Assembly (NCBI GenBank): GCA_050298055.1
Contig: JBNKTL010000016.1
Span: forward strand, 1-64,000
DNA: 64,000 bases
From: Spirochaetota bacterium
GTDB taxonomy: Bacteria; Spirochaetota; UBA4802; UBA5550
Reading direction: 5' to 3'
Part shown: positions 1 to 64,000 of the stretch, piece after piece
Layout: each line of letters begins with the position of its first letter
Numbering within the stretch: position 1 is the stretch's first letter
The notes under the pieces: model-generated
What the model saw: only the letters and a program-made list of their open reading frames with translations
Database searches by the model: none
Told to the model about the DNA's origin: nothing
Made by a program: the position numbers and the translations under genes

Positions 1-72
1 CCTTATAATTTATTAGTAATGATATACCAAATCATCATAATTCCCCTTAACTGTCAATTAATCGACAGACAA

Positions 73-140
73 CCCCGGAGGGGGCGCAAGATATTTTCTC
101 AACACTCTCTTATGCCCCTTTGGGGGTTAGGGGGTCTTTC
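73..140. repeat. GC-rich palindromic repeat, family B copy 1
   Basis: CCCCGGAGGGGGC...GCCCCTTTGGGGGTTAGGGGGTCTTTC; closely similar to 4911-4988 including the loop; abuts the FKBP stop codon. Confidence 0.85.
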
Positions 141-143
141 AAA

Positions 144-1076
144 CTATTTCACAATTCCCAGAAGCTCAAGTTCAAAAATCAGCACAGAATTGGGAGGAAT
201 TCCGGGATTACCACTGGTCCCATACGCAAGTTCACTGGGGATGGTAAGCTTGTATTTAGATCCCACATTCATTAACTGAAGTGCTTCTGTCCAGCCGGGT
301 ATGAGCCTGTTAACGGCAAAAACGGCCGGTTTGTTCCTCTTATATGAGCTGTCAAATTCGGATCCATTAATCAGAGTTCCCCTGTAGTTCACTTTTACTC
401 TGTCAGTAACCTTTGGCCGGGAACCGGCACCCTTCTTGAGTACTTCATACTGGAGTCCCGATGCCGTGACCACAACCCCGTTTTTCTTCCTGTTCTTTAC
501 AAGGTACTCTTCACCCTCTTTTTTAATTTTTTCAGTAACCTGAGGGTTCTGATTTCTTTTCTGAATATTTTGGGCCATCTCCTTCATGGCATTCCGCATT
601 TCTTCAAGAGTTAAGCTGCTCTTGTCCCCTTTCACACTCTCTTCCATTGCAAGAGAGAAAGCCATAACATCGATATCTATTCCCTGTCTCAGTACATTTT
701 TAATTATCTGGTTTCCGATGGCATAGCTGCATCTTTCCCTGTCTTTCTTAAAGTACTCATCGAACTCTTCTTTAATTTGTTTGGCACCTTGAGGATTCTC
801 AATCCTTCTCCGAATAATGAGATTTATCTCGTTGGATACCTTTTCCAGTTCTTTAGGATCATACTTGCCCTTATTTCCATTGATAACGTCTCCTGCGGCA
901 AGGTTAAAAGATTTTACATCGATATCTATTCCCTGTTTCTTCATGTTATTGCCGATCTGGTGACCGATGGCATAGCTGTATTTTTCCCTGGTGGTATCGA
1001 GCTTTTGCTTACCGCAGGCAGAAATGGTCAGGATAACCGGAACAGCAATAAATAATAACAACTTTTTCTTATGCAT
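144..1076 (-). CDS. FKBP-type peptidyl-prolyl cis-trans isomerase lipoprotein (FkpA/Mip-like) with duplicated N-terminal domain
   Basis: C-terminal FKBP motifs (TASGLQY, VNYRGTLING.EFDSS, IPGW.EAL, IPPNS.LIFELELL); two SYAIG.QI...QGIDIDV repeats; lipobox LTISAC. Start taken as MHKKK at 1076; the ORF track extends to 1100 into a repeat remnant. Confidence 0.9.
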   Translation of the reverse strand: MHKKKLLLFIAVPVILTISACGKQKLDTTREKYSYAIGHQIGNNMKKQGIDIDVKSFNLAAGDVINGNKGKYDPKELEKVSNEINLIIRRRIENPQGAKQIKEEFDEYFKKDRERCSYAIGNQIIKNVLRQGIDIDVMAFSLAMEESVKGDKSSLTLEEMRNAMKEMAQNIQKRNQNPQVTEKIKKEGEEYLVKNRKKNGVVVTASGLQYEVLKKGAGSRPKVTDRVKVNYRGTLINGSEFDSSYKRNKPAVFAVNRLIPGWTEALQLMNVGSKYKLTIPSELAYGTSGNPGIPPNSVLIFELELLGIVK

Positions 1077-1090
1077 AAAATTTTTCCTGT

Positions 1091-1144
1091 TATTGTTCAT
1101 ATTTTAGTAAATATGTATATTTCTTCATATGTATGAGTAGTTAC
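1091..1144. repeat. Half copy of palindromic element family A
   Basis: TATTGTTCATATTTTAGTAAATATGTATATT...GAGTAGTTAC aligns with the right half of the copy at 60353-60486. Confidence 0.6.
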
Positions 1145-1295
1145 AAATTATTAAATATTTATAACAACTCACTATTTTTATTCTCAGAAATATAGTCAAG
1201 AAAATATCATGGCCTCTTTTTTTTTATTGTAAAAAATCCATATCAATTTTTCCTTTGATCAAGACAGTAATTTCTTATACACGGGAAAGAGGCTT

Positions 1296-3215
1296 ATGTC
1301 AGGTTCCGGACCAGAGAATATACATGTAACGAGTAACAGCTTTACCAGGACTGTGCATAACCAGGAACCTGATTATGCGCGGGAGAGGCTTGTGTTGCCG
1401 GAACATGCCCGGAAGAAACTCCTTGAGAGGATGACTTTTATCTACGGTGAAGATGTCGCGGAAGCATATATGCCGGAGCTTGAAAGGATATTAAAGATCT
1501 ACTATGCTCATAAACCCCCGGAGCTTATCCATAAAGAGAAAAAAATTATCCCTGAAGAACGTTTTTCTGAAAAGGACATTATACTGATTACCTACGGAGA
1601 CCTGCTCAAAGACGATGACTATTCTCCCCTGACCACCCTGAGCAGATTCTGTGATACATATCTTGAAGGGACCATTAACACCCTTCACATACTCCCTTTC
1701 TTTCCCTATTCTTCTGACAGGGGATTTTCCATTATCGATTTTGAAACGGTAGACCCCAACCTGGGCAGCTGGCAGGATATTGAAGATCTCGAAGGGCGGT
1801 ACCAGCTGATGTTCGACGGCGTCTTCAACCATATCTCCTCCAAGAGCAGGTGGTTCCAGGAATTTCTTAACGGAAGTCCGTATTATAAGGATTTTTTTAT
1901 ATCATTTGATTCCCCCGACCAGCTTTCCCCTGAAGACAGGAGCATGATTTTCAGACCGCGGACATCGGACATACTGAACATGTTCCATACTATTGACGGT
2001 CCCCGTTATGTGTGGTCAACCTTTTCCCGGGACCAGGTTGACCTCAATTTCAAGAACCCCAATGTTCTCATAAGGGTTCTCGATATCCTCCTTACCTATG
2101 TGAGACACGGGGCCGATATTATCAGGCTGGACGCCGTTACCTTTCTCTGGGCCGAACCGGGAACCAACTGTGCCCATCTCAGGCAGACCCATGAGATTGT
2201 GAAACTTTTCCGGGACATTCTGAATACTGTGGCCCCGGGTGTTGCCCTCATAACCGAGACCAATGTTCCCCACGAAGAGAATATTTCATATTTCGGGAAC
2301 GGTTGCGATGAAGCACAGATGGTCTATAACTTTGCCCTGCCCCCGCTTGTTCTTCACACATTTTATACGGGCAACGCCACTGCCCTTTCAAAATGGGCAG
2401 CCGAACTGAAAACAGAATCAAACGAGACAACCTTTTTTAACTTTCTCGATTCCCACGACGGGATCGGTCTTATGGCCGTGAAGAATATCCTTTCCCCGGA
2501 AGAAATTGAATTTATCATTCAAAAAGCGGAAGAACACGGGGGATTGATCTCAAACAGGACAGTGGCTGACGGGACAGAGGAGCCCTATGAGATCAATGTC
2601 ACCTGGTTCAGTGCACTGAATAGAGAAGAGAGTGATGAAGATATTGCATTCCAGGTGAAGAGATTCGTGGCATCACGGATCGTTGCCCTGGTCATACCGG
2701 GTGTCCCCGGAATCTATCTCCACAGCCTCATCGGAACCATGAATGATATTGAAGCTGTTACGAAGTCCAGCACCAAAAGGGACATCAACCGTACCGTTAT
2801 TTCCTACCACAGCATAATGGAAACCCTTGATGACCCCCTCTCAAAAATATCCAGGATAAGCAGGGAGCTCGGCAGGCTCCTCAAAATAAGGACGGAAAAG
2901 AGGGCCTTTCATCCCAACGGGGAACAGACTGTCCTCAACCTCTCGCCCCATGTATTCGCTGTCATGAGGATATCTCCTGAAAAAGACCAGCATATCATGG
3001 CATTGATAAATGTTACCGGGCAGGCCTGTCATCTGGATATCCCCCTGGAAGTGCTTTCAATTCCCGGCATATGCGGTAAAGATGCTGCCTGGTACGACCT
3101 GGTGAGCGGAATGAAGTGGGTCGCTGATGACAGCACTCTTCTAATCACACTGCAACCCTATGATGTTGCATGGCTTGAATTAAAACACGAGACAGCAGGG
3201 GACTCTATTTCATAG
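1296..3215 (+). CDS. GH13_18 sugar phosphorylase (sucrose phosphorylase family, probably glucosylglycerate phosphorylase)
   Basis: HILPFFPYSSDRGF, RLDAV nucleophile region, ITETNVPH, SHDGIG, PYEINVTW. Confidence 0.85.
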   Translation: MSGSGPENIHVTSNSFTRTVHNQEPDYARERLVLPEHARKKLLERMTFIYGEDVAEAYMPELERILKIYYAHKPPELIHKEKKIIPEERFSEKDIILITYGDLLKDDDYSPLTTLSRFCDTYLEGTINTLHILPFFPYSSDRGFSIIDFETVDPNLGSWQDIEDLEGRYQLMFDGVFNHISSKSRWFQEFLNGSPYYKDFFISFDSPDQLSPEDRSMIFRPRTSDILNMFHTIDGPRYVWSTFSRDQVDLNFKNPNVLIRVLDILLTYVRHGADIIRLDAVTFLWAEPGTNCAHLRQTHEIVKLFRDILNTVAPGVALITETNVPHEENISYFGNGCDEAQMVYNFALPPLVLHTFYTGNATALSKWAAELKTESNETTFFNFLDSHDGIGLMAVKNILSPEEIEFIIQKAEEHGGLISNRTVADGTEEPYEINVTWFSALNREESDEDIAFQVKRFVASRIVALVIPGVPGIYLHSLIGTMNDIEAVTKSSTKRDINRTVISYHSIMETLDDPLSKISRISRELGRLLKIRTEKRAFHPNGEQTVLNLSPHVFAVMRISPEKDQHIMALINVTGQACHLDIPLEVLSIPGICGKDAAWYDLVSGMKWVADDSTLLITLQPYDVAWLELKHETAGDSIS

Positions 3216-4074
3216 ACCAGAAGAGGTCATCAATACTCTTTTTTATCCCCGCAAGACGCTTTTTCATCCCGCTATAGTCTTCATGATCCATACCGAGGGT
3301 CTCGAGGTCTTCCCGGTGCAGCGGATTTGGTGACGGGTTTCCCTCTGCGCCAATATTCATGCCCTGTGCGAGAATATTTGAGATCCTGAGAAGAGAGACA
3401 TCAATTGCAGATGTATCATGGGGCAGTTCTCTTAAATGATGGTACTTTATAGGGTTCATGATACCGGGCGGGAAGTTCCACCTCTCAAGAAGTATTCCGG
3501 CAAGTTCACAGTGGTCAATTCCAATAACTTCCAGTTCGGCGTCATGAAGTTTGACTTTATCATTTTCATTTGCAAATTTTATTGCCTTCTGAAAATCATC
3601 ATGGAAAAACTGGTCGAATACAAGTTTTCCAATATCGTGGAGCAGGCCGATAATAAAAAGCGACTTGTTGATATTTTTCCCCGCATGTTTTTTTGCAAGC
3701 TCGTTCATAATTGCAGCAACGGTAAGGCTGTGAAGCCAGAGACCGTCATGGGAGAAGTACTCAGTGTCCTTCCCTTCCGGGAAACTCCTGATGACCCCGA
3801 TGGAGAGAGCCAGGGATTTTACCATGTTGAATCCGAGAAGCGCTACGGCATGTTCAAGCTCCGTTATTTTCTGGGAGAACCCGTAATAGGCGGAGTTTGC
3901 CACTTTTAATATCTTAGCAGTAAGTGCAGGGTCATGTGATATGATCTCAGTTACACCGGAAGCGTCACTCTTTTCATCTTCAATAAGATTTATCAGCTTC
4001 GGCACAACCACGGGAAGAGTGGGAAGTTCTTCTATCCGGGAATAGACCTGTTGTATCAGTTTTTCTTTTTCCAT
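3205..4074 (-). CDS. HDOD domain-containing protein
   Basis: LPTLP, DPALTAKILKVANSAYYG, ALLGF, GLLHDIGK, ERWNFP. Confidence 0.9.
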   Translation of the reverse strand: MEKEKLIQQVYSRIEELPTLPVVVPKLINLIEDEKSDASGVTEIISHDPALTAKILKVANSAYYGFSQKITELEHAVALLGFNMVKSLALSIGVIRSFPEGKDTEYFSHDGLWLHSLTVAAIMNELAKKHAGKNINKSLFIIGLLHDIGKLVFDQFFHDDFQKAIKFANENDKVKLHDAELEVIGIDHCELAGILLERWNFPPGIMNPIKYHHLRELPHDTSAIDVSLLRISNILAQGMNIGAEGNPSPNPLHREDLETLGMDHEDYSGMKKRLAGIKKSIDDLFWSMK

Positions 4075-4089
4075 ATCCGGATCGCCCTA

Positions 4090-4803
4090 TTAATAGTTAT
4101 TATTCTCATTTTTATTTTTTTTACCAACATTTTTATTAATTTCAACCAGGGGAATCAGCGCAAGAGCAATAAGGAGTCCTGAGAAAAATCCGGCTGCATG
4201 TGCAATATAGCTGACCTGTACCTGGAATGTTGTAGGAAAGAGCAGAGCAAGTGAAAATCCTGCGGCCCTGAATACTCTCTTCCCCGGGCTGTGGTCCGTT
4301 TCATACCTGATATAAAAAACAAGCCAGAGAGCTGCCATCCCGTAGACCATCCCGGAAGCGCCTACCAGCTTCATATCCGGCATATAAAATATCAGTGAGA
4401 TCCCGATACTTAATATTCCTGTCACCAGGGCCGCAAGAGGAAATAACTTCAATCCGAAAAACGCCCGTAAAAACCAGCCGAAAACCAGGAGGAGCGGTGT
4501 ATTTGAGAGGAGATGGTGCATATCCGCATGCAGAAAAATCGTGGTAACAAGTCTCCAGTATTGATGCTCAACAAAGACTGTTCTTCCGCTTGCCCAGAGC
4601 ATCTCCCTGAGACTCCTGTCAGGAAAGAAAATTGTTGCGACAAAGCAGGCCAGAAAAAAAGCAAGAGCGGGAAGCGCATATCTGTACGAGGGAAAGACCG
4701 ATAAAGGTCCGCTTATTTTTTCCCGTTCCTCTTCTTCATAGTAACCGTCATCCTCAATATCTGTGCCGGGAATCTCCCTTTCTTTTTCATCATTAGCCGT
4801 CAT
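4090..4803 (-). CDS. Rhomboid family intramembrane serine protease
   Basis: YWRL, H...HLLSN, GASG catalytic Ser, AHAAG catalytic His, multiple TM segments. Confidence 0.9.
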   Translation of the reverse strand: MTANDEKEREIPGTDIEDDGYYEEEEREKISGPLSVFPSYRYALPALAFFLACFVATIFFPDRSLREMLWASGRTVFVEHQYWRLVTTIFLHADMHHLLSNTPLLLVFGWFLRAFFGLKLFPLAALVTGILSIGISLIFYMPDMKLVGASGMVYGMAALWLVFYIRYETDHSPGKRVFRAAGFSLALLFPTTFQVQVSYIAHAAGFFSGLLIALALIPLVEINKNVGKKNKNENNNY

Positions 4804-4910
4804 GGTTAGGAAAAAGCATTACAGATAAGAATATAAGTCAATAATAAATATTCAGTAAAACGGGAAATATTTTAAACTGCCGGGATGAAAAGTTTCTAAA
4901 ATATTTCAAC

Positions 4911-4988
4911 AGCCCCCCAATCCCCAGAGGGGGCGTATGATTTTTCCAATACTCTCTTGTGCCCCCTCTGGGGGTTAGGGGGTCTTTC
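4911..4988. repeat. GC-rich palindromic repeat, family B copy 2
   Basis: AGCCCCCCAATCCCCAGAGGGGGC pairs with GCCCCCTCTGGGGGTTAGGGGGTCT; similar to 73-140. Confidence 0.85.
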
Positions 4989-5079
4989 TTGTCGAACTGA
5001 AATTATTTTCATTAAACAACTTCAATTAAATTACTTGATTGACCGAAATTATCCTGTATATTAAATAATTCCAGATATT

Positions 5080-6249
5080 ATGGAAAATTCGGATAACTCT
5101 ATGAAATACCAGCTTATTCTCTTTTCGCTGCTTCTTGCTCTCTCGTCCTGTACGGGGAATATTAAATCAGGTGCCCGGGACAGGGCCGTGAGAGATGCTG
5201 CGGAAAATCTCTCTGCAATTGATAAAAAATCCGGCATACAAAAGGTTGCGCTGCTTGGATTTGATACTACCGGGGACTCCCGGAAGGATTACGGAAACTA
5301 TATCTCAGAAAAACTTACCCACGAACTTGTCAACACAGGGAGATATTCCGTGGTTGAGAGGAGAAAGATTGACAAAATACTTAAGGAGCAGAATCTCTGG
5401 CAGTCGGGGATAATAAACTATGATTCCGCACTTCGGATTGGCAGAATACTCGCTGTTGACGCTATCATTCTGGGTACTCTTCGTGTTAATGGCCCGAGTG
5501 TAGAACTTTTCGCTAAACTTATAAACAGCCAATCGGGTCTTATTGTAAAATCAGTATCGGTCAGTTTCCGTGATAGAAATGTGTTATCACCCGGGTATTC
5601 CCCTGTTCAAATAAGTGAAGCCGGATCAGGAGGGAGTGAAAAGATCACTCTGCCCCCCGAGGAGAAACCCTCCGCCGAGCTGCTGTATACGGGGCTTTTC
5701 AGAAGCGGAAAATCGATGATAGCTATGGGTGAAATAAGAAATACCGGCAAGATTGATATTTCGAAGGCACGAATCAGTTTTAAACTCCTTGACAGCGGCG
5801 GGAACCTCATTACCGTCCTCAACGCATACACAGACAGGTGTATAAAACCGGGAGAGACCCTCCCCTTCTCCGGCTTTATGAACAACGCGCCTGCATCATA
5901 CAGCAGATACAGCATTGTCTTTGAGCCTGAACCTGAAAAGTTTTTCACATATTATACAAAACTTAAAAGCACCCAGGAGAGGTTTAGCAGGGAGAGATTC
6001 TCCGGTTACAGGCTTACAGGCATTATTACCAACCTGAACGGCATAAATGTACAATTTCCTCATATCATTGTCTCACTCTACAATAAAAAGGGTGAATTTA
6101 TCGGCAAGGCAGGAGGATATGCTACTTTAAGAAGATTGAAACACAGGGAGAGTTCTCCCTATTCCGTTCACATATATGGTCTCTTTCTTAAATCGAAGCC
6201 TGTAAGTTACAGGTTGAACTTCTCATCACTGAAAGATATAAAACAATGA
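5080..6249 (+). CDS. Lipoprotein with CsgG/FlgO-like N-terminal domain and two FxLYD-like beta domains
   Basis: Lipobox LSSC; VVERRKIDKILKEQ and IGRILAVDAII (CsgG-like); GEIRNTG...FKLLDSGG...IKPGE and VSLYNKKG (FxLYD-like). Confidence 0.7.
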   Translation: MENSDNSMKYQLILFSLLLALSSCTGNIKSGARDRAVRDAAENLSAIDKKSGIQKVALLGFDTTGDSRKDYGNYISEKLTHELVNTGRYSVVERRKIDKILKEQNLWQSGIINYDSALRIGRILAVDAIILGTLRVNGPSVELFAKLINSQSGLIVKSVSVSFRDRNVLSPGYSPVQISEAGSGGSEKITLPPEEKPSAELLYTGLFRSGKSMIAMGEIRNTGKIDISKARISFKLLDSGGNLITVLNAYTDRCIKPGETLPFSGFMNNAPASYSRYSIVFEPEPEKFFTYYTKLKSTQERFSRERFSGYRLTGIITNLNGINVQFPHIIVSLYNKKGEFIGKAGGYATLRRLKHRESSPYSVHIYGLFLKSKPVSYRLNFSSLKDIKQ

Positions 6250-6258
6250 ATTATTTTC

Positions 6259-6287
6259 TTGACGTTCCTTAAAAATTTTCGCATAAT
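6259..6287 (+). promoter_or_regulatory. Putative sigma70 promoter for the M23 gene
   Basis: TTGACG-17 nt-CATAAT. Confidence 0.5.
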
Positions 6288-6297
6288 ATTTTAAATA

Positions 6298-6432
6298 GTA
6301 ATTACTCAGCCCTATGCTGAAGTTGACCTGTTTACTGAAATATAAACAACATGTCCCCGCCATAGGCTGCGGGGACATATTTGTTTCTTTTTTAATAGAG
6401 AGGACGATTTTTATACATAGCTGAGTGGTAAC
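6298..6432. repeat. Palindromic element family A (MITE/REP-like)
   Basis: Ends GTAATTACTCAGC / GCTGAGTGGTAAC; central ATGTCCCCGC...GCGGGGACAT hairpin. Confidence 0.9.
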
Positions 6433-6464
6433 TTTAAATATTAGCAAGACAGGCGGTAATATAA

Positions 6465-7433
6465 ATGAAAAGAAAAACAATAATCTTTATGCTGATTTTC
6501 GCTCTCGTCCCTGCCATAGGCTCCCAGGGAAAGTCGGTTACAGATGAAAGTGAAAAATTCAAAAAGATGGTGGAAGATCAGCATAAGGGTGATCTGGAGA
6601 GAAAGGAAGCTATCCTGAGAAAGATAAGGTTGTTTATGGGTGAGATAAACGGGAACCTCAAACGGGGCAGCAAGACAAAACTTGATACTCCCATGGAGAT
6701 AAACGATATCACCGACATCAATGAAAAGAGGCATAAGGATTACTTCCAGGAAGATGTCGTAAAAAAAATCTACGGCTATGTTAATGGTGACAATGTAAAC
6801 ATGAGGGCATCCAGTTCAATTAATGAAGCCGTTGTGGGAAAAGGAGAGTTTGCCGAAAAGGTTGAGATAGTTGTCCAGTCAAAGGAGATGGATACAATCG
6901 GCAGTATGACAAGCAGGTGGGTACTGGTGAGGAAAGCCAACGGCAACGAAGGCTGGATCTTCGGCGTCTATATATCAGACAAAAAACCTGAGAGAAAACC
7001 GGACAAGGAAGAGATGCAGAAGGAGTCTACTGCATCATCTACCAAGGGTTTCACTGTCCCCACGGAAGGGAGGAGAAGCAGCAATTACGGATACAGAATA
7101 GACCCTGTGACAAAAAGGAAGAGGTCTTTTCACCGCGGGATAGACTTCGCCGCACCTACGGGAACACCCATCAAGGCAGCAGCAGCAGGTATCGTTCACA
7201 GGTCAGAATATAACAGGAACGGTTACGGACACCTTGTGGTTATCAAACATGAGAATGACCTTGCAACCTATTATGCCCATCAGTCCAAAAGACTTGTAAG
7301 CAAAGGGCAGAGGGTCAGCAAGGGACAGATCATCGGGAAAGTCGGTTCAACCGGACGGTCAACCGGACCGCATCTTCACTTTGAGGTCAGGAGAGGAACC
7401 ACAGCTCTTAATCCCAACCAGTTTATCAGGTAA
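6465..7433 (+). CDS. M23 family metallopeptidase with SH3-like domain
   Basis: Signal peptide; NVNMR...GWIFG SH3b-like segment; HRGIDF, YAH, STGPHLHFE. Confidence 0.92.
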   Translation: MKRKTIIFMLIFALVPAIGSQGKSVTDESEKFKKMVEDQHKGDLERKEAILRKIRLFMGEINGNLKRGSKTKLDTPMEINDITDINEKRHKDYFQEDVVKKIYGYVNGDNVNMRASSSINEAVVGKGEFAEKVEIVVQSKEMDTIGSMTSRWVLVRKANGNEGWIFGVYISDKKPERKPDKEEMQKESTASSTKGFTVPTEGRRSSNYGYRIDPVTKRKRSFHRGIDFAAPTGTPIKAAAAGIVHRSEYNRNGYGHLVVIKHENDLATYYAHQSKRLVSKGQRVSKGQIIGKVGSTGRSTGPHLHFEVRRGTTALNPNQFIR

Positions 7434-7499
7434 AATATTTATGTGCTTTTCAGCACTTATTCCACTCTATTAAAAGAATAACAAGTTTCTCAATACTAA

Positions 7500-7533
7500 G
7501 AAAGTCATTCCCGCTTTCGCGGGAATGACTTTC
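7500..7533. terminator. Perfect 15-bp hairpin between convergent genes (likely bidirectional terminator, REP-like)
   Basis: GAAAGTCATTCCCGC-TTTC-GCGGGAATGACTTTC. Confidence 0.7.
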
Positions 7534-7549
7534 ATTATAGTTACCTTTT

Positions 7550-10036
7550 TTAAAACTTTATCTCCACCCCGAAGTTGGGGATAAAGGAAAGTGCTCCCTC
7601 CTCTTCCTCTATCTTCGGATTATCCGATCCATAGGGCTGGTTGTAATACCAGTGCTGCTGGTTTTTCGGTTTATACCATATGCCATAAACATTAATAAAT
7701 TCGATATACCACTTAATATGACCCCAGGTCTTATAGCGCTGCCAGCTGAACCTGATATCAAGCCTGTGGTCTACCGGGAAATGCCTGCTGTTCACATTAT
7801 TACTGTACCGGGGTGCGTACCTGTCACCTGTTGCAAGAGTTTCAGGAGGGTAATTACCGTCTATTGGTGTATAGGGAAAAGATGTATAGAGCTGAAACCT
7901 GCTGCTTATTGAGAATTCCTCCCACTTGTATCCTGCTACAAGTTTAAGAGAGTGTCTCCTCTCGAAATCATTGTTTATCCATTTGTCGCCGTTGGGGTCG
8001 AACTTTTCACTTGTCTCCACCCATGTTGCCCCGGAATTTTCCCAGACATTACCGGTTATGCCGCTTTTGTATTTTGATTCATTGTATGTATAACTCAACC
8101 AGCCGAAATAATCGTACATTCCCTTGCCTCTTCTGTCCTTTCTGATAAGGATCTCAAAACCGTAACTCTTCAGCTCTCCGCTGTTCTGGCCCTCCACAAA
8201 ACCCTCCTCGGGATCAACATGCCCGTATGCCTCTGCAAGGTTGGAGAAATAGTTATAGAAGCTCTCTATGCTTAACGTGAAAAGACCGTAGACCTGCTCT
8301 ATACCGAAAACAGAGTGGAGCGCCCTCTCCGGCTCCAGGAGAGAACCGTAGGTGCTGTACTGGGGATTGTTTGTAAAGAAATAGGGGTTTGTCTGAAAAA
8401 AGGAGCTGTACCTTCCGCCGGCAAGGGAAAGTGTTGTGTCCGATTTAAACTCATAGCTTATCATCCCCCGTGGGTCCACGGTATATTCATCAGAACGCTT
8501 AAAGTAGTCGGCCCTGACACCCGGTACAAAGGTAAGCCCCCCGTAGGTGAACTTGTTTTCAAGATATCCCCCCGCCAGCTTATTGGTCGCCTTGAGGTCA
8601 ACGGGGATTGTTGTGATGGCATCATCATCGGAAAGATCTATTTCATTTCCCCCGGAGAGAAGAACAATTGATTTACCTTCGGCACTGAAATCATAGTATG
8701 TATAGGAGAGTTCTCCCCTGAGCTCGGCAATTTCACCGCCCCATTTGATTTTAAAAGACTCTTTAAAACCGTAGATATAGGGCTTTGAATCCATGTAATA
8801 GTCCTGTAACCAGGAAGCGGCATTAGGACCGGCATCAACATAACTATACTGGTTCAGGAGCGCGGCATATCCCATGACCCGGTTCTTAAATTTCCCATAG
8901 TCAATATTGTAATAGACACCGAAGTTGTTGAACATGGAATCTAACTTAAAGTTGAGATCTGACAGAAGCGGATCATCCCCTTTGTCGGGATCAAAATCCG
9001 CGGCATCGTCAAGGAGAAGCTTCCAGTAATCTGCGCTGCCGATAACAAGGAGTGTGAGAGAGTGGTTCTTATTCAGGTAATACTTTCCTTTAAACTGGTA
9101 ATCGTAATATTCGGGAAGCCAGGTAAGCTTTTCGTCAGTAAAAAGCTCATAGATGTAGGGGACCAGGAGACTGAGATACCCGTATCGTCCCGAAACTATT
9201 AAGTACCCGGCATTCTGCTCCTCAAGCTTATCATCAACGGCAACAGTCCTGGTTAAAGGCATTTTCACCAGTGCAGTGGCGGAGATAAGCCCTATATCGA
9301 TAATACCTCCAAACTCCTTGACCGTATCAAGGGTATTGATCTCGATTACAGCCGCAAGGGGGCCACCGTATTTTACGGGAAACGATGACGAAAAGAGGTC
9401 TATTTCACTCATGAGCTCATTTGCCACAACAGAGTGAAGGCCGCCAAAGTGCATGGGCTCGAATATAGGCATCCCGTCAATATAGTAACCGTTTCGTACG
9501 GGATCAACTCCCCTTATGACAAGCGGTCCGAAGAACCCGTCGGTTCTGTCAACTCCGGGAAGGGAAGTGAGCGCGTTTATTGAATCGCCCAGTGAGGCCG
9601 GGACCTCTTTCAGTTCCTCAGCTGTGAGCGTCCTCCGGGAGACCTTCTGGACGTCCCGTTCCCCCCTCACAGTGAGAGCGGCACCTCTGATGCTTGCGGG
9701 AGAGAGTGTGAAGTCCATGGTCATTGGACCGGTGATCTCAATTGATCTCTTCAACGTCTGAAGACCGGGTGATGTTACGTATATGGTATATTTTCCCGGT
9801 TTGGAGATTGTGACCTGGTAGAAGCCCTTTTCATCGCTTCTCCCCTTGGCCTTGTCCTCAAGGACCACAACCGTAGCAAAATCCACGGCTTTCTTTGTGA
9901 CTTTGCTATAGATTTTCCCGGAGAGAACGATTTTCTCCTGTGAATACAATCCGAAAGAAAAGGAAAATATAAAAATTATCAGAAGTTTTAATTTTAGCAG
10001 TTTGTTCATCAATATAACCCTATATACACAACTCAA
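7550..10036 (-). CDS. TonB-dependent receptor with N-terminal carboxypeptidase-like domain
   Basis: Signal peptide, plug motifs (SLPGV, IRG, YYIDG), beta-barrel pattern, C-terminal aromatic residue (GVEIKF); downstream of tonB/exbBD. Confidence 0.9.
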   Translation of the reverse strand: MSCVYRVILMNKLLKLKLLIIFIFSFSFGLYSQEKIVLSGKIYSKVTKKAVDFATVVVLEDKAKGRSDEKGFYQVTISKPGKYTIYVTSPGLQTLKRSIEITGPMTMDFTLSPASIRGAALTVRGERDVQKVSRRTLTAEELKEVPASLGDSINALTSLPGVDRTDGFFGPLVIRGVDPVRNGYYIDGMPIFEPMHFGGLHSVVANELMSEIDLFSSSFPVKYGGPLAAVIEINTLDTVKEFGGIIDIGLISATALVKMPLTRTVAVDDKLEEQNAGYLIVSGRYGYLSLLVPYIYELFTDEKLTWLPEYYDYQFKGKYYLNKNHSLTLLVIGSADYWKLLLDDAADFDPDKGDDPLLSDLNFKLDSMFNNFGVYYNIDYGKFKNRVMGYAALLNQYSYVDAGPNAASWLQDYYMDSKPYIYGFKESFKIKWGGEIAELRGELSYTYYDFSAEGKSIVLLSGGNEIDLSDDDAITTIPVDLKATNKLAGGYLENKFTYGGLTFVPGVRADYFKRSDEYTVDPRGMISYEFKSDTTLSLAGGRYSSFFQTNPYFFTNNPQYSTYGSLLEPERALHSVFGIEQVYGLFTLSIESFYNYFSNLAEAYGHVDPEEGFVEGQNSGELKSYGFEILIRKDRRGKGMYDYFGWLSYTYNESKYKSGITGNVWENSGATWVETSEKFDPNGDKWINNDFERRHSLKLVAGYKWEEFSISSRFQLYTSFPYTPIDGNYPPETLATGDRYAPRYSNNVNSRHFPVDHRLDIRFSWQRYKTWGHIKWYIEFINVYGIWYKPKNQQHWYYNQPYGSDNPKIEEEEGALSFIPNFGVEIKF

Positions 10037-10047
10037 TTTTACAGCTT

Positions 10048-10659
10048 CTATAGATCAAGTTTAAACCTCAACGGAATTTCCATCTTGATAGGGACCCTCT
10101 TCCCCTCTACTACCGGGGGTGAAAACTGTGCCCCCAGAAGTATCTTCACAGCATCCCGGGAGAAAGCCGCACTGATAATGCCGTATATATCCGGGGGTAA
10201 ACTCTTTGAGAGCCTTACGGCGACAACATTCACACTCATCACTTTCCCCTCAGCAGAGATAACGAGAACCGTATTTAATACGGCTTCAACACCCTTCTCC
10301 CTGGCTATTTTCGGATATATCCTCTTCAGTTTCCCCAGAGGCTTCGGCGGAACAATATTCGGATAAAAAGCGATGTCCACCGCATTGTCACTGAGGGAAG
10401 TTCCCATTGCCCTGTCCACAGTCTCTTCCGTTGTTGAATCCCCTTTTTCCGTGGAAATTGCCCTCTTCACCTTCCGCTTGGGTGCTGATATCTTGTCCAG
10501 GTTTATTAAATGTATCTGTGATTCAGATTCTTCATTTTCCACAAGTTCCACTGAAGGTGTATAGAAAAGTATAAAACCGACCATGAGCAGAGAAATTGCC
10601 AGAGAAACAAGGTAGGCGTATTTCTCTTCTTTAATCAGCAGTTCAGTATAACTTGTCAT
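10048..10659 (-). CDS. tonB: Energy transducer TonB
   Basis: N-terminal TM, YP..AR.KGVE, FSPP..EGKRV...IPLRFKL TonB C-terminal pattern. Confidence 0.8.
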   Translation of the reverse strand: MTSYTELLIKEEKYAYLVSLAISLLMVGFILFYTPSVELVENEESESQIHLINLDKISAPKRKVKRAISTEKGDSTTEETVDRAMGTSLSDNAVDIAFYPNIVPPKPLGKLKRIYPKIAREKGVEAVLNTVLVISAEGKVMSVNVVAVRLSKSLPPDIYGIISAAFSRDAVKILLGAQFSPPVVEGKRVPIKMEIPLRFKLDL

Positions 10660-10664
10660 ATCAC

Positions 10665-11075
10665 CTACTCTCCCTCTTCCCGCGGCTGGGACATAAAAAC
10701 AATATTCAGAAACTCCTTTTCCTGGAGTATATTCAGGACTTCACCCACAATCCTGTAGTCCAGGTTCTTGTCTGCGGTTATAGCCACCGGCCTGTCAATT
10801 TCACCGCCTCTCATGGCAAGTTGATCACTGAGATAGTCCAGGGATGTGGGATGTCCTTCAAAGTAAATCCTTCCGTCCCTTCCAATTGATATATAGAGGC
10901 TGTCCTGTTCTGCCCCGGTTGTTACCGCTTTGGGAACATCAACCTCAACTCCTTTGGGTGGTTCAGTGGTTGTGGTAGCCATAAAGAAAACAAGGAGGAG
11001 CAGGGCCATATCCGCCATGGCAGAACCGAGAGACACCATCTTAAGTTTTTTCATAAAGGACCTGTTATTTTTCAT
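10665..11075 (-). CDS. exbD: Biopolymer transporter ExbD
   Basis: MADMALLLLVFFM, VDVP.A, ITADK. Confidence 0.88.
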   Translation of the reverse strand: MKNNRSFMKKLKMVSLGSAMADMALLLLVFFMATTTTEPPKGVEVDVPKAVTTGAEQDSLYISIGRDGRIYFEGHPTSLDYLSDQLAMRGGEIDRPVAITADKNLDYRIVGEVLNILQEKEFLNIVFMSQPREEGE

Positions 11076-11512
11076 TCTCCTTCTCCCGCAACGCTCTTTA
11101 ACGAGACGTCCTTTATTTTCGTCTCTTTTAAAAGACTCAGGGTATCAACCAGCCTGTCATACTTCACGCCTGACCGCATATTCACAACCGCTATGATTCT
11201 GTTTTTGGACATCTTGTCGTATTTCAGCTTCTCAAAGAGTTCCTCTCTGCTCATATTGACCCCGTCAACATTAAAGGAGATGTTGTTGGGATAGATATTG
11301 ACAAGCTGCTCCTTTTCGATCTTTTCAGATGCCGCATTCTTTGGGGGAAGCGAGAGAAGGATCCCCTGCCTCAGTATAAAAGAACTGGTTACGATAAAGA
11401 AGATGAGAAGAAGAAATGCAAGGTCTCCCACAGAGGATGAATCAAATTCATTAATTTTTGATTCTCTCTTTCTTCTCTCTCTTCTTGTGTAGTAATAATA
11501 TAGCTTTTTCAT
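11072..11512 (-). CDS. exbD: Biopolymer transporter ExbD (second copy)
   Basis: DLAFLLLIFFIVT, LSLP, VKY..LVD. Confidence 0.85.
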   Translation of the reverse strand: MKKLYYYYTRRERRKRESKINEFDSSSVGDLAFLLLIFFIVTSSFILRQGILLSLPPKNAASEKIEKEQLVNIYPNNISFNVDGVNMSREELFEKLKYDKMSKNRIIAVVNMRSGVKYDRLVDTLSLLKETKIKDVSLKSVAGEGE

Positions 11513-11547
11513 GGGTTTTCCACAGTATGTTCCTCAAATAAAATGAC

Positions 11548-12354
11548 TTACCAGAGTTCATCTTCTGCTGACGCGTTCGACTTTGCCATCATGCTGGGAA
11601 GCTTGGATGTTTTTTCATAGATCATTTCATCTGCATGCTTATAAACATTCTGAATGATGTGGTTAAATATATGAAAGCAGGCAAGGATTGGTGCGGCAAT
11701 GAGAAGACCGCCGGCTGTGGTCACAAGGGCGATCTGAATACCCACTGCCACAACCTTTGCGTTTACCGTAGTAGCTGCTGCAATGGATGCAAATGCGCTG
11801 ATCATTCCGATAACTGTTCCCAGGAAACCGAATATGGGAGCGATGTTTCCAATACCGTTAAGAAGCGCCAGACCTTTTTCAGCGCTGTTGATATATATCT
11901 GAAAGGCTTCCCGGAGTTCGTCATCGAGCTGTTCCCTGAACCTCGATTTTGATTCACCGGCAAACCGGGCAAGGTACTCTTCAAGTTCTGATTTTTTCCA
12001 AATACCGGACCTTACGTAGAAAATTATTCTCTCCACAATAATTGTCAGACCAAATATCCCAAGAAGGATAAGGAATATCATCAGGGGACCTCCCTGTTTA
12101 ACCGTCGAAAAGAGATTTTCACCTTCAGCTTCAGATTCTTCCTTTAGATCCTTCACTTTTTCTGAATTTGTCTTTTCCGTATTTGATTTTTCTAATTCTG
12201 TCTTTTCAGAATGATTTTTTTCAATATTATTCTCCACCTGTTGTTGTGGATTCAGGTTCGGGTTTTTGTCACCATCAGCACCCAGAGAAGGAAATTGGGA
12301 AATTGAGATTACAATTGCCAGAATGGCTGTTTTCATGAGAAATGAGCGGATCAT
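11548..12354 (-). CDS. exbB: MotA/TolQ/ExbB proton channel protein
   Basis: GGPLM, IAPIFGFLGTVIGMI, ALVTTAGGL. Confidence 0.9.
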   Translation of the reverse strand: MIRSFLMKTAILAIVISISQFPSLGADGDKNPNLNPQQQVENNIEKNHSEKTELEKSNTEKTNSEKVKDLKEESEAEGENLFSTVKQGGPLMIFLILLGIFGLTIIVERIIFYVRSGIWKKSELEEYLARFAGESKSRFREQLDDELREAFQIYINSAEKGLALLNGIGNIAPIFGFLGTVIGMISAFASIAAATTVNAKVVAVGIQIALVTTAGGLLIAAPILACFHIFNHIIQNVYKHADEMIYEKTSKLPSMMAKSNASAEDELW

Positions 12355-12599
12355 TTTAATACTCCTGGTTATTTAATATATTTAAATCTGAATTGTATTA
12401 TATATTGAAACAATCCAGATGTAATAAACTGGTACATTTTTTTTACACATTACTCGATTTTCGACAAATTATTACCTCCCTGTCCTGAATGTCAAAAAAA
12501 ATTTTTTTCTTTCCATATTCTATTTAAGAATTTCAGAAGTATGCGTTATTGTTTTTTTCTTGATATATCATTATCCTTATGAAAATTGTAGTTAAAAAA

Positions 12600-12738
12600 G
12601 CAACTACTCAGCTATATGACAAAAAAATAATATTTGCCAAAGATAACAACAATATGTCCCTGCCGCCTTCGACGGCGGGAACATATCAGTTATGTTTTTA
12701 TTGAATATGATGATTTTTACACATAGCTGAGTAATTAG
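12600..12738. repeat. Palindromic element family A
   Basis: Ends GCAACTACTCAGCTAT / ATAGCTGAGTAATTA; central ATATGTCCCTGCCGCC-TTCG-ACGGCGGGAACATAT. Confidence 0.9.
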
Positions 12739-12761
12739 AAAAAAAATATCAGAAGGAGGCC

Positions 12762-13961
12762 GTGGCTTTGAACGGAAAATTAAAACTCATTACAATTATT
12801 GTCATTATAATTGGATTGCAGAGAGGGATATCTGCCTCTGAAAAGAGAGAATACTCTTTTATCGCTGCCGGAGGTGCAGACAGACCTGTGAGCGAGGGGA
12901 CCAACAAGACATCACCAATAATTTATGCAAGCTTCTGGCAATATCTCGATGATTCAAAAAACCTCTACTGGGAAACCGGTGCTACAACAGTTACCGTTTT
13001 TATGAAATTCGGGAGAGAGAGCAATACCTATAATGCCGGGATCATGCCCATGTGGGCGCACTCTGTCTATGGAGCATATTCCGATTACTATAAAGGATAT
13101 TCCGATTCAAAAAACGAAATAAAGGGATTTTATGCGGGGCCTCTCTTCTACTTCAGGTATCACTGGACAGATATTTTTTCTACGGAAATCAAGTATATTC
13201 CCGATTACCACTATTATTCCGGAGAGGATGACAATCCGAATATGGAGATACCCGATTCTCACTATGAACACACGGCAAGCATAGAACTCCTTCTGAAAAA
13301 TACCACTGAAAAGAACTTCGGTATTATCAAGCATGGAGTCATGGCACGGTTCATGTACCAGTATACCAACCGGACCGATTACAGTTTCCAGGACAGGACC
13401 CTCCCTGACGGGACAGTGCCGGAACTCTCCGATGACCCGGTAACACAGAGGTATTACCTTGACCTGGGCGCATATTATAATATTCCCGGTGATTATAACC
13501 TGAAACTTGATTTCCTCGGCTCATACCAGGAGAATGTTGACAGGAACAATGCGGAAAAGATCGGTTACCTCCAGGCTGACCATGCGATCATTCCCGGGTA
13601 CTTCTATACTGAATTCTACCATCATATGTATGCTATCGGGAAAGCATCCTTTGGAATTCCGGTCCCCTTCTGGCAGATGCGGATAGAACCCGCTTTCAAT
13701 TGTCTCTACATGCCGGAGGATAACAAGGTCATAGGCGCTCCCGATTATTCACGGAAATACTGGAGAAGTGTTTCCCTCTCCCTGACCATGCACATAGCCG
13801 ATCTCATCCCCTTCTTCCTGGATTATGGATACGGTATCGATGCGGAGAGGAGAAACAAGTCATACGGTGACACGAAAAAGGGAAATCATGAACTGAGTGC
13901 ATTTGTCGTTGTTGCTTTCGGAAAAATTGATTATTCAGGTGATGAGAAAAAACAGGAGTAA
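12762..13961 (+). CDS. Hypothetical exported protein, probable outer-membrane beta-barrel
   Basis: GTG start with GAAGGAGG RBS; signal peptide; Tyr/Phe/Gly-rich alternating pattern. Confidence 0.6.
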   Translation: MALNGKLKLITIIVIIIGLQRGISASEKREYSFIAAGGADRPVSEGTNKTSPIIYASFWQYLDDSKNLYWETGATTVTVFMKFGRESNTYNAGIMPMWAHSVYGAYSDYYKGYSDSKNEIKGFYAGPLFYFRYHWTDIFSTEIKYIPDYHYYSGEDDNPNMEIPDSHYEHTASIELLLKNTTEKNFGIIKHGVMARFMYQYTNRTDYSFQDRTLPDGTVPELSDDPVTQRYYLDLGAYYNIPGDYNLKLDFLGSYQENVDRNNAEKIGYLQADHAIIPGYFYTEFYHHMYAIGKASFGIPVPFWQMRIEPAFNCLYMPEDNKVIGAPDYSRKYWRSVSLSLTMHIADLIPFFLDYGYGIDAERRNKSYGDTKKGNHELSAFVVVAFGKIDYSGDEKKQE

Positions 13962-13991
13962 GGATAACTTCAAGCGGGGTACCCATATTAT

Positions 13992-15515
13992 TTAAACCGA
14001 TCCAATCACCTCCGGGATATAACCGATCAGATCGGTAGCTTTGAGGATATCCGCAGCATTCCGGGAGCAGTGGAGGTCTGCCGCTGCTCCATGGATATAT
14101 GTTCCCAGGCATAATGCAGTTAGTGTGTCCTCCCTGAGCATGATGGCACCGGTAATTCCGGAGAGGACATCTCCTGTTCCTCCTGTTGCGAGTGAAGGGT
14201 TACCGGTGGTATTGATGAATGTGAAATTCCCGTCGGACACAATGGAGGCAGGGCCTTTGAGAATTACTGCTGCACCGGTTTTTTTGGCCAATTCCTCTGC
14301 TGCTTTTACCCTGTTACTCTTTATTGTTCCCACATCTGCCTTTATAAGCCTTGAGGCTTCACCAAAATGAGGAGTGATCAGAAACTTCACCTGGCCAGGA
14401 AGTCTGTTTTTCTCAAGGTATGATGCGAGGTGGAAAAGACCGTCACCATCCACAAGGACTTTTTTTATTCCGGTATCCGGAAGAAGCTTCATGATGTCGA
14501 AAAAAGTTTTTGATGCAATCTCAGCCCTCCCCATTCCGGGACCGATCACAATTCCATCATATCTTCTCTCTTCCAGAAGCCTCTTAAGCTCATCTATTTC
14601 TCCTTCTTCGCCCAGTGACCTGGTCATGAGCTCCGGAATTTTACCGGCAATGATCTTCCGCCCGCCCATCGTTGTAATAAGGCTGATAAGGCCTATACCG
14701 GTTTCCAGTGCGGCAGCAGCTGTCATCATTATGGCACCCTCAAAGCCGGGGAATCCCCCCACAAGAAGAAGGTGTCCCCTCTCTCCTTTGTGAAGATCCG
14801 GAGTATTTGTCAAGGGCAAAAAGCTTTTAACATAATGCTCGTCGATAAGTTCTCTTTTAATGCTTTCCGAGTCGGTGAGGTCGGCAGGAAAACCGATATC
14901 AGCAACCTGAACATGTCCTGCATACTCTTTTCCCGGATAGGCAACAAGGGACACTTTAGGAAGACCAATTGTGACCGTATAATCAGCCCTTACAGCATTG
15001 CCTTCCGGGGCGCCCCCGTCAGAGGGAAGGCCGCTGGGCATGTCAACGGCAACAACTCTGGCAGATGAATTATTTATGGCCTCAATAATAATGTTGAGCC
15101 CCCCCCGGGGTACGCCCCGAAAACCTGTTCCGGTCAATGAATCGACAACAATGCTGTCATCATTAATGGTAATTGTTTCGGGATTGTCATCAACATATCT
15201 TATTTCAAGTCCTGAGTTGAGACAGAGATTATAGTATATCTCTGTGGAATGGGTAAAAGCACCCGGTTTTCCCGTGGTATAAATTATTACCTTGATACCT
15301 GCATTGTTGAGGAAGTGAGCAGCAACAAAACCATCACCGCCATTATTTCCCGAACCGGCAAAAACCACTGCATGATCAGGGATGGGGATATGATCAAGGA
15401 TATACCGGCTGACAGAATACCCTGCCAGGTACATGAGAACTTCGCCGGGGATACCCCTTTCCTCAATTGTCACCCTGTCAATTTCCTTCATCTGTGAGGC
15501 TGTTGCAATCTTCAA
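13992..15515 (-). CDS. nnr: Bifunctional NAD(P)H-hydrate epimerase/dehydratase
   Basis: GSGNNGGDG, VD.PSG, HKG.RG, GPGMG, TPHFGE, LATGGTGDVLSG. Confidence 0.95.
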   Translation of the reverse strand: MKIATASQMKEIDRVTIEERGIPGEVLMYLAGYSVSRYILDHIPIPDHAVVFAGSGNNGGDGFVAAHFLNNAGIKVIIYTTGKPGAFTHSTEIYYNLCLNSGLEIRYVDDNPETITINDDSIVVDSLTGTGFRGVPRGGLNIIIEAINNSSARVVAVDMPSGLPSDGGAPEGNAVRADYTVTIGLPKVSLVAYPGKEYAGHVQVADIGFPADLTDSESIKRELIDEHYVKSFLPLTNTPDLHKGERGHLLLVGGFPGFEGAIMMTAAAALETGIGLISLITTMGGRKIIAGKIPELMTRSLGEEGEIDELKRLLEERRYDGIVIGPGMGRAEIASKTFFDIMKLLPDTGIKKVLVDGDGLFHLASYLEKNRLPGQVKFLITPHFGEASRLIKADVGTIKSNRVKAAEELAKKTGAAVILKGPASIVSDGNFTFINTTGNPSLATGGTGDVLSGITGAIMLREDTLTALCLGTYIHGAAADLHCSRNAADILKATDLIGYIPEVIGSV

Positions 15516-15519
15516 GCTG

Positions 15520-16596
15520 CTACTCCCATTCGAATATCTTTATTCCTTTTTTCATTACATGATATGAGTAGATTCCTCCCGTGTCATCGGAAATAATTTT
15601 CATATAGTATTTTTTGCTCTGGTTAATATCAAGAACGATGTTGTTGATAACATTTCCTTCCATATTACATATCATAAATCTGATCTCCTTCCCTTCCATG
15701 TCCCAGAAATAGATATGCTTATCATCAAAAATATTAAAAAGGACATTTTTCGGATCGGGAATATTAACAATCATTCGGCTGATATTTTTTTTGCTTATTG
15801 AATATTCGTAGATTTTCCTGTACTTCAGCCGTATGCCGTGATAATATGCAACCGAGAGGAGAAGTTTTTCGCCGTCTTTGAACATTTTAATATTTTCAAT
15901 CTTTCCTCCATACTCATCGTTTCCTTCCTTTTCTTTGAATTCGATTTTACTGAGATCTGCATAAAAGTCCCTCTTCCCGTTTTCAAATCTAAAAAGTGTC
16001 CATGAGTTGAATGATCTTGATATTACAAAAAGCCGTCCTCTTTCATCAATTTCGAGCTTTTCAATGTAATAGAACGGAATATCAGGTGTACCCTCCTGTC
16101 CAATTGTATACTGGAGCTTTCCCTCCTCATTAAAAACAAGAATATATGAAGGGGAGAAGTTTATATCCTCATCAGCTCCGTTGCTATTTTTTTTTGTAAA
16201 TTTACTTACCCTGGTCTGGAACCTGTTTTGCACATAGATATTATCATCTTTATCCATTGTAAAAGTACCGATAATATTAAAATTAAAATATGCCAGATTA
16301 ATATTCTTCTCATCAATATCCTTTACCTGTCCAATGATGAGTTTCACGTTACCTCCCGGTTCTATGACCTGGACTCTCTTCAGGTTATTATCAGCAGTAC
16401 AGATATTACCGTTATATATACCGAGTTTAAATGAAAGATTTTCAAGGGCATATTCATCGGTGTTAATCTTAATGCTGCCAATTTTTTCTCCATTTTTTAT
16501 AAAGGAAAATTCTTTATTTTTAAGCGAACTCACCCTCCATTGTCTGCAGGAAAGCATCATTACCGTAAAGAGTGATATTACCAGAAATTTTCTCAT
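15520..16596 (-). CDS. Conserved spirochaete-type lipoprotein, beta-propeller/NHL-like
   Basis: Lipobox MMLSC; IGQEG..D.PFYYIE segment; sits directly upstream of nnr. Confidence 0.6.
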   Translation of the reverse strand: MRKFLVISLFTVMMLSCRQWRVSSLKNKEFSFIKNGEKIGSIKINTDEYALENLSFKLGIYNGNICTADNNLKRVQVIEPGGNVKLIIGQVKDIDEKNINLAYFNFNIIGTFTMDKDDNIYVQNRFQTRVSKFTKKNSNGADEDINFSPSYILVFNEEGKLQYTIGQEGTPDIPFYYIEKLEIDERGRLFVISRSFNSWTLFRFENGKRDFYADLSKIEFKEKEGNDEYGGKIENIKMFKDGEKLLLSVAYYHGIRLKYRKIYEYSISKKNISRMIVNIPDPKNVLFNIFDDKHIYFWDMEGKEIRFMICNMEGNVINNIVLDINQSKKYYMKIISDDTGGIYSYHVMKKGIKIFEWE

Positions 16597-16628
16597 AATT
16601 ATCTATCCTGAAAATATTAAGTATTATC

Positions 16629-16752
16629 GTAACTATTCAACTCTGTGGCCAAAATAAGCCTATTTACCGGAATATTAACAATATGTCCCGGCCGCGATCA
16701 TCGGCAGGGAAATATCAGCTATGCTTTTTTACGAATGTTGCTCAATAGTTAC
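16629..16752. repeat. Palindromic element family A (degenerate)
   Basis: Ends GTAACTATTCAAC / CTCAATAGTTAC; AACAATATGTCCCGGCCG...TCGGCAGGGAAATATCAG core. Confidence 0.8.
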
Positions 16753-16840
16753 ATGTTATTTAAATGTGATTGTGCAATTATTTAATCAACTTATTTTTTA
16801 TTTCTTGATAAAATTTCAATAATAAAATAATTATCCCACT

Positions 16841-17017
16841 ATGGATATAAAAATAAACTCGATGGGCAGCGGTGCCTGCCCGCTCTGCAAATTAAATAAC
16901 AACTGCCTTATTCATGCATCTATAAGAAAATCTCTCTCGGATATCAATGAACCTGATGATGAATGGCTGGATCTCTGTATTTACGGGTGTCCCCGTTTTG
17001 AGGAAATAAATACCTGA
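16841..17017 (+). CDS. Small Cys-rich protein (58 aa), possibly metal-binding; not in ORF track
   Basis: Manual translation MDIKINSMGSGACPLCKLNNNCLIHASIRKSLSDINEPDDEWLDLCIYGCPRFEEINT; CPxC-x5-C...C-x3-CP. Confidence 0.65.
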   Translation: MDIKINSMGSGACPLCKLNNNCLIHASIRKSLSDINEPDDEWLDLCIYGCPRFEEINT

Positions 17018-17156
17018 TTGACCAGGAACGTTCCTGGAAGTTTTTAGCGACTGTCTGTACCGGTCAGTGGAATTTTTAAAATACATGAATTCTTATTGAC
17101 TTCAGAGTAATCCTTCCGGATATTAATAATATCTCATAATACTAGTATCACTTTTT

Positions 17157-18356
17157 ATGAACATAAAAAATACATTCATCACTGCGGTAAGAGCTCTGGG
17201 AAGGAACAAGATGCGGTCTGCTCTTACAAGCATCGGAATTATTATCGGTGTATCATCGGTAATTATAATGGTTGGTCTGGGTAACAGTGCCAGGATTACA
17301 GTCCGGGACCGGGTTAAGAACTATGGAACAAACGGAATATCATTGGATACAAGAAAAACAACAAGGATGAATATTACACTTAAGGATGTTGAAAATATAA
17401 AGAAATCCTATTACCAGATAAAATTTATCAGTCCAATAATTTCTATTCCACCTGAAAAAATACAGGTAAAATATCGAAATAAAAATCTTCGATCATCTCT
17501 CTTGGGTATAAATAATGATTACTTTAAAATAGTAAACCAGGCAATTCATTCCGGAAGGTTGTTTACCGATGAAGAAGTAAAAGCGACCGCAAAGGTTGCC
17601 ATAATAGGTAAAACACTTGTCAGTGAGCTTTTCCTGAATAGCGATCCGCTGGGACAGTCAATAATCGTAAACAATATTCCCTTTAAAGTGATCGGAGTTC
17701 TTTCAGAAGCAGGTGAAGCGTTCTCCGGAAAGGATGTTAACAATATACTGACGATACCCATAACAACCACAATGGCAAGGCTCTCCGGGGGTTCTTTAAC
17801 ATTCAGACAAATCTACGTAACATCTCTCAATGAATCACTTGTGGATGAAACAGCTGTAATACTTCGAAATTTTTTCAGAAAAAAATACTCAATTCCTGAC
17901 GGCAAAGAGGATAAATTAAGGGTTCAGACCAGTGAAGATAAGTTAAAAATGGCAAATGATATTTCAAAAGCCCTCTCAATTCTTCTCGCAGGGATCGCGT
18001 CTATCTCACTCTTTGTGGGCGGTGTGGGTATTATGAATATCATGCTTGTTTCTGTTACTGAGAGAACCCGTGAAATTGGGATAAGAATGGCCGTAGGAGC
18101 TAAAAAACGCGACATTATGATACAGTTCCTTATTGAATCGGTAACTCTCAGTTCAGTTGGAGGGATCATAGGGATCACCCTGGGTCTACTAGTATATTTT
18201 CTGATTATTTACTTTATCCAGTGGCCTTTTATCTTTTCAATTTTTTCAATCATAATATCAGTTTTATTTGCTGCTGCTGTGGGAATATTTTTTGGTTACT
18301 ATCCGTCAAAGAAAGCGTCAAATCTAAAACCCATTGAAGCATTAAAGTATGAATAA
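17157..18356 (+). CDS. MacB/FtsX-family ABC transporter permease
   Basis: RSALTSIGIIIGV, GGVGIMNIMLVSVTERTREIGIR.AVGA, PIEALKYE. Confidence 0.92.
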   Translation: MNIKNTFITAVRALGRNKMRSALTSIGIIIGVSSVIIMVGLGNSARITVRDRVKNYGTNGISLDTRKTTRMNITLKDVENIKKSYYQIKFISPIISIPPEKIQVKYRNKNLRSSLLGINNDYFKIVNQAIHSGRLFTDEEVKATAKVAIIGKTLVSELFLNSDPLGQSIIVNNIPFKVIGVLSEAGEAFSGKDVNNILTIPITTTMARLSGGSLTFRQIYVTSLNESLVDETAVILRNFFRKKYSIPDGKEDKLRVQTSEDKLKMANDISKALSILLAGIASISLFVGGVGIMNIMLVSVTERTREIGIRMAVGAKKRDIMIQFLIESVTLSSVGGIIGITLGLLVYFLIIYFIQWPFIFSIFSIIISVLFAAAVGIFFGYYPSKKASNLKPIEALKYE

Positions 18357-18358
18357 AT

Positions 18359-18462
18359 GTAACGACTCAGCTCTATGTCTAATAAAAATGTATTTACTCA
18401 AATTGCAGCAACATGTCAGTTTTGTTATAATAAAAATCATTAATTTCGAATAGAATTATTCA
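18359..18462. repeat. Family A copy lacking the central hairpin
   Basis: Left end GTAACGACTCAGCTCTATG; GCAACATGTCAGTT joins the two hairpin flanks; right end degenerate, so the end coordinate is approximate. Confidence 0.6.
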
Positions 18463-18573
18463 ATCTGAAAAAGCTTTTTCGTCCAATAAAAATTTGAAGA
18501 ATTTACTTGATTTTATGCCGAAATTATAATAATACAATATGAATTACGACTCCGGAATCAATAAAGAGGAATA

Positions 18574-19791
18574 ATGACGGCTACCCAGTTTAAGGTTGAA
18601 AATTACCTTGCCAATTCGTTTATAATGATAGAAGGCAAAAAAAATGCCAATAACTTCTATATTATCAGAAGTGGTAAAGTTAAGGTAAAAAAAGAGAACC
18701 CAGTCGCCGGGGAGGAGCCATTTACTATTTTCGGGCCGGGGGATTTTTTTGGAGTCGTGTCGTGTATGAGTACACATGCACGAATAGAAACCGCTATTGC
18801 TCTAGAAAATGTTTCACTCATATCAGTAGAGAGAGAACTCTTCGGGCTTCTTATTCAAAAAAATCCGGCAGTTGCCATGAAGATTATAAGGTTTTTCAGC
18901 AGAAAGCTGAGAGATTTTGACCAGTCTATTACTAAACTGACACTTAAAAATAATGTTGAAGAGGACCCTTCTCACCTTTTTAATATTGGTGAGTACTATA
19001 TAAAGAAAAAAGTTTTTAATCACGCCATATATGCTTACCAGAGATATCTCCAGTACTGTCCTAATGGAAATAACAGAGACGTTGCCCTTCAGCGCCTCAA
19101 GTCCCTCAAGGCGTCTTACAAGGTTCCCGATCCGCAGGGCAAAGACAGCATGAACAGGAGTTATCCTGACAATACAATGCTCTTCAGTGAATATGAGCCC
19201 GGGAATGAACTCTATATCATCCAATCGGGAAAAGTTAAAATAACGAAAATTGTTGACCAGGAAGTGCTCCTTGCAGTACTGAAAGGAGGCGATATATTCG
19301 GTGAGATGGCTCTTCTTGATAATAAACCGAGGTCTGCTTCGGCCATATCTTTCGGTGACGTGAATGTGCTGGCAATCAATAAATCTAACTTTGAAGGGAT
19401 GGTCCAGGCACAACCCCAGCTTGCGACGAGACTGATTCAGCTTCTCAGTGAACGCATCTGGACCGCATACAGGCAGCTTGAGAATCTGCTCATTCGCGAT
19501 ATGCTGGGGAGAATATATGACACACTTCTCATCCAGATCGAAAAACAGAAAATCAAGATAAAACCAAAAGAACCGCATAACTTTGAATTCGGAACAAAAG
19601 AACTTATTGACATGGTGGGACTTCCCCAGAATAAGGGAGAGGTACAGATTGTCCAGCTTCTTGAAGATAAGCATATAAAACTTGAAGAGGGAAAAATTAT
19701 CTGTACCGATCTTGAAGAACTTGAAAAAACCGTGCATTTTTTCAGGAAGAAATCCGTCATGGAACGAAAGCGTGAATCAAGCAAACAGTAA
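18574..19791 (+). CDS. Crp/Fnr-like protein with two cyclic-nucleotide-binding domains and a central TPR
   Basis: FYIIRSGKV...GDFFG; LYIIQSGKV...GDIFGEMALLD.KPRSASA; FNIGEYY...AY.RYLQ.CP TPR. Confidence 0.85.
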   Translation: MTATQFKVENYLANSFIMIEGKKNANNFYIIRSGKVKVKKENPVAGEEPFTIFGPGDFFGVVSCMSTHARIETAIALENVSLISVERELFGLLIQKNPAVAMKIIRFFSRKLRDFDQSITKLTLKNNVEEDPSHLFNIGEYYIKKKVFNHAIYAYQRYLQYCPNGNNRDVALQRLKSLKASYKVPDPQGKDSMNRSYPDNTMLFSEYEPGNELYIIQSGKVKITKIVDQEVLLAVLKGGDIFGEMALLDNKPRSASAISFGDVNVLAINKSNFEGMVQAQPQLATRLIQLLSERIWTAYRQLENLLIRDMLGRIYDTLLIQIEKQKIKIKPKEPHNFEFGTKELIDMVGLPQNKGEVQIVQLLEDKHIKLEEGKIICTDLEELEKTVHFFRKKSVMERKRESSKQ

Positions 19792-21841
19792 AGCAGTCAA
19801 ATTAACTATTATCATAATATTATCCTTTCTGCTTTTTTTAGCACTTTCAACAGCTCTTGTTTTTTATTTTTTCCCCAGGGACAAAGTTCAAGCAATGATA
19901 ATTGAAAGTGCCCGTGATCTTCTGAAAAGGGAAATTTCAATAAGGGATCTTGACTACAGTCTAAAGGGATTCTCACTTTCCGGTATTAAGATTTATGATA
20001 TACCCTTCTCTGAAGGAAAAGTCCTTGCTGAAGCGGAAAATATCGTCCTTGGTGTAGCTTTACCTTCACTTCTTCAAAAGAAGATCCTTATCAGCCGAAT
20101 CTATTGTAAAAATTTGAAATTAAATTTTGAATTTGATAATGAAGGAAATTCAAATATTAAAAAGCTTATTAAGGATCTTTCAGGTCCGGCTAAAGAAGAC
20201 AAACAGACTGCTGACATAAAAATGATCCGGCTGGAGAATACCTCCTTCATTCTGAAAAACCCCCCGGAAATATTGAAACCTCTTGAAGGTGAATACAGGA
20301 TTAACTCCGATTTTTATCCGAAAAAGAATTCCACAATTGATGTAAAAAAATGCAGACTCCAACTGCCCGGTGACAGGGGAATACTTTATCCGGAAATAAA
20401 TGTTAATTTAAAACAGGACAATTTCGAAATAACCGGTGAAACCGGCCTGGACAGAGCATCTCTGGCTTGGGTATACAGGTGGGCCTCAACCCCTCTTCCC
20501 TATCATCTTGTAACCGGGCGTGTTACGGAACTAAAGATTACAAAAGATCTGGTTGAAGGAAAAGCTGATATTGTCTCTACAATCTACAATTCCCAGAAAA
20601 AGATTAATGCCATCGGGTATTGCAGGGTCCGCATAGATAAGAAGACTGTGCTGATATCCGATACCAGCGGAAATATCGATCAATCGAAGGGTTCTCTCAG
20701 AAAGCTCCTTCTGACTTTTAACGGAACTCTCCTTGGACTCGAGATGCCCGATTTTGACTTCAGCATATCTGATATCAGGTCCCTGATCAGGAAAGTCCCG
20801 GAGGAACTCTACGGCAGGGCTTCTGGAAGCGTCAGTTATTCCGGGGAGAAGGTTAATGCTGAAATTAAACTTTTCAATATAGGTTTTGACTCAAAGAAGA
20901 AACTCTTATCCGGCATAAACACTGAATTATCTATCGTCAATAACATATTCAAAAAAGAGAACCTTCGGATTAATATTATGGATAATCCCTGCCTTGTTTC
21001 CGTTGCATCAACAGACGGGCTGCTAAAAAAAATATTCCTGAATATTTCTGCCGAGAATTTTACAGTAAAATGGAAAAGTAACGGCTCAAAAAAGACCTCC
21101 TTCATTCTCCCTTTTCAATTAACAGGAAAGATCTCAGCAAAAAAAATGTTTGCAGACCCGGTAACCATAACAGGTCTGAATATCATTTACGAAGCAACCG
21201 GTAATACAATCGATGTTAAAAAAATCGGTGCTTATACCATGGGTGGTTCCGTTAATGGAAGCGGCCGGATAGATATGTCCGGTGAGGTGCCCATGGCAAC
21301 ACTGAAAACCCTTTTTAACAGTATTAAAGTGCAGGATATTGCTTCACTCAGCGATAACTTTAAAGGAAGAATGTTTGGCGTGGCCGACGGCAGGATAAAC
21401 CTCTCATGTGAGCTGGGAAAGGATATACTGAAAACCGTCAGAGGAAAAGCGGAGGTTATTATCGACAAAGGTAAGCTTGCCGATACGGGAATTCAAAACG
21501 GTCTCGGGGTCTGGCTCTCTGAGCTCAAGTATAAACTTAAAGACCTTGAATTTAACAAAATTTACGGTGATGTTTCGCTCAACGGTGTCAATTATTTTAT
21601 TAACTCCTTTCAACTACAGTCCGAAGACATTCAGCTTAAGCTCAGGGGCAGGATTAATGATAATTTAATTGCAGAGAATCTTCATATCAGCCTTGAATTT
21701 ACCAACCAGTTCATTCAGGACCTTCCGGCTCCTGCTATAAGGATTGGACTGAGAAAAAATCTCAGGGGCAAATGGTATGTGATCCCTTTTCTCCTGAACG
21801 GTGATATTACAAAAAGCAAGAATCTGAAGAGAATAAAGTAA
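19772..21841 (+). CDS. AsmA-family protein
   Basis: N-terminal TM followed by a long beta-rich repetitive body; probable GTG start at 19772 (ORF track 19682 overlaps the upstream gene). Confidence 0.65.
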   Translation: MNQANSKAVKLTIIIILSFLLFLALSTALVFYFFPRDKVQAMIIESARDLLKREISIRDLDYSLKGFSLSGIKIYDIPFSEGKVLAEAENIVLGVALPSLLQKKILISRIYCKNLKLNFEFDNEGNSNIKKLIKDLSGPAKEDKQTADIKMIRLENTSFILKNPPEILKPLEGEYRINSDFYPKKNSTIDVKKCRLQLPGDRGILYPEINVNLKQDNFEITGETGLDRASLAWVYRWASTPLPYHLVTGRVTELKITKDLVEGKADIVSTIYNSQKKINAIGYCRVRIDKKTVLISDTSGNIDQSKGSLRKLLLTFNGTLLGLEMPDFDFSISDIRSLIRKVPEELYGRASGSVSYSGEKVNAEIKLFNIGFDSKKKLLSGINTELSIVNNIFKKENLRINIMDNPCLVSVASTDGLLKKIFLNISAENFTVKWKSNGSKKTSFILPFQLTGKISAKKMFADPVTITGLNIIYEATGNTIDVKKIGAYTMGGSVNGSGRIDMSGEVPMATLKTLFNSIKVQDIASLSDNFKGRMFGVADGRINLSCELGKDILKTVRGKAEVIIDKGKLADTGIQNGLGVWLSELKYKLKDLEFNKIYGDVSLNGVNYFINSFQLQSEDIQLKLRGRINDNLIAENLHISLEFTNQFIQDLPAPAIRIGLRKNLRGKWYVIPFLLNGDITKSKNLKRIK

Positions 21842-21872
21842 AGGCACATCTAATAATTATTTTTTGTTTACT

Positions 21873-22409
21873 TCAATACTTTTTATCTGCCAGATCAACC
21901 CATCCCCCGGCATCAATGAGGCTTTTATCATAATCCGAAAGATTGAAGCTGAATGTTTCAACTTTATCACCTGATTTTACAACGAAGGTGCCGTTTTCCA
22001 GGTCAGTCTTAACTTCCGTTTCACCCCTCGAGAAATCCCTGAACAGCTTTTCTATATCATCAGCAGAAAGCTCTACGGCAAGCATCCCGCAGTTGAACAT
22101 GTTCTGCCTGAAAATCCTCGCAAAGCTCTCTGCAATGACAAGGTTTATCTTATTGACTTCAAGTGCCCAGGGAGCATGTTCCCGGGAAGAACCGCATCCA
22201 AAATTCGACCGGGTTATAACAACCGATTTTCCTTCAATATCACTGCTTCCCCTGAAGCTTTCCAATACAAGATCCTCCAGGAGATGGGGTTTAAGGGCCT
22301 CCTTAGATATCTCCGTGAGATATTTTGCCGGTATTATTTCATCTGTATTGATATCCGACCTGTCTAAAAAAAGGACATTGCCGTTGAAATCTTTCATATT
22401 GTCAATCAA
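21873..22409 (-). CDS. leuD: 3-isopropylmalate dehydratase small subunit
   Basis: DINTDEIIPA, NFGCGSSREHA, SFARIF..N. Confidence 0.9.
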   Translation of the reverse strand: MIDNMKDFNGNVLFLDRSDINTDEIIPAKYLTEISKEALKPHLLEDLVLESFRGSSDIEGKSVVITRSNFGCGSSREHAPWALEVNKINLVIAESFARIFRQNMFNCGMLAVELSADDIEKLFRDFSRGETEVKTDLENGTFVVKSGDKVETFSFNLSDYDKSLIDAGGWVDLADKKY

Positions 22410-23692
22410 CCCCTGTATTTAACTGAATTGGTAATTCTGCCGTTGATAGCTGTTGCCGCAGCAGTGGCGGGACTCATGAGGTGGACCATCCCTCCCCTGC
22501 CCATTCTTCCATTGAAGTTCCTGTTGGTTGTGGAGGCGCAGACCTCACCCTCGGCAAGAACACCGTTACTCATACCCAGGCATGCGCCACAGGTGGGATT
22601 TGTGACACAGAAACCCGCATCCAGGAACTTTTTTAATATTCCTTCTTCCAGTGCGCCGGAATAAGCTCCCGGGGATGCAGGTGACACGATCCCCCTCACA
22701 TGGGGGTTTATCTTTTTCCCGTCAAGTATTTCTGCGGCTATCTTCAGGTCTTCGAGCCTTCCGTTGGTACACGATCCGATATAGACCTGGTCAACCGCAG
22801 TTCCCTCCATCTCACGGACTGACCTGACCTGGTCCGGCTTATAACCAAAGGTTACCTGCGGTTCGAGATCGCTTATATCATATTCAATGACTTTATCATA
22901 AACAGCATCCGGGTCCGATACCCACTTTTTATAATCCGAAAGCGCTTCATCCTTTGATTGATAATCATTTTTGATAAACTCCCAGAGGTATTCAACTGTT
23001 ACGGCATCCGGATAGCATATCCCGCTTGTAGCTCCCGCTTCCACAGACATATTACAGAGTGTCATTCTGGAATCCATGTCCATCCTTTCCACAACCGGCC
23101 CGGTAAATTCAATGATTCTGTTTGTTGCTCCGTCAACCCCTATCCTGCTGATGATGAAGAGGATGACATCCTTTGCATAGACTCCGGAAGGAAGAGTCCC
23201 GGTAAGATTGATTCGGATTGTCACCGGCGATCTGAATGCGCAGACACCCTTCAGTATTCCCACTTCAAGATCAGTTGTACCCACCCCTGCAGCAAAAGCA
23301 CCGAACGCGCCGTGTGTGCAGGTGTGTGAATCACCCATTATAATTGTATAACCCGGTCTGCTGAATCCCATCTCGGGAAAGACCGCGTGACAGACACCGT
23401 TTCGGCCTATATCGAAGAAGTCACCTATCTTATGGCGCCTGGCCCAGTCTCGAAGGATCTTCCCCTGCAGGGCCGTTTTACTGTCCTTGGCCGGAGTCAC
23501 ATGATCGATGACGACTTTGATCTTATGGGGATCGAAGACACGATCTTTTCCCCGTGCTACAAGGTCATTTATTGCTATTGGTGTGGTTATTTCGTGGCAG
23601 AAGACCGCATCAAGTTTTAAAACATGAACGTCATCTGAGGGAGAATCCACAGTATGCGATTCAAATATTTTTTCTGCAATTGTTTTCCCCAT
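22406..23692 (-). CDS. leuC: 3-isopropylmalate dehydratase large subunit (LeuC/HacA type)
   Basis: GDSHTCTHGA, IGSCTNGR, CGACLG, STTNRNF.GRMG. Confidence 0.9.
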   Translation of the reverse strand: MGKTIAEKIFESHTVDSPSDDVHVLKLDAVFCHEITTPIAINDLVARGKDRVFDPHKIKVVIDHVTPAKDSKTALQGKILRDWARRHKIGDFFDIGRNGVCHAVFPEMGFSRPGYTIIMGDSHTCTHGAFGAFAAGVGTTDLEVGILKGVCAFRSPVTIRINLTGTLPSGVYAKDVILFIISRIGVDGATNRIIEFTGPVVERMDMDSRMTLCNMSVEAGATSGICYPDAVTVEYLWEFIKNDYQSKDEALSDYKKWVSDPDAVYDKVIEYDISDLEPQVTFGYKPDQVRSVREMEGTAVDQVYIGSCTNGRLEDLKIAAEILDGKKINPHVRGIVSPASPGAYSGALEEGILKKFLDAGFCVTNPTCGACLGMSNGVLAEGEVCASTTNRNFNGRMGRGGMVHLMSPATAAATAINGRITNSVKYRG

Positions 23693-23736
23693 AATTTTCC
23701 TTCCAGAACAATCATACTGATCAATTTAAGGTCCCC

Positions 23737-26232
23737 TTAAACCTGTTTCACCGGTATGCTTTCTTCATTCTTATCGTCGCTTTCTTTTGCAACTTTTGTG
23801 TCATTTTCCAGATATTCTTTGATACGGAAAGTAATTTTTTTCCCTTTCATCACAGCCTGGATTTTTTTTGCGTTGTTGAATTTTCCCTTGAGGAGATCAA
23901 CGGCAAGGGCGTCCTCGAGGTCTCTCTGTATTACCTTTCGGATATTCCTGGCCCCGTATTTTTCATCATAACCGGTATCAGAAATATGATTTAACACACT
24001 GGAAGAAAAATTTATTTCAATGCTCCTCTCAAGAAGTTTTCGCTTTATCTCGTCAAGCATTATCTTGACAATTTCTTTTACGTGGTTCCTGTCCAGCTTG
24101 TGAAAATAAATGACTTCATCAATCCTGTTGATAAACTCAGGATTAAAAAGCCTGTTGAATTCATCGGAAACAGTTTCAAAGTTATCATTATCGGATAAAT
24201 CCCGGTCCTTGAATCCAAGTCTTCCTCCCTTCTGAAAGTTCCGGTTCCCGATATTTGACGTAAGAATGATTATGACATCCCGGAAACTTACAGTGGCACC
24301 TGAACCGTCCGTGAGCTCTCCCTCCTCAAGCACCTGTAAAAGTATGTTAAAGAGATCAGGATGGGCCTTTTCAATTTCATCGAAGAGAATCACAGAATAC
24401 GGGCGCCTCTTCACCTTCTCCGTAAGCTGACCTCCCTCTTCGTAACCGATATATCCGGGAGGAGCACCTATGAGCCGGGAGACCGAGTGTTTCTCCATGT
24501 ATTCTGACATATCCAGCCTGATAAGGTTCTTTTCATCTTCAAAAAGGAATTCAGCCAGTGCTTTTGCAAGCTCAGATTTACCCACACCTGTGGGACCGAG
24601 AAAAATAAATGAACCGGAAGGCCTGTCATAACTTGAGAGTCCGGCCCTGGTCCTCCGTATGGATTTACTGATAGCTGATATGGCATCATCCTGCCCGATA
24701 ATTCTCCTGTGGAGCTCATCCTCGATTCTCAGGAGTTTCTCTGCCATGGACTCCTCGAGGTTCTCTACGGGGATCCCGGTACTTTCGGAAACAATTGACG
24801 CTATGAGCTCGGCATCAACAACCACTTCGTATTCATTCTTCTTATCGATCCAGTCACTGAGTTTTGAGTTGAGAATCTCCTTCTTCTCAATGATCACGTC
24901 ACGTATTGAAGCTGCCTGTTCATACTCCTGGGAAAGCACGAGTTCGTTTTTCCTTTTATTGAGGATATCAATTTCACCATCAAGGCTGTCAATATCCACC
25001 GGTTTCTCCCTGTTGCTCAACCGGGCCATTGCCCCGGCTTCATCCATAATATCTATAGCCTTATCGGGAAGAAACCTGTCATGAATATACCTTTCGGCAA
25101 GTATCGCAGATTCAACAAGAGCGGCATCGGTATACCTTACCTTGTGGTGCTCCTCGTATGAGTTTTTCAATCCTTTGAGGATCTCAATAGTATCATCGAT
25201 ATCAGGCTCATCAACAAGGATCGACTGGAACCTCCTCACAAGGGCCGCATCCTTTTCAATATACATCCTGAACTCGTTAAGGGTTGTTGCCCCGATACAT
25301 TGAAGTTCACCCCTGGCAAGGGCGGGCTTCAGTATGTTTGCCGCATCGATTGCACCTTCGGCTGCACCGGCCCCTATTATGGTATGGAGTTCATCGATAA
25401 AAACGATGACATTCTTCACTTCTTTTATCTCTTTGACAACCCGTTTAAGCCTGTCCTCAAATTCTCCCCTGTACTTTGTTCCCGCAACAATTGCAGCCAT
25501 ATCAATAGAAAGGACCCTGCTCTCCTGAAGAGTGGAAGAGACCAGTTTCTCAACAATCCGCTGCGCAAGACCTTCCACAATAGCTGTCTTCCCCACACCG
25601 GCTTCACCAATGAGTATGGGATTGTTTTTTCGTTTACGGGAAAGGATCCTGATGACACGCTCAATTTCGTCGTTTCTTCCGATAACCGGATCAAGAAGTC
25701 CGGCCTCAGCCATCTTTGTAAGGTCATGGGTAAATTCTTCAAGGGCCGACGGTTTGTTGCCGGTTTTCAGGTTGGGGGATTTTTCGGTATTCACCTTAAC
25801 ACCCAGGACCCTCAGGATCTCACTTCTGATGACATTATAATCAATTCCCGCTTTAATCAGGCTGTTGAGCCCGAAACATGAGCCCTCCTTGAAAATTGCA
25901 AGAAGAAGATGTTCCGTTCCGATATAGTTATTTTTAAGTTTCTTTGCTTCTTCCTTGGATATTTCTATGACTCTTTTGTACCCTGTGCTGATAGGGACCT
26001 TTCCCAGTATTATGGTTGTACCGTTCTGTTTGATAGATTGTTCTATCTCTTTTTTAAGACGGTCAAAGTTTATACCGAGGTTTTTCATGATCCTTGCGGC
26101 AACCGAGTCCTCATCGTTGAGGAGCGCTATGAGTATATGTTCCGGCCCCAGAAGGTCAGAGTTCAGCCTCTTTCCTTCTGCCTGGGCAAGGAGTTCCAGT
26201 ATCTTTCTTGAACGCTTGGTAAATTCAAACAT
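23737..26232 (-). CDS. clpC: ATP-dependent Clp protease ATP-binding subunit ClpC
   Basis: Two Clp-N repeats, GEAGVGKT, UVR-like EYE.AA.IRD, GPTGVGKS, RLIGAPPGY. Confidence 0.95.
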   Translation of the reverse strand: MFEFTKRSRKILELLAQAEGKRLNSDLLGPEHILIALLNDEDSVAARIMKNLGINFDRLKKEIEQSIKQNGTTIILGKVPISTGYKRVIEISKEEAKKLKNNYIGTEHLLLAIFKEGSCFGLNSLIKAGIDYNVIRSEILRVLGVKVNTEKSPNLKTGNKPSALEEFTHDLTKMAEAGLLDPVIGRNDEIERVIRILSRKRKNNPILIGEAGVGKTAIVEGLAQRIVEKLVSSTLQESRVLSIDMAAIVAGTKYRGEFEDRLKRVVKEIKEVKNVIVFIDELHTIIGAGAAEGAIDAANILKPALARGELQCIGATTLNEFRMYIEKDAALVRRFQSILVDEPDIDDTIEILKGLKNSYEEHHKVRYTDAALVESAILAERYIHDRFLPDKAIDIMDEAGAMARLSNREKPVDIDSLDGEIDILNKRKNELVLSQEYEQAASIRDVIIEKKEILNSKLSDWIDKKNEYEVVVDAELIASIVSESTGIPVENLEESMAEKLLRIEDELHRRIIGQDDAISAISKSIRRTRAGLSSYDRPSGSFIFLGPTGVGKSELAKALAEFLFEDEKNLIRLDMSEYMEKHSVSRLIGAPPGYIGYEEGGQLTEKVKRRPYSVILFDEIEKAHPDLFNILLQVLEEGELTDGSGATVSFRDVIIILTSNIGNRNFQKGGRLGFKDRDLSDNDNFETVSDEFNRLFNPEFINRIDEVIYFHKLDRNHVKEIVKIMLDEIKRKLLERSIEINFSSSVLNHISDTGYDEKYGARNIRKVIQRDLEDALAVDLLKGKFNNAKKIQAVMKGKKITFRIKEYLENDTKVAKESDDKNEESIPVKQV

Positions 26233-26235
26233 GAT

Positions 26236-27288
26236 TTATTCCGTTTTCTGTATATTATTCCTTAAATATTCCGCTCTAAACTCATCGCATTCATCCGAAC
26301 TATTAATAATCCGGTTAAAATAATGTTGTAGGTGAGACCATTGAATGTTGACCATCATATCATTGATCGTACTCAATTCATAATTCTTTATTATGGCAAG
26401 GATTATCCCAAGTCTTATATCTGAGAGCTTATCCATTGCCTCCATGTAGGTAAGATTTCTCGAGTATTTCAAAACCCCGAAAGACCTCCATACCCTGTCT
26501 TCCAGTTCAATCCTGGATTCAGACATATACCTGTCCCGGGCGCTATCTTCAAGTTCAATAAGCTTGTTTATGGCAGAATCAACATTTTCTATAATATCAA
26601 TCTCGGAAAGCCCGAGAGATACCCTGTTAGAGACCTGGTAGATGGCGCCTACTGTACGGTCGCTCTTATCTATTGTCCCCGATAGTATAACACCGGCTGT
26701 TTTAAGTTTATCTCTCAACGATCCGACACTGTTTTTCATTGTCAAAACCGGGAGATGGAGCATGACAGATACCTTCATTCCCGTGCCGATGTTTGAAGGA
26801 CATGAAGTCAGGTATCCGTATTCCCGTGAAAAGGAATAGTTTACGAACCTGTTCAGTTCATCATCGATTTTATCGGCTGTCCTGTAAGTCTCTTCCAATT
26901 GAAGCCCGGGCCGTATTACCTGTATCCTGAAATGGTCCTCATCATTAACCATGATGGAAAAATCATCGGCCTCATTTAGCATAACAAGGCTGAAATCGGA
27001 TATCTCCATTTCATAGGTAATCAGGTTCCTTTCACGAAGATACCTCCTCTCGCCGGAACCGATGTTATTCAGATCAATTATTTTTATCTTTTTCCCAAAG
27101 GATGATTCTTCCGCAAACCTGCTGCATATACTTCTTATTTCTTCAGCATCTGACCTGGTGAGATTGCTGTGAAAAAAAAGCCCTTTCATGTTCCGGGCAA
27201 GTCTTATCCTGCTGGAAAGAACGATATCACTGTTCGGTCCGCTGGATAGCCAGAAACCCTGTTCCCTGTGTAAAATTTCCCTGAACAC
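26236..27288 (-). CDS. mcsB: Protein-arginine kinase McsB (ATP:guanido phosphotransferase)
   Basis: SSRIRLARN, NDEDHFRIQ, GYLTSCPSNIGTG, YQVSN; lies between mcsA and clpC. Confidence 0.85.
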   Translation of the reverse strand: MFREILHREQGFWLSSGPNSDIVLSSRIRLARNMKGLFFHSNLTRSDAEEIRSICSRFAEESSFGKKIKIIDLNNIGSGERRYLRERNLITYEMEISDFSLVMLNEADDFSIMVNDEDHFRIQVIRPGLQLEETYRTADKIDDELNRFVNYSFSREYGYLTSCPSNIGTGMKVSVMLHLPVLTMKNSVGSLRDKLKTAGVILSGTIDKSDRTVGAIYQVSNRVSLGLSEIDIIENVDSAINKLIELEDSARDRYMSESRIELEDRVWRSFGVLKYSRNLTYMEAMDKLSDIRLGIILAIIKNYELSTINDMMVNIQWSHLQHYFNRIINSSDECDEFRAEYLRNNIQKTE

Positions 27289-27298
27289 TTTATCAGCC

Positions 27299-27856
27299 TT
27301 ATTTGTTAATTAAATCGCGCAGGAGCGCAGCTTCCTCATACCGTTCTTCTGCTACAGCCTTATTAAGCTTTTTCTTTAAATTCATGAGAGATTCATTTTC
27401 TAACTCACTGAACTTATCTACCGGTTCTATATTTTCATCAGGATTCTCAATAATATCATGGATAATGTGCGGGATCTTACCAACATGCATCTTTTCTCCA
27501 TGACATGCTGATATTACCGATGCCAGCGGCCTGTGCATGCTCTGAAAACAGTGTTCGCATCCCAGCTTACCTGTCCGTTTAAAGTCCATAAAGGAACACC
27601 CGCAGTTTTTACAGATAAAGCTCTCACTATCATTATTGAGTAAATCATTTCCCGGCTCACTCCTGTTTTCATAGAGTTCGCTCAGGTCCAGGAATGAGAG
27701 CATATCGGTTGCAGTCAGTGAGAAATTTGAGAGCTTTGAATTAAGTCCCATCTCCCGGGCACAGGCTTCACACAGGTGAACCTCCGACCTGTTGTCCCGG
27801 ATTATTTCAGTAAGATGAATTGTTGCTTTTTTTTTCTTGCACCTGTCACAGTTCAT
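27299..27856 (-). CDS. mcsA: McsA (zinc-finger, UvrB/UvrC motif protein)
   Basis: CDRC, LCEAC, CKNC, GKLGCEHC, HVGK.P, EERYEEAA.LRD; start taken at MNCDRC (27856). Confidence 0.9.
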   Translation of the reverse strand: MNCDRCKKKKATIHLTEIIRDNRSEVHLCEACAREMGLNSKLSNFSLTATDMLSFLDLSELYENRSEPGNDLLNNDSESFICKNCGCSFMDFKRTGKLGCEHCFQSMHRPLASVISACHGEKMHVGKIPHIIHDIIENPDENIEPVDKFSELENESLMNLKKKLNKAVAEERYEEAALLRDLINK

Positions 27857-28227
27857 TAGAGGACTTTTCTCTCTTTTCAAATATAAAGGTAATTGATAAT
27901 AAAAATAATTCTCATTGAAATGTCAAATTTTAAATTAAGGGCTTTTTAGAATTATGACGAAAAGCCGCTTAATTTGTTACACTCATAAAATCCAGGTTTA
28001 GTTCACTTATCCCTCTATTAAAATACATCAATTATTGAAAAGTGTAAACTACTATTTGGTAAAAATTTGAAATTGCATAACTCTTCATTTTAATTATCGG
28101 CAACAGGAAAGTGAAAAAAGTGGATCTGCTCCTTTTTTTACTCTGAATTGGGAAATATTAATTGAATTTTCGCAGGTAAATTGCCCGATGTTTATATTGA
28201 TTGGCGAAAAGATAAAAATCATGTCCC

Positions 28228-29454
28228 TTGAGAGAGATGTTTAAAATAAAAGAAAATAATAGATTAATCAATTATTTCGTATCAATCGGTGCAGGAATCA
28301 ATCAGCTTCCTTTGATAAACCATGCTAAACGCCTTGGTTTTAATATTATTGGTGTGGATTTTAACCCTTGCGCATCAGGCTTTATTAAGTGTGACCTGAA
28401 GATTGTGGAATCAATCGAAAATTACAATGATATATATATAAAGTTGAGTGAACAGCTCTTTGAGGGGACAATCAGGGGAATTATGACACGGTCATATGGC
28501 AAGGCTGTAATTACCGCCAGCTTTCTTAATGAAAAATTCAGGATACCCTTTATTCCCTTTAACAGGAGCAGTGATTTTGTCATCAAAAAGAAAATGAAGG
28601 AAATCTTCATCAAAAACAATATTCTCACCCCGGATATATATAATTTTACAAGCAGAACGAGGACCGAAAGGCTTAACTCTGATATTTTTCCCATAATAAA
28701 AAAACCTGTTGTGGGTCATGGGAAAACAGGAGTAAAAATTATTAATGACAGTGATAATCTGAAAAACGACCTTCCCGTAAAAGGAGAGAATGAAAAATCT
28801 CTTTATGAAAAATATATCGAGGGTGATGAGATAATTGCCGTGGGAATTGTCCACAACGGCAGGTATTACATTATTGATATTACTGATAAAATGAAGACAC
28901 CGCATCCTTCATTTGTTGATGTTATGCACGTCTCACCTTCACGGTATATCAATAAGATCGATGAAATTTCAAATATCGGTCAGGCCGTTGCAGATTCATT
29001 TGAAATTACCACCTCTCCTCTTATCATGGAGATCATTGTCGATAGTAAAGGCAGGCTCTACCTCATTGAAGCCGTACCGGAATTTGGAGGTGAGTTCCTT
29101 TCTGATGTCCTTGTCCCCTTAAGAACAGGTTACAGCATGATCGACCAGTCAATCATGAGTACTACGGGGACCGGTTTTAAAATACCTTCCGGAAAGCAGA
29201 AAAGAGGTGCTGTTGTTGTAAAATATATCATAGGAGACAATGGGAACCTCCTCTCCTTTAATCCAAACGGCCCCCTTCAATATAAAAGCACAATCTATTC
29301 AAGGATTTTTAAGGAAATTGGTTCAGAAATCAAAAAACCTGAAACGAACCATGACAGGGTCGGTGTTGTTATAACGAAGGGTTCATCGGCGGAAAATGCG
29401 ATTATGAACGCCGACAAGGCCATTGAGAGTTTTAATATTACAATTAAGGAATAA
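28228..29454 (+). CDS. ATP-grasp domain protein
   Basis: IGAGINQ, K..MK, FP.I.KP..G.G..GV, EKYIEGDE, LIE...GG. Confidence 0.8.
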   Translation: MREMFKIKENNRLINYFVSIGAGINQLPLINHAKRLGFNIIGVDFNPCASGFIKCDLKIVESIENYNDIYIKLSEQLFEGTIRGIMTRSYGKAVITASFLNEKFRIPFIPFNRSSDFVIKKKMKEIFIKNNILTPDIYNFTSRTRTERLNSDIFPIIKKPVVGHGKTGVKIINDSDNLKNDLPVKGENEKSLYEKYIEGDEIIAVGIVHNGRYYIIDITDKMKTPHPSFVDVMHVSPSRYINKIDEISNIGQAVADSFEITTSPLIMEIIVDSKGRLYLIEAVPEFGGEFLSDVLVPLRTGYSMIDQSIMSTTGTGFKIPSGKQKRGAVVVKYIIGDNGNLLSFNPNGPLQYKSTIYSRIFKEIGSEIKKPETNHDRVGVVITKGSSAENAIMNADKAIESFNITIKE

Positions 29455-29463
29455 TACTGACAG

Positions 29464-30105
29464 ATGAGTTCAAAGTGGGAAGAGCATTACAGGAGGGAAA
29501 AATCGGTTCTCTCATATCCTGATGAAAACCTCGTGAGGATACTTCACCGCCACCTGAATAGTATCAAGAGACCCGGTCCATTGAAAGCCGTAGACCTCGG
29601 TTGCGGGAGCGGAAGGCACCTGAAGTTGCTTGGTGAATCGGGAATATCCTCTGTTACCGGTATCGATGACAGCTATAATGCTCTCAGAATATGCATGAAG
29701 AACTACAACTGTTTCCTCCTTCAGTCGGATAATCTGGACCTGCCCATAAAGGAAAACAGTACTGATATTACAGTTGCCTGGGGTTCACTCCACTACAACC
29801 ATAAAAGGGAACTTCCCCGAATGATAGATGAAATTATCAGGATACTGAAACCGGGCGGTGTACTCCTTGCAACCCTCAGATCTGAGAGGGACACCCTGAT
29901 GAAAAAAGGGAAGCATATTGAAAATGATGTCTGGCAGACAGAGCTTGACGATATTAAAGGATCTATTGTCTCTTTTTACAGCGAAAAAGAACTCCATGAA
30001 TATTTCTGCCGGTTTTCCTCGTTGAAATATGGAATCATGGAGAGAAGCATTGTAGGTGACACCGGTAAACTTGTCTCCCACTGGGTCATATTTGCAGAAA
30101 AGTAG
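29464..30105 (+). CDS. Class I SAM-dependent methyltransferase
   Basis: YPDE..VR, DLGCGSGRH, RILKPGG. Confidence 0.88.
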   Translation: MSSKWEEHYRREKSVLSYPDENLVRILHRHLNSIKRPGPLKAVDLGCGSGRHLKLLGESGISSVTGIDDSYNALRICMKNYNCFLLQSDNLDLPIKENSTDITVAWGSLHYNHKRELPRMIDEIIRILKPGGVLLATLRSERDTLMKKGKHIENDVWQTELDDIKGSIVSFYSEKELHEYFCRFSSLKYGIMERSIVGDTGKLVSHWVIFAEK

Positions 30106-30168
30106 ATAAAACCGGCTTGATTTATTCCGCACCTGAATTTTAACTGAAATCAACAGGAGTTGTGGCTT

Positions 30169-31215
30169 ATGAAAAATGCAGTAATAATCGGTGCAACGGG
30201 TTTTGGAGGTCTGGGGCTCATAGAGATTCTCTTAAAGCACCCGGGATTTACTATTAAACAGCTCATTGCCAGGAAAGACTGCGGTAAAAGACTGAGTGAT
30301 GTATTTCCCCATATGACGGGACACTGCGATATCATGGTTGATTCACCGGAAGCGATCGACTACAGCGGAATTGATATTGCTTTCTTCTCCACCCCTGACA
30401 GGGTCGGTATGACAATTATAAAGGATTTTTTTGAAAAGAAGATCCCCGTTATCGACTACAGCGGTGATTTCAGGTTTAACTGCATTCCTGATTATGAAGT
30501 CTATGCAAGGAACAAAGGTGTGGATGAGAAACATTATTCACCCGAAATTCTTGAAAGTTCCGTCTACGGGCTCCCGGAGATATACAGGGATAATATTGCC
30601 CGGGCAAAAGTTGTTGGTAATCCCGGATGTTTTGCCATATGCATGATCCTCGGACTTCTCCCTGCTGCTGCAAAGGGTATTATCTCATCCGATACTATCA
30701 TCTGCGACGGGAAAACAGGTGTCTCCGGGGCAGGAAAAAATTCCGGTGAAGCAAACCTCTATCCGCAGCGATATGAAAACATCAATACCTATCGGGAAGG
30801 AGCGCATCAGCATCTTGTGGAAGCTGAAAATGTTATAAATGCTGTTTCTCAAAACAACAGGAAGATTCTCTTCATCCCTCAGATTGTCCCCATGAACAGG
30901 GGAATATTGATAAACTCCTATGCCGAACTTAACAGTAATATGAATACGGATGATGTACAGAAACTCTATAGTGACTATTATGCTGATAAACCCTTCGTAA
31001 CAGTCACCGGTGACTCTCTCCATACCGTACATGTAAGAGGCTCCAACCAGTGCAGGGTGCGCCCGGTTGTTGATAAAAGGACCGGGAAACTCTTTATAAC
31101 ATCTGTTATCGACAATCTTCTCAAAGGACAGTCAGGTAATGCTGTGCAGAATGCAAATATTATAATGGGATATGATGAAACGGCCGGGCTGCTCAATCCG
31201 GCTTTCTATCCGTAA
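30169..31215 (+). CDS. argC: N-acetyl-gamma-glutamyl-phosphate reductase
   Basis: GATGFGG, YGLPE, NPGCF, GVSGAG, IDNLLKG..GNAVQN. Confidence 0.93.
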   Translation: MKNAVIIGATGFGGLGLIEILLKHPGFTIKQLIARKDCGKRLSDVFPHMTGHCDIMVDSPEAIDYSGIDIAFFSTPDRVGMTIIKDFFEKKIPVIDYSGDFRFNCIPDYEVYARNKGVDEKHYSPEILESSVYGLPEIYRDNIARAKVVGNPGCFAICMILGLLPAAAKGIISSDTIICDGKTGVSGAGKNSGEANLYPQRYENINTYREGAHQHLVEAENVINAVSQNNRKILFIPQIVPMNRGILINSYAELNSNMNTDDVQKLYSDYYADKPFVTVTGDSLHTVHVRGSNQCRVRPVVDKRTGKLFITSVIDNLLKGQSGNAVQNANIIMGYDETAGLLNPAFYP

Positions 31216-31331
31216 AAATAGAGCACCTGGATTCATCAATTTCCTTGACAACATGTAAAGAATTTTAAAAAATTATTTTTACACATATTCATGAGAAGGG
31301 TATGATTAATTAATCAGAGGATAAAACAAAT

Positions 31332-33077
31332 ATGTCCACAACCTTAACAAGCGGGACCAGTGTTTCTCCCGGAATAAAAATTGGGAAAGCGTATGTTTTC
31401 AGCAGCAGCAGAGTTATCATCCCGAAATATATGGTCAAGGACAACGAGATTAACGATGAGCTGAAAAGATTCAATGACGCGGTAAATCAGACCAAGAAAG
31501 ATATATCAAAGATACAGAAACAGCTCTCCCAGGGACTTTCCAAAGATCTGGCCGATATTTTTACCAGTCATCTCATGGTCCTCGAAGACCCCCTGATTGT
31601 TGAGAAGGCTAAAAATGAGATCATCCAGAAAAAGAGAAATGCGGAATGGATCATAAATGATATCTCAGTGGACCTGGTCAACAGTCTTAATACAATCGAG
31701 GATGAATACCTGAGAGAGAGGATCATAGACATTACCGATATCTACAAAAGGCTTATCAGCAACCTTCAACAGACCGAAACACGGTCTCTCTCAGATATAG
31801 ATGAAGAGGTGATCATTTTTGCCAACGATCTCACCCCGTCGGAAACAGCCCTCATGGACAAGAGATATATTCTGGCATTTGTTACTGACCGAGGCGGGAG
31901 GACTTCACATACATCAATCATGGCAAGGGCCCTGGAGATACCGGCAATTGTCGGCACAAGAAACGGGACGTCCCTTGCCAAAACCGGCGATACTGTTATT
32001 GTTGACGCAATACACAGCCAGGTTATTATAAATCCAACCGATGATGAAATAATAGAGTATGAAAAGTATGAGAGGGATTTCAGGGAGCTGGAACTTGAAC
32101 TGGCCAAACTCACGAGCCTCCCCTCCCTGACACTGGACAATGAAGAAATATCAATCTACGGAAATATTGAGATCCCGGAAGAGAAAGTTGTAATCAGGGA
32201 CCATGGGGCACAGGGGATAGGACTTTACCGTTCCGAGTTCCTTTTCCTTGAAAAATCACTCCCTGATGAGGAGAAACAATTCCAGGAATACAAAAAGGTT
32301 GTTGAATACTTCAACCCCCTGCCTGTTACAATCCGAACCATTGACATGGGGGGAGATAAGATTTATACCGACACAAAACCGGAGAAGGAGAGAAATCCTT
32401 TCCTGGGATGCAGGGCAATCCGCTTCAGCCTTGAACACAGGGAAATCTTTAAAGTGCAGCTCCGTGCCATTCTCCGGGCCAGCCATTTTGGAAATACCCG
32501 GCTGATGTTCCCGATGATAACAACAATTGATGAGTTCCTGAAGGCAAAGTCCATAACACGGGAAGTAATGGATGAACTGAAAAAGGAAAGCATACCTTTC
32601 AATGAAAAGATACCCATAGGACTCATGATTGAAGTTCCATCAGCAGCAATAAATTCAGATGTTCTCTCAAAGTACGCGGACTTTTTCTCGGTTGGCACAA
32701 ACGATCTTGTCCAGTATACTCTTGCAGTGGACCGGATATATGAAAAAATTGCCTATCTCTATAATCCCCTGAACCTTTCAATTTTGAGGCTGCTGAAAAA
32801 CGTCGTTGAAGTATCAAAAAAATTCAACATTCCCCTCTCTATCTGCGGGGAGATGGCCGGTGAGCCCCAGTATACCATGGTACTCATAGGTCTCGGATTC
32901 AGGCATTTCTCCATGGGTCCCGCTTATATGTACCAGATTAAAAAGATCATCCGGTCTATAACCATCGAAGAATGCGAAAACCTGGTCAACACCCTTCTTG
33001 AACTGGAAAATACCGAGGAAATTGAGAAAAGGGTCAGAGCAATCTGCAAAGAAAAATTTCAAGAGATCCTTTTTTAA
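31332..33077 (+). CDS. ptsI: Phosphoenolpyruvate-protein phosphotransferase (PTS enzyme I)
   Basis: GGRTSH phospho-His, GLYRSEFL, ENPFLG-like ERNPFLGCRAIR, MIEVP, SVGTNDL, CGEMAG. Confidence 0.95.
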   Translation: MSTTLTSGTSVSPGIKIGKAYVFSSSRVIIPKYMVKDNEINDELKRFNDAVNQTKKDISKIQKQLSQGLSKDLADIFTSHLMVLEDPLIVEKAKNEIIQKKRNAEWIINDISVDLVNSLNTIEDEYLRERIIDITDIYKRLISNLQQTETRSLSDIDEEVIIFANDLTPSETALMDKRYILAFVTDRGGRTSHTSIMARALEIPAIVGTRNGTSLAKTGDTVIVDAIHSQVIINPTDDEIIEYEKYERDFRELELELAKLTSLPSLTLDNEEISIYGNIEIPEEKVVIRDHGAQGIGLYRSEFLFLEKSLPDEEKQFQEYKKVVEYFNPLPVTIRTIDMGGDKIYTDTKPEKERNPFLGCRAIRFSLEHREIFKVQLRAILRASHFGNTRLMFPMITTIDEFLKAKSITREVMDELKKESIPFNEKIPIGLMIEVPSAAINSDVLSKYADFFSVGTNDLVQYTLAVDRIYEKIAYLYNPLNLSILRLLKNVVEVSKKFNIPLSICGEMAGEPQYTMVLIGLGFRHFSMGPAYMYQIKKIIRSITIEECENLVNTLLELENTEEIEKRVRAICKEKFQEILF

Positions 33078-33078
33078 A

Positions 33079-33831
33079 ATGATATTATACCACAGGCTGG
33101 CTGAATACTACTTCGCCATTGAAAATATCAACAGGGAGATTGAGAACGATATATCCCTTGTGCGCTCATACCTTCACGGAATGAAATCCCCTTCTCTCCT
33201 TGACCTTGGCTGCGGGACCGGAGAACATCTTATACAGCTCTCCAGGTATGGCATACACTGTGTTGGCCTGGACAGCAGCGAAGATATGCTGGAAATTGCC
33301 CGGGAGCGGTCCCCGGAAAAAATTGAATATATTAAGTGTGATGTAACAGATTTTGATTATTATGATGATTTTGATATGATTATTTCCTTTTTCGGATCTC
33401 TGAACTACCTTCTTAACGACAGTGAAATCGACGCTGCCATGTGGAATACGTGGCGTGCCCTGAAGCCGGGGGGAATTGGGCTTTTTGAGATATGGAGTTC
33501 ATACCCCATAGATAAAATACACGCAAAGGATATGGACCATGTTTCAACAACCAGCTACGGAGATAAGAAAATAAAACGGAACAGGGGATTTGCCCGGATG
33601 GATCATCCTGATAAAACGATTGTGGAAGTGAATTACAGGTACGAGATAAGTTCCGGAAGCAGTACCGAGTACATTGAGGACAGACATGTTATGAGGGCTT
33701 TCAGTAAAGATGAAATAAGCCGCTTCATGGAAGAAAACGGCTTATCAATAATCTCAATATATTCAAATAACCTGAAAGAACCCTTTAAAAAGTATTCCAA
33801 CAAGATGATGATTCATTTTACAAAGGATTGA
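33079..33831 (+). CDS. Class I SAM-dependent methyltransferase
   Basis: LLDLGCGTGEH, GLDSS.DML, ALKPGG; ATG at 33079 just after the ptsI stop. Confidence 0.88.
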   Translation: MILYHRLAEYYFAIENINREIENDISLVRSYLHGMKSPSLLDLGCGTGEHLIQLSRYGIHCVGLDSSEDMLEIARERSPEKIEYIKCDVTDFDYYDDFDMIISFFGSLNYLLNDSEIDAAMWNTWRALKPGGIGLFEIWSSYPIDKIHAKDMDHVSTTSYGDKKIKRNRGFARMDHPDKTIVEVNYRYEISSGSSTEYIEDRHVMRAFSKDEISRFMEENGLSIISIYSNNLKEPFKKYSNKMMIHFTKD

Positions 33832-33837
33832 CCGGTT

Positions 33838-36303
33838 TCACATCTCCATCCTCTTATCATCACCTTCCGACGGTATATCGGTCTTGTTCTTTTTAAAATC
33901 CGCTTTCCAGTCGTCAATTGTCTCTTTCCATTTATCGAAGAGTACCTTTGTTTTTTCCGAATCCTTAAAAAACTTCTCCGGATTTTTTAACGCCAGGAAG
34001 AGAACCTCTTCCATGGTTGATACCGGGTGAAAGACCATCTGCTTTTTTACATAATCGGGTATCTTTTCAAGGTCTTTCTCGTTTTCCTTGGGAATAATAA
34101 CATGTTTGATATCTCCCCTGTGGGCCGCAAGGACCTTTTCTTTAAGACCGCCGATCTGGAGGACCTTCCCCCTGAGTGTAATTTCTCCTGTCATTGCCAG
34201 ATCACATCTTACGGGAATATCACTGAAAATCGATGCAACTACAACCGCCATTGTAATCCCGGCAGAGGGACCGTCCTTTGGGATACCCCCTTCAGGAACA
34301 TGAAGGTGAACATCATAGTCACTCAGATATTCGTCTGCAAGGTTGAAGAACTGCTGGTTTGCTTTAATATAAGTCATTGCAGCCTGTCCCGACTCCTGCA
34401 TAACTTCACCCAGTTTACCTGTCAGTGTCAGTTTTCCTTTCCCCTTTATCAGCAGTGCTTCAACATTGAGCACTTCACCACCCACAGATGTCCATGCAAG
34501 TCCTTTGGCAAGCCCTATTTCATGCTCCAGTTCCTTAACGCCATACTTGAACTTTATGGCTCCAAGGTACTGGTGAAGGACTTCCTCATCAATGACCTTT
34601 TTAAAGTCTTCTCCCTGTTCTACCACTTCCCGAGCGGCTTTACGGCAGACTTTGGCAATAACACGTTCAATGTTTCTCACCCCGGCTTCCCGGGTATAAT
34701 GCCGTATGGTATAGAGCATGGCCTCTTTGCCATATTCAATGTTTTTATCCCGGAGGCCGTTTTCCTTTATCTGTTTTCCCAGGAGAAAATTAAGGGCGAT
34801 ATTCAGTTTTTCCGGCTCGGTATAACTTGTAATTTCAATTATCTCCATCCTGTCCTGGAGCGGCAGGGGAATCTCATGCTGGACATTGGCAGTGGTAATA
34901 AACATGACATCGGTAAGATCATACGGAACTTCCATATAGTGATCAACAAAGTTGAAATTCTGTTCCGGATCCAGCACTTCCAGAAGTGCAGATGAAGGAT
35001 CACCCCTGAAGTCCATGGACATTTTGTCTATCTCATCGAGAAGGATCACTGGATTTACAGTACCGGCTTTTTTCATCATCTGTATAATGCGCCCGGGAAG
35101 CGCTCCCACATAGGTTCTTCTGTGGCCCCTGATCTCGGCTTCATCCCTGACGCCGCCAAGTGACATCCTGACAAATTTCCTTCCCAGGGCCCTGGCTACC
35201 GATTTCCCCAGGGACGTTTTACCCACACCCGGGGGGCCGACAAAACAGAGTATTGGACCTTTCAGTTTTTTTGAGAGCTTGCTCACTGCGATATATTCTA
35301 TTATCCTCTCCTTGACCTCTTCCAATCCGTAATGATCTTCATTGAGGATATTCATGGACTGCTCTATCTTCTTGTTGTCCTTTGTTTTCTTCTTCCAGGG
35401 GACATCTCTCAACCACTCAATATATGTTCTGACGACCGCGGATTCCGCAGACATGGGGGGCATTTTTTCAAGTCTTTTGAGTTCCTGCAGGGCCTTCTGC
35501 TTTGCCTCTTTGCTCAGGCTCGTACTCTCGATGGATTTCCTCATTTCCTCAATTTCGTCACCCTCTTCACCGGATTGGCCAAGCTCTTTCTTGATAACCT
35601 TCATCTGTTCATTGAGGTAGTACTCTTTCTGGGTCTTTTCCATCTGCTTCCTGACCTGGCCCTGGATCTTCTTCTCAATATACATGACCTCGATTTCACC
35701 GTTGATCAACTCTATGAGCTTCTTAATCCTGTCATAAGGATTGCCAAGTTCAAGTATTGACTGCTTATACTCAATCCTCATCTCGATATGTGATGCGAGA
35801 ACATCAACAAACTGCGATATATCATCTATCCCCGATGCTGTGGTAAGGGCTTCTTTGGGGACTTTTTTGTTCAGCTTAATGTACTTCTCAAACTCCTTCA
35901 TGAGGGTGTTCTTGAGTGCGGCTATATCAGTTTCCGTGTCCGGTTCCCTTTCGATATCTTTGATTGAGACACTGTAAAATTCACCTTCGGTTTCAAGATC
36001 TGAAATATAGGCCCTCCGCTTCCCCTCTACAAGGACTTTTATTGTCCCATCGGGGAGCTTGAGAAGCTGAAGAATTTCTGAAACTGTTCCAACGTCATAG
36101 ATGTCCTTCTTTTCAGGGACAGTAACATGCGCATCAATCTGTGTTGCAAGGATGATCAGCCTGTTCTCTTTCATCGCGCTGTCAAGGGCTTTAACAGACT
36201 TATCCCTCCCTACAAAAAGGGGAATGATCATATGGGGAAATACAACGACATCTCTTAACGGTAACAGGGGATAGGGTTTATCAAATTCAATATTTTTTTT
36301 CAT
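33838..36303 (-). CDS. lon: ATP-dependent protease La
   Basis: [36 protein letters not shown]. Confidence 0.97.
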
Positions 36304-36342
36304 TTTACACTCTTTTTATATGGGTCATTAAAAAGAAGCAGT

Positions 36343-37599
36343 TTATGCTGACTTTTCTTCTTCACTGTATGTAATGAGAGGTTCATCTTCACCCTTAACC
36401 ATTTTCCTGGTTATGGTGATCTTTTCAATATTGCTCACAGAAGGAACATCGTACATTAAATCGAGCATCACCTTTTCAAGAACTGCCCGTAAACCCCGGG
36501 CTCCCAGTTCCCTCTCCATGGCGATATTCGCTATTTCCTCTATTGCTTCGTTTTCAAAAACAAGCTCAATATCCTCAAAGGAAAATATTTTACCGTACTG
36601 CTTCACCAGGGCATTTTTCGGTTCGGATAAAATCCGTATAAGTGCGTCCGTATCCAGGCTGTTCAATACTGCTACAACCGGGAACCTGCCCACAAATTCG
36701 GGTATGAGGCCATACTTTATCAGGTCTTCCGGTGCCACCTGTTTGATGATCTCTTCCCTGTTAACATCTTTTTTGGATTTAATCTCCGCGCCAAAACCGA
36801 GGGTTTTATTTCCTATCCTGTTTTCAACTATTGAATCCAGGGATATGAAAGCTCCGCCTACAATAAAGAGGATATTCCGGGTATCGATGGAGATAAACTC
36901 CTGGTGCGGGTGTTTCCTCCCCCCCTGGGGCGGAACATTTGCAACTGTGCCTTCAATAATTTTAAGAAGTGCCTGCTGCACTCCTTCACCGGATACGTCC
37001 CGGGTAATTGAAGGATTATCTGATTTTCTTGAAATTTTATCGATCTCATCTATGTAAATAATTCCAATCTCGGCTTTCTTGATATCACCGTTGGCATTCT
37101 GTATCAGTCTGAGAAGGATATTCTCAACATCCTCGCCCACATACCCCGCTTCTGTGAGTGATGTGGCATCGACTATTGCGAAGGGCACCTTAAGGATCCT
37201 GGCCAGAGTCTGGGCGAGGAGTGTTTTCCCCGTCCCGGTTGGTCCTGTGAGAAGGATATTGCTCTTATCAAGTTCAACATCATTTTTTTTGAGTTTGTTG
37301 TTGCTGAATATCCTCTTGTAATGATTGTATACGGCAACAGAGAGAATTTTCTTGGCTTCATCCTGCCCGATCACATACTCATTTAATATCTCATAAATAT
37401 CCTTGGGCTTTGGCAGACTTTTGAAATCTCCGTCAAAATCAGAATCGTGCTCATCTGTTACAATTTCATTGCAAAGCTCGATACATTCATCGCAGATATA
37501 TACATCAGGTCCTGCCACAAGCTTCTTCACAACTTCCTGACTTTTTCCGCAGAAAGAACAGAAGAGCTTTGTTTTCGTATCCTTCTTTTTAGATGTCAT
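36343..37599 (-). CDS. clpX: ATP-dependent Clp protease ATP-binding subunit ClpX
   Basis: CSFCGK zinc finger, [27 protein letters not shown] loop. Confidence 0.97.
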
Positions 37600-37615
37600 A
37601 TAAGCCTCTCAATAA

Positions 37616-38197
37616 TCATTTTCTCTCTATTACCTTGTCAATTATCCCGTAATCCCGGGCTTCCTCTGCACTCATAAAATAATCTCTATCTACATCTTTG
37701 GCAATCTTTTCCACAGGTTTTCCCGTGTGCAGGGAATAAATTTCATTCAATTTGTGCTTAATCTTAATAATTTCCTTGGCCTGTATCTCAATATCGGAGG
37801 CCTGGCCCTGGAACCCCCCAGCCGGCTGGTGGATCATGATCCTTGAATTGGGGAGTGCGGACCTCTTCCCCTTTGCTCCCGCGGAAAGAAGAAGTGATCC
37901 CATTGAAGCTGCCTGTCCTATACATATTGTGGCAACATCCGGCTTGATATACTGCATGGTATCGTAGATAGCCATCCCTGATGTAACAACTCCCCCCGGT
38001 GAATTTATATAGAGAAAGATGTCCTTATCCGGATCTTCTGCTTCCAGAAAGAGAAACTGCGCAATAATCAGGCTCGAGATATGGTCATCAACCGCTTCTC
38101 CAAGAAATATTATCCTGTCCTTTAACAGCCTTGAATAAATATCATAAGACCTTTCACCCCTGCTTGTCTGTTCAACTACAATAGGAACTAAACTCAT
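37616..38197 (-). CDS. clpP: ATP-dependent Clp protease proteolytic subunit
   Basis: [27 protein letters not shown]. Confidence 0.97.
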
Positions 38198-38483
38198 CGA
38201 TTTCTCCTCATTTTTCTATTGATCAGTCTGGAATGACAGGCTTCCTGATTTTTTACATAAGTATGCCGAAATGACTTTTATATTTTATGAGTGCTTCGTG
38301 CACCCGTTAAGGAACATCAGAAAAAATATTTATTGATGTTCCCCTCTATAAATAGAATCGGCACTATCAGGCTGCCATCCTCATCCTTTTTTTACATTAT
38401 GCTCAATTAAATACCCGGTCCTTATCAGCCGGATACTCTGACAATTCACTTAATTATCTTTAATACTGACATTATATAATCTA

Positions 38484-39821
38484 TTATGTTACTTGTTCTT
38501 TGACAAGTTCTTCAAGTGATACCGGTTTCATCTTCTTTATTTTAGCATTATCGTAAAGAAAATCCAGTGTTTTTTCTATAATAATATCACTTTCCACACT
38601 GCCCCGGGAATTGTTCTCATTGATGATCTTCTCCAGATCCTCAACTGTATTATTGTTTCTCAAAGCCATTTTTTCGAGAAAAGCCCTGTAATCTTCATCC
38701 GAAACCTTTACCTCTTCAACTTTGGAGATTTCGCTGAGGCATACTGAAGTTTTTACTGATTGTTCCGCATCATCCTTCAGCTTTTTCTTATAATCATCGG
38801 GATTCATACCGATCATCAGGGCAAACGCATCTATGCTTTCGGCATTGGAGCCTATTCTCTCCTGTGTTCTCTGGAATAACCTGTACATCTCATTGAGAAC
38901 CATGGTTGAAGGAATGTCAAACTTTGATCCTTCCACAATTGTCTTGAGTATTTCACCCCTTACGTCACTTTTAATTTTCTCATCAGCATAGTTTTCCAGA
39001 CTTTCTCTGTTCTTTTTCATCATTTCTTCAAAAGTATCAAAACCTGCTTTTTGTGCGAATTCATCATTTCTTTCAGGGGGGATAATCCGGTTGATGGTGT
39101 TTATCATCACCAGGTATTTCACTTTCTGGCCGGCAAGATCTTTTACCTGGTAATCCTTCGGATACCTGACCTCAATCTCTTTCTCTTCATCCTTTTTCAT
39201 TCCAGGCAGGTATTTATCAAGAGCATGTTCATCCTGGCTCTTCCCCGCAACCACCGTATAATCTTTATATTCGAGACTTTCCCTTTCCGATTCATCAATA
39301 TTGTCGACCCGCTTCATCTTGAAATTAACCAGGTCTCCTTTTTCAATGGCACCATCCTCCTTTCCTTCAACAGTGGAGTAGCGTTCACTTATGGTATCAA
39401 TCTCCCGTTCAACATCGGCATCCGTGACTTTGCATGACTTTTCACTGGCAGAAACCTGCTTGTACTTACCCAGTTCAACAGTGGGATAAACTTCAAATGT
39501 CGCCTTAAACCTGAAGGGCTCATCTCTGCTGATATGTTCATAATTATACTTTGGTTCCGATATGGGTTGAAGCTCCTTCTCCCTGATGGCTTCCACTACC
39601 ATACTTTTGGCAAGATTGCCGGCAACATTCTGGTCAGCGTATTCCCGGTACTTTTTTTCAATCATCTGAATAGGGGCCTTCCCCTTTCTGAATCCATCTA
39701 TTTTTGCTGATTTTTTTACATCGTTAAATACTGCTTTATATTCCTCTTCAACATTTTCCAGGGGAACTTCAATCTCAAGTTCTACAACAGCATTTTCCAG
39801 TTTTTTTTCATTTAATACCAA
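38484..39821 (-). CDS. tig: Trigger factor
   Basis: IDGFRKGKAP ribosome-binding motif; tig-clpP-clpX-lon synteny. Confidence 0.93.
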   Translation of the reverse strand: MVLNEKKLENAVVELEIEVPLENVEEEYKAVFNDVKKSAKIDGFRKGKAPIQMIEKKYREYADQNVAGNLAKSMVVEAIREKELQPISEPKYNYEHISRDEPFRFKATFEVYPTVELGKYKQVSASEKSCKVTDADVEREIDTISERYSTVEGKEDGAIEKGDLVNFKMKRVDNIDESERESLEYKDYTVVAGKSQDEHALDKYLPGMKKDEEKEIEVRYPKDYQVKDLAGQKVKYLVMINTINRIIPPERNDEFAQKAGFDTFEEMMKKNRESLENYADEKIKSDVRGEILKTIVEGSKFDIPSTMVLNEMYRLFQRTQERIGSNAESIDAFALMIGMNPDDYKKKLKDDAEQSVKTSVCLSEISKVEEVKVSDEDYRAFLEKMALRNNNTVEDLEKIINENNSRGSVESDIIIEKTLDFLYDNAKIKKMKPVSLEELVKEQVT

Positions 39822-40005
39822 TTTACTTACACCTCTTTTATGATTTTATCCAGATTCATTTTTTCTTCTCTCGACGGGTCCTTGTGTTTTTTATATGATC
39901 TGTTCGAAGTCGGGAAATTTCTGCTGGTCTCACTTAATACAGAATATTCAAACCATGTGAGAGTCAAACATTTTTTCGTAACATGAATCCCTTACGCGTA
40001 TGGAT

Positions 40006-40040
40006 AAAAAAAAGGCCACAGGATTTTCTCCGTGCAGCCT
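40006..40040 (-). terminator. Intrinsic terminator after tRNA-Leu/tRNA-Gly
   Basis: Minus strand AGGCTGCACGGA-GAAAA-TCCTGTGGCC followed by a T run. Confidence 0.55.
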
Positions 40041-40045
40041 CTCTG

Positions 40046-40117
<72 letters not shown>

Positions 40118-40122
40118 ACTAT

Positions 40123-40204
40123 TGCGAGCGAAGGGAGTCGAACCCCCACACCCGAAGGTACTAGATCCTAAGTCTAGCGTGTCTGCCAGTTCCACCACGC
40201 TCGC
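40123..40204 (-). tRNA. tRNA-Leu(TAG)
   Basis: GCGAGCGTGGTGGAACTGGCAGACACGCTAGACTTAGGATCTAG..., long variable arm, GTTCGAC T-loop. Confidence 0.96.
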
Positions 40205-40378
40205 TAAACTCATTTAGTGGAACCAAGTATTTTTGCAGAAGGAAATAGTTCAAGCAATTTTCTTTAAAAAAAGATACTTTTTTGATGTGTGCGAATTATT
40301 TTTCGGGCAAAATAATTCGCGTCCATTTCGATTCATCTTTCGCTTGACCGTTTGCACATGTTAACCTCTAAGTGTTAC

Positions 40379-41128
40379 ATGGACCTGAAAGTTATCTATG
40401 AAGACAATCACATCCTGGCCGTTGAGAAACCCGCAGGAGTTCTCACCCAGGGCGACCATTCAGGTCAGATACCTCTCCTCCATGAGGCAAAGGAGTATAT
40501 CCGATTCAAATACAATAAACCGGGAGATGTCTTTCTTGGCCCGGTCCACAGGCTGGACAGGAACGTCTCCGGGATTCTTCTCTTTGCAAGGACCTCCAAG
40601 GCGGCCAGGAGACTCCACCGGCAGTTTCTCACCGGTAGTGTCAAAAAATATTACCTGGCTGTTGTCAGCGGCACTCCTTCACTTCCCATTAAACAACAGG
40701 AATGGATTGAACTGGTCCATCACCTGAGGAAACAGAGAGGTTTTACAGAGGTTTTCACCATTAAAACAGGGAATTCACAGGAAGGAAGATTGAAATTTAT
40801 GGAGATTGCGGAGAATGGCGGGCAACGACTTCTTCTGGTCAGGCTGATAACAGGCAGGAAACACCAGGTGAGGGCCCAGCTTTCTTCCATTGGTCTGCCC
40901 GTAGCAGGAGATACGAAGTACGGGTCCCGGGACGAATTCCCCCATGAGAGGATCTGCCTTCATTCTCTGGCTCTCTCATTCAAACACCCGGTAAAGGATG
41001 TCTGCCTGGAACTCTTCTCCCATATCCCGGATCTCTTTCTGAGCAGGGGATTTAATGAAAAAGAAATTATGAAAAGAACCAGGGAGCTGATATCCGAAGA
41101 GATCCGGGGAGAAAAGACATTGACATAA
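40379..41128 (+). CDS. RluA-family pseudouridine synthase
   Basis: IYED.H...VEKPAG, VHRLDR.VSG, TGRKHQVRAQL, GD.KYG, LHS..L.F.HP. Confidence 0.92.
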   Translation: MDLKVIYEDNHILAVEKPAGVLTQGDHSGQIPLLHEAKEYIRFKYNKPGDVFLGPVHRLDRNVSGILLFARTSKAARRLHRQFLTGSVKKYYLAVVSGTPSLPIKQQEWIELVHHLRKQRGFTEVFTIKTGNSQEGRLKFMEIAENGGQRLLLVRLITGRKHQVRAQLSSIGLPVAGDTKYGSRDEFPHERICLHSLALSFKHPVKDVCLELFSHIPDLFLSRGFNEKEIMKRTRELISEEIRGEKTLT

Positions 41129-41215
41129 TTGCCGGTTTAAAATTCTGATAACCTCTAGTACTTCGACTACGTGATTTTAAACTAATCATGGTTGGTTAAC
41201 TGCTGGAGCATATTC

Positions 41216-42328
41216 ATGTACAGAAAAACCTATGCTGAGATAGACCTCGGGGCAATTGCAGACAATCTCAGGGCATTCAGAGAATTTACAGGGGGCGGTA
41301 CCAGGATACTTCTGCCCGTTAAGGCAAATGCCTACGGACATGGAATCATTGAAGTTTCAACATATGTGGAAGAGACAGGCACCGCGGATATTCTTGGCAT
41401 AAGTTCACCTGATGAGGCAAAAATACTCCGGGAGGCCGGCATAACCCTCCCCCTTCTGAACATGGGAGTGATACTGCCTGCAGAAGACCAGGTTAAAGCA
41501 GTCCTCGACTATTCTATTACTCAGACTGTTGCAGATTACAGGATAGCAGAAATGATATCGGAAGAAGCTGCAGGTTCAGGTAAAGAAGCCTTGATTCATG
41601 TTAAGATTGATACCGGGATGGGCAGAATCGGGTGCAGTGCCGATGATACTGTTACTCTCATACAGCGAATAATGGCCCTGGACAATATTAACCTGGAAGG
41701 TATTTATACACACTTTCCCGTTGCAGATGAGCCAGAAAGAGATATGAGCAGGCAGCAGATCCGCAGGTTCAGGGAGATTATCCATGAACTTGTCAGACTG
41801 AAAATCGAGATCCCCCTGAAGCATATATCACACAGTGCAGGTACCATGAATTTTTCCCATGATCTCTTTGATATGATTCGACCGGGCATCATGTCTTACG
41901 GCTACCAGCCATTATACGGAATGAAATCCGAAATAATGGTTACACCGGCCATGACTTTAAAAAGCTGCATAGTGTTTACCAAACGGGTAAAAAAAGGGAC
42001 CGGCCTCTCCTATGGATTGACATATTTCACAAAAACCGATTCGAATATTGCCACTGTAGCAATCGGGTATGGAGACGGATACAACAGGGCTCTCTCAAAC
42101 AGGGCAAAAGTCATCATCCGGGAAAAAGAATACCCTGTTGTGGGCAGGGTGACCATGGACCAGATCCTTGTCAACCTTGGAGATGATAGTTACGAAACAG
42201 GAGAGGAGGTGATACTTTTCGGCAAGGAGAAGATTACAGCTGATGATATCGCTCATATCTATGATACAATCTCATACGAAGTTACCTGCCAGATCACATC
42301 ACGTGTCCCCCGGATTTATATAAGATAG
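41216..42328 (+). CDS. alr: Alanine racemase
   Basis: VKANAYGHG PLP lysine, KIDTGMGRIG, IGYGDG, GRVTMDQ. Confidence 0.96.
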   Translation: MYRKTYAEIDLGAIADNLRAFREFTGGGTRILLPVKANAYGHGIIEVSTYVEETGTADILGISSPDEAKILREAGITLPLLNMGVILPAEDQVKAVLDYSITQTVADYRIAEMISEEAAGSGKEALIHVKIDTGMGRIGCSADDTVTLIQRIMALDNINLEGIYTHFPVADEPERDMSRQQIRRFREIIHELVRLKIEIPLKHISHSAGTMNFSHDLFDMIRPGIMSYGYQPLYGMKSEIMVTPAMTLKSCIVFTKRVKKGTGLSYGLTYFTKTDSNIATVAIGYGDGYNRALSNRAKVIIREKEYPVVGRVTMDQILVNLGDDSYETGEEVILFGKEKITADDIAHIYDTISYEVTCQITSRVPRIYIR

Positions 42329-42466
42329 TTGTAAGTACACATTTTTCAATAGTGCCATTTTTGACAACAAAACGGGTAACAACCATTATTTTCAAATATG
42401 CCCTTTATTTGCCTAAATCGGGCTTGACATAAATATTTTATGATAATATGTATCCAGCAATCAACA

Positions 42467-42560
42467 CTAGTGCCGAGCCCGCGTGATTTTGCACCAATAA
42501 GATTTTGTAACAGTCGTTACATTTTGAAATGAGTTAAAAATCACGCAGTCGAAGTACCGG
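42467..42560. repeat. Small inverted-repeat element (family C)
   Basis: GCGTGATTTT (42481) / AAAATCACGC (42537) arms with inner GTAAC-AGTC-GTTAC; right arm also matches 41158-41178 in inverted orientation. Confidence 0.6.
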
Positions 42561-42630
42561 ATGAGTATCAATTCTCAAAATGATGTAATTTACTTTTTTT
42601 TATAATAAAGAACTTTCAAAGGTTTACACT

Positions 42631-43566
42631 ATGCCAGATGATGATTTTTCATCCCTTTTTGATGATGACGATAATATTTCTTCCCCTCCCGGGGAATCTG
42701 AAAAGGGCTTTTCCTCCCTGGACGATGAACTCAGCTCATTTATGGGAGAAGATGATAAGGCAGCTCCCCAAAAAACAGATTTGAATAAAAAGCTCTACGA
42801 TGAAGTTGGTGATGAAGGAATTCATAAAACCGACAAAGTCAAGGTGGAAATACCTCCTGAAAAAAGAAGGTCATCTCAGGATTTCGAACCTGATATGGAT
42901 GCTCTTCTCATTACTGCTCAGTCCCCCCTGATACTGGAAGGGATGAAATGTCTTTCTGCCCGAAATTTTTCATCAAGCACACACCAGGTCTATTCCGAAG
43001 CGATTAAGGGGATAGATCTCTATATAAAGATACTGAACAGAAACCCAAACAACTATAAAAAACTGTCACAGATAATCAATCAGGACATAGACTGCAAGGA
43101 GGTTGAAAAAATGGCTTTTAACCTCTATACCATGACATATAACGACGGGCCTGTCACCGATGACCAGAAAGTTGTTGCCTTTGAAATACTCAGAGAGGGC
43201 CTGAACAACGGTCTGAAAAAAGTTTACATCAGTAAATCCATGATATATATAAAAAAGTTTTTTCTCCAGTCAGGAAGCCTTGACGAATACCAGATCACGC
43301 AGCTTTATCAGAAAAACGATGCGCAGTTGAAGCGGGACATATCCGATATTAACCAGCTTCTGAAATATGCCATCAAACTTATTAAATCGGGAAAAGGGGA
43401 AATCGCCAAGGGAGTTAAGGGAAAGGACCTGAATATCTATATCATTAAGGCAAGTGAGATCCTCTACTATTATTGTAATATTTCGGGGAAGCTGCAGGAA
43501 GCCAAATACTTTAAACGTATCATGGAAACCCACAAGAACTATTTTGTCATAAGAGAAGACTCATAA
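42631..43566 (+). CDS. Hypothetical protein with acidic low-complexity N-terminus
   Basis: 311-aa ORF with host-like codon use; no motif recognised. Confidence 0.65.
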   Translation: MPDDDFSSLFDDDDNISSPPGESEKGFSSLDDELSSFMGEDDKAAPQKTDLNKKLYDEVGDEGIHKTDKVKVEIPPEKRRSSQDFEPDMDALLITAQSPLILEGMKCLSARNFSSSTHQVYSEAIKGIDLYIKILNRNPNNYKKLSQIINQDIDCKEVEKMAFNLYTMTYNDGPVTDDQKVVAFEILREGLNNGLKKVYISKSMIYIKKFFLQSGSLDEYQITQLYQKNDAQLKRDISDINQLLKYAIKLIKSGKGEIAKGVKGKDLNIYIIKASEILYYYCNISGKLQEAKYFKRIMETHKNYFVIREDS

Positions 43567-44709
43567 AAGCGATTCAACCGCGTCAAAGATAACCGCATCA
43601 GCAAGGAGAATACCCCTCTCTGTAAGTTGTATCTGATGCTCACCGGTTCCTTTCTTTATCCTTACAAGGCCGTCTCTTTCAAGCTTATGAAATTTTTCGG
43701 AGACTTTTTCGGGGAGTCCAAATCCCGTCAACTTCTTCATCTTCTCCAGTGAAAAACCTTCTCTCAACCTGAGGCCTGTGAGGATATACTCAACCAGGGG
43801 AGCATATCCGCTCCTTACATCTTCTCCCAGTTCCAGGTCCACCGATTCAAGGTATTTTCCAATACTCATCCTGTTTATATATCTCCGGTTACGGATAAAT
43901 GAATGTGCTCCGGGCCCTAAACCGATATATGGCTGAAATGTCCAGTATTTCATGTTGTGTCGTGACGCGAACCCTTTGAGGGAGAAATTGGATATCTCGT
44001 AGTGGATATAGCTCTTCTCATTGAGATACTTCATTGCGGTTTCAAATAAATCCCGTTGCAGTTCCTGGAAGGTGTCATCCGGATCAATCTTTTTATAAAG
44101 GGGGGTCTTTTTATCAAGAGTAAGGAGATAGACAGAGATGTGTTCCGGATTATACGATGTAATGGTTTCGAGATCTTCAGAGAGTTCCTCGGTACTCTGG
44201 CCGGGTATTCCGGTTATGAGGTCAAGGGAGTGGATTATCCCTTTTACTCTGAAAAATTCATCAAGATGCTCTCTCTGTACCGGGTCTCCGCGTCTTCCGA
44301 TCACCCGGTGGAGCCTCCTGTTTAACGTCTGCACGCCCAGTACTACCCTGTTAACACCTGCATCCCTGTATCCGTCAATTTTCCTTTTCGTTGCATCAGC
44401 GGGATTTACTTCAATTGTAATCTCAGAATCATCCGCAATCCTGAAATTTCTTCTCAGGCTCTCAATGATACCGGATATTTCCACCGGTTCCAGAAGTGAC
44501 GGCGTCCCTCCCCCAAAATAGACGGTATCAACCTCCACGTCACCGAATCTCCGGAACCACCAGGACGCCTCATCTTTCAGCCTCCGGGTATACTTCCTCA
44601 CAACATCTTCCTGTGAATTGTCAAATACTGAGAGAGGATAAGACCTGAAGCTGCAGTAATCACACTTCTCCCTGCAGAAAGGGATGTGCAGATAAAGACC
44701 GGTTTTCAT
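43561..44709 (-). CDS. hemW: Radical SAM heme chaperone HemW (HemN-like)
   Basis: YLHIPFC..KCDYCSF, YFGGGTPS, YEISNF, HN.KYW, GLGPGAHS. Confidence 0.9.
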   Translation of the reverse strand: MKTGLYLHIPFCREKCDYCSFRSYPLSVFDNSQEDVVRKYTRRLKDEASWWFRRFGDVEVDTVYFGGGTPSLLEPVEISGIIESLRRNFRIADDSEITIEVNPADATKRKIDGYRDAGVNRVVLGVQTLNRRLHRVIGRRGDPVQREHLDEFFRVKGIIHSLDLITGIPGQSTEELSEDLETITSYNPEHISVYLLTLDKKTPLYKKIDPDDTFQELQRDLFETAMKYLNEKSYIHYEISNFSLKGFASRHNMKYWTFQPYIGLGPGAHSFIRNRRYINRMSIGKYLESVDLELGEDVRSGYAPLVEYILTGLRLREGFSLEKMKKLTGFGLPEKVSEKFHKLERDGLVRIKKGTGEHQIQLTERGILLADAVIFDAVESLL

Positions 44710-44710
44710 T

Positions 44711-46363
44711 TCATCTTTTCAATCCAAGTTGCAGACTGCTCTTTGTCAGCGGAATAAAATTGCCGTTCAGACATTGGGCAAGCTGTTTTATGGACTCATC
44801 GGTATTGGAGAAAGATATAAGCATATTTTCCGCAAGTCCGGAACGTGCCACCGGAAAGGGATTACCGCTGGAAAGGACAAGCAGTTCAAGACGGTTTTTT
44901 GCGCTGTATTCTTTCAGAGCTTTAAGTTCTTTGATGTCCGGCTTCAGCCTGTTTATATGGTATAAAATGGTAACCCGTCCCTTCATCCTGCCCACTGAAA
45001 TTCCCCGAATAAGTTCTGAGGCACTTTTAAGGAAAATATCCCCGCTCTTCGGTTTAATGTTCTTTTTAAGAAGTTTGCTCCCTCTGATAAAGATTCTTCT
45101 CTGATTTTTTCCGTTTATGAGCCCGGTCTCTTTTCCGGTGAAAAAGATGGCCCCCCGGGAGATCTCCCTGTTCAGGGCCTCTGCGTGTTCAAGGATCCGC
45201 CTTTCACTTTTTGTGAAATAGAACCTCCCGGGAGTGACTTTTCTGTTAATAAATGAGATGATATTGTACCTGAGCTTCATGTTGATAATTCTTTTTACCG
45301 ATTCATCAACTCTCTTCATCTCTATTTTCCCGCTCTTAATGCTCTTATAAAGTGAATTGTAAATCCCAGCTGTGTTCTTTCCGAATGTACTGATGAGGAT
45401 AATATCAGCCCCGGCACTGAAAGATTTCACTGCAGCTTCACCGATATTCATTTTTTTTGATATGGCCTTCATCTCAAGGTCATCGGTAAAGATCACACCG
45501 TTGAATTTCATCTCACTTCTCAGGATGCCGGTGAGGAATCTCTTCGAGAGGGTTGCAGGTTCACTGCTTTTTAAAATACCAGGGTATGATATATGGGCCG
45601 TCATCATGCATTCTACGCCGCTGCCAATTGCCTTTTTAAAGGGGATAAATTCAAGCTTCCGGAGCCTCTCCAGCGAATGCCTGATGACCGGAAGAGTCAG
45701 GTGAGAGTCCTTATTGGTATCACCATGTCCGGGAAAGTGTTTCCCTACGGCGATGCAGAGAGATGATTGGAGTCCCCTGATATAGCTGCTCCCCTGTTTC
45801 GCCACGAGAAGGGGGTCTGATCCGAATGACCTGAGGTTTATCACAGGATTATCAGGGTTATTGTTTACGTCAAGGACAGGTGCCAGGTTCATATTGATAC
45901 CCAGATCCCTGAGCTGCAGGCCGAGAATCTTTGCCATTTCATAGGTTTTCTCACTCCTGTTATAAATGCCTGCTGCCATGTTTCCCGGGAACTGCGTCAC
46001 TTCGCTTTCAATCCTTTTTACCCTCCCCCCCTCCTGGTCAATTGAAACGAAAAGGGGAATGCCTGAATTCCCCATGGATATTGACTGCATTTCATTGATA
46101 TATTTTTTTACCCTGCTCCCCTTGTCAAGGTTGTAACCAAAAAGAATAACCCCGCCGGGCCGGTACTCAGAGATAATTTTTTCGGTTTTTCTGTTCATCT
46201 TTTTTCCCGGTATGGCAACCATGATAAGCTGCCCCACTTTATCCTTGAGGTCCATTTTTTTCAGGATATGTTCGGCCTCCTCCTTTTCGATGTTGATTTT
46301 ACAGGAGATGTTTGATGTAATTAACAAAAGTACGGAAAGAGAAAATATTTTAAATTGTTTCAT
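44711..46363 (-). CDS. nagZ: GH3 beta-N-acetylhexosaminidase (probable lipoprotein)
   Basis: IDQEGGRV, APVLD, KHFPGHG.T..DSH, TDDLEM. Confidence 0.9.
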   Translation of the reverse strand: MKQFKIFSLSVLLLITSNISCKINIEKEEAEHILKKMDLKDKVGQLIMVAIPGKKMNRKTEKIISEYRPGGVILFGYNLDKGSRVKKYINEMQSISMGNSGIPLFVSIDQEGGRVKRIESEVTQFPGNMAAGIYNRSEKTYEMAKILGLQLRDLGINMNLAPVLDVNNNPDNPVINLRSFGSDPLLVAKQGSSYIRGLQSSLCIAVGKHFPGHGDTNKDSHLTLPVIRHSLERLRKLEFIPFKKAIGSGVECMMTAHISYPGILKSSEPATLSKRFLTGILRSEMKFNGVIFTDDLEMKAISKKMNIGEAAVKSFSAGADIILISTFGKNTAGIYNSLYKSIKSGKIEMKRVDESVKRIINMKLRYNIISFINRKVTPGRFYFTKSERRILEHAEALNREISRGAIFFTGKETGLINGKNQRRIFIRGSKLLKKNIKPKSGDIFLKSASELIRGISVGRMKGRVTILYHINRLKPDIKELKALKEYSAKNRLELLVLSSGNPFPVARSGLAENMLISFSNTDESIKQLAQCLNGNFIPLTKSSLQLGLKR

Positions 46364-46388
46364 ATATAATCCTTAAGTTGAGTTATTC

Positions 46389-46602
46389 GTTGCCAGTTAA
46401 AAAGTTTTGAGTTAAAGTCATCATGAGGAGCAGCGCGACGCAATGATCTGTTTATTCAATAAAAAATGTTTCTCTCAATACCGGGGATTTCATAAACAGA
46501 CAGCTTCGCATTGCTCGTTAAAACAATAACAATCCGGAACAGATAGCCACGCTGCGCTCGCTATGACAATAATCCGAAGCCCAGGACTTCTTTACTCGCA
46601 AC
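46389..46602. repeat. Composite repeat: outer imperfect inverted repeat enclosing degenerate GTCATTGCGAG/CTCGCAATGAC-type palindromic units
   Basis: GTTGCCAGTTAAAAAGT / ACTTCTTTACTCGCAAC outer arms; inner GTCATCATGAGGAGCAGCGCGACG and AGATAGCCACGCTGCGCTCGCTATGAC. Confidence 0.6.
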
Positions 46603-46646
46603 TTTTCTCCATAAATCTATTAGATCAAGTCTTTTATAGGGATCCG

Positions 46647-46790
46647 TGATAATTAAATTTTATCCTTAATAATAAACAACCTGTTTCCTGAAATATCAAC
46701 AATATATCCCCGCCGCCGAAGGCGGCGGGGATATATCAGTTATCTTTTTTAATGGATATGATTATTCATATCATATAGCTGTGTAGTTAC
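46647..46790. repeat. Palindromic element family A
   Basis: Perfect core ATATATCCCCGCCGCC-GAA-GGCGGCGGGGATATAT; right end ATAGCTGTGTAGTTAC; left end degenerate. Confidence 0.88.
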
Positions 46791-46915
46791 AAAAATAATT
46801 TATAAATGTTATTTATGAAATATTTATCTCTTTTAATAATTTCACCTTGATTTTTACGCTTAATTATCCAACTATAGTCAAGAACATTCTCGTTCAATGG
46901 CGGTTGTATAAAAAT

Positions 46916-47689
46916 ATGAAACCTTATAAATCTAAAAAAGCATTTGAAAATCATGAATTCCTCAATTCAAGGGAAGCAAGAACATTGAGAATCCTCAGTG
47001 AATACCTTGAACCAGAAAAACGATTTAAAGAACTGGATATAAAGCATACCGTTGTTTTTTTCGGATCAGCCCGTTTTAAACGGGATGAAGATGGGAGCGG
47101 GACATCAAAATATTACAGGGCAGCTGAACAATTTGCCGGGAAACTGGCAAATCTGAACAGGGAAATAAAAGAAGAAACCGGAAACACTTTTTATATCTGC
47201 ACCGGCGGAGGACCGGGTATCATGGAAGCGGCAAACAGGGGTGCTTCGGAAGCAGGGGAACCGACCATAGGGCTTAACATTGAACTCCCCTTTGAACAGT
47301 TTTCTAATCCCTATATAACCAATGTACTGAATTTTGATTTTCACTACTTTTTCATGAGAAAACTCTGGTTTTTGTTTCATGCCAAAGCGGTTGTTATTTT
47401 CCCGGGCGGTTTTGGCACAATGGATGAACTTTTTGAAACACTGACACTGGTGCAGACAAAAAAAATGGAAAAACTCGACATACCCATTATGCTCTATGAC
47501 AGGGAATTCTGGGAAGACCTGATAAATTTTAAAAAATTTGTTGATATGGGTCTTATATCGCCGGAAGATATCGATCTTATGCATTTTTTTACTGATATCG
47601 ACGAAGGAATTGAATATCTTAAGCCGAGGCTTATATCCAACATGATGAATCTTGACAATATACTCACCCGAAGGAAAATCCAGTTTTAA
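46916..47689 (+). CDS. LOG family protein (TIGR00730-like nucleotide phosphoribohydrolase)
   Basis: FFGSAR, TGGGPGIMEAANRGA, YFFMRK, PGGFGTMDELFE. Confidence 0.92.
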   Translation: MKPYKSKKAFENHEFLNSREARTLRILSEYLEPEKRFKELDIKHTVVFFGSARFKRDEDGSGTSKYYRAAEQFAGKLANLNREIKEETGNTFYICTGGGPGIMEAANRGASEAGEPTIGLNIELPFEQFSNPYITNVLNFDFHYFFMRKLWFLFHAKAVVIFPGGFGTMDELFETLTLVQTKKMEKLDIPIMLYDREFWEDLINFKKFVDMGLISPEDIDLMHFFTDIDEGIEYLKPRLISNMMNLDNILTRRKIQF

Positions 47690-47691
47690 TC

Positions 47692-48204
47692 ATGAACAGA
47701 ATAATAATAACATCTTTTATGGCTATCCTGCTGATTTCTGCGGAAGTTTTTCCTCTCACAGACTTCGTGAACTACAATAACAGCAGGTTTAACTACAGCT
47801 TTAACTATCCCGGAACATGGGAAAAAAAAGAAATTGACCTTGTCTATAAACATCTTTTAACAATTTCTCTGGATAACTATACTGAGATTAAAGTTACGGC
47901 CTCAGAAGCTGATGACGAAGAAAAAGAAAAATGGCAAAGCATCGGGGAATGGTATTCAAAAGGAACCGGCTCAAAGATGAGGCTGATACTGGAGAAGAAG
48001 AATTTTAAACTGAACAAAAACATTGTTTCCCGGCTGCTGGTTTTCCAGTACCATCTTGATAAAAGAAAGATGCTGAAAAGGATGACTATCACCGACACGG
48101 GAAGGAGCATTATCGTCATAGAATGTTCCGCTCCTGTAAAAACTTTTTACAAATATGACAGCTTATTTAATGCGGTCCTGAGAAGTATCAGGATAAATCC
48201 CTGA
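47692..48204 (+). CDS. Exported hypothetical protein (PsbP/DcrB-like fold possible)
   Basis: Signal peptide; YSFNYP..W motif; F..VL.SI C-terminus. Confidence 0.55.
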   Translation: MNRIIITSFMAILLISAEVFPLTDFVNYNNSRFNYSFNYPGTWEKKEIDLVYKHLLTISLDNYTEIKVTASEADDEEKEKWQSIGEWYSKGTGSKMRLILEKKNFKLNKNIVSRLLVFQYHLDKRKMLKRMTITDTGRSIIVIECSAPVKTFYKYDSLFNAVLRSIRINP

Positions 48205-48240
48205 TTGGGCTCATTAAATTCAAACCTCTTCTATTACACA

Positions 48241-48948
48241 ATGCTTCTTTTAAAAAAACAAAGTCTAAAAAAATTCATAAAATACCTGTTGAAAATTCTT
48301 GCAGTTCTTCACCTGATACTTTTTATCACCGGTCTCATACTCTGTTTTAGAATCTGGAAGAACAATCCTGAGAAGTCCGCACTGATGATTTACCGGAAGC
48401 ACTACCAGAAGGTTATTCCGTCAGAAAGAGTACCGGTTCCCATTGATGAAATTCCTGTAAATGTCAGAGACATGCTTATATTGGTTGAAGATCCCGGTTT
48501 TTACTCCCACCATGGAATTCACCCTGGAGCAATATTCAACGCATTAAAGCTTAACTACCAACTGGGGTACATTAAATGGGGAGGGAGTACAATAACACAG
48601 CAGATTACCAGGACTCTTTTCCTGGTCCCTGACAAAAGATACCTCCGCAAATATATTGAGATAGTATTTGCACTGGCAATGGAAGCGGCCCTCAGCAAAG
48701 AGAGGATACTTGAACTTTATTTTAATTATGTTGAGTTTGGACCGGGAATATATGGTATCGGGCAGGCATCAATTTATCATTATGGAAGAGAATTTAAAGA
48801 ACTTTCAATGGATGAAATAATGAGATTGATAACAATACTGCCAAACCCCATAAAATATAACACCTTTAACTTTAGAAAAAGCAGCCACCTTGCAAAGAGG
48901 TATTACATTCTTCTTGATAAATTTCAGAATTACGAATATAATGAATAG
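48241..48948 (+). CDS. mtgA: Monofunctional peptidoglycan transglycosylase (GT51)
   Basis: VEDPGFY.H.G, GGSTITQQ..R.LFL, RK..E, SKERILELY.N, GIYGI, LPNP. Confidence 0.85.
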   Translation: MLLLKKQSLKKFIKYLLKILAVLHLILFITGLILCFRIWKNNPEKSALMIYRKHYQKVIPSERVPVPIDEIPVNVRDMLILVEDPGFYSHHGIHPGAIFNALKLNYQLGYIKWGGSTITQQITRTLFLVPDKRYLRKYIEIVFALAMEAALSKERILELYFNYVEFGPGIYGIGQASIYHYGREFKELSMDEIMRLITILPNPIKYNTFNFRKSSHLAKRYYILLDKFQNYEYNE

Positions 48949-49130
48949 ATTGCGAAGGATTATTCTCCGCCCAGGACGCTGGACGAGGACACGCATAAAT
49001 ATCTTTTAACCCCATATCTTTCAAAGCACTTTTTTCTTCTGATATATTACATGATACGGAAACCGGCAAACTACCAGTTTCTGATCGATCAGTTTTTGGT
49101 TAGAAGATTTTTTTAAAAATAATATTTTTA

Positions 49131-49245
49131 TTATCTACTCAACTATTTAATAAAATATCAACAATGTATCTACGCCGACTTCTGCAGCGGAGAGACATCA
49201 GTTATGTTTTAACATGCTAATTTTTATACATAGCTGAGTAGTTAA
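49131..49245. repeat. Palindromic element family A (shortened)
   Basis: CTACTCAACTAT ... AAATATCAACAATG ... ACATCAGTTATGTTTT ... CATAGCTGAGTAGTTAA. Confidence 0.85.
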
Positions 49246-49275
49246 TAATTTTATTTAGAAGGAGAGATTATTTCG

Positions 49276-49845
49276 ATGAAAGGAAAAGCAACAGGCATTG
49301 TATCAATTTTTGTATTAACATTACTGATAGCATGCAAACCTGACGTAAAAAACGAGACAGAAAAGTACAATAATAATCAAATTAGTTTAAAGAAATTTGC
49401 TGCAAAATACCCAGCATTTAATTCCCAGCTTGTCATCGTATCTCAGAGTGCTGCGAAACTTGTTGAAGAATCTAATAAGATCAAGGATGAAGAGCAAAAG
49501 GCAAAAAAAATGGCTGAAGCAAACAGTGTTTTTACTGACAGTGTTGTCTTCAGACAGTTAAATTCCTATGACGGCAGGAAGGAGAGGATTATCGATCTCA
49601 AAGTTAAACTCCAGTCATACAAGAAATTGAAATATCGCAGTACGGTAAAGAATGCTACTGATGCTGCCAACAGAGGATTGAGTGAGTCCGGGCAGATTAT
49701 GAATGAAGCAAAACCTGCAACCAAAGAAGAAGCGGAAGAGATCCTTAAAAAAGCCAATGGAATTTTAATAAGCACTGAAGGAACTCTTGACAGGGCAATG
49801 AAAAAAATTAAAGGAAAAAAGAAAAAGTTTAAAAAGAAAAAGTAA
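49276..49845 (+). CDS. Helical lipoprotein with Lys-rich C-terminus
   Basis: GAAGGAG RBS; lipobox LLIAC; coiled-coil character. Confidence 0.7.
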   Translation: MKGKATGIVSIFVLTLLIACKPDVKNETEKYNNNQISLKKFAAKYPAFNSQLVIVSQSAAKLVEESNKIKDEEQKAKKMAEANSVFTDSVVFRQLNSYDGRKERIIDLKVKLQSYKKLKYRSTVKNATDAANRGLSESGQIMNEAKPATKEEAEEILKKANGILISTEGTLDRAMKKIKGKKKKFKKKK

Positions 49846-49867
49846 TTATTCAAATAATGACCAATAT

Positions 49868-49902
49868 AATAGGCGATGATAAAAATCATCGCCTATTTTT
49901 TT
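49868..49902 (+). terminator. Intrinsic terminator
   Basis: AATAGGCGATGAT-AAAA-ATCATCGCCTATT followed by a T tract. Confidence 0.85.
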
Positions 49903-50181
49903 GTTTGATTTTTTTATTTCATCTCTTTGGAAGGTCTGCCCTCACGATTTTGAATAAATTCATGAAAATGAATATGCACCCTCAACAAAAAGTGTTATTT
50001 TGATAATTTTTATGGACATCTAGTCCAATATACGCTATTATTTTACACACGAGTTTAATTCATCCTTTATTGATTTGTTCACTATTTTTATCATAGTATT
50101 AACTGGTTTGCATAGGGAAATCTCGAGGATCACTACACACACCCATACTATCGATAAAAAAATAAATGAAAGGAGGTTGAT

Positions 50182-51033
50182 ATGCTGTGGAATAGATGCA
50201 GGATATGTCTGATACTTGCCGTGTTTTTGCTTATGCCCTTACAGCCACAAATTGTGACGGCGGACAAGGGAAAGGTTTATTACATCGGCATCATTCCTAC
50301 CTGGCCCCCTGTAGTCACCCATACAAAATGGTCGCCGTTCGCTAAACGGCTTTCCCATGTCACCGGTCTTACCTTCCGGCTAAAAGTATACGAAAAAATG
50401 CGTGATTTTGAGCGGGACATCATTTCACCGGAGGCCCCCGATTTCATCTTCGCAAACGCCCTCCAGATCGTTGTGGCCCATAAGTTGCAGGGCTTTATCC
50501 CGCTGGTCCGGGGCGGTCCTACCGTCAAGGCAATCATCTTTGTGCGCCAGGACTCTCCCTTCAAGGTCATCGACGACCTTGCTGGCAAGCGAATCGCCTT
50601 TGTCGGAGAAAAGAACGTCTGAACCATCTTCCTCAGACACGTGTTGTCTGTGCAAAAAGGGAAATTGGCTTTCGATACGAGCTACAGCGGTTCGACGAAG
50701 AATGCGATCATACAGGTGTTGCTGGGTAAGGCAGACGCTGGAGTGACCGTCGGCCCGGCGCTCGCCAGAGAGACGAAGAATATTCCCGGCAAGCTCCGGA
50801 CTTTGCTTGAGTCGCCAGGACTCCCTTCTCATCCGCTCTGTGCTCACCCTCGTATTCCGGAGACCGTCCGGGCGTCGGTCAGGAAGGGCATATTCACCAT
50901 TGTGAAAACGCCCAAAGGTGAGGAACTCATGCGTCAGGTCAGAATGCCGGATCCGACAATCGCCAATTATAAAAGGGACTATAAATCACTGGAGAGTATT
51001 GATATAAAATTTCTGTCGAATTGGGGTAAATAA
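50182..51033 (+). CDS. PhnD/phosphonate-binding-family periplasmic substrate-binding protein with in-frame TGA (candidate selenoprotein; alternatively a nonsense pseudogene)
   Basis: AAGGAGG RBS; signal peptide; PDFIFAN, IFVRQDSP...DLAGKRIAF, VLLGKADAG, SHPL.AHPR. ORFs 50182-50622 and 50641-51033 share one frame and are separated only by TGA 50620-50622. Confidence 0.75.
50623..50650 (+). promoter_or_regulatory. Candidate bacterial SECIS element
   Basis: 11-nt spacer after TGA, then stem CAGACA/TGTCTG with loop CGTGT. Confidence 0.5.
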
Positions 51034-51063
51034 GATGTCACTGTTGTTATTCCGTTTTTATGG

Positions 51064-51094
51064 ATTCAGGAGATTTTACCCTAAAATCTCTGAA
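51064..51094. terminator. Hairpin between the convergent PhnD-like gene and tRNA-Leu
   Basis: TTCAG-GAGATTTTA-CCC-TAAAATCTC-TGAA. Confidence 0.45.
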
Positions 51095-51133
51095 AGAAGA
51101 AGGAGATACAGCAAGGATCTTTATGAGAAACTC

Positions 51134-51218
51134 TGCCCAGGGCGGGACTTGAACCCGCACGCCCCGAAGAGCAAGGGATTTTAAGTCCCTTGTGTCTACC
51201 AAATTCCACCACCTGGGC
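51134..51218 (-). tRNA. tRNA-Leu(TAA)
   Basis: GCCCAGGTGGTGGAATTTGGTAGACACAAGGGACTTAAAATCCCT..., long variable arm, GTTCAAG T-loop. Confidence 0.96.
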
Positions 51219-51395
51219 TTTTATGCAGAAAACCGATCTATTGATATAAGAGGACTTCAACTGCTCACGTTTCGCGAAAAAAACTATATTTGATGCCCCC
51301 TTGTGGGCACAAATACTGATAAAACCAGTAGTGAGAATATTTGATAACCCGTTAACTACTGGTTTTGAGAGGTGCCCATAAAGACATGTGTTTAT

Positions 51396-51468
51396 AGGCG
51401 TCGAGCGGATTCGAACCGCTGAATAAAGGTTTTGCAGACCTCTCCCTTAGCCACTTGGGTACGACGCC
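51396..51468 (-). tRNA. tRNA-Cys(GCA)
   Basis: GGCGTCGTACCCAAGTGGCTAAGGGAGAGGTCTGCAAAACCT...GGTTCGAATCCGCTCGACGCCT. Confidence 0.96.
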
Positions 51469-51844
51469 GCTATAGGAAAAACCATTAACGTATCATCTTT
51501 ACTGTTGTCAACTTAATTTAGCAGGGGCTGTTTAAAATATATCCGGATAGAGGTTATGAGTAATTTTTTATTTAATAGTATCTTATTTTTTTCTTAAACT
51601 GTGAGTAAATTTTCCCAATTTTATTGACCTTTAAATGTATGTAGTGTAATATTGAAACCTATAAGACTTCAAGCATTGCCCACAGAAAGAATACTATAAC
51701 AACTATTATTAATTATAATTTTTTTTATTGATAGTAATATTTTTATCAATTTTCTATTGACAAATATGAATATATATAATTAAATTTAACTTGCTGTAAG
51801 ATATACTACGTTAAAGTGCAGTTACTGCAAGGTTTATAGGAAAA

Positions 51845-52543
51845 TTGGATACTATTTTAAAAAAAGAAAGCTCTAATATCCCCAACAAAGCTGAAAAACG
51901 CAAAGAGCATATTATGAACTGTGCCGAGAAGGTCTTCGCACAGAAAGGCTACCAGGATGCAACAATATCAGATATTGCCAGGGAAGCAAAGCTATCCGAT
52001 ACAACTATTTACGAGTACTTCTCAACCAAGGAAGAACTTCTTTTTACCATCCCGGAAGCAACAACAGAGAGATTTAAGGAACTTCTCGAGTTCAACCTCA
52101 AGTCAGTCCGGGATGCGGGAAACAAAATCAGATCATTCATCTATTTCTATCTCTGGTTCTATAAAAGTCACCCGGATTATGCATCACTTTATCTCCTGAC
52201 ACTGAAGAGCAGCCGGAAATTCAGGGAAACCAGGGCCTACCAGATAATCAGGGGCGTATTCAGAAACCTGCTTACGATCATAAACCAGGGAATTGAGAGC
52301 GGTGAACTGAGAAAGGAGATCGATCCCTATCTCCTCAGGGCACAGATCCTCGGTACAATTGAACATATAGTGGTCAGGTGGCTGCTGATTGATAACTCCA
52401 AAGACCTGATGGATAATGTGGACCCGGTCTATGAGATGATCATAAATGGGGCAGGAAAGATTAACAGGTCCAGGGGACTTCGTCTCAGGGTAGAAGTTGA
52501 AGATGATGAATCTCCAGAGGGAACTGTTAAACATGATCTTTGA
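51845..52543 (+). CDS. TetR/AcrR family transcriptional regulator (FadR-like by context)
   Basis: F..KGY...TISDIA.EA.LS..TIYEYF.TKEEL HTH; upstream of beta-oxidation genes. Confidence 0.9.
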   Translation: MDTILKKESSNIPNKAEKRKEHIMNCAEKVFAQKGYQDATISDIAREAKLSDTTIYEYFSTKEELLFTIPEATTERFKELLEFNLKSVRDAGNKIRSFIYFYLWFYKSHPDYASLYLLTLKSSRKFRETRAYQIIRGVFRNLLTIINQGIESGELRKEIDPYLLRAQILGTIEHIVVRWLLIDNSKDLMDNVDPVYEMIINGAGKINRSRGLRLRVEVEDDESPEGTVKHDL

Positions 52544-52647
52544 GAATTGAAATACAAGTGGTAATCTTTGATAAGTTCGGATATTATCAGGACTACTGTT
52601 TTTGTGAAAATTATTGTATTAACCGGAATAAATATAAGGAGGCCTAA

Positions 52648-55056
52648 ATGAACAGACGAATTGAAAAAATGGCTGTAATCGGTTCGGGCATAATGGGAGG
52701 CGGAATTGCCGCCCTTTGCGCATCAGCCGGTATCAAGACAATACTTCTTGATATCGTTCCCTTCGACCTGAAGGATGAAGAAAAGGATGATCCTGCAGCA
52801 CGAAACAGAATAGTAAATGCCGGTCTTGAAGGCGTTATCAAATCAAAACCGCCGCTTCTGATGGATAAGTCTCATGATCTTGAGTTCCTCAGTACGGGTA
52901 ATCTTGATGATAACCTTAAGGAACTTGAAGATTGTGACTGGATCGTGGAAGTTGTTGTAGAAAACCTGAAAATCAAACAGGAATTGTTCAAGAAGATAGA
53001 AAAAGTCAGAAAACCGGGATCAATTCTTTCTACAAATACATCGGGACTTCCCCTCCATCTTATTTCTGAAAAGTTCAGCAAAGAGATGAAAGAGCATTTT
53101 ATCGGAACACACTTTTTTAACCCCGTGAGATATATGCACCTTCTTGAGATCATTCCCGGCAAGGAAACAAAAAAGGATATTGTTCAGTTCATGGGACAGT
53201 TTGGCGAGAAGATCCTTGGCAAGGGGATTGTCTGGGCAAAGGATACACCGAACTTTATCGGGAACAGGATCGGTATTCAGTCCATGGTCTACACAATGCA
53301 GGTGATGATGGAGATGAGCATAAGTATACCGGAAGTTGATGCTGTGTTCGGCTCCCCTATGGGAAGACCCAAGACGGCTGCATTCAAGACAGCTGACCTT
53401 GTGGGACTTGATACGTTTTTACATGTTGCTGATAACTGCTATGAACTCTGTCCCGATGATAAAATGAGGGATATGCTCAAGATACCCCAGTTTGTCAAAG
53501 ATATGGTCGAGAAAAAGTTACTGGGCAACAAGACACAGGGCGGTTTCTACAAGAAGGAGATAACACCTGAGTGGAAGACCCTGAGGAAGGTCATGGACTA
53601 TAAGACCATGGAATATATTGATCTCGAAAGACCTAATATACCGGTACTCAACGATGCAAAAAAGAAAGAAACTCTGCCGGAGAAAATGAAGACCATTATT
53701 TACGGTGAAGATAAAATCTCCCAATTTGCCTGGAAAGTTATAGCAGGCTGCCTCCTCTACTCTGCCAGTATGATCCCTGAAATTTCCGATACTGTGGTTG
53801 AAATTGACAACGCGATGAAGTGGGGATACAACTGGGAATTGGGCCCCTTTGAGACCTGGGACGCCCTGGGTCTTAAAGAATCTGTGAAGAAGATGGAGAA
53901 GGAGGGGATGAAAATTCCCGCAAATATAAAGAAGATGCTCGATGATAAGATCAGCAGCTTCTACAAGATCACCAAAGGTGAGAAACAGTATTACGATTTC
54001 AAATCAAAGAGTTACAAGAATATTGAAACAAGTGACAACGCTATCACCCTTGCTAACCTCAAGGCTCATAAGAAGACAGTTTTTTCCAATCCGTCATGTT
54101 CTCTTATTGATATTGGAGACGGAGTTTTCAATATTGAGTTTCACTCTAAGATGAATTCCCTGAACCAGGGAATCGTTGAAATGATAGCGAAATCTTTTGA
54201 TTATGTGACAGATAACGGGATAGGTGTTGTCTACGGCAACCAGGCCCCCGGTATGCCGGGAGCATTTTCCGCAGGAGCAGACCTCAACCTTGTACTGGCT
54301 GCGGCAAAGGAAAAGAAGTGGGACGATGTTGACAGGATGATAGCGGAAGGACAAAAACTGATTCCAACTGCAAAATACAGGCCATTTCCTGTTGTTGCGG
54401 CTCCCTACGGACTTGTCCTTGGAGGTGGCTGCGAAATTTGCCTCGGCTCCGATAGGATTGTTGCACACCACGACCTTTTCATGGGACTTGTTGAGATAGG
54501 CGCAGGTCTTCTTCCCGGCTGGGGCGGAATTAGCGGTCTCTGGAGAAAATTCATTGAGAACAAACCGGGTATAGTGGAAATAAGCGACTATGGCGCATAC
54601 TATGTTCCGGCAATGATGAATATTGCCCAGGCAAAGGTCTCATCCTCTGCTGCAGATGCACGGAGAAACGGGTTCCTGGGCCCCAGGGACAGGATTGTAT
54701 TCAACAAAGATCACCTCATCGGCGAGGCAAAGAAGGAAGTCCTTCGAATGGTAGAAGACGGGTATACGCCTCCTGCCAGGACAAAGATTCCGGTAATGGG
54801 AAGAGATGCCATGGGCATGGTCTATGCCAACATGCTTAATATGAGAGAGGGCGGATACGTGACTCCTCATATGAGTGAAATAGCCCTTAAGATAGCCTAT
54901 GTTATGTCCGGCGGTGATGTCAGCCAGGGAACTCTGATAGATGACGAAGAGATGATGAAAATGGAAAGAGAGACATTCGTTGAACTGATTAAAACAGAGA
55001 ACTCACAGAAAATGGCTGAGCATATAGTTACTACCGGAAAACCTTTGTTTATATAA
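52648..55056 (+). CDS. 3-hydroxyacyl-CoA dehydrogenase / enoyl-CoA hydratase fusion (FadN-like)
   Basis: GSGIMGGGIA, VEVVVENL..K, TNTSG, HFFNPVRYM, FSAGADL, LGGGCE, GLVE.GAGL. Confidence 0.92.
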   Translation: MNRRIEKMAVIGSGIMGGGIAALCASAGIKTILLDIVPFDLKDEEKDDPAARNRIVNAGLEGVIKSKPPLLMDKSHDLEFLSTGNLDDNLKELEDCDWIVEVVVENLKIKQELFKKIEKVRKPGSILSTNTSGLPLHLISEKFSKEMKEHFIGTHFFNPVRYMHLLEIIPGKETKKDIVQFMGQFGEKILGKGIVWAKDTPNFIGNRIGIQSMVYTMQVMMEMSISIPEVDAVFGSPMGRPKTAAFKTADLVGLDTFLHVADNCYELCPDDKMRDMLKIPQFVKDMVEKKLLGNKTQGGFYKKEITPEWKTLRKVMDYKTMEYIDLERPNIPVLNDAKKKETLPEKMKTIIYGEDKISQFAWKVIAGCLLYSASMIPEISDTVVEIDNAMKWGYNWELGPFETWDALGLKESVKKMEKEGMKIPANIKKMLDDKISSFYKITKGEKQYYDFKSKSYKNIETSDNAITLANLKAHKKTVFSNPSCSLIDIGDGVFNIEFHSKMNSLNQGIVEMIAKSFDYVTDNGIGVVYGNQAPGMPGAFSAGADLNLVLAAAKEKKWDDVDRMIAEGQKLIPTAKYRPFPVVAAPYGLVLGGGCEICLGSDRIVAHHDLFMGLVEIGAGLLPGWGGISGLWRKFIENKPGIVEISDYGAYYVPAMMNIAQAKVSSSAADARRNGFLGPRDRIVFNKDHLIGEAKKEVLRMVEDGYTPPARTKIPVMGRDAMGMVYANMLNMREGGYVTPHMSEIALKIAYVMSGGDVSQGTLIDDEEMMKMERETFVELIKTENSQKMAEHIVTTGKPLFI

Positions 55057-55106
55057 AAAGGAAAACGGAAAATGAGAATGAGAATTACAGAACAGGAGGC
55101 AATTAG

Positions 55107-56300
55107 ATGAGAGATGCATATATAGTTTCAGCAGTACGAACACCGGGCTGCAGAAGAAAAAAGGGCGCCCTGGCACAGACCAGGCCCGAAGACCTCATAT
55201 CCTTCATACTTGGTGCTGCTGTTGACAAAGTTGAAGGACTTGAGAAGAAAGATGTGGAAGACATTATGATCGGCTGCGCTTTCCCCGAGGCAGAACAGGG
55301 CCTCAACATTGGAAGGATAGCCCCGCTCATGGCAGGTTTTCCTGACACAGTAACAGGAGCCACCGTGAACAGGTTCTGTTCTTCAGGACTGGAATCAATA
55401 GCCCTCTCTTCACTCAGGGTTATGAGCGGTTGGTCTGAAGTCACCATGGCGGGAGGAGTTGAATCCATGTCTAAAGTTCCCATGGGAGGAAACCTGCCCA
55501 GGCCTCACCCGGGCATGGGAAAGGACAATCCTGATGTCTACATATCCATGGGGGTTACTGCTGAAAATGTCGCGAAGCGCTACAATGTTTCCCGGGAACA
55601 ACAGGATGAGTTTGCCTATAATTCGCAGATGAAGGCGGCAGAAGCCCAGAAGAATGGTCTTTTTACCGAGATTGTACCAACTCCGGCCACCCGGTTTGGG
55701 AAAAACGGCTCTGAAACATTCCTGCAGGATTTTGATGATGGTGTACGTGATTCCACAACTGTAGAAGGGCTTGCAAAACTGAGGCCGGCATTCTCAACTA
55801 CCGGATCAGTAACAGCGGGAAATTCTTCCCAGACCACTGACGGTGCAGCTGCGGTTGTTATTATGAGCGAAGATGCCCTGAAAAAATTTGGCGTTAAACC
55901 CATCGCAAAGTTCAGGTACTATACAACCGCAGGATGCAGGCCGGATGAGATGGGTATTGGACCGGCACTGGCTGTTCCCAAACTCCTTAAGATGGCAGGT
56001 CTCAGTATAGATGACATTGGGCTCTGGGAGATAAATGAAGCTTTTGCATCACAGGCCATATACTCTGCAAATCAGATCGGGATAGGAGACAAGAAACTCT
56101 GGGCTTTTGACAGCCCTGATAAAAAGCTCAACATTAATGGCGGAGCAATCGCCCTGGGACACCCCCTTGGATGTACCGGCGCAAAACTTGCATCCACTCT
56201 CCTTGCTAACATGAAACGACTCGGCGTTAAATACGGTGTCGAATCCATGTGTATTGGCGGAGGAATGGGTGCAGCCGGATTATTTGAGCTGATAGATTAG
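55107..56300 (+). CDS. fadA: Acetyl-CoA C-acyltransferase (thiolase)
   Basis: NRFCSSG, GGVESMS, EINEAFA, GGAIALGHPLG, MCIGGGMG. Confidence 0.93.
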   Translation: MRDAYIVSAVRTPGCRRKKGALAQTRPEDLISFILGAAVDKVEGLEKKDVEDIMIGCAFPEAEQGLNIGRIAPLMAGFPDTVTGATVNRFCSSGLESIALSSLRVMSGWSEVTMAGGVESMSKVPMGGNLPRPHPGMGKDNPDVYISMGVTAENVAKRYNVSREQQDEFAYNSQMKAAEAQKNGLFTEIVPTPATRFGKNGSETFLQDFDDGVRDSTTVEGLAKLRPAFSTTGSVTAGNSSQTTDGAAAVVIMSEDALKKFGVKPIAKFRYYTTAGCRPDEMGIGPALAVPKLLKMAGLSIDDIGLWEINEAFASQAIYSANQIGIGDKKLWAFDSPDKKLNINGGAIALGHPLGCTGAKLASTLLANMKRLGVKYGVESMCIGGGMGAAGLFELID

Positions 56301-56307
56301 CCCGTAT

Positions 56308-56370
56308 TTTCAGGTTTCGGGTTTCGAGTTACTGACATACAACTCGGAACCTGAAATCGGAAACAGGGAA
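56308..56370. repeat. Heptamer-unit inverted repeat after thiolase (possible terminator)
   Basis: TTTCAGG TTTCGGG TTTCGAG TT facing AA CTCGGAA CCTGAAA TCGGAAA. Confidence 0.6.
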
Positions 56371-56476
56371 ATTTTTAAATACTGTTCCCCCCTCCCCTTT
56401 ATCATTCAGCCACATGGATCTTAAAGTGATCTCGAAAAATTGCAGACACATTCGGGATCACTCTTATATTTCCTTA

Positions 56477-56505
56477 TTGACATGGTTCAGGGAAAAAGCT
56501 ACAAT
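56477..56505 (+). promoter_or_regulatory. Putative sigma70 promoter
   Basis: TTGACA-17 nt-TACAAT; favours kinase start at 56536. Confidence 0.6.
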
Positions 56506-56535
56506 ACGCTCAATCAATTTAAAGTATATAGAATT

Positions 56536-58971
56536 ATGGTGAAGATTAAATCTGCTGAAAAAAAGAAGGTATCGAGAATAAGTTCAACAATTGACATTCT
56601 CTCAGAAAAAAAATATTATAAGCTTCTTGTTTCTGTGGCATTCGGTTTAACCGGATTTATTATCAACTTTTTTCCTGTGAACTTTATCATACCCCCCTAC
56701 AAAGCAAGTCTCGTAATGGGTCTTGTCTTTCCCATGCTTATATCAGTCTCATGGGGGTGGAAATACGGTTTTGTTTCTCTCGTACTTGGTCTTGGAGGGC
56801 AGACCATGTGGTTCCACTGGCTCCCTCAGAACGGATGGGCCCCTTTTGTTGCAATCCCTGTATATAATTTATGGGTAATATGGCATGGATGGAGTTCCGG
56901 TCAAAAGAAAAGCAAGCTGCTTTCAAATTTCTACTTTTCTGAAATCCCCTTTAGAATTTTCAATACACTGATCATTTACACTCTCTTTACCTGGTCATTC
57001 AGGTTTAATCCGAGTCCCTGGTCTCCTCACCTGACATTAACCGATCCGCCAACTCAGTTTATTAACTTTATCGCAATCAAACAGCTGGCAGAGGGCATAA
57101 TGATTTTACTGCTCACTGATGTGTTGCTAAACTTCCACTTTGTCCGTAAAGGACTCCTTCTTGAAGAAAAAAGAAGAGGAAAAACCGGGCATATAATCAG
57201 CACATCTATTCTCTTCGGATTTATCTTCTGGTTGATATCCGGCCTTGCCGATTATCTTTTTTCCGAAAGCAAACAGGATTTTTTCATTAACAATCCCAAT
57301 CCCCGTCTGGCTGACACCGTTGTATTGAATGTCCCGCCCTATGAAATATTTACCCGGCTCATGTTTCTCCTTGTCTGCCTTATAGCCGGGTTGATAATTT
57401 CAAGATATGTGATAAAATATAATGAAAGATCTGTTGATCTTGAAAAATCGGAAGAAAAGTACCGCATGCTGATTGAATCAATGACTGATGGAATTACAAT
57501 TGTTGACAGGAACGATGTTCTGATATATGCAAATCCCAGTCTTCTCAGAATGCTCGACTACGGAAGTGATGAGATGTGCGGTCAATCACTTCTTAATTTT
57601 TTCGACCAGAATGATTTATCCATAATGAAAAACAGAAAGGAAATAATTGAGAAAGGAGAAAGTGAAAATTTCGAAATTGAATGGACAAAAAATAATGGCG
57701 AGAAAATCCTTTCGACAATTTCTCCGCAAACACTTTACGATGAAGAAAATAATTATAACGGGTTCTATTTAGTTGTGACTGATATCTCTTTAAGGAAGCA
57801 GGCAGAAATTGAGAAAGCAGAACTTGAAGACCAGCTCATGCACTCACAAAAAATGGAAGCTATTGGCCGTCTTACCGGAGGTATCGCACATGATTTTAAC
57901 AATATACTTTCAACAATTATCGGATACAGCCAGCTTGTATCCAGGGACATACCGGATGACAGTCCATTAAAGGAGAAAATTGAAATGATCCAGTCAGCGG
58001 GAATAAAGGCAGGTGAACTTACCCGTCAGCTGCTTGCATTCAGCCGGAAGCAGGTTCTGGAATTTAAAGTCATAAACCTGAACAATCTCATAAATAACCT
58101 GGTTAAAATGCTTGAAAGACTGATCGGTGAAGATATCAAACTTGACTTTATCAGCAAACCGGGCAGCACCAATATCATGGCTGATTCTAGCCAGATTGAA
58201 CAGATAATACTCAACCTCTCTGTTAATGCCAAGGATGCCATGCCTAAAGGAGGGAAGCTGATAATTGAGACAGACCAGGTCCATCTTGATGAACAGTTTT
58301 GCAGCGAAAGGGAAGGCCTGAGACCCGGCGACTATATTGTATTAAATGTAATAGATACAGGGATTGGAATTCCCGATAAAATATCAGATAAAATATTTAA
58401 TCCGTTTTTCACGACTAAAAAAAAGGGGAAAGGAACAGGTCTCGGACTTGCTACGGTTTATGGGATCGTCAAACAGCATAAGGGCTATATAAGTGTATAC
58501 AGTGAAAAAGACCTTGGGGCATGTTTCAAGATCTATCTCCCTGCTGTTTCAAAAAAACCATTTTCTCCCGAAGAGAGTACAAATGAATCCATGCCCGCGG
58601 GAAATGAAAAACTGATAATTGTTGATGATGAACCTGATGTTATCAGACTGCTTACTGACCTGCTTCAACCCCTGGGATACACCGTAGAATCAGCCCCAAA
58701 CGCGGAAAAAGCACTTGATTTTGTTCGTTCAGCGGGAGTAAAATTTGATATGCTCATTACCGATACAATTATGCCCGGAATGAACGGTCAGGAACTTTCC
58801 AATTGTCTTCTCAAAATACTACCCGAACTTAAATGCATTTATATGTCCGGCTATACAGATGATGTCATAACAGAGAAAGGGATCCTTAAGCCTCACTTAC
58901 ACTTTATCCATAAACCTCTGATTCCCAGTTACGTTGCAAATAAAATACGAAACATTCTCGATAACAAGTAG
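56536..58971 (+). CDS. Membrane-bound hybrid sensor histidine kinase (multi-TM, PAS, HisKA, HATPase, receiver)
   Basis: [58 protein letters not shown]. Confidence 0.93.
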
Positions 58972-59103
58972 TGCACAAACATTATTTTTCTGTATCAAAC
59001 CATAAAATGGTTAGACAAATGATATTTATTTTGAATATTGTGTAATTATGCTATTTGGAAAATTGAAATTTTATTATAAAACAGGATTATATAAAGAGTA
59101 TAT

Positions 59104-59242
59104 ATTACTATTCAGCTGAGTATAAGAAAAAACATATTTAACAAAAAAAGATAACCAATATGTCCCCGCCGCCTTCGGTGGCGGGGACATATTGTTGCTA
59201 TTTATGAAATACGCAATTTTATTCAGATAGCTGAGTTGTTAC
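59104..59242. repeat. Palindromic element family A (reverse orientation)
   Basis: Ends TTACTATTCAGCT / AGCTGAGTTGTTAC; core AATATGTCCCCGCCGCC-TTC-GGTGGCGGGGACATATT. Confidence 0.92.
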
Positions 59243-59284
59243 TATATTTTTTATACAAGCATTTCAATCTATGCATGAGAGATT

Positions 59285-59887
59285 ATGGGTAACAGTGAAG
59301 AATTTAAAGAGAGGGCGCTGAGAAAGATCCGGTCAAAAGAGAGCTTTAATGATACCCGCAGAAAAAGACGACTTTCCAAAATATTCCTGGTCGTAGACGC
59401 GGTAATCATACTGCTGGTGATGCTCTATTTTTATGACGGGGATGGGCCCGAAGAAGCCTATTATACCACTAAGCTTGATTACAAAAAAATGGAATTCAGG
59501 TTTTCTGTGGCCACCGTGAAAAAAAGTAAAAGCTACCTCTTTACACTTTCCATTAAGTCCAACAGGAAGAGGGAGAGTGAGATCAGTTTTAATAATTCTA
59601 TTGCCCGGATTGAAATTTTCCAGGATAAAAATAAACTTCTGGAAAAGGGACTGGGAAACGGTGTAAACAGGTTAAGAATGCATCCCAGTGAAATAAAATC
59701 ATTTGCAGAAAACATCGACTATCGGCTTATGGATAACTATATAAAGGAAAACAGTGATCTGCTTCAGGTGAGGAAAAAGTCACTGATCCGGTTCAGGAAC
59801 CAGGAAGTAAACTTCACCGCAAAGATCACTTTAAATACTTCTGAAAAGATTACTGCAACTGTAGATTTTAAACACGGGGTAAAGTAG
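59285..59887 (+). CDS. Hypothetical single-TM membrane protein
   Basis: Basic N-terminus, one hydrophobic helix, beta-rich soluble domain. Confidence 0.6.
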
Positions 59888-60342
59888 TGGAAGAGAGAAT
59901 ATCATGGGACAGGTATTTTATGATGATTGCCGAAGATGTTTCAACCAGGGCCACCTGCATAAGAAGAAGGGTCGGCACGGTCATCGTAAAGAACAAGAGA
60001 ATACTCTCAACAGGTTATAACGGACCACCGTCAGGGATTTCACACTGTGATTCTGAAAAGTGTCTTCGTACGAAATTCAATGTCCCGTCGGGTGAAAGGC
60101 ATGAACTCTGCAGGGGGCTTCACGCGGAGCAGAACGCGATTATTCAGGCAGCACAATACGGCGTCTCAATAAGTGACGCACAGATATACGTAACTCATCA
60201 GCCATGCTCCATTTGTACTAAAATGCTGATAAACAGCGGAATAAAGAAATTCACCTACAGGTCCCCCTATGATGACGAACTGGCAGCAGAAATGGTCAAA
60301 GAGGCCGGCGTCGAAATAATCATTCTTAATGAAAAGAATTAA
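59887..60342 (+). CDS. dCMP deaminase family protein (ComEB-like)
   Basis: WD.YFM, RATC.RR.VG, TGYNG, HAEQNAI, PC..C zinc motif. Confidence 0.92.
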
Positions 60343-60352
60343 TTTATATATT

Positions 60353-60486
60353 ATAACTATGTATAAGAGCAACCATTTTCATTAAAAAAGATAAGTGATA
60401 TGTTCCCGCCGCCGAAGACTGCGGAAATATATTGTTGATATTTTAGTCAATATGTATATTTATAGCTATAAAGCTGAGTAAGTTAC
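60353..60486. repeat. Palindromic element family A (reverse orientation)
   Basis: AAAAAAGATAAGTGATATGTTCCCGCCGCC-GAA...ATATATTGTTGATATTT; right end AGCTGAGTAAGTTAC. Confidence 0.85.
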
Positions 60487-60563
60487 TATTTTATTATTGA
60501 TTACTGCGGTATATATTAATATCTTATAGTCAGCAGCCGATATGAATTAAGATTAACCCTTAA

Positions 60564-61289
60564 ATGAAAATAATGAGAGTATATAAAATAATTACAATAC
60601 TTGCAGTAATCATCTGCTTTCTCCCAGAGGGAAACATTTTCTTAAAGGAAAAAAGTGAAAATGACCCGCTCTACCAAAAGGCTACCGGGTACTTTTTTCA
60701 GAAAAAGTTCGAGATGGCAGAACTTCTCCTTCAGGAGGTCATAAAGAGAAACCCGGAAAATGTCATGGCCTACTCCTACCTTGGTGATATCTTTCTTAAA
60801 AAGAAGAGATACGACGGCGCCCTCAACCTCTACAAAAAGGCACTTGACCTGAATCCTGATATGGCGGAAAACCACTTCAGGATTGGGCAGATATACTACT
60901 ATAAAAAAATGGGAGACCTGTCAATAGAGAGCTTCAGGAAATCACTTGAACTTGACAGTAAGATAAAGTACGCCTACTATCATATCGGCCTGAGCTATCT
61001 GATGCTTCTCCGCGATAAAAAGAATACAATTGAAAACTGGGAAACCTATATCAAACTTGCACCCGAAGATCCCCAGTATGAGAAGATCAGGCGGGTTATA
61101 GAACTTCTAAAAGACCCGAACTTTATCATACCTCCCGTGGGAAGCGATATATCCATCGAAGAGGCACTCCTCCTGGGAGGAGTGACACTCAATGAGGTTG
61201 AGAGGAAAGCAAGAGATAAAAAAGCCGGTCATGAGGTAAAAAAAACAAAGGAAAAGATAGAAGAGATCTATAAAGACGATGATCTTTAA
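60564..61289 (+). CDS. Exported tetratricopeptide repeat protein
   Basis: Hydrophobic N-terminus; AYSYLG...A...YKKAL.LNP TPR units. Confidence 0.85.
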   Translation: MKIMRVYKIITILAVIICFLPEGNIFLKEKSENDPLYQKATGYFFQKKFEMAELLLQEVIKRNPENVMAYSYLGDIFLKKKRYDGALNLYKKALDLNPDMAENHFRIGQIYYYKKMGDLSIESFRKSLELDSKIKYAYYHIGLSYLMLLRDKKNTIENWETYIKLAPEDPQYEKIRRVIELLKDPNFIIPPVGSDISIEEALLLGGVTLNEVERKARDKKAGHEVKKTKEKIEEIYKDDDL

Positions 61290-61318
61290 AGCACCTACTA
61301 TCATTACCAGGAGGAGTT

Positions 61319-63721
61319 ATGCTTAATAATCTTGACAACAAAACGATAATTGGCGGAGGAATCGGGATAATCCTGCTCCTCCTTCTTTCAGGTTATTTTT
61401 TCTTCGGTTCGGGAGATAAGCTGTCTGATATTGAAGACAAGCGGATGAAACAGATTGAACTCTATACCGAACTCCTTGAGACGGATCCTTCAAATATTGA
61501 TACCCTCATAAAACTCGGGAACCTCTATAAGTCAATCGGTGAACTTGACCGCGCCATTGATCTCTATAAAAAGGCCCTGAAGAATGATCCCGGGAACTAC
61601 GATGTACTCAATGAACTGGGCCATGCCTACGCCCTTGCCGGTGACTATGAAAATGCAATAAAAACATTCAGGCTTGCCCAAAAGTCCAAACCGAAATATC
61701 CGAAAGCATACAACAGGCTGGGAAATGTATTTGATGATCAGGAAAAGCACCGTAAAGCTTTAAAAGAATATGTTTCCGCCCGCAGGGTTGATCCGTCAGA
61801 TCCCGACAGCTACAGAAACATCGCCCGTCAGAAATTCAGGAGGGGTGATGTTAACGGGGCCATCTCTACCATTAAACGCGGGATAAGGGCAAATCCCCGG
61901 GAAGCGGAAGGATATTACAACCTGGGAAATATCTACTACGATCTTAATAAGTACAAGGATGCTGAAAAATATCACAGAAAGGCCATTGCCCTGAATCCAA
62001 ACAGGGCCAGGTATCACCGCGGCCTCGGGGAAGACCTCATCAGGCAGGGAAGAGACACCGAATCCATCAATGCCTTTAATAGGGCCGTTGCCTTAAACCC
62101 TGCCGACGCGAAGGCATCAGAGAGAATCGGTGACATCTATGGGAAAAACAGAGATTACAGGAATGCGGCGGACAACTACAGGCGCGCGCTCCAGTATAAC
62201 AGCAGAGACAAGAACCTCAGGAGAAAATACCTTGCCGCACTGAGCAAGCTGGGTGATGCCCGCAAAATCGCAGGTAACGGAGGAAGAGGTGATTCCGGGG
62301 ACAGGGGAGATTCCGGAACAGGGAGAGGTACGGGAACAGGAAGAGATACCGGTGTTGCCGATACCGGCATGCAGGACACCGGAAGCGATATCTCCGACAC
62401 AGGTACGGGAACTGCACCCCGGAAGGGCAAGGACCTGAAGAAGGAAGCTCTCAAGTGGAGAGAGATCGGTGACAAGAGGAGACGCAGCAAGGAGTACAAG
62501 GACGCTATAAGCGCATACAGAAACGCCGTAGATGCCGACAAGAACGATGACTATTCACACTACTGGCTGGGCAGGCTCTATATGCACAGCAGGATGAACG
62601 ATGAAGCCAAGGAGTCTTTTCATAATGCGGTTATTGCAAATCCAAAGAATGCGGATGCTCACTACAGGCTGGGACTCATATATTATATGGAGAAAAAATA
62701 CAGTGCTGCCATAAAGTCATTCAGCAAGGCCATTCACATGAAGCCGGACTTTCCCAAGGCCTATTATTCCCGGGGACTTTCTTACTACAAGCTTAATGAC
62801 AGGGCAAGCGCCATCAAGAACCTGAAAAAATCCATACAGCAGGATTCAAAGCTTGACAGGGCATATTTCAACCTGGGCAATATCTACCTCAAGAGCAAGA
62901 ACTACAGTGAAGCCATGAGATACTTTTCCAAAGACAGGGAACTTCGCCCCAACAATCCCGATACAAATTTCAAGGTTGCGGAAACCTATCATGAGATGAA
63001 GTCATTTAACAATGCAGTACAGTTTTACCAGAAAACAATCAGCCTTGACCCGCAGTATCACCAGGCATATTTCAACCTCGCTCTCATCAAACATAAGAGA
63101 AAACATTATGCCGAAGCAATACAGCTCTTTAAAAAATCCGCATCGATCAAAGGCAACGATTATGCATCCTATTATGAAATTGGAAAGGCATATGAGGGAG
63201 CCGGAGATGACAACAACGCAATTGAAAACTACAACAAGGCGATATCACTCAACCCAAACTACACCAAGGCATATATAAACCTGGGCGAACTCTATGCAAA
63301 GAACAAACTTTATGACAAAGCCATGCAGCTTTACCGGAATGCGACACTGAACAATCCGAAGTCTTTCATTGCCCATTTCAACCTTGCGAACGCATACAGG
63401 GAATCGAAGATGTACGACGATGCCATAGAGGAATACAAGACATGCATAAACCTTAAACCTATTGACTACAAGTCCCACTTCTTCCTCGGCATGGCATACC
63501 GGGACAAGGGGAACTACACTGATGCCGTTAAATCTTTTGAGAGGTCCGCAAGCCTGAACAGAGGACTTGCCGATGCCCACGAAGAACTGGGGATGATCTA
63601 TTACAGAAAGCTGAAAAATAATCAGAAAGCGGTTGAGCATTTCAAGAAGCTTCTTTCCCTGGAACCCAATCATCCCAAGGCGGACAATATCCAGAACATC
63701 ATTAACATGCTTCAGAAGTAA
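61319..63721 (+). CDS. Large membrane-anchored TPR protein with central Gly/Thr/Asp linker
   Basis: GGAGGAG RBS; N-terminal TM; many AY.NLG..Y...A...Y.KAI..NP repeats in two blocks. Confidence 0.9.
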   Translation: MLNNLDNKTIIGGGIGIILLLLLSGYFFFGSGDKLSDIEDKRMKQIELYTELLETDPSNIDTLIKLGNLYKSIGELDRAIDLYKKALKNDPGNYDVLNELGHAYALAGDYENAIKTFRLAQKSKPKYPKAYNRLGNVFDDQEKHRKALKEYVSARRVDPSDPDSYRNIARQKFRRGDVNGAISTIKRGIRANPREAEGYYNLGNIYYDLNKYKDAEKYHRKAIALNPNRARYHRGLGEDLIRQGRDTESINAFNRAVALNPADAKASERIGDIYGKNRDYRNAADNYRRALQYNSRDKNLRRKYLAALSKLGDARKIAGNGGRGDSGDRGDSGTGRGTGTGRDTGVADTGMQDTGSDISDTGTGTAPRKGKDLKKEALKWREIGDKRRRSKEYKDAISAYRNAVDADKNDDYSHYWLGRLYMHSRMNDEAKESFHNAVIANPKNADAHYRLGLIYYMEKKYSAAIKSFSKAIHMKPDFPKAYYSRGLSYYKLNDRASAIKNLKKSIQQDSKLDRAYFNLGNIYLKSKNYSEAMRYFSKDRELRPNNPDTNFKVAETYHEMKSFNNAVQFYQKTISLDPQYHQAYFNLALIKHKRKHYAEAIQLFKKSASIKGNDYASYYEIGKAYEGAGDDNNAIENYNKAISLNPNYTKAYINLGELYAKNKLYDKAMQLYRNATLNNPKSFIAHFNLANAYRESKMYDDAIEEYKTCINLKPIDYKSHFFLGMAYRDKGNYTDAVKSFERSASLNRGLADAHEELGMIYYRKLKNNQKAVEHFKKLLSLEPNHPKADNIQNIINMLQK

Positions 63722-63733
63722 TAATAGCGGGTT

Positions 63734-64000
63734 GTGAAACTGCAGATAAAAGTGATCAGAGTATTTTTATTTTATATACTTTTTTCCATTTTAACGGTAT
63801 CGTGCACCTTTAAAAATAAAAGTATGGAGACCGTTGATTTTAATACCGAGGGTTTCCTGAACGGCAACTACTATCAGTATATTATAAAAAAATCCCCAGA
63901 GAAAAACACTTCAAGCCTTGTGGAGAAAAGGGAGAGCGCCTACCTTGAGGCAAAAAACAGTGCCGGGGAAATCGCACGGAAAAAACTTATCCGGTACTGC
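63734..64000 (+). CDS. Probable lipoprotein, truncated by the window end
   Basis: Open frame from GTG 63734: MKLQIKVIRVFLFYILFSILTVSCTFKNKSMETVDFNTEGFLNG...; lipobox LTVSC. Confidence 0.6.
   Translation, partial: MKLQIKVIRVFLFYILFSILTVSCTFKNKSMETVDFNTEGFLNGNYYQYIIKKSPEKNTSSLVEKRESAYLEAKNSAGEIARKKLIRYC

Follow-up and report, generated by a model that had tools for sequence, protein, structure and literature searches.

A candidate selenoprotein family of periplasmic binding proteins coupled to membrane sensors

The locus described here raises the question whether an in-frame UGA truncates a periplasmic binding protein or encodes selenocysteine (Sec) in it, and what such a protein would do. It lies in the window, a stretch of 64,000 nucleotides (contig JBNKTL010000016.1, positions 1 to 64,000) from a Spirochaetota bacterium, whose genome (G000) is called the host genome below. 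The original prediction read two open reading frames of the window as one gene with a Sec codon and guessed at a sensory role.

The UGA codon and its hairpin

The frame was re-read, and the two open reading frames are indeed one plus-strand frame of 283 codons and a TAA, with codon 147 as its sole internal stop in the context RIAFVGEKNV-U-TIFLRHVLS (Table 1). The strong ribosome-binding site and the signal peptide claimed for it are also there, the latter as judged from a look at the sequence rather than by a predictor. No ABC permease or ATPase gene is adjacent, as had been stated: an uncharacterised ORF and a terminator lie upstream and tRNA-Leu and tRNA-Cys genes downstream.

Table 1. Features of the window gene, its flanks and related genes of the host genome
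Feature	Position	Strand	Basis or remark
Terminator-like hairpin closing the upstream gene	49868-49897	+	Consensus match only; separates the gene from upstream transcription
Sigma-70-like promoter match, 10/12	50013-50041	+	Chance level: 1 found vs 2.4 expected
Shine-Dalgarno AGGAGG	50171-50176	+	5 nt before ATG; from sequence
Gene, 283-aa type II periplasmic binding protein (PF12974), one UGA probably read as Sec	50182-51033	+	PF12974 E 7.8e-39; pLDDT 92; dN/dS
Probable signal peptide, residues 1-27	50182-50262	+	By inspection; model helix 2-17
Met73, cleft position of PhnD Tyr47/AioX Tyr88	50398-50400	+	Cys/Sec-subfamily specific; profile alignment
In-frame UGA, putative Sec147	50620-50622	+	N-terminus of helix 146-157, S-T-S ligand loop; comparative evidence
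Bacterial SECIS upper stem-loop, 6 bp	50634-50650	+	Loop 50640-50644; G50641-U50642 are positions 22-23
His217, conserved hinge/cap position, possible co-ligand	50830-50832	+	Pro in some close relatives
Putative remnant of the cognate sensor-kinase start, ~9 codons, then degenerate	51035-51061	+	1 nt past the stop as in intact loci; compared with L014, L015, L027
tRNA-Leu(TAA), possible integration site	51134-51218	-	3' end 100 nt from the gene stop
Second UGA paralogue, 55% identical	G000:C67:12530-15550 (L017, L096)		Same SECIS; followed by an intact PAS histidine kinase gene, truncated at the contig end
selD with in-frame UGA and SECIS-like hairpin	G000:C39:25483-26403
Two formate-dehydrogenase-like genes with in-frame UGA and SECIS-like hairpins	G000:C22:6478-7737, C22:27190-28827		C-x-x-x-U-H type context

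Minus-strand tRNA genes come in pairs in the window, Gly/Leu(TAG) at 40045-40204 and Leu(TAA)/Cys at 51134-51468. Beyond the second pair, a TetR regulator is followed by 3-hydroxyacyl-CoA dehydrogenase/thiolase-like genes (51845-56300), by eye a fatty-acid oxidation cluster. The frame at 61319-63721 encodes a TPR-like protein of 800 aa into which a low-complexity stretch rich in Gly, Thr and Asp is inserted.

The simplest way to dismiss the codon is as a nonsense mutation or an assembly error in a pseudogene. As a check on sequencing error, the codon was found to be spanned by contigs of two sequencing runs, both identical to the window; these runs are possibly the source of the window DNA, so an assembly slip is excluded but the confirmation is not independent. 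Two further runs, X3 and X4, leave the codon uncovered. Purifying selection acts on both halves of the gene, including the C-terminal half past the UGA. Pairwise dN/dS, which averages over both lineages compared, is 0.13-0.20 before the UGA and 0.19-0.37 after it, and the latter speaks against a pseudogene.

Two other checks had been proposed, Cys in homologues and TGA in several genomes, and both came out in favour of Sec. At the column of codon 147, 85 full-length homologues have Cys in 76 cases, Ala in 7 and Ser in 1, and one protein stops just before it; Trp never occurs. The same TGA is present in 13 DNA copies, counting that of the window, and these fall into two separate clades. The other 12 are the 55%-identical paralogue on contig C67 of the host genome, a copy in a Desulfobacter MAG (L015), three on metagenome contigs and 7 of the 30 loci in the G371 family, where the gene is found in 25 of 124 genomes. 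A nonsense mutation or an error would hardly recur at a Cys column in this manner.

The metagenome copies come from a pattern scan with 14 loci, 11 of which were dropped as chance matches and 3 of which are true homologues. A scan of the genome collection gave 2 loci. A search with the N-terminal half returned 45 proteins, and 43 of them are only 93-147 aa long and end at residue 146, just before the Cys column, as placed by a strict regular expression (35), by hmmalign (41) and, for the remainder, by eye. They share 50-95% pairwise identity, and two are the host genome's own. The stop codon behind them is TGA by DNA in 4 of the 43 and presumably so in the other 39.

The hairpin had been predicted to begin 11 nt after the UGA, and it does. 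After the spacer (50623-50633), CAGACA-CGTGT-TGTCTG forms a stem of 6 bp capped by the 5-nt loop CGUGU. With the U of UGA numbered as position 1, a stem at 15-20/26-31 together with loop G-U at 22-23 is kept in 13/13 TGA copies versus 0/23 Cys copies (37 loci submitted, L073 not parsed). In the genome background, this register with the loop G-U accompanies 34 of 200,902 TGA trinucleotides. The 13 versus 0 are not 13 independent events because the TGA copies are related, with few independent events behind the contrast, and the SECIS codons fix the residues R-H/Q-V-L-S.

In the 13-row alignment, 95.6% of cells are paired versus 27-51% in slid controls, and double, compensatory changes occur in two of the pairs: C-G/G-C between clades and A-U/C-G in L072. 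The SelD gene and the two formate-dehydrogenase-like selenogenes of the host have their loop G at positions 21-23. An Rfam scan gave no family over the hairpin.

The hairpin is thermodynamically weak, a point for the pseudogene. Its folding energy is unremarkable, with z of -1.2 (27 nt), -2.05 (48 nt) and 0.09 (101 nt). The published bacterial SECIS consensus defines loop, stem, G position and spacing, with the loop G 16-37 nt after the UGA (PMC13188914, as given in the legend of its Fig. 2A). The window hairpin agrees with that legend's consensus in having a stem of 6 bp and a loop of 5 nt with G-U at its second and third positions, in the 17 nt that separate the loop from the UGA and in an MFE of -13.9 for the 48-nt fold. 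It is unlike the consensus in the unpaired first and last loop bases (C, U) and in the -6.2 kcal/mol of the 27-nt hairpin, weaker than the -7.5 limit.

The pseudogene reading can further draw on the foreign DNA beside the tRNA and on the lost kinase partner of the window copy. Against it stand the recurrence of the TGA, the confinement of the SECIS to TGA copies, the dN/dS and the agreeing contigs. The reading is largely refuted and scarcely credible to us.

Decoding machinery and origin of the gene

A further check suggested at the start was for the Sec machinery, and the host genome has all of selA, selB, selC and selD. The genes of SelA, SelB and tRNA-Sec(UCA) are together on contig C5, and selD itself contains a UGA. 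From the sequence comparisons, the UGA of the window gene is almost certainly decoded as Sec by this machinery, guided by the adjacent SECIS. The codon, the Cys/Sec column, the conserved SECIS, the machinery, the sensor coupling and the fold are observations, and from these we infer that selenium enters the protein.

Another route would be decoding of the UGA as Cys or Trp. In the host genome, a tRNA of 90 nt combines a GCA (Cys) anticodon with a tRNA-Sec shape (G000:C17:82993-83082, L105:393-482; 61 bits with Rfam tRNA-Sec), and we take it to resemble selC*/tRNA-Cys variants. However, a GCA anticodon decodes UGC/UGU and not UGA, the host has a normal tRNA-Sec(UCA) and SelB, the SECIS matches the host's own selenogenes and the column is never Trp. 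Such a route is as hard to credit as the pseudogene. Read by eye, the genes that closely follow the GCA tRNA are for a 2-hydroxyacyl-CoA dehydratase-like protein and its activator.

In favour of Sec decoding, G061 has the TGA form and selA; in G062, selA was not found, and its 76%-identical copy has TGT and no hairpin. In the G371 family, selA and selB are present in 6 of the 7 TGA genomes, and neither was found in G949 (1.5 Mb, TGA form). Among the Cys-form genomes there, 16/18 have selA and 17/18 selB. Since most of them carry the machinery, it does not predict the Sec or the Cys form in this family. A second selA copy with one internal TGA is at G943:C2:196612-197937.

At least four U/C changes are required on a quick tree built from 71 rows, for which L029 was omitted and both the codon and the residues encoded by the SECIS were masked. 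In it, the Sec forms make up two distant groups, and the Cys forms L014 and P0003 share a starred clade with the window copy. Their placement fits a reversion from Sec to Cys, a direction suggested by the tree. In the wider family, the column is Ala or Gly in 107 of 149 rows, and those forms are also coupled to sensors. For the Ala-type L043 (G319:C1:1124825-1125637), a TAA is listed inside the match, yet the 275-aa ORF is intact with the stop at the match edge.

The family is thinly spread in the genomes sampled. Members were found in 6/401 genomes of G061's phylum (1e-45; 4 Ala-type), 1/401 of its class and 1/251 of the order of G062, and the 1/401 in the host's phylum is the host itself. 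Three FlaA matches in its genome mark the host as a spirochaete. Named hosts of the family include Desulfobacter, Desulfobulbaceae, Desulfuromonadales, Geobacter, Nitrospirae and Sedimenticolaceae. At the DNA level, the window gene shares 82% identity with copies from Desulfobacter and Sedimenticolaceae, and its GC content is 51% versus 44% for the host genome. With the nearness of tRNA-Leu and the rarity in the phylum, horizontal acquisition is the simplest reading.

Ligand cleft, partner sensor and signalling

The predicted model of the read-through protein has a pLDDT of 92, and U147 opens helix 146-157. Its top fold matches are XAC2383, ArrX, HtxB and PtxB at Z ~24, and an ESM Atlas search gave PF12974 clusters only. 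In profile alignments with ArrX and two PtxB proteins, U147 falls on residue 3 of the S-x-S ligand loop; with PhnD, the match is one residue earlier. In AioX, Ser161 and Ser163 of this loop bind arsenite and phosphate, according to the accessible part of PMC5908839.

The rest of the pocket is altered. The AioX residues Y88, C106, Y131, S161, S163, H192 and D210 align to M73, N92, V115, N145, U147, T172 and G191 here. The window protein is neither a PhnD nor an AioX, since the other pocket residues of both are lost. Met73 is found in 43/43 truncated forms and 68/79 Cys forms; the Ala-type relatives have Ile in 39/54, with Met outside their four commonest residues. His217 is shared by 77/79 Cys forms, 11/13 Sec forms and 52/54 Ala-type proteins.

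The family alignment has no second conserved Cys. Cys220 was considered as an intramolecular resolving residue and set aside, as it is Cys in 5/79 Cys forms and 5/13 Sec forms.

Of 37 Cys/Sec loci, 36 have as their next gene, usually 1-5 nt past the stop, one for a homologous two-TM sensor with a periplasmic domain of ~130 residues. As these very genes went into the sensor profile, the count speaks for homology and adjacency but not for function. Among nine downstream sensor genes scanned for domains, six have histidine-kinase domains and three are PAS-only inside kinase clusters. The guess of a sensory role is strengthened by this coupling. The Cys/Sec family is very probably the first component of a three-part signalling system acting on the neighbouring sensor, as argued from the gene coupling and the AioX-AioS precedent. 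For the latter, a closed AioX acting on the periplasmic domain of AioS is a proposed model (PMC8050422, accessible part).

Alternatively, the protein is indeed a selenoprotein but, in the manner of SaoB, binds the substrate for an ABC importer of phosphonate, selenate or a metal whose other subunits are encoded elsewhere. PF12974 is the family of the PhnD transporter, the database names read 'phosphonate ABC transporter' and some relatives are weakly similar to TIGR04553. Against this, the PhnD models score far below their cut-offs (TIGR03431, 47.9 vs 261.1 bits; TIGR01098, 52.3 vs 112.05), the PhnD pocket residues are lost and the gene directly downstream in the 36 loci is for a sensor, not a permease. 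An importer subunit is quite improbable. The 73 of 205 neighbouring ORFs scanned include no cognate permease, no arsenic, sulfur or metal-resistance target gene, no recognised aio/arx/arr molybdoenzyme gene and no gene that names the ligand; a formate-dehydrogenase-like molybdoenzyme is encoded ~6 kb from the G061 copy.

A signalling receptor remains the reading we favour: the whole is probably explained by a Sec-bearing exported protein for a soft ligand in three-component signalling. The product would be exported and two-lobed, with Sec147 at the N-terminus of a cleft-lining helix, where PhnD, PtxB and AioX have S-T-S. The helix-capped selenolate would capture the ligand in the cleft and the lobes would close. 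The closed form would then contact the periplasmic domain of its two-TM sensor, the product of the adjacent gene and usually a PAS/hybrid histidine kinase. Sec instead of Cys would raise sensitivity and reversibility.

A predicted complex of the Cys-form binding protein L014 with the periplasmic domain of its sensor scored 0.02 and 0.29, under the threshold of 0.32, and carries no weight here. The frequent Cys near residue 58 of the periplasmic domain prompted the idea of a Sec-Cys bridge to the kinase, which was dropped since many partners, among them the one on C67, have Ser, Ala or Leu at that place. Longer, fused forms were also sought; the sole find was a distant protein of 527 aa, and no close relative fused to a kinase turned up, which is weak evidence.

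The ligand is most likely a soft electrophile bound covalently or coordinately, since the oxyanion-binding His and Tyr are gone, one helix-capped thiolate or selenolate is left and no second Cys is conserved. Sulfane sulfur, polysulfide or tetrathionate, held as a persulfide-like adduct in the anion cradle of the loop, is our tentative first choice, given that the PF12974 domains of TtrS and ThsS sense tetrathionate and thiosulfate and given the named host taxa. A thiophilic metal or metalloid such as As(III), Hg(II) or Cu(I), with Met73 and His217 as helpers, may be considered next. An ordinary non-covalent ligand seems rather unlikely and an oxidant improbable.

The window copy is the one among the 37 without an intact sensor, as the stretch after its stop looks like a kinase-gene remnant. 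The only cognate sensor domain in the host genome is on C67, beside the paralogue. There is an even chance that the window copy, its own kinase apparently lost, signals through that one. The family may instead be a Sec/Cys sensor with the window copy as an orphan relic, translated and no longer signalling. A kinase reduced to ~9 codons suits a relic, and with a paralogue only 55% identical, cross-talk with the C67 kinase is not assured. On the other side, decay has reached the flanking DNA but not the frame, ribosome-binding site, signal peptide or SECIS, and the dN/dS is low, though averaged over both lineages. A relic is a real possibility somewhat short of even.

Relation to known proteins and selenoproteins

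The AioX/ArxX/ArrX group is alike in many respects (PMC5908839, accessible part): the PF12974 fold, export, sensing rather than transport, a cleft thiol and a membrane histidine kinase encoded next door, the last found for the family and not for the window copy. ArrX is also the top sequence match of the window protein and a tied top fold match. The differences are that Cys106 of AioX is on the other lobe, whereas U147 is in the Ser161-x-Ser163 loop; that Tyr88, Tyr131 and His192 are replaced here; that no arsenic oxidoreductase gene was seen beside this system in the scanned ORFs; and that no Sec form is mentioned in the accessible part of that paper.

PhnD, PtxB and HtxB have the same fold (Z 19-24) and the same position of the ligand loop. 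Here, by contrast, there is no permease or ATPase gene, S-T-S has become N-V-U, the pocket His and Tyr are lost and the scores are below the NCBIfam cut-offs. The top fold match, XAC2383 of Xanthomonas citri, superposes with Z 24.3 and an rmsd of 2.6 over 249 residues. It is only 13% identical, and the PDB titles have it bound to ATP or chloride. Presumably it is the receptor for a neighbouring diguanylate cyclase.

TtrS and ThsS, the sensor kinases for tetrathionate and thiosulfate, likewise use a PF12974-type domain to sense sulfur oxyanions for a two-component system (PMC5408782, accessible part). Their domain is fused to the kinase, whereas it is a separate protein here. SaoB and SaoX share Sec in the cleft of a substrate-binding-protein fold and truncated database proteins with our family (bioRxiv 2022.07.06.499078, accessible part). 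Unlike the single, sensor-coupled Sec here, theirs are CU/CC multi-thiol proteins of a clostridial ABC importer operon, and their families, NF040727 and NF040735, give no match here at E<=0.01.

No PF12974 family is in the 119-entry inventory table of a 2026 selenoprotein review (PMC13188914), and its accessible text is without 'sensor', 'histidine kinase' and 'signal transduction'. The families of Haft and Tolstoy 2025 were compared via that table only. PF12974 families are also absent from Table 3 of deep-Sep (PMC12013277, accessible part), from the text and one possibly incomplete supplement of BSepDB (PMC13326102) and from the text of SelCysML (PMC13745706). NCBIfam of June 2026 has no model for the family, and a full-text literature search, with subscription papers outside its scope, found no report of it.

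We regard the selenoprotein family as real and apparently unpublished; comparative evidence supports Sec strongly, and the gene context lends the sensory role good support. The prokaryotic selenoproteins listed so far are mostly redox enzymes and a few transporter subunits (PMC13188914, accessible part), and this family extends Sec to signal input rather than catalysis or transport. We consider it an even proposition that a widespread unannotated family uses a periplasmic selenolate to capture sulfane sulfur or a soft metal(loid) and so switches a histidine kinase, with Sec and Cys exchanged at least four times and the module crossing phyla. In that case, the family would be the first among selenoproteins to specialise in the input of two-component systems.

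At least 40 database clusters, now 134-147-aa 'phosphonate ABC transporter' fragments, are corrected by the read-through. What selenium contributes to a receptor can be tested on natural Sec/Cys pairs from a single syntenic locus (G941, G946, G960 and G954 versus G943, G951 and G371), and the ligand of a soluble protein is directly findable. The syntenic locus of L080-L083, L087, L092 and L095, with Sec or Cys depending on the species, consists of genes for a CheR-fused hybrid kinase, the binding protein, the kinase, a single-domain receiver and ETF.
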